Virus genome (UHGV): UHGV-1354494
DNA length: 40,788 nt
Origin: a virus
Direction: 5' to 3' (one strand)
A model generated the notes under the pieces. The model saw only the letters and a program-made list of their open reading frames with translations, searched no databases and was not told the origin of the DNA. The translations under genes and the position numbers were made by a program. Of this stretch, positions 1 to 40,788 are shown piece after piece (positions within the stretch are counted from its first letter, which is position 1; each line of letters starts with the position of its first letter).

Positions 1-1140
1 AATGTGACCATAACCCCGGTGAGCAGCTCCTCATCCGGGAGCCCGGCCACAAACTACCTCACTGGATACCAGTACCAGAAATATACTCCATCCAGTAAGG
101 TAACGGACTATGCAGATAAACTGGCCGATCTGGAAGACAGCAAACCGGATGCGTACGTAAGCAAGTATGACAGCACCATTGATGATCTCATAGACAGTAT
201 CCTAAACCGGGAACAGTTTGACCCCAACAGCGTGTATGATACGGATCTGTATAAAAACTATCGCGAGCAGTATATGCAGCAGGGGAACAAAGCCATGCGG
301 GATACCATAGGCAATATATCCGGCATGACAGGAGGATATGGATCCACATACGCCACGGCCGCAGGACAGCAGGCATACGATAACTATCTTAGCCAGTTGG
401 GAGATAAAACCCTTGATATCTATGACCGTGTATATCAGCAGTATCTTAATGAGGGCCAGGAGCTGTACAACCAGTTAGGGATGGTCAACAATCAGGACAG
501 CATTGACTACGGCCGTTACCGGGATACGGTCAGTGATTATTATAATGACCTTAACTATTATGCAGGCCGGTATGATAGTTCCTACAATCAGGATTTCGGC
601 GAATACCAGTATGACCAGGATGCAATGAGATGGGCAGAAGAATATGCTTACCAGAAGACCCAGGATGCCCTGGCGCAGCAGAACTGGCAGACCCAGTTTG
701 ACTACCAGAAAGAGCAGGATGCATTGCAATATGCGCTCCAGCAGCAACAGCTGGCCCTGTCGGCCTCCAGATCCAGCAGTGGAGGAAGCAGCAAAAGCAG
801 TAAGACCAGCACCAATGCTTATCTTACTAAGGCCATAAACATGCTGAGCGGCACAGATGGGAGCGATACCCACAAATATCAAAGCAGGACGGTATCGAAT
901 TACCTCAAAAACCAGTATGGGTTATCCACGGAAGAGGCAGAGTACATAACTTCTCAGGCAAATGCGGAAATACAGAAAACAACAAACGCCAATACGGATA
1001 AATACTATGAATATGCAGCTACATATGCCAAGGAACATGATGCAGATGAAGTATTTGATTACCTGAACCGGTACTACGAAAATAATAAGATTAGCGCAGA
1101 GGAAGCGGATGAGATTTATCGTAGGCTGGGATTGGATTAA
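1..1140 (+). CDS. Y/Q/D/S-rich hypothetical virion protein; 5' end runs off the window and may be continuous with the ORF at 40591-40788.
   Basis: Long ORF open from base 1 in frame with the GTG at 4. Low-complexity S/T/N-rich start matches the composition of the ORF that runs off the 3' end. Sits immediately upstream of the giant gene and is translationally coupled to it (stop 1140, RBS ggaggaaat, ATG 1150). Confidence 0.5.
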   Translation, partial: NVTITPVSSSSSGSPATNYLTGYQYQKYTPSSKVTDYADKLADLEDSKPDAYVSKYDSTIDDLIDSILNREQFDPNSVYDTDLYKNYREQYMQQGNKAMRDTIGNISGMTGGYGSTYATAAGQQAYDNYLSQLGDKTLDIYDRVYQQYLNEGQELYNQLGMVNNQDSIDYGRYRDTVSDYYNDLNYYAGRYDSSYNQDFGEYQYDQDAMRWAEEYAYQKTQDALAQQNWQTQFDYQKEQDALQYALQQQQLALSASRSSSGGSSKSSKTSTNAYLTKAINMLSGTDGSDTHKYQSRTVSNYLKNQYGLSTEEAEYITSQANAEIQKTTNANTDKYYEYAATYAKEHDADEVFDYLNRYYENNKISAEEADEIYRRLGLD

Positions 1141-1149
1141 GGAGGAAAT

Positions 1150-4100
1150 ATGTCATTTAGCAGCCGATTAAAAGAAAAGCAGGAGAAAGAAAGGGAGCAG
1201 CAAGGGAAAGAGAGAGCACAGAGGATTGTAAGGAGCGGAGAAAGCTCCTCGCAGAAACCGGTCAATGCGTTCCTGGAGCACAGACAGGCGCGGCAGAGGG
1301 AACAGGATGCACAGATGAAACAGGCAGCCCAGGCGGATCACACCATGGAAAAGACAGATTTCTTCCGCGCGGATCGTGAACAAGCGGCAAAGGACTACAC
1401 AAAGCAGAGGCTCAGCCGGTTCCAGTCGGATTTCTATGGAAACCTCACGCCCAATACATATCTGGATTCTGCCAGCAGCGAGGAACTGTCAGCACTAAGA
1501 AATGCGGAGAAGAACCGGGGGAAGCTGGCAGATATGGCAGAGGAATATGCCAGGATCCGAACAAACCGTCCGAACAATACCGTTATCACAAACAATCTGG
1601 ATACGGCTGGCAGTGAAGATTTGTCTGCATGGGCCAAGCAGGCAAAGGAGGCCAATAAAAAAGCCTACCAAAATCAGAAAGCCATGGATCAGATCGGGTT
1701 CAAGGACGAGGCAGGGGCATTCCATCGATATGACAGCCTGGAAAGGCAGGAACCCGACTTTGCTGAGATGGTAGGAGCCGGGAAGGAAAGAGACAACATC
1801 TTTGACCCGACAGCCTCTTATAGCCCTCTGGACTACCTGAACAAAGACAAACGGGCAGTAATCCAGGGATCCCAGTATAATTTCACTAAAATGACGGATA
1901 CAGAAAAGGATCTATATTATTATCTAAACGGGAAATACGGCCCCCAGGCCGCAGCCAAGTACATAAAGACACTGGGATCGGAACTGAACCGGAGGAATGT
2001 GGAGGATGTACAGGAAAGCGCATCTTCCCTGGCGAAAGAACACCCTGTCCTGGGCGTGGGGCTGGATGCCGGTATCGCAATGGCAGGGAGCGGGGCATAC
2101 CCTGTCCTGCTGGCAGAACAGGCATATAATAATATGATGGGCAGATATGATGATATCGATCCCAATGCCCCGCTGTTTGGATCCTCAGTATTGGGAGAGG
2201 GAATCCGCACGGGAATAACAAACAACGAGGCCCTGAGCAGAGCCATACCCAACGAAGGATTAAGGAACTTCCTTGTCGGGACTGGATTATCCATGACGGA
2301 AAACCTTGCAAGGCTGCCGCTGGGACACTATGGACTTGCAGCCGCCGCAGGAGGAGCTGGACTTTCGGGGACCAGGGAGGCGGTGCAGCGGGGAGGAGAT
2401 AATGGCCAGGCAATTGCATTGGGAATGGCAAATGCAGCGGCAGAGGCATTCTTTGAGAAGTTCTCGCTGGAGGGACTGGAAACCATGAAGGCGGCTCCCG
2501 GTAAAGGAGTAAGGGAATTCTTGAAGAACGTAGGGAAACAGGCCGTGACCGAAGGCTCAGAAGAGGTGTTCACAGAGATAGCAAACAGCATTTCGGATCG
2601 GGCCATCATGGGGGAACTGTCCCAATATCACCTTGCATACGAAACCTATAAAGCACAGGGGATGGATGAGAAGACGGCCAAACAGCAGGCGTTTTTAGAT
2701 TTTATGAAAAACGTAGGGGAAGCAGGCCTGGGAGGTGCATTATCAGGCGGTGTCATGGGTGCTGGAGGTCAGGCATTAGGGAAGATGCAGGAAAGCCATG
2801 CACTTAACCAATATGGAAAGGGCCTGGATGTAGATTACAGAGACTATGTCAATGGATTTTCAGGTATCCAGCAGGAAAGCTATGCAGACCCGACAGATTA
2901 TCAGGAAGCAGTGGATCTCCAGCAGATCGCCCAGGAATATGCCGATAGACAAAAAAACAAGGAGACCATATCAAACCGGGACAAAGCAGAATATGACCTC
3001 CGCTTCCGTCAGTTTGCGGAGAATACCCTGCGCCACAATGAAGAAAAAACTGCTCAAGAAACGAACCAGAATAACCAGCAGACGGAGGAAACACAGCAAT
3101 CAGAACAAACATACACCGAAGCCCCAAAAGCCGAATATGAGCCGTACAGTGAGCCGGAGACCATCCAGGACCATACCCCGGATGCAGCAGAGGAAGGACC
3201 GGAACCGGCCGCCCCACAGGGCCAGCCTGCCCTTAAGCAGGAGACCACCCAAGAAGCCGTATATACACCCGCAGAGACATCCCCACAGGATCAGACAAAA
3301 GTATACCGGAAACCATACGGTAAGAATGGGCAGAAAGCCTTAGAAAAAGGATATGACGGGAGCATTGAGCTGTCCACATACAATAAGGCCTTTGGCCGCG
3401 CCTATGATGCTGGTTATTATAATGTAGATATAGATATCGCGGAACGGTCAGCGATCCGTTCGGTCATAGGCAATGATCAATTCTTGGAAGCGTATAAAGC
3501 AGGTGCCCAGGATTACAACCTGGAAAGCAAGGTGCAGCAGACAAACATGATCCAGGGCGCCCCAAAGGTTGGAGGATTGGGAACCGTATCGGAAAATGCC
3601 ACAACCGCACAGAGAAAAGTCGCAGAGCATATAGGAAAGGCAACGGGCCTGAAAATCAACCTGGTAGACGGGATGGATCAGTCCAATGCAACCGGTTCCT
3701 ACAGGAACGGGGAGATCACCATATCCATCAACAGTAGCGACTTCAACGGATCCCTCACCCACGAACTAACACACCACATCAAAGAGTACTCTCCAAAAGG
3801 ATACAGGCTGTACACAGAAATCGCCGTAGAAGCTCTCATGAGATCAGAGAACACCTCTCTGGAGAACATTGTGGAGAGATATACAAACCAGTATGCAGAT
3901 GCCGGCCAGGAACTGACCCGGGAAGAGGTCATGGAAGAGATCGTGGCAGATGCCACGCAGAAGTTCTTCAATGATACAGAATTTATCAACTCAATCGTGA
4001 ACAAGGATAAGACGATCGCGCAGCGGATCACAGACTTTTTGTCGGATGTGATTGATTCCCTTAAGCAGCTGGTGAAAAACGGAAGCACCAGGGCAGCCGC

Positions 4101-7100
4101 AAAGGGCCTGGAAGAGGACCTGAGATACTATGAGGATGCCAGGGATGCCTGGATGCAGGCATTGGCAGATGCCGGGGAAACCTATAAATCAGGCATAGAG
4201 ACCCAAAAGGAAGGACAGAAAGAAAGGAATGCCCTGGAGAAACCGGATCAGGTAACGGAGCGGCACATCGAAGATAATTATCATACGGTAGTAAATATGG
4301 AGCCTGTAAGTTATCTTAAGGGAAACGAATTTATGAAGGGAGACAAGAACCTGGGACAACAAGTACGGGAATATTTTGCTTCCTTTGGGAATGTGGTACA
4401 CAATGATGTGGTAGGAGATATTATCATAAATAACCGTTCCTTTAAGGATGATTCTTCTCATGGGCTTGGCCGCCTTAAATCCATGACATTCAAAGCAGTG
4501 CCGGAGGTATTGAAAAATGGAAAAATTCTGAATCATTCAAAGAACTGGAAAGAAAGAGGGTATGATTCTGTAATAATTGGAGCAAAGATCAATATTGAAT
4601 CCGGGGAATACGAAGGAGATTATTATGAATTGTGCGTTGTAAAGGTAGATGAGAGCAATCGATTATATCTCCATGAAGTCCATACAACAAAGATGGATGA
4701 AGCTTCGTTCAAGACCGGGGCCACTCAAAAGAGCGGCTTGCCCGGCGAAGCTATACATCCATCTATCTATAGTATATTCGACAAACTGCTCAATGTCAAC
4801 GGAGAAGAAACGAAAAATCAAAGCGGAAAAATGAGGCTCCAGTTGGAGGATGCAGATATTGATCCGAATGACGTGAAACGCCTCCAGGAACAAAACCAGA
4901 TCCTGAGGGAAGCAAACGAACTGTTACAGGAACAGTTCAAACTCACCTCCCGGGAAGACACGCGCCAGGAGGACATAACTAAGATAGCGAAAGGGATTTT
5001 GAGCAAGTATCAAAGCGATTACAGCGAGAAAGTATTAATCAGCAACCTGACAAAGCTGTATGAGTATATCAGGAGTACTGGACAGGTAGATCGGGATGGA
5101 TTGACGGAAGCGGCTTCTGGGATCGCCAGAGGGATCCTGAAACAGACGAAATCACAAAAGCAGAGGCAGGAAGCCGACCTTGTCGAACGGTATAAAGGGG
5201 TAAGAAAGGAAATAAAGAATACCAAGATCAAGTTATCCGATCAGGATAAAGCTGACCTCGGACAGATGGGAGGCTATGAAGCATTCCGCAAAAAGTATTT
5301 TGGAAGGATCACGCTAAGCAAGGATGGTACATCCATTGACAGCCTGTACCAGGAATTAAGTGCACAGCACCCGGAATTGTTCCCGGCTGATATCACCCAC
5401 CCGGCCGACCAGCTGATGGCCGTTGCCCATGCCATTGACCAGACCCAGGAATATGTCCAGAACCCATACCATGCAGATATGGATGAGATGTCCTATATCG
5501 TAGGCCAGGAGATCATACAGTCCTATTTTGAGATCCAGAATAAGATCCCCACGTTTGCGGATCAGAAGGAAGCACAGCTGAATCAGGCCAAAGCCGACTA
5601 TGTATCCAAAATGAAGAAATATCAGGGTGATTTCAATCGAAAGATAAATCAATACAAAGCGGAACTGAATGACCGGTATACAAAGGGGATCCGTGAAGCC
5701 AATAAAGATATCGCCAATGAACGCCAGATCCTGGCAGGACAGCTGAAGCGGGCAAAGGAGCGGATGGAGAATGCAATCGGGGACGAATGGAATGAGGCGA
5801 AGAAAGAATATAATGAACTCATGGAAAGAGGCAGGGATTTAAACCGACAGGAAGCCCAGATCCGATACGTCCTGAACCCCAAAAAGTATGTAGAAAGCAT
5901 GCAAAAGGTGCGGGAGAACAAACAGAAAAGCTCCAATAAGCAGAAAATCATCAAAGATACCATGACGATCCAGAACTGGCTTCTGAAGCCGGATAATAAG
6001 AAACATGTGCCGGATGAAGTAAAAGGAATCGCGCTGGAATTTATCAAGAGCATTGACTACAGTTCAAAGTATCTGAACCAGAAAGGGGAACCGACCCAGC
6101 GTACCAGAGCATGGGATGCCCTCCAGAAGTTCTATGAATCCGTAAAAGACGGAGGGGAATGGATGGGGGAGAACAAAGAATCTGTATACTTTGACTGCGA
6201 TCCAGATATGATTAACCGGATGATGGAACTGAAGGAAAAGGTATATGATATCGAACGCTTGGAAGACCTGAGTCCACGCGAGATGGAATCCCTCCAAAAA
6301 GTAGTGAGTTCCATGAAAAAGACCATCATGGAGATGAATGACCTGAAAGCCAACAAGACGGCGAAACGGGTAGAAGAACTGGCCGGAAAAGCGCTGGGGG
6401 ATCTGGGAAAGATAGCAGGAGAAAACGGGCGAACTGAATATGGAGGCACAGCAGGATACGCAGATAAACTCCTAAACTATGACAACCTGACTCCATATAC
6501 CTTTTTCTGGAAGATGGGGAACGCTATGGAATCCATGTACAGCACTTTCAGGGGCGCAGCAGATAAAAAGACAACCATGCTGAAAGAGGCAGAGGATTAC
6601 ATAGCAGATGTAAAGAAGGAACTGAAGTTGACCCGAAAGGAGATATTGAAATGGTCTGGACCGGAGGCAAAGAAACAGACGTTCCAGGTAACAGGGGGAA
6701 GAATCACCTTGACACCGGCCCAGATCATGTCCTTGTACGAAGCGAACAAGAGAGGACAGGCCAGGGGACATATATATGGAGATGGAATAAGGAGCGCGCC
6801 GAAGCTGGCAAAAGAAAAAGGCGTAAAAGGAGCACTTAAGCCATCTCAGATCATAAAAAGCTATAAGCCGGTAAAAGTCAGTCCAGCAGATGTGGAGAAT
6901 ATCACAAGCACACTGACACCAAAACAGAAACAGTTCGCAGATGCAATACAGGAATTCCTTTCAACAAGGGCGGCTGACTGGGGGAATGAAGCATCGCTTC
7001 TGATGTATGGCTATAAGAAGTTCGTGACGAGGGATTATTTCCCCATATTAACTGATGGAAACTATATCCAGAGCAAGGAAGGGGACCTGAAAAACATGCA

Positions 7101-9225
7101 GACCACCATCCGTAACCTGGGCATGACCAAAAATACGACACCGCATGCCAATAATGCGGTTGTCATGGATGATATCCTTGATATCTTTTCCAGACACATT
7201 GACCAGATGAGTACATACAGCGCATTCCTCGCCCCACTTTCTGATTTCAACAAAGTGTATAATTATAAGAATCGGGAAAAAATGGTCAGCATCAAGCAGG
7301 AGATTGAACGGGCCATGGGCAGCCAGGCCCAGGATTATATCCAGAACCTGATCCATGACATCAATAGTGACTTCAAAGGGGATAACAACATTTTTGAAAA
7401 ATTCCTGTCAAACCAAAAAGCGGCGGCGGTAGCAGGGAGTATCAGCGTTGCAGTCCAGCAGCCATCCTCCATCCTGCGTGCTATGGCTGAAATCGATCCT
7501 AAATACCTGGGAAAAGGCATAGCTACATTCACAAGGAAGGGCCAGTGGGATCTGATCTGTAAATATGCCCCGATCGCGCAGTGGAAGGACTGGGGGTTCT
7601 ACCAGATGAACACAAGCCGATCCATCAAGGATATCATGTTTGAAACGGACAGCACACTGAGGCGCTTTACAAATAGGACTATGGTACTGGCAGAAAGAGG
7701 AGACCGCCTTGCCTGGAACCGGATCTGGAGGGCCTGTGAAAACGAGATAAGCGATAAACATAAGGACCTGAAGCCGGGAACGGAGGAATACTACCAAAAG
7801 GTAGGAGAACGCTTCTCGGAGATCATAGACAGGACACAGGTGGTGGATTCAGTCCTCCACCGCTCCCAGATCATGAGAAGGAAAGACCTGGGATTAAAAA
7901 CAGCAACCGCCTTCATGGGAGAACCGACCAGCACTTACAACATGCTTTACCGCGCAGCGGAAGGGATAAAACAGAAACGCCCCCATGCAAAGGCAAAGGC
8001 CGCCAAAACAGCCGGAGCGATTGCAGCAACCATGGTGCTGGGGGCTGCATTCAAGTCACTCGCCACTGCCCCCAGGGATGACGACCGGGATAAGGGCCTG
8101 CTGGATAAATACACGGATGCTTTCTGGGATAACCTGCTTGATTCCATTAACCCCTTAGGACTGGTGCCGTTTGGGAAAGATGTTGCATCCATTTGGCAGG
8201 GATACTCCGCAACAAGAATGGATGTCCAGGGAGTACAGGATGTTAAAAATGCAAATGATAAGATATGGAAGCTGATAGAAGGGGATAACACCATGACCCC
8301 GCAATACACCGCCGTATACGCATCAAAAATGCTGGGGAACCTTTTCGGGACACCGGCAAGCAATATCGCGAGAGAAATAGAAACCGGCTTAAATGTATAT
8401 CATCAATACATCAACAAAGGGCTTGAGGATGATTATGAATGGGCCAGACAGAAATATGAGATCAAGAACAAATCAAACCTGACCATATATGTGGATATGA
8501 TGATCGAAGCGCAGAGGAATGGGAACAAAGACCTGGAAAAACGGATCAAGACCGACTTAAACAAGAACGAAATTGATAATGAGACCATAACCGCCAAAAT
8601 CAAATCCCTCATAAAGGGAGAACTTATCTCAAAGGACCATGTGGATCCGAGGATCGAGGAAGCAGCCCAGGCCAGGATGGCAGCGGATACAGAATCCTAT
8701 AAAGCAGCGGTCAGTGAACTGATTGCAGAGGGATATGCCGGAAAGCTGGTAAGCTCCGCTGTAGACACCAGGATCAACCAGTTAAGCGGGGAAGAGGAGA
8801 TTGACTGGGAGGAAGAGGCCGCAACGGATCCAGATGAACTGTACGGAGAGATCCTGACTGGAGAAGCGGAAGGGGAAGACTGGGATATATATTCGTCCGC
8901 AGATATCCTGAAAGCAGTTGACCAGGTGGGAACCACCGTGGAAAGCGCAAAAGCCTTTAAAAAGATCACAACCGAAATCGTAGACACCAAAGTCAAAGCC
9001 GGAAAGACCAAAAATGATGCCATAGGGGATATCAAGTCCTCCATCAGCCGCAGATACAAGCAGGAATGGATTGAGGCCTACCTGGCCAAAGATCAGAAAG
9101 GATACGAAGCAATCATGGCCAAACTGAACCGCCTGACAGTGAATGGAAAGAACCTGTACACGGGAGAGGATTATACCAAGTGGAGAAAAGAAGCGAAGGA
9201 GAAAGAAAAGGAAGGAAAAAAGTAG
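1150..9225 (+). CDS. Giant 2691-aa multidomain protein: charged/coiled N-terminus, Gly/Ala-zipper hydrophobic segments (about nt 2040-2790), HExxH zincin-like motif (HELTHH, nt 3760-3777), many coiled-coil stretches. Candidate ejected polyvalent virion protein or an atypical tape-measure-like protein.
   Basis: Uninterrupted 8 kb ORF with RBS aaggaggaaatATG. Shows GxxxG/AxxxA-rich hydrophobic segments typical of tape-measure and ejection proteins. Shows a HExxH preceded by a beta-strand-like segment, as in minimal zincins (ArdC/SprT-like) of phage polyvalent proteins. Followed by a rho-independent terminator. Confidence 0.85.
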   Translation: MSFSSRLKEKQEKEREQQGKERAQRIVRSGESSSQKPVNAFLEHRQARQREQDAQMKQAAQADHTMEKTDFFRADREQAAKDYTKQRLSRFQSDFYGNLTPNTYLDSASSEELSALRNAEKNRGKLADMAEEYARIRTNRPNNTVITNNLDTAGSEDLSAWAKQAKEANKKAYQNQKAMDQIGFKDEAGAFHRYDSLERQEPDFAEMVGAGKERDNIFDPTASYSPLDYLNKDKRAVIQGSQYNFTKMTDTEKDLYYYLNGKYGPQAAAKYIKTLGSELNRRNVEDVQESASSLAKEHPVLGVGLDAGIAMAGSGAYPVLLAEQAYNNMMGRYDDIDPNAPLFGSSVLGEGIRTGITNNEALSRAIPNEGLRNFLVGTGLSMTENLARLPLGHYGLAAAAGGAGLSGTREAVQRGGDNGQAIALGMANAAAEAFFEKFSLEGLETMKAAPGKGVREFLKNVGKQAVTEGSEEVFTEIANSISDRAIMGELSQYHLAYETYKAQGMDEKTAKQQAFLDFMKNVGEAGLGGALSGGVMGAGGQALGKMQESHALNQYGKGLDVDYRDYVNGFSGIQQESYADPTDYQEAVDLQQIAQEYADRQKNKETISNRDKAEYDLRFRQFAENTLRHNEEKTAQETNQNNQQTEETQQSEQTYTEAPKAEYEPYSEPETIQDHTPDAAEEGPEPAAPQGQPALKQETTQEAVYTPAETSPQDQTKVYRKPYGKNGQKALEKGYDGSIELSTYNKAFGRAYDAGYYNVDIDIAERSAIRSVIGNDQFLEAYKAGAQDYNLESKVQQTNMIQGAPKVGGLGTVSENATTAQRKVAEHIGKATGLKINLVDGMDQSNATGSYRNGEITISINSSDFNGSLTHELTHHIKEYSPKGYRLYTEIAVEALMRSENTSLENIVERYTNQYADAGQELTREEVMEEIVADATQKFFNDTEFINSIVNKDKTIAQRITDFLSDVIDSLKQLVKNGSTRAAAKGLEEDLRYYEDARDAWMQALADAGETYKSGIETQKEGQKERNALEKPDQVTERHIEDNYHTVVNMEPVSYLKGNEFMKGDKNLGQQVREYFASFGNVVHNDVVGDIIINNRSFKDDSSHGLGRLKSMTFKAVPEVLKNGKILNHSKNWKERGYDSVIIGAKINIESGEYEGDYYELCVVKVDESNRLYLHEVHTTKMDEASFKTGATQKSGLPGEAIHPSIYSIFDKLLNVNGEETKNQSGKMRLQLEDADIDPNDVKRLQEQNQILREANELLQEQFKLTSREDTRQEDITKIAKGILSKYQSDYSEKVLISNLTKLYEYIRSTGQVDRDGLTEAASGIARGILKQTKSQKQRQEADLVERYKGVRKEIKNTKIKLSDQDKADLGQMGGYEAFRKKYFGRITLSKDGTSIDSLYQELSAQHPELFPADITHPADQLMAVAHAIDQTQEYVQNPYHADMDEMSYIVGQEIIQSYFEIQNKIPTFADQKEAQLNQAKADYVSKMKKYQGDFNRKINQYKAELNDRYTKGIREANKDIANERQILAGQLKRAKERMENAIGDEWNEAKKEYNELMERGRDLNRQEAQIRYVLNPKKYVESMQKVRENKQKSSNKQKIIKDTMTIQNWLLKPDNKKHVPDEVKGIALEFIKSIDYSSKYLNQKGEPTQRTRAWDALQKFYESVKDGGEWMGENKESVYFDCDPDMINRMMELKEKVYDIERLEDLSPREMESLQKVVSSMKKTIMEMNDLKANKTAKRVEELAGKALGDLGKIAGENGRTEYGGTAGYADKLLNYDNLTPYTFFWKMGNAMESMYSTFRGAADKKTTMLKEAEDYIADVKKELKLTRKEILKWSGPEAKKQTFQVTGGRITLTPAQIMSLYEANKRGQARGHIYGDGIRSAPKLAKEKGVKGALKPSQIIKSYKPVKVSPADVENITSTLTPKQKQFADAIQEFLSTRAADWGNEASLLMYGYKKFVTRDYFPILTDGNYIQSKEGDLKNMQTTIRNLGMTKNTTPHANNAVVMDDILDIFSRHIDQMSTYSAFLAPLSDFNKVYNYKNREKMVSIKQEIERAMGSQAQDYIQNLIHDINSDFKGDNNIFEKFLSNQKAAAVAGSISVAVQQPSSILRAMAEIDPKYLGKGIATFTRKGQWDLICKYAPIAQWKDWGFYQMNTSRSIKDIMFETDSTLRRFTNRTMVLAERGDRLAWNRIWRACENEISDKHKDLKPGTEEYYQKVGERFSEIIDRTQVVDSVLHRSQIMRRKDLGLKTATAFMGEPTSTYNMLYRAAEGIKQKRPHAKAKAAKTAGAIAATMVLGAAFKSLATAPRDDDRDKGLLDKYTDAFWDNLLDSINPLGLVPFGKDVASIWQGYSATRMDVQGVQDVKNANDKIWKLIEGDNTMTPQYTAVYASKMLGNLFGTPASNIAREIETGLNVYHQYINKGLEDDYEWARQKYEIKNKSNLTIYVDMMIEAQRNGNKDLEKRIKTDLNKNEIDNETITAKIKSLIKGELISKDHVDPRIEEAAQARMAADTESYKAAVSELIAEGYAGKLVSSAVDTRINQLSGEEEIDWEEEAATDPDELYGEILTGEAEGEDWDIYSSADILKAVDQVGTTVESAKAFKKITTEIVDTKVKAGKTKNDAIGDIKSSISRRYKQEWIEAYLAKDQKGYEAIMAKLNRLTVNGKNLYTGEDYTKWRKEAKEKEKEGKK

Positions 9226-9293
9226 AACGCTGTAAATGATTGTGATATACTAAAAGAGCTGTCAAACCTCCAGCAGAAAGGAGGTGATCCTGT

Positions 9294-9380
9294 ATGGATA
9301 ATGTCTCAGCATTTATTATCTCCGTCATAGCAAGTGTAGTTGGCTACTACATATGCAAATGGCTGGATGGAGATGAATAG
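9294..9380 (+). CDS. 28-aa hydrophobic micro-peptide (MDNVSAFIISVIASVVGYYICKWLDGDE).
   Basis: Strong RBS aaaggaggtgatcctgtATG. Single predicted TM helix. A terminator follows directly. Not in the ORF track because it is under 60 aa. Confidence 0.3.
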   Translation: MDNVSAFIISVIASVVGYYICKWLDGDE

Positions 9381-9423
9381 ACAGCAACAGCCTAAACGGA
9401 CTAGCTCACCGTAACGAGCAAGA

Positions 9424-9460
9424 AAAACCCCAGAGTGGCCGCTCTGGGGTTTTTCGCTTT
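9424..9460 (+). terminator. Rho-independent terminator after the giant gene and micro-peptide.
   Basis: Hairpin ccccagag-tggccgc-tctgggg followed by TTTTTCGCTTT. Confidence 0.6.
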
Positions 9461-9753
9461 GTCCTGCATGAATAAAGTATCTCAGCATTTATTTGGCTAA
9501 TATAATAATATGCCCTGCGAAGAGAAAAGTCAATGGAAATTTTAATAAAAAGACCCCGGGCCCGAAGGATGCCGGAGTACGTTCAGTTACTATAATATGC
9601 CCTTTTTAGGGGAAAGTCAATAGGATTTCTCAAAATAGCAAGTTTTGAACAGGTATTGCAAATAATGCGAAAAAAATTCATTAAATACCATAATTTACCA
9701 CTACACCGGTTTATATTCAGGAGTAAAATAATTATATAAGGAGGTGCGTGGAG

Positions 9754-9927
9754 ATGGATAAGGAAACATATAATAATCCATCGGAAGAGATAGAAGAAGA
9801 TGACGAAGAACTGTTAAAAGAATTTGAATGGGCCGAGAACCACATTCCAGATAGTGCTGTTCCGAAGCCAGATCCGGATGCATTTGAAAAAATATGGAGG
9901 AGGATTCAAGAAGAACGCGAACAATAA
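9754..9927 (+). CDS. Small acidic hypothetical protein (57 aa, MDKETYNNPSEEIEEDDEELLKEFEW...).
   Basis: Strong RBS aaggaggtgcgtggagATG. Ends at the bidirectional terminator. Confidence 0.4.
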   Translation: MDKETYNNPSEEIEEDDEELLKEFEWAENHIPDSAVPKPDPDAFEKIWRRIQEEREQ

Positions 9928-9976
9928 AATATTAAAATGGCGGGTTCCGGGAGCGATCGGACCCGCTATTTTAATA
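9927..9976. terminator. Bidirectional terminator between the small + ORF and the 3' end of the minus-strand recombinase gene.
   Basis: About 21-bp arms atattaaaatggcgggttccgg / cggacccgctattttaatat, flanked by A-tract and T-tract. Confidence 0.55.
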
Positions 9977-10026
9977 TCAAAATTATTATGAATCCATCAA
10001 CATTCATGACAAAAAAGAGAGAAAAA

Positions 10027-11625
10027 CTAGATTTTAATATGAAGTTTATTTCCGTCCCAGACACATTCAGCAAACAACTCACGGATAAGCCCATTAATTT
10101 CATCGTAATCGGCCACATCAAGCCTCTCAATTATATGGCATACCATCTGATAACGCTCCATCTTGTCAACCTCCCGTTTTCGGGCTTTGTTTTCTGCCAA
10201 TGAAATATCATACAGCTCCTTCTTTAACTTAGTTATTTGAGTGTCCAAGGTTTCGATGCTGGAAATGATATATTTTGCTGCGGGAGATTCATCAGTATTT
10301 GCGAGGGCTTGTGTTAAGTTTGAGATCTTATTTTGAACAGACTTTAACTCTTTCTCCACAACAGATCTACTACGCAGGGAAGGAATGGGGATAACAGGAG
10401 ATATATACTGGTCGATTAGTGTATAATCCAAAGATATGTCAGTCAATTGCTGTATAACTTCTGCATCGATATCATCCAACCGTATCATTTTCGTGGAGCA
10501 ATACTCAGGGCCCAACCGGTCTTTCCCGGGGCAGTAGTAATGTTGGTACTCGATATTATATTTCTTGTCATACTTATATTTTGTACGCATAAGCCTGCCG
10601 CAGGAACAACGCAGAACGCCTTTTAAGATGCCGATTTTATGCTTTCGTGTCTTGTCTATAATATTTTGGCCAAATCGCTCCTGGATAGACAGAAAGGTTT
10701 GACTATCCAGAATGGGTTTGTGATGCCCTACGGAGATAATCCACTTTTCAGGAGGATTAAGTATTCGCCTCCTCTTGTGCATCCCCTTGCCGGCCCCGCG
10801 TCCGCGACAGTATGCAATAATTCCATGCTGACCGTCAAATGATTCGCGTGGTTTAGCCATTTTACAGCCCATAGAGGCGTAATAATCATACATAATCCCA
10901 TCGGCAGCCACATAGTTTGGATTAGTGAGCAATACCCAAATCTGAGATCCTGTTAAAGTAGCTCCCAGAGGGGTGACAAACTTTTCTTTTTTATATTTTG
11001 TTTCCATTCCTCCCAAACTCAGCCCTTCATTAAGAAAATCATGAACCAACTTATGAAGAAACGGAACTGTGGATGGATTTTCTACAAGAATGGTATGCAT
11101 TCGCATATTATCAGACATGACCCTCTGAAGCTGAAATCCAATGGGTGGGCGTCCGCCACACCAATAACCTTTTTCAGCCAGCTTGATCATGTTGTCAGAA
11201 ACTCGGACAATGGTGTTTTCGCGCTCTATCTGGGAGAAAACGGCATTCATGTACATCATGCCCTTTTCTACAGGGGTCATATCCTCTTTGATCTCAAGGT
11301 TATCCCGCACCGGAATCACGACAAGATCATATTGTACGATCTCACGATAGAACAGAGCCAGATCGGCTACATCTCTTCCCACGCGATCAAGTTTATAGCA
11401 TACAATGATATCCAGGACATGATTACGCATATCCGAAATCAGGCGTTCCCAATCAGGGCGGAACATATCGCCGCCGGACCTATCTTCGTCAATGTAATAG
11501 ATAACTTGCTTCTCAACAGCTGGATAATGCTTTTCAATGTACTCCTCAGCTAAGAGCACTTGATTCTCCACGCTGTCCGATTGATCACTATGTAGAGACT
11601 TTCTCGCATAAATTCCAAAAATCAA
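10027..11625 (-). CDS. Large serine recombinase (site-specific integrase/resolvase family).
   Basis: N-terminal resolvase catalytic domain (YARKS with catalytic Ser, LDRVGRD). Recombinase domain GGRPPIGF. Cys-rich zinc ribbon (CSCGRL...YYCPG...C). C-terminal coiled coil. 532 aa. Confidence 0.9.
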   Translation of the reverse strand: MIFGIYARKSLHSDQSDSVENQVLLAEEYIEKHYPAVEKQVIYYIDEDRSGGDMFRPDWERLISDMRNHVLDIIVCYKLDRVGRDVADLALFYREIVQYDLVVIPVRDNLEIKEDMTPVEKGMMYMNAVFSQIERENTIVRVSDNMIKLAEKGYWCGGRPPIGFQLQRVMSDNMRMHTILVENPSTVPFLHKLVHDFLNEGLSLGGMETKYKKEKFVTPLGATLTGSQIWVLLTNPNYVAADGIMYDYYASMGCKMAKPRESFDGQHGIIAYCRGRGAGKGMHKRRRILNPPEKWIISVGHHKPILDSQTFLSIQERFGQNIIDKTRKHKIGILKGVLRCSCGRLMRTKYKYDKKYNIEYQHYYCPGKDRLGPEYCSTKMIRLDDIDAEVIQQLTDISLDYTLIDQYISPVIPIPSLRSRSVVEKELKSVQNKISNLTQALANTDESPAAKYIISSIETLDTQITKLKKELYDISLAENKARKREVDKMERYQMVCHIIERLDVADYDEINGLIRELFAECVWDGNKLHIKI

Positions 11626-11676
11626 TACACGTCACTCCTTTGAAACATAAAATTTGTTCGGATTACCCATTGAAAG

Positions 11677-11723
11677 AAAAACGAAAAGCCGCTCCCATTG
11701 ACGCAGGGGCGGTTTTCGTTTTT
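11677..11723. other. 47-bp GC-rich imperfect palindrome immediately upstream of the serine recombinase start: candidate attP/recombination site or operator.
   Basis: aaaacgaaaagccgctccc-attgacgca-ggggcggttttcgttttt. Lies in a divergent intergenic region with no converging gene that it could terminate. Confidence 0.4.
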
Positions 11724-11810
11724 AAAATTCATCGGAAGAAATTTCTTCAAACAACAATATCTTTTTATTGCTTTTTTGTTTCATTTGTGATAATCTATGT
11801 TTGAAAGGAG

Positions 11811-12335
11811 GTGGATTGTTTGGAAGAGCGTTTAAAAAGCCTCAGAAGCGCATTGAATATGAATCAAAAAGATTTTGCCCAATCACTAGGTTTGGGACAA
11901 TCTACGTGGGCCATGATTGAAATTGGAAAGCGTGAACTCAATGATAGACATGTAAAACTTATATGTTCTATTCATAATGTCAATAAAAATTGGCTTCTGA
12001 CAGGCAACGGCAAAATGTTTGTCCAGCTGTCGCAAGATGATGAGACAGCACATATTGTCCAGGACATGTTAGGCAGCAACGCCGGAAGCTTTTATAATAT
12101 CGTATTAGAAGTTGCCAAGAGTTACAAAAAGCTAAGCCCAACTTCTCAAAAGGCATTGGATGAACTGGCTGACAATTCATTGGCTAGTTTGGTTAACAAA
12201 GAAGAGAAGGATGAATCTGAAATGACATTTGACGAATTGATTGCTGAGTGCCCAAAGACACCAGAAGAACTGGAGCGGTTATATCCACCAGTCGAATTTA
12301 AGCCGAAGGTTGTCAAGGCACCCAAAATTCCGTAA
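11811..12335 (+). CDS. XRE-family HTH transcriptional regulator (phage repressor-like), GTG start.
   Basis: HTH_3 signature NMNQKDFAQSLGLGQSTWAMIEIGKRE. RBS aaaggagg plus GTG. Divergent from the recombinase. A TGnGATAAT-like extended -10 lies upstream. Confidence 0.8.
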   Translation: MDCLEERLKSLRSALNMNQKDFAQSLGLGQSTWAMIEIGKRELNDRHVKLICSIHNVNKNWLLTGNGKMFVQLSQDDETAHIVQDMLGSNAGSFYNIVLEVAKSYKKLSPTSQKALDELADNSLASLVNKEEKDESEMTFDELIAECPKTPEELERLYPPVEFKPKVVKAPKIP

Positions 12336-12584
12336 GGAAAATTTAGCACTGAGTTTAGAACAGTATTATTTTTTGTGTCGTTCCCGAGAAGTCTAAATTA
12401 TAGTAGATGGTATGTAAGCTACGATAATAAATAGCATATACGGTCTTTCTTTTGTAAAAAATATACTTCTTGCTCAACATAAAAATCGCAACCTTTCTTG
12501 ACGGAAGATTGGGTGCGAAGATGATTATAATACGAAAAAATATTGGAATTAATGGTAATATTTTCCATGTCATGAGGATAATTT

Positions 12585-13265
12585 ATGAAATACGATTATG
12601 AAGAACACGATAACAATAATCCTTTGTTTGGATGGATTCTACTTTTAGTGTTGATCCTGTTGATATTTCTTATATATTCTAATATCAAATTAACAAGCCA
12701 AGTAAATATTTTAAGCCAACAATTAGCCTCTTTAACTCAAAATTCTTCAACTACTAATAGTATTGCTGAGGATGATGTTAGTACAATTAATTTATACGAT
12801 TCGGGCGAAACCGGCAGTCAGGATTCCATGAAACATCCGACTCCATCTCACGGCTATATTTTATGGGGTGGAAATGAGGTTACCTATCAAGATGAATACG
12901 TAAGCGGTATTAATGATGACGAGCTTTATGCTCCTTTTGAATTAAAACCACCTTACAATGATTCATTGTATTTGGTAAAACTCAAGAATATTTGGAATCC
13001 TGACATTGAGTACCAAATATTTGTCAAAGGCGGATTATCTCCTGTTGAATTTAATATTTTATGTGGAACTTATAGTGTAAGCTATGCAACCGGTTCAATA
13101 TGGTATGGAAAAAATGATTTGTTTGGTGGCGAAACTCGTTACTATAAATCAGATGGATCTTTCAGATTTTATCATGACGGAAGAGATGTGCGCGGACAAT
13201 CAATAGCTCTCTACAATGTCTCGAATGGAAAATTGCAATATAATTTCATTTGTGATAATATGTAA
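12585..13265 (+). CDS. Membrane-anchored protein of unknown function (N-terminal TM helix, about 190-aa extracytoplasmic domain) encoded in an AT-rich island.
   Basis: ORF with TM segment GWILLLVLILLIFLIY. Local GC is clearly lower than its surroundings. Moron-like position between the repressor and the antirepressor. Confidence 0.6.
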   Translation: MKYDYEEHDNNNPLFGWILLLVLILLIFLIYSNIKLTSQVNILSQQLASLTQNSSTTNSIAEDDVSTINLYDSGETGSQDSMKHPTPSHGYILWGGNEVTYQDEYVSGINDDELYAPFELKPPYNDSLYLVKLKNIWNPDIEYQIFVKGGLSPVEFNILCGTYSVSYATGSIWYGKNDLFGGETRYYKSDGSFRFYHDGRDVRGQSIALYNVSNGKLQYNFICDNM

Positions 13266-13316
13266 TCGTAAATGAAACGTTTGAGGGGTGAAGGAGTAAA
13301 AGAAGGAGGTGAATAC

Positions 13317-13484
13317 ATGTCATCAGAATCACAAAAAGAAAACGTGATAGTAGGGATAGTGACAAAGATGAAGCAAATGGACATGAGCACGCTTATTATT
13401 TTAAAAGCTGCGACAGACGCATTGGAAGCCAAAGACCGGCTGGATCGGGAAGAAAAGGAAGGAAAAGAGCCGCGTTCGGCTTGA
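13317..13484 (+). CDS. Small hypothetical protein (55 aa).
   Basis: RBS agaaggaggtgaatacATG. Confidence 0.35.
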   Translation: MSSESQKENVIVGIVTKMKQMDMSTLIILKAATDALEAKDRLDREEKEGKEPRSA

Positions 13485-13519
13485 TGACAAAAGATCAGGA
13501 TTGGGAAGGAGGAAGTAAA

Positions 13520-13672
13520 ATGGCAGCAAAAAAAGAACGAAAGAAGCCTGTTGTTGAAATCGAGTTCACTCCTGGTTATGAACAACGCTTTACGAGAGCG
13601 ATTCTCAAAATATATGAGAAGAGAGAGCGAGAGGCCATGGAAGCGGAGAGAAAAGCTCAGGGAATTGGTTGA
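13520..13672 (+). CDS. Small basic hypothetical protein (50 aa).
   Basis: RBS ggaaggaggaagtaaaATG. Confidence 0.35.
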   Translation: MAAKKERKKPVVEIEFTPGYEQRFTRAILKIYEKREREAMEAERKAQGIG

Positions 13673-13731
13673 TAATGCCATACAGTAAGCGAGAACAAGA
13701 GATTGCGGAAATAGAAAGGAGGTACACACAA

Positions 13732-14241
13732 ATGAATGATTTAACAAGAACCACAATCACATCAATGGAAGCCGCAGAGTGGTGCGGTAAGGATCATGCC
13801 AAACTACTGAGAGATATCCGCAATTACATATCCCAGTTAGGAGAAGCCAAAATTGGCTTTACCGAATTTTTTAAGGAATCCACCTACATTACAGAGCAGA
13901 ACAAAGCCCTTCCATGCTTCCTGGTCACAAAGAAAGGCTGTGAGTTCATAGCCCACAAGATGACCGGGCAGAAAGGAACAGAGTTCACAGCACGATATAT
14001 CAACCGGTTCCATGAGATGGAGAAGGGGAAACTCCCCTGTCCCCTTAATCCTCAGATAGCCTCCAGTGTAGCAGAACTTGGCCGTGTAACAGAACGCATA
14101 ATGACCAATCAAGGTTCACCGGCCCATAAGATTGCAGAAGCATTCAAAACAGAATGTGAACAGTTTGGAATTCAACTCCCATCAGACTTTGTAAAAGTTC
14201 CAGAGTATGAGCAGCTGAGACTTTCAGAGTTCATGGAGTGA
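13732..14241 (+). CDS. Rha-family phage regulatory protein (antirepressor-like).
   Basis: Rha signature (AAEWCGKDHAKLLRDIRNY...FLVTKKGCEFIAHKMTGQKGTEF). RBS aaaggagg with 8-nt spacing to the ATG at 13732. The ORF track shows a longer TTG-started version from 13669. Confidence 0.7.
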   Translation: MNDLTRTTITSMEAAEWCGKDHAKLLRDIRNYISQLGEAKIGFTEFFKESTYITEQNKALPCFLVTKKGCEFIAHKMTGQKGTEFTARYINRFHEMEKGKLPCPLNPQIASSVAELGRVTERIMTNQGSPAHKIAEAFKTECEQFGIQLPSDFVKVPEYEQLRLSEFME

Positions 14242-14312
14242 GAGATATAAAGGGAACAGTCTAAGAGGAAGTCTAACACCAGGGGGATAACCCCAGAAAG
14301 GAAAACGATAAA

Positions 14313-14570
14313 ATGAGGATAACGTACGAGGACGACATGAACGAGGAAGACATACTAAGAAAAAAGGATGAAGAGGAAAGGGTGCGCCGAGAGAGAACGA
14401 TGGAAAATAAAACACTTAGCAAGATGACAGAAAAAGAGATTCTCCGCCAGCAGCTGGAACTGTTAGCAGAGAGGTCCAAGAAATGCGAAGATGCTTCACT
14501 TTCTGGGATTACGAATAGCATGATAAGTATTTATTCGGTTTTGTTACCCAGAGATTCAAGTGTGTTGTAA
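14313..14570 (+). CDS. Hypothetical charged coiled-coil protein. 3' portion overlaps a convergent small ORF, so its extent is uncertain.
   Basis: ORF with RBS aaaggaaaacgataaaATG. Its upstream motif CAGGGGGATAACC is shared with the rep gene start region. Confidence 0.3.
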   Translation: MRITYEDDMNEEDILRKKDEEERVRRERTMENKTLSKMTEKEILRQQLELLAERSKKCEDASLSGITNSMISIYSVLLPRDSSVL

Positions 14571-14707
14571 TACATCTTCAGTAAATTGCATACCGAATCT
14601 GACGTAATGACTGACCCAGTATGTATTTGGTCCATTTTGATAATGGACTGAGCCTGAATTTGCGCAATAACTATTTCGGCAGCGAGCTCTTTGCTTGACT
14701 TACCCAT
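14531..14707 (-). CDS. Small minus-strand hypothetical protein (58 aa, MGKSSKELAAEIVIAQIQAQ...).
   Basis: Strong RBS ggaaaggag 8 nt before the ATG on the minus strand. Only convincing reverse-strand gene in the early region. A TATAAT-like -10 lies upstream on the minus strand. Confidence 0.35.
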   Translation of the reverse strand: MGKSSKELAAEIVIAQIQAQSIIKMDQIHTGSVITSDSVCNLLKMYYNTLESLGNKTE

Positions 14708-14801
14708 TGAGAAATCTCCTTTCCTTCGTACTCAGCCCTGGCGGGGGCCTGTAAGTACATTATAGGACGGGAGGGAATAAAAGACAAGAAGGAGAAAAAA
14801 C

Positions 14802-15485
14802 ATGCTTATTAGGAAAAAGGAAGAACAAACACATGATGTCAAACTCATAATCAAGGATGGAAAAAAAACAAGTGAAATGGTTGGAGGAGCCCCGCAGATG
14901 GGAGTTTTTATCAGTCGCCTCATCCAGGATGGGGCCTCAAAAGTTGAAGTCACGATCCCGATCACATGCGAACTCAATCTGAAAAAAACACTGGAAGGAT
15001 TGAGAGAAGGCAAAGTGGAACTGGAGAACGTACATGAAATAAAGCGGACTGAGCAATCAGAATTAACCCTGGAGGAACGTCATGACCTTTATGACGCTGT
15101 AAGAGACGCATACATCGAGATGAAAAAGATGGATGCCCTCCAAATCATGGATTGGATCAATAAAACCTACTTTTCAAAGGCTATCAAGTGCGGAGAAAAG
15201 TTTGAGAGCGGAGAGTTAGGATTCTATATAGCAGCTGTTCTTAAGGTAATGGGAGAAGTATCAAGAAACATCGATCCCGATACCCTGTCAAAAACGGAGC
15301 GGGAAATATTTGAGGGGGCCATCATAAAAAATCTGGAAGGGATGAAGCGCTTCCTGGGATTGCTCGTACCCCCGTCATCCAAGCAGGTTACATCATCGAG
15401 TTTTAAGGTGACAGCGAATGAGATTGAAGCAAAGGTGCAGCGAACCACTGAATGCGGGAGCCGGGAAGAAAGGGAAAAACCATGA
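14802..15485 (+). CDS. Hypothetical protein (227 aa).
   Basis: ORF with RBS aagaaggagaaaaaacATG. Stop overlaps the next start (ATGA). Confidence 0.55.
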   Translation: MLIRKKEEQTHDVKLIIKDGKKTSEMVGGAPQMGVFISRLIQDGASKVEVTIPITCELNLKKTLEGLREGKVELENVHEIKRTEQSELTLEERHDLYDAVRDAYIEMKKMDALQIMDWINKTYFSKAIKCGEKFESGELGFYIAAVLKVMGEVSRNIDPDTLSKTEREIFEGAIIKNLEGMKRFLGLLVPPSSKQVTSSSFKVTANEIEAKVQRTTECGSREEREKP

Positions 15486-15793
15486 GGATAGGGGAAGTCA
15501 CAAAAGAAAAAGCAGAAGAACTTGCAAACCAGCTCCTGGGAACCAGGAAGCTGATAAAGAAAGATGAACACGGCTATTACTTCCAATCAGGCCGTATAAG
15601 AATGAGGGTATCCCCATGGCATATCAAGGGGAATAAAAAGGTATTCCAGACATTCTTCCTGGCCGGGGAATGGTACGAAGGAGAAGTATTGGAAGTATTC
15701 GCGTGGATCGGAGATCATTACAGCCGAGAAATGTTCTTTTCACCACATACCATGGAGGAAATCTATTATGAGTATAGAAGAAATGAAGAATAA
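15482..15793 (+). CDS. Hypothetical protein (103 aa).
   Basis: ATGA start/stop overlap with the upstream gene indicates translational coupling. Confidence 0.45.
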   Translation: MRIGEVTKEKAEELANQLLGTRKLIKKDEHGYYFQSGRIRMRVSPWHIKGNKKVFQTFFLAGEWYEGEVLEVFAWIGDHYSREMFFSPHTMEEIYYEYRRNEE

Positions 15794-15950
15794 AGGAGGA
15801 ATCTATACAGTGGAGAAAGAGTTTTGGAGATCCATGTACAAAGAAGCAGACCGTAAAGCGGAGTATTACAAAAAATGGAGCGCAGCCCTCCTGTTCCTTC
15901 TGGGCTTTGCAACCTTCGCGATCATGTATCTATTAAAATTCGGAGGATGA
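15768..15950 (+). CDS. Small membrane protein (60 aa, C-terminal TM helix).
   Basis: ORF with hydrophobic segment AALLFLLGFATFAIMYLL. Confidence 0.4.
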   Translation: MSIEEMKNKGGIYTVEKEFWRSMYKEADRKAEYYKKWSAALLFLLGFATFAIMYLLKFGG

Positions 15951-15955
15951 CACAC

Positions 15956-16123
15956 ATGGCATATTTTAGGACATGCGAATACTGTGGAGGAGCTCTTGAT
16001 CCGGGGGAGAAATGCGACTGCCGGCGGCAGAAAAATAGGAATTACACATCCATAGAAGGAGCCGGCTATGCCCCAAAGCAGATCCATCCCATAAATTACC
16101 GTAATAAAAAACAGACTGGATAG
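15956..16123 (+). CDS. Small zinc-ribbon protein (CEYCGG...CDC).
   Basis: RBS ggaggatgacacacATG. Four Cys in a CxxC...CxC arrangement. An 8-bp perfect hairpin spans the stop codon. Confidence 0.4.
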   Translation: MAYFRTCEYCGGALDPGEKCDCRRQKNRNYTSIEGAGYAPKQIHPINYRNKKQTG

Positions 16124-16230
16124 TATGGGGCTATCCAGTCGAAGAAAAAAGGGACGTAACATATAACTATCTGGGCAATTTTAGTATAAGGTATTCGGCA
16201 GGAAAAATCAAGGAGACGTGGAGATATAAA

Positions 16231-16770
16231 ATGATAAAAGTCAAAGATGTAGAAGCGTTCAGGGAATCCCTGAAAAAGGGAGATAAGCTTATATACATAG
16301 AGGATGCCCCTAGAGATGAAGGGATGAAAGGCCGCGCAAAGATCAAACGGATCATGACAGTGGACAAGGTACATAAACACACAGTAGACCTGGTCCAAGG
16401 CAAAATAAAACGCAACGCAATGCTGAAGGAAGTCCTGATCTGCAACTTAAAACAGCCGATCGTCCCCCTTCCTGCACCGGTTAACCGTGCGGAAACCAGA
16501 GAAACGAAAAAGAACAAAATCATGAACATGGTATATCACGGACTGGATCAGGACGAGATAGTCAAAAGAACAGGCTACAGTAAAAAAACAGTAGCCAATA
16601 TTATACGCCACGTCAAACAGAAGGGCCAGGACGCGGCAAACCGAAATGCCCAGATCATCAAGCTGAAACAAGAAGGAATGAAAACAAAGGACGTGGCCCT
16701 AAAGCTGGACTGTAGCAAAAGCCTAGTCTGCGAAGTATATAAGCGATACAGGGAGAAAAAAGGAACATGA
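16231..16770 (+). CDS. Putative transcriptional regulator with two C-terminal sigma-70 region-4/resolvase-like HTH repeats (candidate late-gene activator).
   Basis: Duplicated HTH segments (GLDQDEIVKRTGYSKKTVANIIRH and EGMKTKDVALKLDCSKSLVCEVYKRY). RBS aaggagacgtggagatataaaATG. Confidence 0.55.
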   Translation: MIKVKDVEAFRESLKKGDKLIYIEDAPRDEGMKGRAKIKRIMTVDKVHKHTVDLVQGKIKRNAMLKEVLICNLKQPIVPLPAPVNRAETRETKKNKIMNMVYHGLDQDEIVKRTGYSKKTVANIIRHVKQKGQDAANRNAQIIKLKQEGMKTKDVALKLDCSKSLVCEVYKRYREKKGT

Positions 16771-17060
16771 GCAAACTGACGGACATAGCGGATGAATTTG
16801 GACTAAGCGTAGAATTGATATGCGAAGCAACAGGCCGCAGCCGCCCGGATCTGCAAAGGATCCTGGAATCTGACAGCATCATATATCCAGGGGAGTTTAA
16901 GGAACTTCTGACTGAACTTCTGATGATGTCCTATGACATCTGCGAAGCGGAGATCGAGAGAGCGAAAGCGGATAACCGTAGACGCAAGAAGTATTTGGAG
17001 ACTATGGCCAAAAGGCAAGGGATCCATTTAGGGTATAACGAGGATCCATTTGAATTTTAG
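16767..17060 (+). CDS. Hypothetical protein with an N-terminal HTH-like segment.
   Basis: ORF translationally coupled to the upstream gene (ATGA overlap). Confidence 0.45.
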   Translation: MSKLTDIADEFGLSVELICEATGRSRPDLQRILESDSIIYPGEFKELLTELLMMSYDICEAEIERAKADNRRRKKYLETMAKRQGIHLGYNEDPFEF

Positions 17061-17185
17061 AGGGATACCTGCTTGACGAAAAAACGGTAAAGCATTGTAT
17101 GCATTGCTATGGAAAACGTATAAGTAATCTTGGGATTATCTATAATTTTGTCAAGTAGATGCCCATTTAGCGGAGGAAGGAAGTT

Positions 17186-17503
17186 ATGGGATTAGAGGTA
17201 TTTGACCATTACGAATGTGACGGCCAAATAGAATTATTTGCAATACAGGAGGAAAATATGGGAACGGATAAAACGATTGCGAAAAGATTCTACGAGTACT
17301 ATAAGGCATGTCGGGACAAAGAGGAGAGAAAGAGACGCGAATGGTACGCGCTCGCCGAGATGTGGAAGAAAGATGGCTACATAGACGATGCGCTTAGAGA
17401 CAGGGTAGAGGCCGCTCAAAAAGAATATGCCGAGGCGGAAAAGGAAACCAATATCTTTGCAAGGCTGGCGTTGGACTGCATCCTGGAAGGCCAGAAGCGG
17501 TAA
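17186..17503 (+). CDS. Hypothetical protein. Alternative start at 17258.
   Basis: Two candidate starts, each with a good RBS. The upstream 17-mer ATTTAGCGGAGGAAGGAA is repeated upstream of the next gene. Confidence 0.45.
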   Translation: MGLEVFDHYECDGQIELFAIQEENMGTDKTIAKRFYEYYKACRDKEERKRREWYALAEMWKKDGYIDDALRDRVEAAQKEYAEAEKETNIFARLALDCILEGQKR

Positions 17504-17527
17504 ACACAGATTTAGCGGAGGAAGGAA

Positions 17528-17860
17528 ATGAGAAAATATCTGGAAAAAGATAAAGTGATCGACACATTAACAGGACTGTATGAGCACATAAAAAGAGAAG
17601 AACATGACCAGGAAGCGGCTAATGGAGTTTGGCGTGCAATCGAGGCCATTGCAGCCTTGGGCGATGCGTGGATTCCCGTAACGGAGCGGATGCCAGAAGG
17701 TCGCGAGGATGTCCTGGTATATACGGGTAATGGGTGGATTTTGGTAGCTTGGTATGGCACTAATGGACAAAATTGGCACATAACTCCAACGGGGATTACT
17801 CATGATGATATCATTGCCTGGATGCCATTACCGGAACCATACAAGGAGGCAGAGGAATGA
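17528..17860 (+). CDS. DUF551-family phage protein.
   Basis: Characteristic WIPV..RMPE...VLVY...GW.....WHITPTGITHDDIIAWMPLPEPY pattern. RBS ggaggaaggaaATG. Confidence 0.6.
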   Translation: MRKYLEKDKVIDTLTGLYEHIKREEHDQEAANGVWRAIEAIAALGDAWIPVTERMPEGREDVLVYTGNGWILVAWYGTNGQNWHITPTGITHDDIIAWMPLPEPYKEAEE

Positions 17861-18126
17861 TAGATAGACAGGAAGCAATAGCAATATTGCAGGGACACAT
17901 TAATACATACCACCACCAAATTACGGATGGTGGATGGGAACAGATGGTGCGTATGGGAATTGCCAGAAACACGATACAAGACAAGTTGGCATTCCGGGCA
18001 GACGCAGAAAAGCAGATACAGGCATATAAGATGGCAATCAAAGCACTGGAGAGCGGGGAGGCAGAGGAGTTTGCGAACCGGTGCTATCTGAATGGGACAT
18101 GCTCATTTCAGTCGCCAATTTGTTAA
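17857..18126 (+). CDS. Hypothetical protein (89 aa).
   Basis: ATGA overlap with the DUF551 gene. Confidence 0.45.
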   Translation: MIDRQEAIAILQGHINTYHHQITDGGWEQMVRMGIARNTIQDKLAFRADAEKQIQAYKMAIKALESGEAEEFANRCYLNGTCSFQSPIC

Positions 18127-18328
18127 CCAAAATCGTAGCTTATAATACAGCAGCGCATACCGGGACCTGATCCGCAGGACCGAGACTGCGTAAAGATAGC
18201 TGGCATGGCTCTGGTGTATGCACAACCAGTAAGACCAGCAGCGGATGTGCCTATGGAGAGATAATGGAGGACCATACAGCCAGGGGATCCGGTCTGGCGC
18301 ACATCCACTATATCGTAGGAGGAGAAGC

Positions 18329-18733
18329 ATGGGAAGAACATTGAAACGGGTGCCATTAAATTTTGATTGGCCCCTTAATACAATATGGTATGGATATTAT
18401 TCCAGTTATTGCCATGACAGTGATTATAGCGCGGGAGGTTGCGATAACTGTAAACGGTTTGCGACCTTGAAGGGAATTGCTTTAACAAGTTATGGTTGCC
18501 CAGATTTTGAGCCGTTTCTAGGTCCACCAAAAGGAGAAGGTTTTCAACTTTGGGAAACTACAACGGAAGGTAGCCCGGTAAGCCCAGTTTTTGAAACACT
18601 GGACGAGCTTTGTGAATGGTGTGAAAGTAACTATACAGTTTTTGCTGATATGAAAGTCAGTAAAGAACAATGGAAAGAAATGCTGGATGCTGATTTTGTA
18701 TATGCAAAAGTAGGAAATGCAGTATTCATCTAA
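18329..18733 (+). CDS. Hypothetical Cys/Trp-rich phage protein.
   Basis: RBS ggaggagaagcATG at 18329. The ORF track shows an RBS-less upstream extension from 18245. Confidence 0.5.
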   Translation: MGRTLKRVPLNFDWPLNTIWYGYYSSYCHDSDYSAGGCDNCKRFATLKGIALTSYGCPDFEPFLGPPKGEGFQLWETTTEGSPVSPVFETLDELCEWCESNYTVFADMKVSKEQWKEMLDADFVYAKVGNAVFI

Positions 18734-18884
18734 ATCGCTATTTAAGCAATTAAAGAAATAGAAAGTAAAACAGTCCTGGCCGGGTAAAGTGATCACTTTC
18801 TGAATGGTAAAATTACAGGATTTACCAGTCAATACATTAGCGCTGGTGAGCGATAATAGTAATTATTCATTTTAGGAGGTACCT

Positions 18885-19610
18885 ATGAAAGTATGTTGGT
18901 TTAGCACCGGAGTATCGTCTTTTGTGGCGTGTTACTTGGCTAAGGATATTGATAAAATTATTTACACTCATGTCGAAAATCAACATCCTGATAGTCTGAG
19001 ATTTTTGAAGGATTGCGAGGCGATTTTGGGAAGAAAGATTGAGCCTATACAATCAGATAAATACAAAGATGTGGATGATGTAATTGAAAATACCAGATGC
19101 ATAAACACAGCTTTTGGAGCACCCTGCACTAAATGGTTGAAAAAACAGGTACGCAGAGACTGGGAGGCAGCGAATCCAGACCATCATACATATGTGTGGG
19201 GTTATGATGTGAATGAGATGCACAGAGCAGACGCAGTTGTTAAAGCGCTTTCTGACTACGACCATGAGTTCCCGTTGATTGAGAATGGATTGACAAAAGC
19301 AGAGTGCCACGGGATAGCCGATAAACTGGGGCTGAAACGCCCAGTAATGTATGACATGGGGTATCCAAACAACAACTGCATTGGTTGCGTAAAAGGCGGC
19401 ATGGGATACTGGAATAAGATTCGGATTGATTTCCCGGAGGTGTTTGAACGCCGAGCCAGACAGGAGAGGGAGATAGGGCATAGTTGTATCGGGGGAGTAT
19501 ATCTGGACGAGTTAGACCCGAACCGTGGAAGGATGGACCTGGAGGTTATGGAAGACTGTACGATAGCCTGCCAATTACTTAGCCAGGGGATAGGCTGGAT
19601 AAATGACTGA
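18885..19610 (+). CDS. PP-loop ATP-pyrophosphatase superfamily protein (PAPS-reductase/QueC-like), divergent P-loop.
   Basis: N-terminal VCWFSTGVSSFVACYLA resembles the SGGxDS PP-loop. Downstream Cys cluster NNCIGC. 241 aa. RBS aggaggtacctATG. Confidence 0.5.
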   Translation: MKVCWFSTGVSSFVACYLAKDIDKIIYTHVENQHPDSLRFLKDCEAILGRKIEPIQSDKYKDVDDVIENTRCINTAFGAPCTKWLKKQVRRDWEAANPDHHTYVWGYDVNEMHRADAVVKALSDYDHEFPLIENGLTKAECHGIADKLGLKRPVMYDMGYPNNNCIGCVKGGMGYWNKIRIDFPEVFERRARQEREIGHSCIGGVYLDELDPNRGRMDLEVMEDCTIACQLLSQGIGWIND

Positions 19611-19662
19611 AAGGAAATATTGTATTAAACGATGAAAATTAGAATTTAAAGGAGGTACAGGG

Positions 19663-19827
19663 GTGCGAAAAAGTAAGTGTATAAAAACGCATTACCCGGA
19701 ATCCATTTGCATGGCAGAACGAATTGTATTATTTCACGGAACCAAATTTCGTGTTGCTTTGACCGCTCATGAATTTTACTGCGAAAAATGCAAGAAGGTT
19801 CGGCATTTGTGGTTCATCAATAGATAA
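19663..19827 (+). CDS. Small Cys-rich (zinc-finger-like) protein, GTG start.
   Basis: RBS aaaggagg 7 nt before the GTG. C..C...C..C pattern. 54 aa. Confidence 0.35.
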   Translation: MRKSKCIKTHYPESICMAERIVLFHGTKFRVALTAHEFYCEKCKKVRHLWFINR

Positions 19828-19847
19828 TAGCAGTTTGGAGGATGAAG

Positions 19848-20012
19848 ATGTATTTAAACATTGAATATAGAGATGGAAAGACAGAACAGAAAATCGTGGA
19901 TGATTGTACCGTTAAAGATGGGTGCCTAAAGTATTATATCAGGACAGGAAGAGATGCTGGCACGCATTATATTCCATTGGATATTATCAAAGAGTTTCAT
20001 AAAGAGAATTAG
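19848..20012 (+). CDS. Small hypothetical protein (54 aa).
   Basis: RBS ggagga 6 nt before the ATG. Confidence 0.35.
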   Translation: MYLNIEYRDGKTEQKIVDDCTVKDGCLKYYIRTGRDAGTHYIPLDIIKEFHKEN

Positions 20013-20042
20013 CATTTAACCGAGAAGAAGGGAAGGACAAAG

Positions 20043-20333
20043 ATGAAAACAGAGTTGACAATAGAGGAAAGCCTTAAGCGGGAAAAGGGAATGATTTTCC
20101 CATCGGACATGTCAGAGCGTACACTTTTGGCAGTATCGCATAGCCGCAATTGTATTGATGCCCTGAAGAAGCAGATACCCCAAAAGGTGAATGAAGTCTA
20201 TCAGGCGAGAATTGTGGATATTCCAGGAAAGTGTATTTCGGCAGGGGATTGCCCGGTATGTGGTTCTCCGGTTCCCACAAAACACTGGTATTGTTGGAGC
20301 TGCGGACAACGGATAAAATGGCCGGAAACTTAA
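20043..20333 (+). CDS. Zinc-ribbon protein (CPVCGSP...CWSCGQ).
   Basis: ORF with RBS gaagggaaggacaaagATG. Four-Cys ribbon at the C-terminus. Confidence 0.5.
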   Translation: MKTELTIEESLKREKGMIFPSDMSERTLLAVSHSRNCIDALKKQIPQKVNEVYQARIVDIPGKCISAGDCPVCGSPVPTKHWYCWSCGQRIKWPET

Positions 20334-20365
20334 GATTTTCCGGGAGAACCGAAGGAAGGGAAATT

Positions 20366-20527
20366 ATGAAATATGAAATTGAATACGCCCAATTCACGAA
20401 AATTGTGATTGAGGCAGAAAACGAAAGTGAAGCTAATGATATAGCGGCAATGATGGACGGGGAAGACATTGCAGAGAATGACCCGCATGAGTATGCTATA
20501 TGGAATGTAACCCCCATTAAACATTAA
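20366..20527 (+). CDS. Small acidic hypothetical protein (53 aa).
   Basis: RBS gaaggaagggaaattATG. Confidence 0.4.
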   Translation: MKYEIEYAQFTKIVIEAENESEANDIAAMMDGEDIAENDPHEYAIWNVTPIKH

Positions 20528-20542
20528 CATTTTGGAGGTTTT

Positions 20543-20995
20543 ATGAAAAGAATATTGGATGCCTGCTGTGGCAGCCGAATGTTTTATTTCGACAGGCAGA
20601 ATCCAGATGTAATCTATGCTGATAACAGGGAGGTCGAAACAACTTTGTGTGATGGTCGCACATTGTTGATAAAGCCTGATGTGCAAATGGATTTCAGGGA
20701 TATGCCATATAAAGACAATACTTTTAAGGTTGTTGTATTTGACCCTCCGCACTTAATCCATGCTGGTACGGGTAGTTGGTTGGCCAGTAAGTACGGAATA
20801 CTCCCGCTGGATTGGCCAAAGTATCTGAGAGCAGGATTTAATGAGTGCATGAGAGTTTTGGAACCGAATGGTCTGTTGATATTTAAGTGGAATGAGGACC
20901 AGATTGGACTGAATGAGGTTTTAAAAGTTTTTGAGAGGAAGCCTTTGCTGGGTGATCAAAGAGGGAAGACACGGTGGTTGGTCTTTATCAAATAG
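20543..20995 (+). CDS. Small SAM-dependent amino-methyltransferase-like protein (motif I LDACCGS, motif IV VVFDPPH). Probably a DNA (N6A/N4C) or RsmD-like methyltransferase.
   Basis: Order of motif I then DPPH, as in gamma-class amino-MTases. 150 aa. RBS ttggaggttttATG. Confidence 0.55.
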   Translation: MKRILDACCGSRMFYFDRQNPDVIYADNREVETTLCDGRTLLIKPDVQMDFRDMPYKDNTFKVVVFDPPHLIHAGTGSWLASKYGILPLDWPKYLRAGFNECMRVLEPNGLLIFKWNEDQIGLNEVLKVFERKPLLGDQRGKTRWLVFIK

Positions 20996-21146
20996 ATTAG
21001 AATTTCTATCGGTATCAGATCCCACAAGGGATGATACATACAGCGGTAAATATAGTTGGTCAGATTGCATATGTCACGAATACTTTCTGACGCTGGGCCG
21101 GGATCCGAATGTCCTCCGTTTCCCGGCCCGAAGGAGGTGGGAACAG

Positions 21147-21434
21147 ATGAAAAAAGAAACCAGGATTCTATTTGAAACCAGATGGAAAGAGATAATAAGA
21201 AAGCAGAGAGAGGGAAAACCGGGAAAAGTGTATGGATCGTATGTGCTCATGAAGACCGAGGAAAGGTATGAGGAAGCCAAAAAGCTGATAAGGGAGCAAG
21301 CGGAAATGAGCATTGAAGATGTGATCCGGCAGGAAGATACCAGAAAAACAGCAGAAGAACTGATAGAAGACATCGAGATCATAACAATTGAAAAATATGG
21401 AGCAATACTGGTTGGGTGGATACTGACTACGTAA
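21147..21434 (+). CDS. Hypothetical charged protein (95 aa).
   Basis: Strong RBS cgaaggaggtgggaacagATG. A 9-bp perfect GC hairpin lies immediately upstream. Confidence 0.45.
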   Translation: MKKETRILFETRWKEIIRKQREGKPGKVYGSYVLMKTEERYEEAKKLIREQAEMSIEDVIRQEDTRKTAEELIEDIEIITIEKYGAILVGWILTT

Positions 21435-21469
21435 TGTATTTACGGCCATAAAGGGCTGGCCCATCGGGG

Positions 21470-21517
21470 GCCGCTGAATTCCTCCCAGCGCTACGGTTCG
21501 ATTCCGTGGCAGTCCAT
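21470..21517 (+). other. tRNA/tmRNA-like 3' fragment (T-arm GGTTCGATTCC plus acceptor 3' strand): candidate attP core for the tyrosine integrase.
   Basis: tacGGTTCGATTCCgtg T-arm followed by gcagtcc-a. No 5' acceptor strand, D-arm or clean anticodon arm is present, so this is not a complete gene. Confidence 0.45.
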
Positions 21518-21690
21518 TCAGAATATAAACGAAAGGGGTGATAACAATGGGCTATCCAATATACCACAGGGAAAACGATGCAAAGAAAATGGGCGGTACA
21601 CCAACCGACCAAAGTTATCTGTACCGCCCTTACGCTTAAGGATAGTATACCATAAATTGCTTCCTTAAGCAATACAAAGGAGGAAGCTGT

Positions 21691-22737
21691 ATGAATAACG
21701 CAGAAAATCAGAGTGTAAAAGCGCAGATCATCAATAACGTGATCGTATCAATGACTTACTACCTTAACCCGGATGTTCTGGAAATGTTGGAGCGCGTCTT
21801 GGCTAAAAATCTGGTGGATGTGGTAATAGAACGGATTAACACATTGCCGATGGAAATGAAGGACAGCATAGACAGCCAGAACGGGTACATATTGCAGTTG
21901 TTTTTGTACAAGAAGAAGAAACTTCAGGACGGGACAAAATACGGCTATGTCAGTGCGATCAAACGGCTGGTAACCCTGGTGTATAAGCCTCTGACAGACA
22001 TGGAGGAATCAGACATCTATTATTACCTGGATTGGTATGAAAACCGGAATGTATCCATAACCGGCAAGAAGAACCAGGCGAGGACGATCAACAACGAGCG
22101 CCGCTTTCTATCGGCTTTTTTCACCTGGATGAGAAAGGAAAAGTTGATTGGCAGCAACCCGGTGGAAGCAATCGAGCCGCTAAAGGTAACGAAGAAACCG
22201 ATCGATTATTTTACCCCGGAGGAGATGGCAAGCCTGAAGGATGGGTGCGAAAGCCTGCGGGAAAGGGCCGTGATCGAAGTGTTGAGGAGTACAGGGGCCA
22301 GGGTTGGGGAAATCGTTGGGATTACCATTGACCTGATCAACTGGGAGACTGGAGATGTCATGATCTTAGGAGAGAAGGGAAACCGATACCGTACCCTGTA
22401 CCTGGATCCAGATGCCATACACCATTTCAGAAAGTATTTAAATAGCCGGACAGACAACAACCCAGCCATATTTGTCAGCTCTAAGAAGCCGCACCAGGCA
22501 TTATCTACCTGCGCGATCCGTGGGATCGTAAAAGAGGTGGCACAGCGGGCCGGAATCACCAGCCGCGCTTATCCTCATAAGATGCGCAAGACCCTGGGCA
22601 TGGAACTGAAGAATAAAGGCGTGGATATAGGCACCATACAAGAGATCATGGGACATGCAGACAGTAAGGTCACATCCTTATATTATGCGCAATCAACCCC
22701 AGACACATTGCGAGTGATCCGTAACAAAGCGGCATAG
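21691..22737 (+). CDS. int: Tyrosine integrase (phage integrase family).
   Basis: Catalytic signatures RSTGARVGE (Arg), HKMRKT (HxxR) and GHADSKVTSLYY (His and Tyr nucleophile). 348 aa. Adjacent to the tRNA-like fragment. Confidence 0.9.
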   Translation: MNNAENQSVKAQIINNVIVSMTYYLNPDVLEMLERVLAKNLVDVVIERINTLPMEMKDSIDSQNGYILQLFLYKKKKLQDGTKYGYVSAIKRLVTLVYKPLTDMEESDIYYYLDWYENRNVSITGKKNQARTINNERRFLSAFFTWMRKEKLIGSNPVEAIEPLKVTKKPIDYFTPEEMASLKDGCESLRERAVIEVLRSTGARVGEIVGITIDLINWETGDVMILGEKGNRYRTLYLDPDAIHHFRKYLNSRTDNNPAIFVSSKKPHQALSTCAIRGIVKEVAQRAGITSRAYPHKMRKTLGMELKNKGVDIGTIQEIMGHADSKVTSLYYAQSTPDTLRVIRNKAA

Positions 22738-22881
22738 CCCATAAATAGCGAATATATTCAGAAAATTACCAAAGTTAACAGAAAATAATGATCAAAAAAC
22801 CAGCGGGGAGAGGCCCCGCATCCAACTCGATAACTTTATTAAGATAAGACCCTTCCCCCTGCCAACCAGGGGGATAACCAT

Positions 22882-23718
22882 ATGAGGAGTAACACAATGG
22901 CATGTATAGAGAGCGTATGCTATGCAGGCAGGACAAAGCACATCCGGGCATACTATTCAGCAAAGTACAATGATGGAAAATTGGTACAGAGGGAGAAAAG
23001 GGAAAAGAAGGAGAAGCCCACCAGTGAGAAGCAGGCGGAGATCAACCGGAGGAACTCCCTTCGGACCCTGACACGGACCATGGATGCAAACTTTTCAGGG
23101 GAAGACTTGTATGTGACATACAGCTTCGGGAAGGACAAGCGCCCAGGGAGCCCGGAGAAGTTCCGGGCATGCATCAGACAGTTTTTAAAGCAGCTGCGCA
23201 AACTCTACAGACAGGCCGGAGTGATCCTAAAGTACATCTGGGTGGCAGAGCGGGGAGAGCGGGGAGCCGAGCATATACATATGGTCCAGTCGGGAGGTAT
23301 TGATATCAGCAAATTGAAGATCGCATGGCCCCATGGCTGGATCAATGCAGTGCCCATGGATGAGAGCGGGAGCTACCACAAGCTGGCTGCCTATTTTATC
23401 AAGTATTCAGATAAAACCATGCGGACGGAAGGGAGATTCCAGGGAAAGCGTTATAATCCATCCCGCAACCTGATCCACCCGGAACCGGAAAAGGCCAAGG
23501 TAAGGAAACGCGGCCGGATCGACCCAGGCGCGATCCAGGTGCCGGATGGATACTATCTGGACAAGGAGACCATACAGTCAGGCGTGCAGGAAAATGGTTA
23601 CGAGTTTTTAGAATATACCTTAGTCCTGCTGCCAGGCTACCACATACCGGCCCATGACCGGGCGAACGCCAAACAGAACAGACAGAGCCGGCAGCGAAGG
23701 AAAAAGCGGTCCAGATAA
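22882..23718 (+). CDS. rep: HUH rolling-circle replication initiator (Rep_1/phiX-A-like).
   Basis: Motif 1 LYVTYSF. Motif 2 AEHIHMVQSG (HUH). Motif 3 LAAYFIKYSDK (YxxKY..K). A 7-bp hairpin and the CAGGGGGATAACC element lie upstream. Confidence 0.65.
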   Translation: MRSNTMACIESVCYAGRTKHIRAYYSAKYNDGKLVQREKREKKEKPTSEKQAEINRRNSLRTLTRTMDANFSGEDLYVTYSFGKDKRPGSPEKFRACIRQFLKQLRKLYRQAGVILKYIWVAERGERGAEHIHMVQSGGIDISKLKIAWPHGWINAVPMDESGSYHKLAAYFIKYSDKTMRTEGRFQGKRYNPSRNLIHPEPEKAKVRKRGRIDPGAIQVPDGYYLDKETIQSGVQENGYEFLEYTLVLLPGYHIPAHDRANAKQNRQSRQRRKKRSR

Positions 23719-23756
23719 GGGCCGCCGCTTATTGTGCGCATCAGGGAGGTGAGGGG

Positions 23757-24194
23757 ATGCCAAACACGAGGGCGGTATGCTGCCCGTATTACATAACACG
23801 CAGCACGGCGGATAAGCGGATGGCGACCATCACATGCGCCAATATAGAAAATCATCTGGGCTTTGATATCAAGAACCAGATTGTTTTTGATGCTCATACG
23901 GAGAAAGAAAACTATGTCGGTATATTTTGTGCTGACATGTTTGATACATGCCCGTACTACCGGGCGATCTATGGATATGACAAGAAGAAAGGAGAAACAG
24001 ACAATGAAAAAGACCAGCCTTGCCCAAAAGGTAAAAACGGCGGAACGCAGGGAAAGGGATGCCAAAAGGAGGATGCAGGAGAAAGACAAGGAGATGCGCC
24101 GGTCCAATGCGATTGCAGACGGAGCCATGCTGTGGGTGGCAGCCCTGGCGTCCAAGCTGGGCCCAACTGTACATATAGCGGCAGAGGAATTTGA
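23757..24194 (+). CDS. Cys-rich hypothetical protein (CCPYY...C...C...CPYY). The C-terminal half looks like out-of-frame low complexity, and the real end is uncertain.
   Basis: ORF directly after rep. The N-terminal 80 aa has a repeated CPYY Cys arrangement. Overlaps the ORF starting at 24004 in another frame. Confidence 0.35.
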   Translation: MPNTRAVCCPYYITRSTADKRMATITCANIENHLGFDIKNQIVFDAHTEKENYVGIFCADMFDTCPYYRAIYGYDKKKGETDNEKDQPCPKGKNGGTQGKGCQKEDAGERQGDAPVQCDCRRSHAVGGSPGVQAGPNCTYSGRGI

Positions 24195-24297
24195 GCAGGC
24201 CAAGGGCCTGACATACTTAGCCAAAAAGAATGAAGACGGATCCATGGACATGAAACAGGAAGGATATGAGGAGGAAGCAGCCATGGACCAGGAATGA
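24004..24297 (+). CDS. Basic/acidic hypothetical protein (97 aa).
   Basis: RBS gaaaggagaaacagacaATG. Plausible composition. Overlaps the 3' part of the 23757 ORF. Confidence 0.4.
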   Translation: MKKTSLAQKVKTAERRERDAKRRMQEKDKEMRRSNAIADGAMLWVAALASKLGPTVHIAAEEFEQAKGLTYLAKKNEDGSMDMKQEGYEEEAAMDQE

Positions 24298-24428
24298 TGC
24301 TGTCCATGGACCGGACAGACCGGACACCCAATGCGCACACATGCCCGCGCCCGCGCGCGCGATAAGGAAGAGGAGCACCCGAAGAGGGTGCTTTTGCGCA
24401 CCTCAAAACCAGACAAAACCGGACAGAC

Positions 24429-24457
24429 GCTTAGGGTGGGAGACACAATTTCTGGAC
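24429..24457 (+). promoter_or_regulatory. 29-bp element GCTTAGGGTGGGAGACACAATTTCTGGAC (copy 1), upstream of TerS: candidate late promoter/activator site.
   Basis: 28/29 identical to the copy at 28801-28829. Followed by an A/T-rich -10-like stretch (tatgctaaaatata). Confidence 0.5.
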
Positions 24458-24495
24458 TATGCTAAAATATACCGCAACAAGAAAGGAGGCGGGCT

Positions 24496-25068
24496 GTGGC
24501 AAGGCAGAAGTGGCAGGAATGGGCAGAAAATGAAGACAGGCTGTCCATATTGGCGGCATGGGCCAGGGCAGGGAAGACGGATGAGGAGATCGCCAAGCTG
24601 ATCGGGATCAGCCGGTCTACCCTCAGTGAGTGGAAAAAGAAGCATGAATCCATAGGAAAGGCCCTGAGCATCACTAAGGACTACGCAGACCGCCTGATAG
24701 AGGGAAGCCTGTATAAGATAGCCCGTGGATATACAGTGACCAATAAAAAGCCGATCAAAACCCGGCATGTGACATACACAAACGGAGTAAAGACCGCAGA
24801 GGATGAGATCATTGAATACGCGGAAGAAACCATCTATGTCCCAGGGGAAGCAAGACTGATCATGTTCTGGCTGGAGAACAGGATGCCGGAATGGCGCAAA
24901 CGGTACGAGAAAGCAAGGGATCTTGATGGCGATGAAGAGAACCAGACCGGCACCGTTGTTATGAGCACAGACATAGCGGAAGATATCAAACAACTCATGG
25001 AGGAAGAAAAGAGTGCAAGAGAAGAGAAAGAACGCAGGGAAGAACAAGACTGGAAAGAAAACAGATAA
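24496..25068 (+). CDS. terS: Terminase small subunit (HTH, Terminase_2-like), GTG start.
   Basis: HTH (IAKLIGISRSTLSEWKKK) and the characteristic FWLENRMPEWRKR segment. RBS aaaggagg. Immediately upstream of TerL. Confidence 0.8.
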   Translation: MARQKWQEWAENEDRLSILAAWARAGKTDEEIAKLIGISRSTLSEWKKKHESIGKALSITKDYADRLIEGSLYKIARGYTVTNKKPIKTRHVTYTNGVKTAEDEIIEYAEETIYVPGEARLIMFWLENRMPEWRKRYEKARDLDGDEENQTGTVVMSTDIAEDIKQLMEEEKSAREEKERREEQDWKENR

Positions 25069-25087
25069 GGCAGAAGCAAGGGAATTT

Positions 25088-26536
25088 ATGAGGACCCACA
25101 ACGTCATATGGGCTCCCTCCAAAAGACAGCAGGCCATGATGACACGGCTGGAGTTTGAAGGCCTGTATGGAGGGGCTGCCGGAGGTGGGAAAACAGATTA
25201 CCTGCTGGTGGAAGCGCTACGGCAGGTGCGTATCCGCGAATACCGGGCAATCATATTCAGAAAAACATACCCGGAACTGGAAGACCTGATCAGCAGATCC
25301 ATGGAGTTGTACAGGGCGGCGTTCCCCAAAGCCCGCTATAACTCAAGTCGCCACGTATGGACATTTCCCAGCGGGGCAAAGATCTATTTCGGGTCCATGC
25401 AGTACCCCAAGGACCGCTTAAAGTATCAAGGCCGCCATTTTGACTTTGTAGGTTTTGACGAACTAACGCATTTTGGTTGGGACGAATACAATTATCTGTT
25501 TTCCCGCGTACGATCAAGTGCACCGGGGCTGCGCAGGTATATCCGGTCTACAGCCAATCCGGGAGGCCCGGGCCATGGATGGGTCAAGTCGAGATTTGTT
25601 TCACCGGCAGAGCCGGGTACAACCATTGTGGAGACAAAAGAGACCACAGATCCCAAAGGGAATATCCTGCGTTTTACAAGGGATCGTGTATTCATTCCGA
25701 GTAAGGTGTTCGATAATCCAGATCTGATACGTAACAACCCGGATTATGTCGCATCCCTGGCAATGATGCCGGAAGCCCTGAGAAAGGCCCTGCTGGATGG
25801 GGATTGGGATTCATTTAACGGACAGGTATTCACTGAATGGAGGAACGACCCGGAAAATTATGATACAAGGCAGTGGACGCATGTGATTAGCCCATTCAGG
25901 ATCCCGGACGGATGGCTGGTCGGACGCAGCTACGATTTTGGCTATGCAAAACCATTCTCTGTCGGCTGGTATGCCATTGACTATACCGGCTGCGTGTACC
26001 GGATCCGGGAGCTGTATGGTTGCGTAGACAAGGAACCGAACACAGGAATCAAGATCGATCCCACCGAACAGGCCAGGAGAATCAAGGAAATAGAGAACAC
26101 GGATGAGAACCTGAAAGGAAGAAACATAGTAGGGATTGCAGACCCGTCCATATTTGACACCAGCCACGGGGATTCCATTGCGGATCTCATGGCCCGGGAG
26201 GGCGTATACTGGAGCCCGGGAGACAACCAGCGTATCGCAGGGAAGATGCAGTACCATTACCGGCTGGCATTCAATAAAGACGGCCTGCCTATGTTTTATG
26301 TATTTGACACTTGCAGGGAATTCATCCGCACGATCCCCCAGCTGGTCTATGACGAAAAGAAAGTGGAGGATATTGATACAACCCAGGAGGACCACATCTA
26401 TGACGAGTGCCGGTACTTCCTCATGGAGCACATGATCGCCCGGCGGGAAAACACAAAGAAGCCGGTTCCAATGGATGACCCGCTGGATCTGTATAAAGAC
26501 GAGAGGAAAAAGGCATATAAATTCATCAGGATATAG
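25088..26536 (+). CDS. terL: Terminase large subunit.
   Basis: Walker A GGAAGGGKT. Size and position between TerS and portal. Acidic nuclease-domain residues present. ATG at 25088 with an RBS. Confidence 0.85.
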   Translation: MRTHNVIWAPSKRQQAMMTRLEFEGLYGGAAGGGKTDYLLVEALRQVRIREYRAIIFRKTYPELEDLISRSMELYRAAFPKARYNSSRHVWTFPSGAKIYFGSMQYPKDRLKYQGRHFDFVGFDELTHFGWDEYNYLFSRVRSSAPGLRRYIRSTANPGGPGHGWVKSRFVSPAEPGTTIVETKETTDPKGNILRFTRDRVFIPSKVFDNPDLIRNNPDYVASLAMMPEALRKALLDGDWDSFNGQVFTEWRNDPENYDTRQWTHVISPFRIPDGWLVGRSYDFGYAKPFSVGWYAIDYTGCVYRIRELYGCVDKEPNTGIKIDPTEQARRIKEIENTDENLKGRNIVGIADPSIFDTSHGDSIADLMAREGVYWSPGDNQRIAGKMQYHYRLAFNKDGLPMFYVFDTCREFIRTIPQLVYDEKKVEDIDTTQEDHIYDECRYFLMEHMIARRENTKKPVPMDDPLDLYKDERKKAYKFIRI

Positions 26537-26545
26537 GAGGCAGAT

Positions 26546-35268: not shown

Positions 35269-35331
35269 CGCCGGAGGTGATCCAATATCTCCCACGCAGG
35301 GTAAAGCGGAAAAATGAAAGAGAGGTAAGCT

Positions 35332-35535
35332 ATGGCAAACACAGTAGACAAACACGCGGCAAAGATCCCAGGAAACGGAGGATACCTGAAAGAAGGACCG
35401 GATCTGGAGGATAAACAGCCAACACCATTTTTATATGCGTCCCCGTCAGCTGTACCGCATCCGGGAAAGCACCAGAGCGGAACAGGAGGACCAAGTGACC
35501 GGAATAAAAATGGAATTGATGACAGCGAAGAATAG
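35332..35535 (+). CDS. Small disordered hypothetical protein (67 aa).
   Basis: ORF with RBS agagaggtaagctATG between holin and lysin. Low-complexity composition lowers confidence. Confidence 0.3.
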   Translation: MANTVDKHAAKIPGNGGYLKEGPDLEDKQPTPFLYASPSAVPHPGKHQSGTGGPSDRNKNGIDDSEE

Positions 35536-35594
35536 ATGAGAACAGGAGGGGAGGCAGAGGTGCTTTCCCTTTTATGCTAACAGGAGGGATAAAC

Positions 35595-36566
35595 ATGATC
35601 GATAATGCATACGCAAGAGGCCAGAAGCTGTTATGCGGGGATTACAGCCAGTATACTCCCACAGGTAAATCCTATTTTATCAAGAAGTCCAGATGGTTCA
35701 CAGTTCCGCAGAGGGGGGATATCGTTTATTGTTATTACACATCTCTGGGCCGTGTAGGAGAGGTAGGCGCCGCAGTGGTAGTTGATACGGATTACCAGAA
35801 AAAGACCTTCAAATTTGTTTCCATTGAAGGGAACACATCAGGATCCGCAGGAGAGCGCAATGGGGGATGTGTCGCCAAACATACATATGAGGGCACATTT
35901 GACAAAGTGGGAGGTACAAACAAGATCAACGGCTTTGGTCGCCCCGCGTACAGTATGGATACATGCACGGTAGATGAATTTATCCATGTGCTGGAAAATG
36001 AAATGGGGTACATAGAAAAAGCGAGTAACAAGGATCTGGACAGCAAGACAGCAAACCCAGGGGATGCAAACTATACAAAGTACGGAAAATGGTATGGTTA
36101 CACCCCTGCATACTGGTGCCAGCAGTTTATATCCTGGTGCGCATATGAAGCCTGCCGGCAGCACATGGAAAAGACACAGACCGGATGGGAACAACAATCA
36201 GACGGCACCTGGAAGTACCTGAGATACGGTGCATACATCAAGGACGAATGGGAACTGATCAATACAGCGGCTGGCCCTCAATGGTTTGTGTTTGATGGTG
36301 CCGGGACCATGACAACCGGATGGTTTGGATCTGATGATCAGGGGTGGTACTATATGAATCCCGATGACGGGGCCATGCTGGCCGCACAATGGTTCGAGGT
36401 CAATGGAAAGCACTATTATGCAACCAAGACCGGAGAAACAGCAAAGAATGTATATGCGAAGTCAACCGCTCCCGGGATCTACTGCTGGCTGAACGAATCC
36501 GGGGAATGGGAAAAGGAGTGGGATACTACCATGCCTGACCTGCAAACATACGGACTGGCAGAATAG
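35595..36566 (+). CDS. Putative endolysin: N-terminal peptidase-like catalytic region plus C-terminal choline-binding-type (CW_binding_1) repeats.
   Basis: GW....G.WYY repeats (GWFGSDDQGWYYMNPDDGAMLAAQWFEVNGKHYY). Segments GDIVYCYY...FKFVSIEGNTS and YWCQQFISW resemble CHAP/NlpC-type elements. Strong RBS aggaggg 6 nt before the ATG at 35595. The ORF track starts at 35574. Confidence 0.55.
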   Translation: MIDNAYARGQKLLCGDYSQYTPTGKSYFIKKSRWFTVPQRGDIVYCYYTSLGRVGEVGAAVVVDTDYQKKTFKFVSIEGNTSGSAGERNGGCVAKHTYEGTFDKVGGTNKINGFGRPAYSMDTCTVDEFIHVLENEMGYIEKASNKDLDSKTANPGDANYTKYGKWYGYTPAYWCQQFISWCAYEACRQHMEKTQTGWEQQSDGTWKYLRYGAYIKDEWELINTAAGPQWFVFDGAGTMTTGWFGSDDQGWYYMNPDDGAMLAAQWFEVNGKHYYATKTGETAKNVYAKSTAPGIYCWLNESGEWEKEWDTTMPDLQTYGLAE

Positions 36567-36575
36567 GAGGCAGTC

Positions 36576-36947
36576 ATGAGATTGGGTGAATTAATAGAAA
36601 CGGTCATACGGACAAGGGGGAGGCAGTACAGCGAAGATATCATGACTGGCTGGCTGAACGAGATCGAAGGTCAGGTGATTGATGAAGTAATCAACAAGGC
36701 AGAGGGATATGATCTTGAGTTTAAACCAATGACCTACGATCTGGATGCGGAAAGAGAACTGTCTGTACCGGACCGCTTCCAGGATGTCTATATCAACTAT
36801 ATGCTTTCCAAGATTGATTTTCACAATCAGGAAACAGAACGATACAATAATGACGTGGTCATGTACAACAGTGCATATGATGCGTTTGCATCATGGTTCA
36901 AACAGAACCACATGCCAAAGCGCGGGGCCATATTTTCAAGATTTTAG
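36576..36947 (+). CDS. Hypothetical virion protein (123 aa; possible head-tail adaptor).
   Basis: RBS ataggaggcagtcATG. Resumes a run of structural-sized genes after the lysis cassette. Confidence 0.4.
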   Translation: MRLGELIETVIRTRGRQYSEDIMTGWLNEIEGQVIDEVINKAEGYDLEFKPMTYDLDAERELSVPDRFQDVYINYMLSKIDFHNQETERYNNDVVMYNSAYDAFASWFKQNHMPKRGAIFSRF

Positions 36948-36956
36948 GAGGCAGCC

Positions 36957-38522
36957 ATGGGAAGATTACCATACCTGACAACAGCCCCCAAAGAGACCAG
37001 CCGCCAGGTTGGTAACTTCCTGGGGCTGAATACAGGGACCGTAATACAAGAAAACGAATTTGCCGACATGAAAAACATGTCATCCCGGGATTTCCCGGCC
37101 ATCTCCACCCGCAGGACCAGAGGGGAGATCATAAAGACCTTGGGGAAACCACATGGTCTGCATTATAAAAATGGCTTGGCCTATGTGGATGGCGCCGGAC
37201 TGTATTACAAGGATGAGAAGATTGCCGATGTAACCGACACGGACAAGCAGATCATAGGGATAGGAGCGTACCTGGTGGTATTCCCGGACAAGATCATGTA
37301 CAACACATCCACAAAGGAACTGACCAGCCTGGAGGCCAAGTGGACCCAAAGTTCAAACGCCACCTTTGCCCAGACCACCACCGGATCCACTATGGTCAAG
37401 ATCACCTGTACAGGAATTGGGAAAAAATTCAGCCAGTTTGACGGGGTGGAAATCACCGGCTGCACCAATGATGCATTCAATAAAACAACAGTGATCCAGG
37501 AGATCGCAGATAACTATATTGTGATCATAGGTGACCTGGACAAGACGTTTACCCAGGCTTCCGGTCTTTCTATCAGCAGGAAAGTGCCGGATATGGATTA
37601 CATCTGCGAGAATGGGAACCGGGTCTGGGGCTGCTCCAGTGAAAACCATGAGATATATGCAAGTAAGCTGGGGGATCCGGCAAACTGGAATGCGTTTGAA
37701 AGCATCAGCACGGATTCCTACGCAGCCACCATAGGAAGTGATGGAGATTTTACCGGATGCCTGTCCCACATGGGTTACACCCTGTTTTTCAAAGAGGATT
37801 CCATCCATACCATCATGGGAGACAAGCCCAGCAATTTCCAGATCACCACGGTCAGCCCGGCCAGGGGGATTGCAAAGGGCTGCGAGGGCACGGCCTGCGT
37901 GGTGGATGAAACGTTGATCTATGCGGCCCGTAACTGCATATGCAGCTACGATGGGGCAAACCCATCCTCCATATCAGATGTCATAGGGGATAAACGGGTA
38001 TCCCAGGGTGTGGCCGGACAGTATGACGGAAAGTACTATGCATCCCTGGAACGAGATGGGGAATGGGGCCTGTACGTATATGACATGGAAAAATCCCTAT
38101 GGCACAAAGAGGATGACCTTCACATAAGATTCATGGCATATGGCGAAGGAGAATTATATTACATCGATACAGACGGAAACCTGTCAACAATCGCTGGAGA
38201 CCGGCAGGAAACCGTGGAATGGGCCATTGAAAGCGGGGATATGCTGGACGGGAGTGTCGAATACAAACATTTAAAACGACTCCTGTTCCACCTAAAGCTG
38301 GATCCGGGGACAGAGGTGGACGTGCTGTTGAAATATGACGAAGAGAAGGATTGGGAGAAAGCAATTACGTATACTGCATCCTCCTACCGTACCCATGTGC
38401 TCAATATAGTCCCTCGCCGGTGCCAGAAGTACAGATACCGCCTGGAGGGAAGAGGCGCCGCTGCACTGATCGCTATGGGTAAATCCATTGGACTGGGGAG
38501 TGAACGCAATGGCAGTATATAA
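36957..38522 (+). CDS. Virion structural protein (521 aa; tail/tube/nozzle candidate).
   Basis: RBS ttaggaggcagccATG. Large beta-rich protein preceding the fiber genes. Confidence 0.5.
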   Translation: MGRLPYLTTAPKETSRQVGNFLGLNTGTVIQENEFADMKNMSSRDFPAISTRRTRGEIIKTLGKPHGLHYKNGLAYVDGAGLYYKDEKIADVTDTDKQIIGIGAYLVVFPDKIMYNTSTKELTSLEAKWTQSSNATFAQTTTGSTMVKITCTGIGKKFSQFDGVEITGCTNDAFNKTTVIQEIADNYIVIIGDLDKTFTQASGLSISRKVPDMDYICENGNRVWGCSSENHEIYASKLGDPANWNAFESISTDSYAATIGSDGDFTGCLSHMGYTLFFKEDSIHTIMGDKPSNFQITTVSPARGIAKGCEGTACVVDETLIYAARNCICSYDGANPSSISDVIGDKRVSQGVAGQYDGKYYASLERDGEWGLYVYDMEKSLWHKEDDLHIRFMAYGEGELYYIDTDGNLSTIAGDRQETVEWAIESGDMLDGSVEYKHLKRLLFHLKLDPGTEVDVLLKYDEEKDWEKAITYTASSYRTHVLNIVPRRCQKYRYRLEGRGAAALIAMGKSIGLGSERNGSI

Positions 38523-39477
38523 ACCATTGGTATTGGGCAAAGATGAGACAGATATCAACAAGATCATGAATAAGTTGTACCGATTCAGCCGGGACCTTAA
38601 ATTCACCATTGCCAATCTGAGCCTTGAGGATAACATAGACAATTCAGTCCTTGATGTTCTGGATAATAGGGACAATAAAATGCGCCAGATCAGTTTCAGC
38701 GCAGACGGCCTGACCATTGACCTGAAGGACTACGAAACAGGGATGCACACAAGCCTGGAGCAGACCAGTGAGAAGATATCCCTCCTGGTGGATTCCGGGA
38801 GCGTGGTGGAGACCATGCTGTCAAGAATGGAGCTGTACGGTGAATACATCACGCTAAAGACAGGACAGGTCGTCATACAGGCCCAGAATATGTCTTTGGA
38901 CAAGAATGGAAACGCCCGGTTCTCCGGGGATATCATAGGCGGGTCCATCAATATCGGTGGAAAATTCATTGTGGATACGACCGGAAAGTGCTATATAGCC
39001 GGATCGCTGACCACCGAAACCCTGAACCCGCCGGATGGGATCTATGCTGAAGAATTGGAGATATACAATGATAATGATGTGATCAATACGGTCACCGGCA
39101 ATATCGACTGCGGAGATGCCTATATATCAGAAGACCTCACCTGCCGGAGGGTGTACCAGACCTCAGACAGAAGACGTAAACAGGATATCACCCCCATATC
39201 GGAGGAGGCGGCGGCAGAGGCGCTGCGTGCAATCATCCCTGCAAAGTACCGGTTTAGAGACAGCCAAAGGTCGGGAATCGGATGCATTGCCCAGGAAGTA
39301 TACCGGAACGCAGGGGAGACCCTGCCTATGGCCGCAAGGCATGAAGACTGCCTGGTGCTGCCGTACGGCAGCTACGGCGCAGTCTATGCCCGCATGATCC
39401 AGGCCAACCAGCGCCGCATCAATGTCCTGAAACAAGAGGTTAAGAGAAGGAAGGAGGAAACCAGTGTCAAGCTTTAA
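38509..39477 (+). CDS. Tail fiber/spike protein with C-terminal S74 intramolecular-chaperone (auto-cleaving) domain.
   Basis: C-terminus SDRRRKQDI...GCIAQEVYRN...LVLPYGSYGAVYARMIQANQRRINVLKQE matches the endosialidase-chaperone peptidase S74 pattern. The ORF track begins at TTG 38488; ATG 38509 preferred. Confidence 0.7.
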   Translation: MAVYKPLVLGKDETDINKIMNKLYRFSRDLKFTIANLSLEDNIDNSVLDVLDNRDNKMRQISFSADGLTIDLKDYETGMHTSLEQTSEKISLLVDSGSVVETMLSRMELYGEYITLKTGQVVIQAQNMSLDKNGNARFSGDIIGGSINIGGKFIVDTTGKCYIAGSLTTETLNPPDGIYAEELEIYNDNDVINTVTGNIDCGDAYISEDLTCRRVYQTSDRRRKQDITPISEEAAAEALRAIIPAKYRFRDSQRSGIGCIAQEVYRNAGETLPMAARHEDCLVLPYGSYGAVYARMIQANQRRINVLKQEVKRRKEETSVKL

Positions 39478-40405
39478 TATGCCCGCCCTGGGAGGGCAGA
39501 ACCAGGATATCAAGAAAGTGTACAGTTATATCCAGATGCTGAACCGGCAGCTGAGATACAGCCTGTCAAACATCACCCCGGAGGACAACTTCACCCAGGA
39601 ATCCTTCCTCAAATATCAGGAGACCGACACCGCCATCGCGCAGATGGAAATAACCATGAACGGATTCCTGACCCAGTTCAAAGATCTGGAAAATGAACTG
39701 GAGACCAGCATAAAGGTATTAAACGGCCAGATTGCCCTGAAGGTAGCGGCGGGAGACCTGTGCTCAGAGATTTCCGCGACCACGGACACGATCACGTTCA
39801 AATCCGGCTACCTGGTCATAGACAGCAAAAATTTCAAGTTGTACAAAGACGGAACGGCTCAGTTTTCAGGTACGATCAATGGAGGATCCATCAACATCAA
39901 CGACAATTTCATCGTGACCAGCAGCGGAGCCGTTACGACCAAGGCTATCACCTACTCCGGCCAGATCAACGTCAATGGCCTGCTGTATTCCAACTATATG
40001 CGTATCGCCGGGGACGCGAACGTGGAAGGAACCCTGACATGCCGGTACATGAACGCAACTTATGACGTATCATGCGAGGTCTTATACGAACGCTCAGACC
40101 GCAGATTGAAAGAGAACATAGAGGAAATCCCAGATGAGACAGCCTTGTCCCTTGTCCTGGGATTGAAACCGGCCACATTTACCTATAAGGATTCAGGGAT
40201 CAAAGCCATGGGCCTGATCGCCCAGGACCTGGACGAGCTCCAAAAAGAACTCGGGACAGATCTCCCCCTGGTGGACCATAGCGGGGAGTACCTGTCGATC
40301 CCATACAGCACCAACAGCGTCCTTTATGCCGGGGCCATCCGGGCCCAGCAAAAGGAACTGGATCAATTGGAGAAAGAAATCAATGAATTAAAGGAGACAG
40401 TTTAA
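39464..40405 (+). CDS. Second, paralogous tail fiber protein with C-terminal S74 intramolecular-chaperone domain.
   Basis: C-terminus SDRRLKENI...GLIAQDLDEL...SIPYSTNSVLYAGAIRAQQKELDQLEKEI. N-terminal region parallels the preceding gene (NISLEDN/NITPEDN, GGSINI motif). RBS aaggagga plus GTG. Confidence 0.7.
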   Translation: MSSFNMPALGGQNQDIKKVYSYIQMLNRQLRYSLSNITPEDNFTQESFLKYQETDTAIAQMEITMNGFLTQFKDLENELETSIKVLNGQIALKVAAGDLCSEISATTDTITFKSGYLVIDSKNFKLYKDGTAQFSGTINGGSININDNFIVTSSGAVTTKAITYSGQINVNGLLYSNYMRIAGDANVEGTLTCRYMNATYDVSCEVLYERSDRRLKENIEEIPDETALSLVLGLKPATFTYKDSGIKAMGLIAQDLDELQKELGTDLPLVDHSGEYLSIPYSTNSVLYAGAIRAQQKELDQLEKEINELKETV

Positions 40406-40406
40406 A

Positions 40407-40589
40407 ATGATCAAGATCGCGTTTGAAGAGGACAAAATCAATATGGCCCTGATGCTGCTAAATCAGATCAGGGTGGAAGGAGTGCAGCAGGCCGGGTTTT
40501 TGATAAACATTAACAACATCCTGACCAAAGGGGAATGCATAGAAACCCAGGAAGAGGTTAAACCAGAACAGAAAAAGGGGGATAAATAA
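40407..40589 (+). CDS. Small hypothetical protein (60 aa).
   Basis: ORF immediately after fiber 2 (TAAAATG). Confidence 0.35.
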   Translation: MIKIAFEEDKINMALMLLNQIRVEGVQQAGFLININNILTKGECIETQEEVKPEQKKGDK

Positions 40590-40590
40590 G

Positions 40591-40788
40591 ATGGCAGTTG
40601 GAAGCATTGTGGATTACTTAAAAAGCATAGGACAAGACAGCTCCTACAGCAGCCGGAAAAACCTTGCAAGCCAGTATGGGATCAGCAACTATTCCGGCAC
40701 AGCATCCCAGAACACAAACCTGCTTAAGGCCTTGCAAAGCGGCAGCTCACAGGCAGGCAGCACAAACAATAATACAGCCAATGGAGCC
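40591..40788 (+). CDS. 5' part of a virion protein with a short Cpl-7-like (putative peptidoglycan-binding) motif. Runs off the window end and may continue into 1-1140.
   Basis: ATG with RBS aaaggggga. Segment SIGQDSSYSSRKNLASQYGISNYSGTASQNTNLLKAL resembles the CW_7 helix-loop-helix repeat. Ends on a complete codon at 40788, in frame with bases 1-3 and the ORF at 4. Confidence 0.45.
   Translation, partial: MAVGSIVDYLKSIGQDSSYSSRKNLASQYGISNYSGTASQNTNLLKALQSGSSQAGSTNNNTANGA

What the first reader, a model, noticed from the sequence alone, without database searches (positions are those of the whole stretch)
24429..24457. 29-bp element repeated upstream of terS and upstream of scaffold/capsid: candidate phage late promoter or activator-binding site
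GCTTAGGGTGGGAGACA(C/T)AATTTCTGGAC occurs at 24429-24457 (intergenic, before terS) and at 28801-28829, where it overlaps the last codons of prp before the scaffold gene. It is 28/29 identical. Each copy is followed within about 10 bp by an A/T-rich -10-like stretch. No host-like -35 is present, which suggests dependence on a phage-encoded activator or sigma-like factor. The double-HTH protein at 16231-16770 has region-4-like HTHs and is a candidate.
Basis: seen in the sequence. Interest (0 to 1): 0.6.

Follow-up and report, generated by a model that had tools for sequence, protein, structure and literature searches.

The report
Matched pair of phage late promoters
The repeated 29-bp element is the upstream half of two matching promoters, one before the DNA-packaging genes and one before the scaffold and capsid genes of a gut Lachnospiraceae prophage; related phages keep the same pair but change its recognition box in step, which points to a phage-specified regulator that is still unidentified.

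Summary
Each copy is a G-rich box (GGGTGGGAGA, about -41 to -32), then 16 nt, then an extended -10 (TGCTAAAAT / TGATAACAT). Both face the late genes.

In 14 related phage lineages (portal 57-98% identical to the window's where measured; several are Lachnospiraceae prophages) the same two positions carry the same design. The box is 100% identical between the two sites inside every genome but only 62% identical between genomes. Exactly two copies were found in each genome stretch searched. The terS copy is non-coding. The second copy overlaps the last Prp codons in most lineages but lies after the stop in one.

This fits two co-regulated late promoters that use host sigma-A for the -10 and a phage-specified factor at the box. 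No transcription data exist.

A small 4-Cys protein gene next to terS (23757-~23990) tracks the box better, but this is unproven.

The kind of element is known (activator-dependent late promoters); this motif and its likely factor are undescribed.

A tandem hairpin array in the scaffold 5'UTR was also noticed.

The parts
24429..24457 (+). Copy 1 of the 29-bp element, the upstream half of the terS promoter (about -46 to -18 relative to the inferred start)
24434..24443 (+). Box GGGTGGGAGA at site 1 (about -41 to -32): the lineage-specific recognition core
24460..24468 (+). Extended -10, TGC TAAAAT. The inferred transcription start is near 24475; RBS AAAGGAGG at 24482-24489; terS GTG at 24496
   Evidence: the start site is inferred, not mapped
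24374..24392 (+). Hairpin plus T-run just upstream of site 1. It is present with a covarying stem in all lineages and probably ends early/middle transcription, so terS needs its own promoter
24405..24424 (+). Two 10-bp direct repeats, AAAACCAGAC AAAACCGGAC, abutting site 1 only. They are conserved whatever the box type; their role is unknown (UP-like, TerS/pac or regulator site)
28796..28824 (+). Copy 2 of the 29-bp element, the upstream half of the scaffold/capsid promoter. It overlaps the last 6 codons and the stop of prp
28801..28810 (+). Box GGGTGGGAGA at site 2. It encodes G-W-E of the Prp C-terminus
28827..28835 (+). Extended -10, TGA TAACAT. The inferred transcription start is near 28842
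   Evidence: spacing conserved in relatives
28852..28966 (+). Five tandem 23-nt hairpin units (loop GA(A/G)AGA) filling the inferred 5'UTR up to the scaffold RBS and ATG at 28979. Associated feature, function unknown
23757..23990 (+). 'geneA': a small protein with four invariant Cys, encoded just upstream of terS. Best but unproven candidate for the box-recognising factor. The ORF runs on to 24194; the conserved part ends near 23990
16231..16770 (+). Disfavoured

Best explanation
The two copies are the upstream halves of two co-regulated late promoters of a temperate phage of Lachnospiraceae. P(terS) would drive terS-terL-portal-prp. P(scaffold) sits inside the end of prp and would add transcription of scaffold, capsid and downstream genes. 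Shown: each site has a 10-nt G-rich box, exactly 16 nt, then an extended -10 (TGnTAnnnT), facing the late genes. The layout and the two positions are conserved across 14 lineages. The box is identical between the two sites of every genome and differs between genomes. There are only two copies in each genome stretch searched. A terminator-like hairpin precedes site 1 in the lineages examined. Inferred: host sigma-A holoenzyme reads the extended -10. The box, which sits where a -35 would be and does not resemble TTGACA, is contacted by a phage-specified protein that recruits or stabilises RNA polymerase (class II / -35-replacing activation). This would tie both operons to one late signal. Because one protein must read both sites, they evolve in concert. 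Because site 2 is also coding sequence for the Prp C-terminus (L-G-W/V-E) in most lineages, the GGGGTG core changes slowly. The identity of the factor is not established. The small 4-Cys protein encoded next to terS (23757-~23990) is the best candidate.
For: Repeat real and non-random. Extended -10 at both copies; copy 1 was picked up by the promoter scan with TG. The same box-N16-extended -10 design occurs at both positions in diverged relatives. In 14 lineages aligned on the -10, box identity is 1.00 within a genome and 0.62 between genomes, and 0 of 100000 partner permutations reach the observed sum. Exactly two copies were found in each genome stretch searched, always on the late-gene strand. 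Site 1 is non-coding: stops in all frames in L032 (read). In lineage G6 the site-2 box lies after the prp stop. The element has no RNA structure (z -1.0) and no Rfam match. Canonical TTGACT-17-TATTAT promoters occur elsewhere in the window, so the host -35 is ordinary. geneA: present next to terS in 13 of the 14 aligned lineages and missing only in L159 (not detected in the partial G5 locus L027), including distant L143, which lacks the recombinase and Rep. A pattern-only search also recovered a geneA-family ORF followed by G-rich box promoters before a different terS family. L217 has a window-like recombinase (95%) but G4-like geneA (82%) and a G4-like box. Box divergence tracks geneA (rho 0.69) and the head genes, not the recombinase (0.06), terS (0.22) or Rep (0.33).
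Against: There are no transcript, start-site or binding data, so promoter activity, timing and the need for an activator are all inferred. An extended -10 can work without any -35 contact, so the box could be an operator for a repressor rather than an activator site. geneA lies about 400 bp from site 1, so co-inheritance could reflect linkage, and its correlation with the box is no better than that of terL, portal or scaffold. geneA is not basic and has no recognisable DNA-binding fold. Its structure model was poor (pLDDT 52). It is not next to terS in L027 and L159. Distant family members L291 and L294 are not followed by a G-rich box. Most boxes share GGGGTG, so a conserved host factor is not excluded.
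Confidence: 0.7

Rival explanations
1. The two sites are constitutive sigma-A extended -10 promoters, and the shared box is an operator where a phage repressor holds the late genes off in the lysogen or early in infection (negative rather than positive control).
For: Extended -10 promoters need no -35 contact (established knowledge). The box overlaps the -35 region, where a bound protein would block polymerase. Concerted evolution of the pair fits any shared DNA-binding protein.
Against: The box does not occur in the lysogeny-switch region or anywhere else in the window, so the CI-like repressor (11811-12335) would not be the binder. Known temperate phages of Gram-positive bacteria use positive control at terS (PMC3753634). 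The hexamers are imperfect (TAACAT, TAGCAT, TATGGT).
Confidence: 0.12
2. One reading: the box is a -35-type element read by the sigma region 4-like double-HTH protein 16231-16770, acting as a sigma-like or sigma-appropriating factor.
For: Weak sigma70_r4_2, GerE and sigma70-ECF matches to HTH1 (4e-5, 3e-6 and 2e-5, mostly below family cut-offs). The G4 homologue differs in both recognition helices while the box differs. Lineage G3 has another sigma-r4-like plus alpha-CTD-like protein in the same slot.
Against: Homologues were found only in G1, G4 and the L019 lineage. In L217 the protein is closer to the window's (50%) than to G4's (40%), but the box is G4-type. L132 has the same box as the window but no homologue in the 10 kb held upstream of terS, a stretch that holds lysis genes rather than its early region. 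In L128, which also has the window's box, only a partial match to the HTH region was found. The protein has no sigma region 2. The gene lies 7.7 kb from terS, unlike known late regulators.
Confidence: 0.1
3. The direct repeats are recombination sites for the adjacent tyrosine recombinase (21691-22737) and flank an excisable or invertible 4.37-kb terS-prp segment.
For: A XerC/D-like recombinase gene lies 1.7 kb upstream and is conserved in most lineages. The repeats are direct and about 29-47 bp long.
Against: There are no inverted arms around a central spacer. The recombinase is 88-95% identical between genomes with different boxes, and its divergence does not track the box (rho 0.06). L143 has the pair but no recombinase in the 10 kb held upstream of terS. 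Only about 10-14 nt are conserved, at a fixed distance from a -10. Excision would delete essential packaging genes.
Confidence: 0.03
4. It is a repeated coding or RNA-level motif, or a neutral leftover of a duplication, with no regulatory role.
For: Copy 2 overlaps prp codons. In the window an unconserved ORF (24266-24601) happens to read copy 1 in the same L-G-W-E-T frame.
Against: That ORF is broken by stops in relatives (L032). In G6 the box lies outside prp. There is no RNA structure and no Rfam hit. A neutral duplicate would not stay 100% matched at the box across 14 lineages while its flanks diverge.
Confidence: 0.03

Closest known systems
Ltr-dependent terS late promoters of Gram-positive temperate phages (RinA, ArpU, LtrA/sigma70_r4, LtrB/DUF1492, LtrC; PMC3753634, PMC3152322)
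   Same: A temperate phage of Firmicutes. A late promoter lies directly upstream of terS, after the terminator of the preceding gene. Recognition sequences are phage-specific. [quoted passage not shown]
   Different: No Ltr-family protein was detected here. Ltr proteins bind direct repeats placed upstream of a single terS promoter. Here the shared element is a single box in the -35 position and it is duplicated at a second promoter in front of the scaffold gene.
Phage Mu late promoters Plys, PI, PP and Pmom activated by C (PMC4461284)
   Same: Several late promoters in one genome share an activator site that overlaps a poor -35, combined with a host sigma-70-type -10.
   Different: Mu C binds a dyad-symmetric site as a dimer, and this box has no dyad. 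No Mor/C homologue was found. Different host phylum.
T4 middle promoters (MotA box plus sigma-70 -10, sigma appropriation with AsiA) - from general knowledge
   Same: A phage-specific box replaces the -35 while the host sigma reads an often extended -10.
   Different: The MotA box is centred near -30 and this box near -36. No MotA or AsiA homologues. Lytic coliphage versus temperate Clostridia phage.
P2/P4 Ogr/Delta zinc-finger late activators - from general knowledge
   Same: A small 4-Cys zinc protein controls several late promoters. This resembles the geneA candidate.
   Different: No detectable sequence similarity. P2 late promoters carry a dyad near -55, not a box at -41 to -32.

Membership tests
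Sigma-A (sigma-70-type) extended -10 promoter | TGn immediately upstream of a TAnnnT hexamer, correctly oriented and placed before a gene with an RBS | tested here: met
   TGCTAAAAT at 24460-24468 before terS and TGATAACAT at 28827-28835 before scaffold. The TAnnnT hexamer is kept at 28 of 28 aligned sites and the TGn at 23 of them.
Sigma-A (sigma-70-type) extended -10 promoter | Transcription starts about 6-8 nt downstream of the hexamer | not testable with these tools
   No transcript data are available.
Activator-dependent phage late promoter (class II / -35-replacing) | No functional -35; instead a conserved, phage-specific sequence at about -45 to -30, shared by the late promoters of one genome | tested here: met
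   Box at -41 to -32: 100% identical within a genome, 62% between genomes, 0 of 100000 permutations. Two copies in each genome stretch searched. Ordinary TTGAC -35 elements occur elsewhere in the window.
Activator-dependent phage late promoter (class II / -35-replacing) | Activity requires a phage-encoded protein that binds the box | not testable with these tools
   Only indirect evidence: geneA tracks the box type.
Ltr superfamily system (RinA/ArpU/LtrA/LtrB/LtrC) | [quoted passage not shown] | tested here: not met
   The genes adjacent to terS (23757-24020, 24004-24297) have no Pfam, PHROG or NCBIfam hit. The only sigma70_r4-like hit is weak and lies 7.7 kb upstream.
Ltr superfamily system (RinA/ArpU/LtrA/LtrB/LtrC) | Direct repeats just distal to the regulator gene, upstream of the terS promoter, that serve as the binding site | tested here: inconclusive
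   Two AAAACCGGAC repeats at 24405-24424 fit the position. However, they are the same in lineages with different boxes and are absent from site 2.
Alternative or phage sigma factor promoter | A phage-encoded sigma with regions 2 and 4, and a non-sigma-A -10 | tested here: not met
   No protein with sigma region 2 was found in the window. The -10 is sigma-A-like.
Xer/dif-type tyrosine recombinase site | Two inverted ~11-bp arms around a 6-8 bp spacer; the site co-varies with its recombinase | tested here: not met
   No dyad in the element. The recombinase is 88-95% identical across different boxes, rho 0.06.
Known RNA family (Rfam) | A covariance-model match at or near the gathering score | tested here: not met
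   0 hits at gathering score over the window. Only chance-level hits (E > 2) in 24150-29100.

The most novel reading that the evidence does not exclude
The small 4-Cys protein encoded next to terS (geneA; 68 clusters among 1.84 billion representative proteins, no annotation) founds a new family of late-gene activators for gut Clostridia phages. It would read a G-rich box in place of the -35 at two promoters. The second promoter feeds a 5'UTR made of tandem GA(A/G)AGA-loop hairpins that acts as an RNA operator setting scaffold and capsid output. Together these would be a two-layer late-expression circuit not described in any phage.
Probability: 0.25. Interest if true: 0.6.

Novelty: new member of a known kind. 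Interest (0 to 1): 0.4.

Why it matters
Late-gene control is unknown for the abundant temperate phages of gut Lachnospiraceae. This work gives a concrete, testable promoter motif: a box, 16 nt, then an extended -10, always in two copies. That motif can be used to annotate late operons and to predict induction read-outs in metagenomes. Because the two sites change together between lineages, natural box-swap experiments are available for finding the regulator. One relative is a prophage of a cultured isolate (Lacrimispora sp. 210928-DFI.3.58), so experiments are feasible. The kind of mechanism is well known from other phages, so the general surprise is moderate.

Tried and rejected
- Rfam, at gathering score on the whole window and at permissive E-value on 24150-29100: nothing.
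- RNA folding of the 47-nt element: no structure.
- Exact-pattern scan of 185,579 species genomes for the window-type element: 0 hits. Relatives were reached only through protein-based searches.
- GenBank phage collection: only unannotated fragments at 63-72% identity.
- Tyrosine recombinase and rolling-circle Rep as box readers: rejected, because they do not co-vary with the box.
- 16231-16770 as box reader: disfavoured.
- PDB sequence searches with 16231-16770 and geneA: no meaningful hits.
- AlphaFold model of geneA from a shallow alignment: pLDDT 52, so no fold search was run.
- The window-like relative in IMG/VR (contig 2858547677_000001) is stored only from position 19881. Its early region could not be examined, so the missing 16231 hit there is not evidence.
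- L008, one of the pattern hits, looks like a chance match next to a serine recombinase.
- Distant geneA-family members gave mixed contexts.
- A third copy before tail or lysis genes: none.

Full report
**Observation**

The 29-mer GCTTAGGGTGGGAGACA(C/T)AATTTCTGGAC occurs twice on the + strand, at 24429-24457 and at 28796-28824. None were found in 100 shuffles even with 3 mismatches allowed. Similarity extends to 47 nt at 85%. No further copy exists in the window. This holds for the 10-nt core GGGTGGGAGA with one mismatch, and for two mismatches plus a downstream extended -10.

**Gene context**

- Tyrosine recombinase, 21691-22737
- Rolling-circle Rep (PF23343), 22882-23718
- Two small overlapping genes: 'geneA' 23757-~23990 and 'geneB' 24004-24297
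- Non-coding stretch containing copy 1
- terS 24496-25068, terL 25013-26536, P22-like portal 26546-28471
- Prp protease 28468-28815, whose last codons (S-L-G-W-E-T-stop) are copy 2
- A 163-nt gap, then scaffold 28979-29884 and major capsid protein 29899-30891

The window also holds a serine integrase, a CI-like repressor and a Rha-like protein, so this is a temperate phage.

**Anatomy**

Both copies have the same layout. GGGTGGGAGA is followed by exactly 16 nt and then an extended -10:

- Site 1: box 24434-24443, TGC TAAAAT at 24460-24468
- Site 2: box 28801-28810, TGA TAACAT at 28827-28835

The consensus scan listed site 1 as GAGACA-17-TAAAAT with a TG. The box therefore lies at about -41 to -32.

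Site 1 is preceded by a hairpin plus T-run (24374-24392) and is followed by an RBS and terS within about 25 nt. Site 2 is followed by a roughly 137-nt leader. The 47-nt element itself has no significant RNA structure (z -1.0). Rfam finds nothing.

**Relatives**

Pattern and protein-guided searches recovered many related phage contigs and prophages. Where measured, their portals are 57-98% identical to the window's.

The closest genomes with names are Lachnospiraceae: Lacrimispora sp. 210928-DFI.3.58, Enterocloster lavalensis, an Enterocloster MAG and Clostridium sp. AM22-11AC. The window's own phage occurs in many human-gut assemblies, once as a prophage in a 101-kb bacterial contig.

In every lineage, the best shared oligomer between the region upstream of terS and the prp/scaffold junction is this same design: a box, then 16 nt, then TGnTAnnnT.

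| Lineage | Box |
|---|---|
| Window, G2, L128, L132 | GGGTGGGAGA |
| L131, L224 | GGGTGGTAGA |
| G3 | GGGTGGGGGC |
| G5 | GGGTGGGGGA |
| G4 | GGGTGTTGGA |
| L129 | GGTGGCAGGAACAT |
| G6 | CTGTGCAAAC |
| L143 | GGGGGGTTAGAA |
| L159 | GGTGGGTTAGA |

With 14 lineages aligned on the -10:

- The box is 100% identical between the two sites of each genome but 62% identical between genomes.
- The flanks are 49-64% identical within a genome and 31-41% between genomes.
- The extended -10 is equally conserved within and between genomes (0.64-0.69).
- Shuffling the partners never reached the observed matching, 0 of 100000.
- Each genome stretch searched (14-41 kb) holds exactly two copies, always on the late-gene strand.

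In the L019 lineage, which is outside the 14-lineage alignment, the two boxes differ at one base: GGGTGTTGGA at site 1 and GGGTGCTGGA at site 2.

**What this excludes**

- Site 1 is not coding. The window ORF 24266-24601 that happens to read it as L-G-W-E-T is interrupted by stops in all frames in L032 (read).
- The element is not simply the Prp C-terminus. In G6 the box lies after the prp stop.
- In the other lineages the box doubles as codons for L-G-W/V-E. This probably explains why the GGGGTG core is slow to change. That last point is an inference.

**What it most likely is**

These are two late promoters read by host sigma-A through the extended -10. The -35 is replaced by a box that one trans-acting factor must recognise at both places.

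The host's ordinary -35 is used elsewhere in the phage: TTGACT-17-TATTAT occurs twice at 9505-9620 on the - strand. The terminator before site 1 means terS needs its own promoter. Site 2 has no terminator before it, so it would add transcripts for the proteins needed in hundreds of copies.

All steps beyond sequence conservation are inferred: activity, timing, and activation versus repression. An operator for a repressor would explain the same pattern and is kept as the main rival.

**Who reads the box**

*No known late regulator.* No known late-regulator family (RinA, ArpU, DUF1492, LtrC, Mor/C, MotA) and no sigma with region 2 was found among the early and middle genes.

HTH1 matches sigma70_r4_2, GerE and sigma70-ECF only weakly. 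Its record across lineages argues against it:

- Homologues exist only in G1, G4 (37-39% identical) and the L019 lineage.
- In L217 the homologue is closer to the window's (50%) than to G4's (40%), although the box is G4-type.
- G3 has unrelated genes in that slot, one of them sigma-r4-like plus alpha-CTD-like.

*Recombinase and Rep.* The tyrosine recombinase is 88-95% identical between genomes with different boxes. Its divergence does not follow the box (rho 0.06), and Rep follows it only weakly (0.33).

*geneA, the better fit.*

- It has four invariant Cys (C9, C27, C58, C65) and is about 75 aa long. It has no Pfam, PHROG, NCBIfam or PDB match, and 68 clusters among 1.84 billion representatives.
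- It sits next to terS in nearly all lineages, including distant L143, which lacks the recombinase and Rep.
- L217 has G4-like geneA (82%) together with a G4-like box.
- Box divergence correlates with geneA divergence (rho 0.69). It correlates similarly with terL, portal, Prp and scaffold (0.69-0.87), but not with terS, which lies between them (0.22).
- The unbiased pattern search also found a phage with a different terS family (phrog_1206) in which a geneA-family ORF is followed by two promoters of this G-rich-box type. L293 is similar.

*Against geneA.*

- It is physically close to site 1, so linkage could explain the association.
- It is slightly acidic (residue count from the translation).
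- Its structure model was poor.
- It is not next to terS in L027 and L159.
- Two distant family members are not followed by a G-rich box.

I put geneA at about 0.3 and 16231-16770 at about 0.1.

**Comparison with known systems**

Functionally this resembles the activator-dependent late promoters of Gram-positive temperate phages. In those, Ltr proteins bind phage-specific repeats upstream of a single terS promoter (PMC3753634).

It resembles Mu even more closely. There several late promoters share a C-protein site over a poor -35 (PMC4461284). T4 MotA-box promoters are a further analogue (general knowledge).

It is not a member of the Ltr system as defined. There is no Ltr-family gene, the shared element is a single box at -35 rather than upstream repeats, and there are two promoters. 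The AAAACCGGAC x2 repeats at 24405-24424 occupy the position of an Ltr site. However, they do not change with the box and are absent from site 2.

**Verdict**

- The promoter and activator-site reading is well supported by comparison but untested by experiment.
- The proposed factor is probably wrong.
- The kind of element is known. This motif, its paired and concerted evolution, its overlap with prp codons and its likely regulator are undescribed.
- Interest is moderate.

Noticed in passing
window 28852-28966 (also L128 14284-14380, L032 5738-5830, L029 5727-5795 and others): Five tandem 23-nt units fill the inferred 5'UTR of the scaffold gene. Each is a short hairpin with loop GA(A/G)AGA and a GACAC 5' flank. 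The RNA fold has z -5.1. Two to five units sit at the same place in most lineages. In 25 units the three inner pairs are always paired, with compensatory GC->AU and CG->UA changes. No Rfam match. This could be an RNA operator or a stabiliser for scaffold/capsid expression.
   Followed up: partly
window 24300-24428: A conserved non-coding block lies between geneB and the terS promoter in all lineages. It contains CCGGACA repeats, an alternating GC tract (GCGCGCGCG, about 24344-24361), a terminator hairpin with a covarying stem, and two AAAACCGGAC direct repeats. It sits next to a rolling-circle Rep gene, so it could be a replication origin or nick site, a pac site or a regulator site.
   Followed up: partly
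L001 8538-8681 / L034 (IMGVR_UViG_2858547677_000001): In a 98-99% identical relative, the change ACATAA to ACAACA inside copy 2 removes the prp stop codon. The prp ORF becomes 157 aa and runs through the hairpin array. The box and the -10 are kept.
   Followed up: no
window 21691-24297 and related loci: A conserved module of XerC/D-like tyrosine recombinase, HUH rolling-circle Rep (PF23343), a 4-Cys small protein and sometimes a basic coiled-coil protein sits directly upstream of terS, separate from the serine integrase used for lysogeny. The Rep family has hundreds of relatives in IMG/VR. In L132 a NikA/MobC-like gene precedes the module. The recombinase, Rep and terS have a different recombination history from the head genes.
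   Followed up: partly
window 23757-24297: The geneA ORF (23757-24194) overlaps geneB (24004-24297) in another frame by about 190 nt. Only the first ~77 codons of geneA are conserved, and the length of its tail varies between relatives (145, 107 and 116 aa).
   Followed up: partly
L046 3900-5113 (lineage G3): The slot of the window's 16231 gene holds split genes here. One is a 171-aa protein with a sigma region 4.2-like HTH followed by an RNA polymerase alpha-CTD/helix-hairpin-helix-like segment. This was read from the sequence only, not tested with profiles.
   Followed up: no
window 31759-32178: Five tandem 84-nt (28-codon) repeats, 71-100% identical, lie inside the 647-aa ORF 31177-33120 downstream of the capsid gene.
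   Followed up: no
window 9505-9548 and 9592-9635: A 44-nt direct repeat (73% identical) carries a canonical TTGACT-17-TATTAT promoter on the - strand in each copy. It lies near a strong bidirectional-looking terminator at 9422-9455, between the 2691-aa ORF and the serine integrase.
   Followed up: no
window 1150-9225: A single 2691-aa ORF with no family assignment attempted, presumably a tail or tape-measure-like giant protein. The window appears to be a circular permutation of a whole ~40.8-kb phage genome.
   Followed up: no
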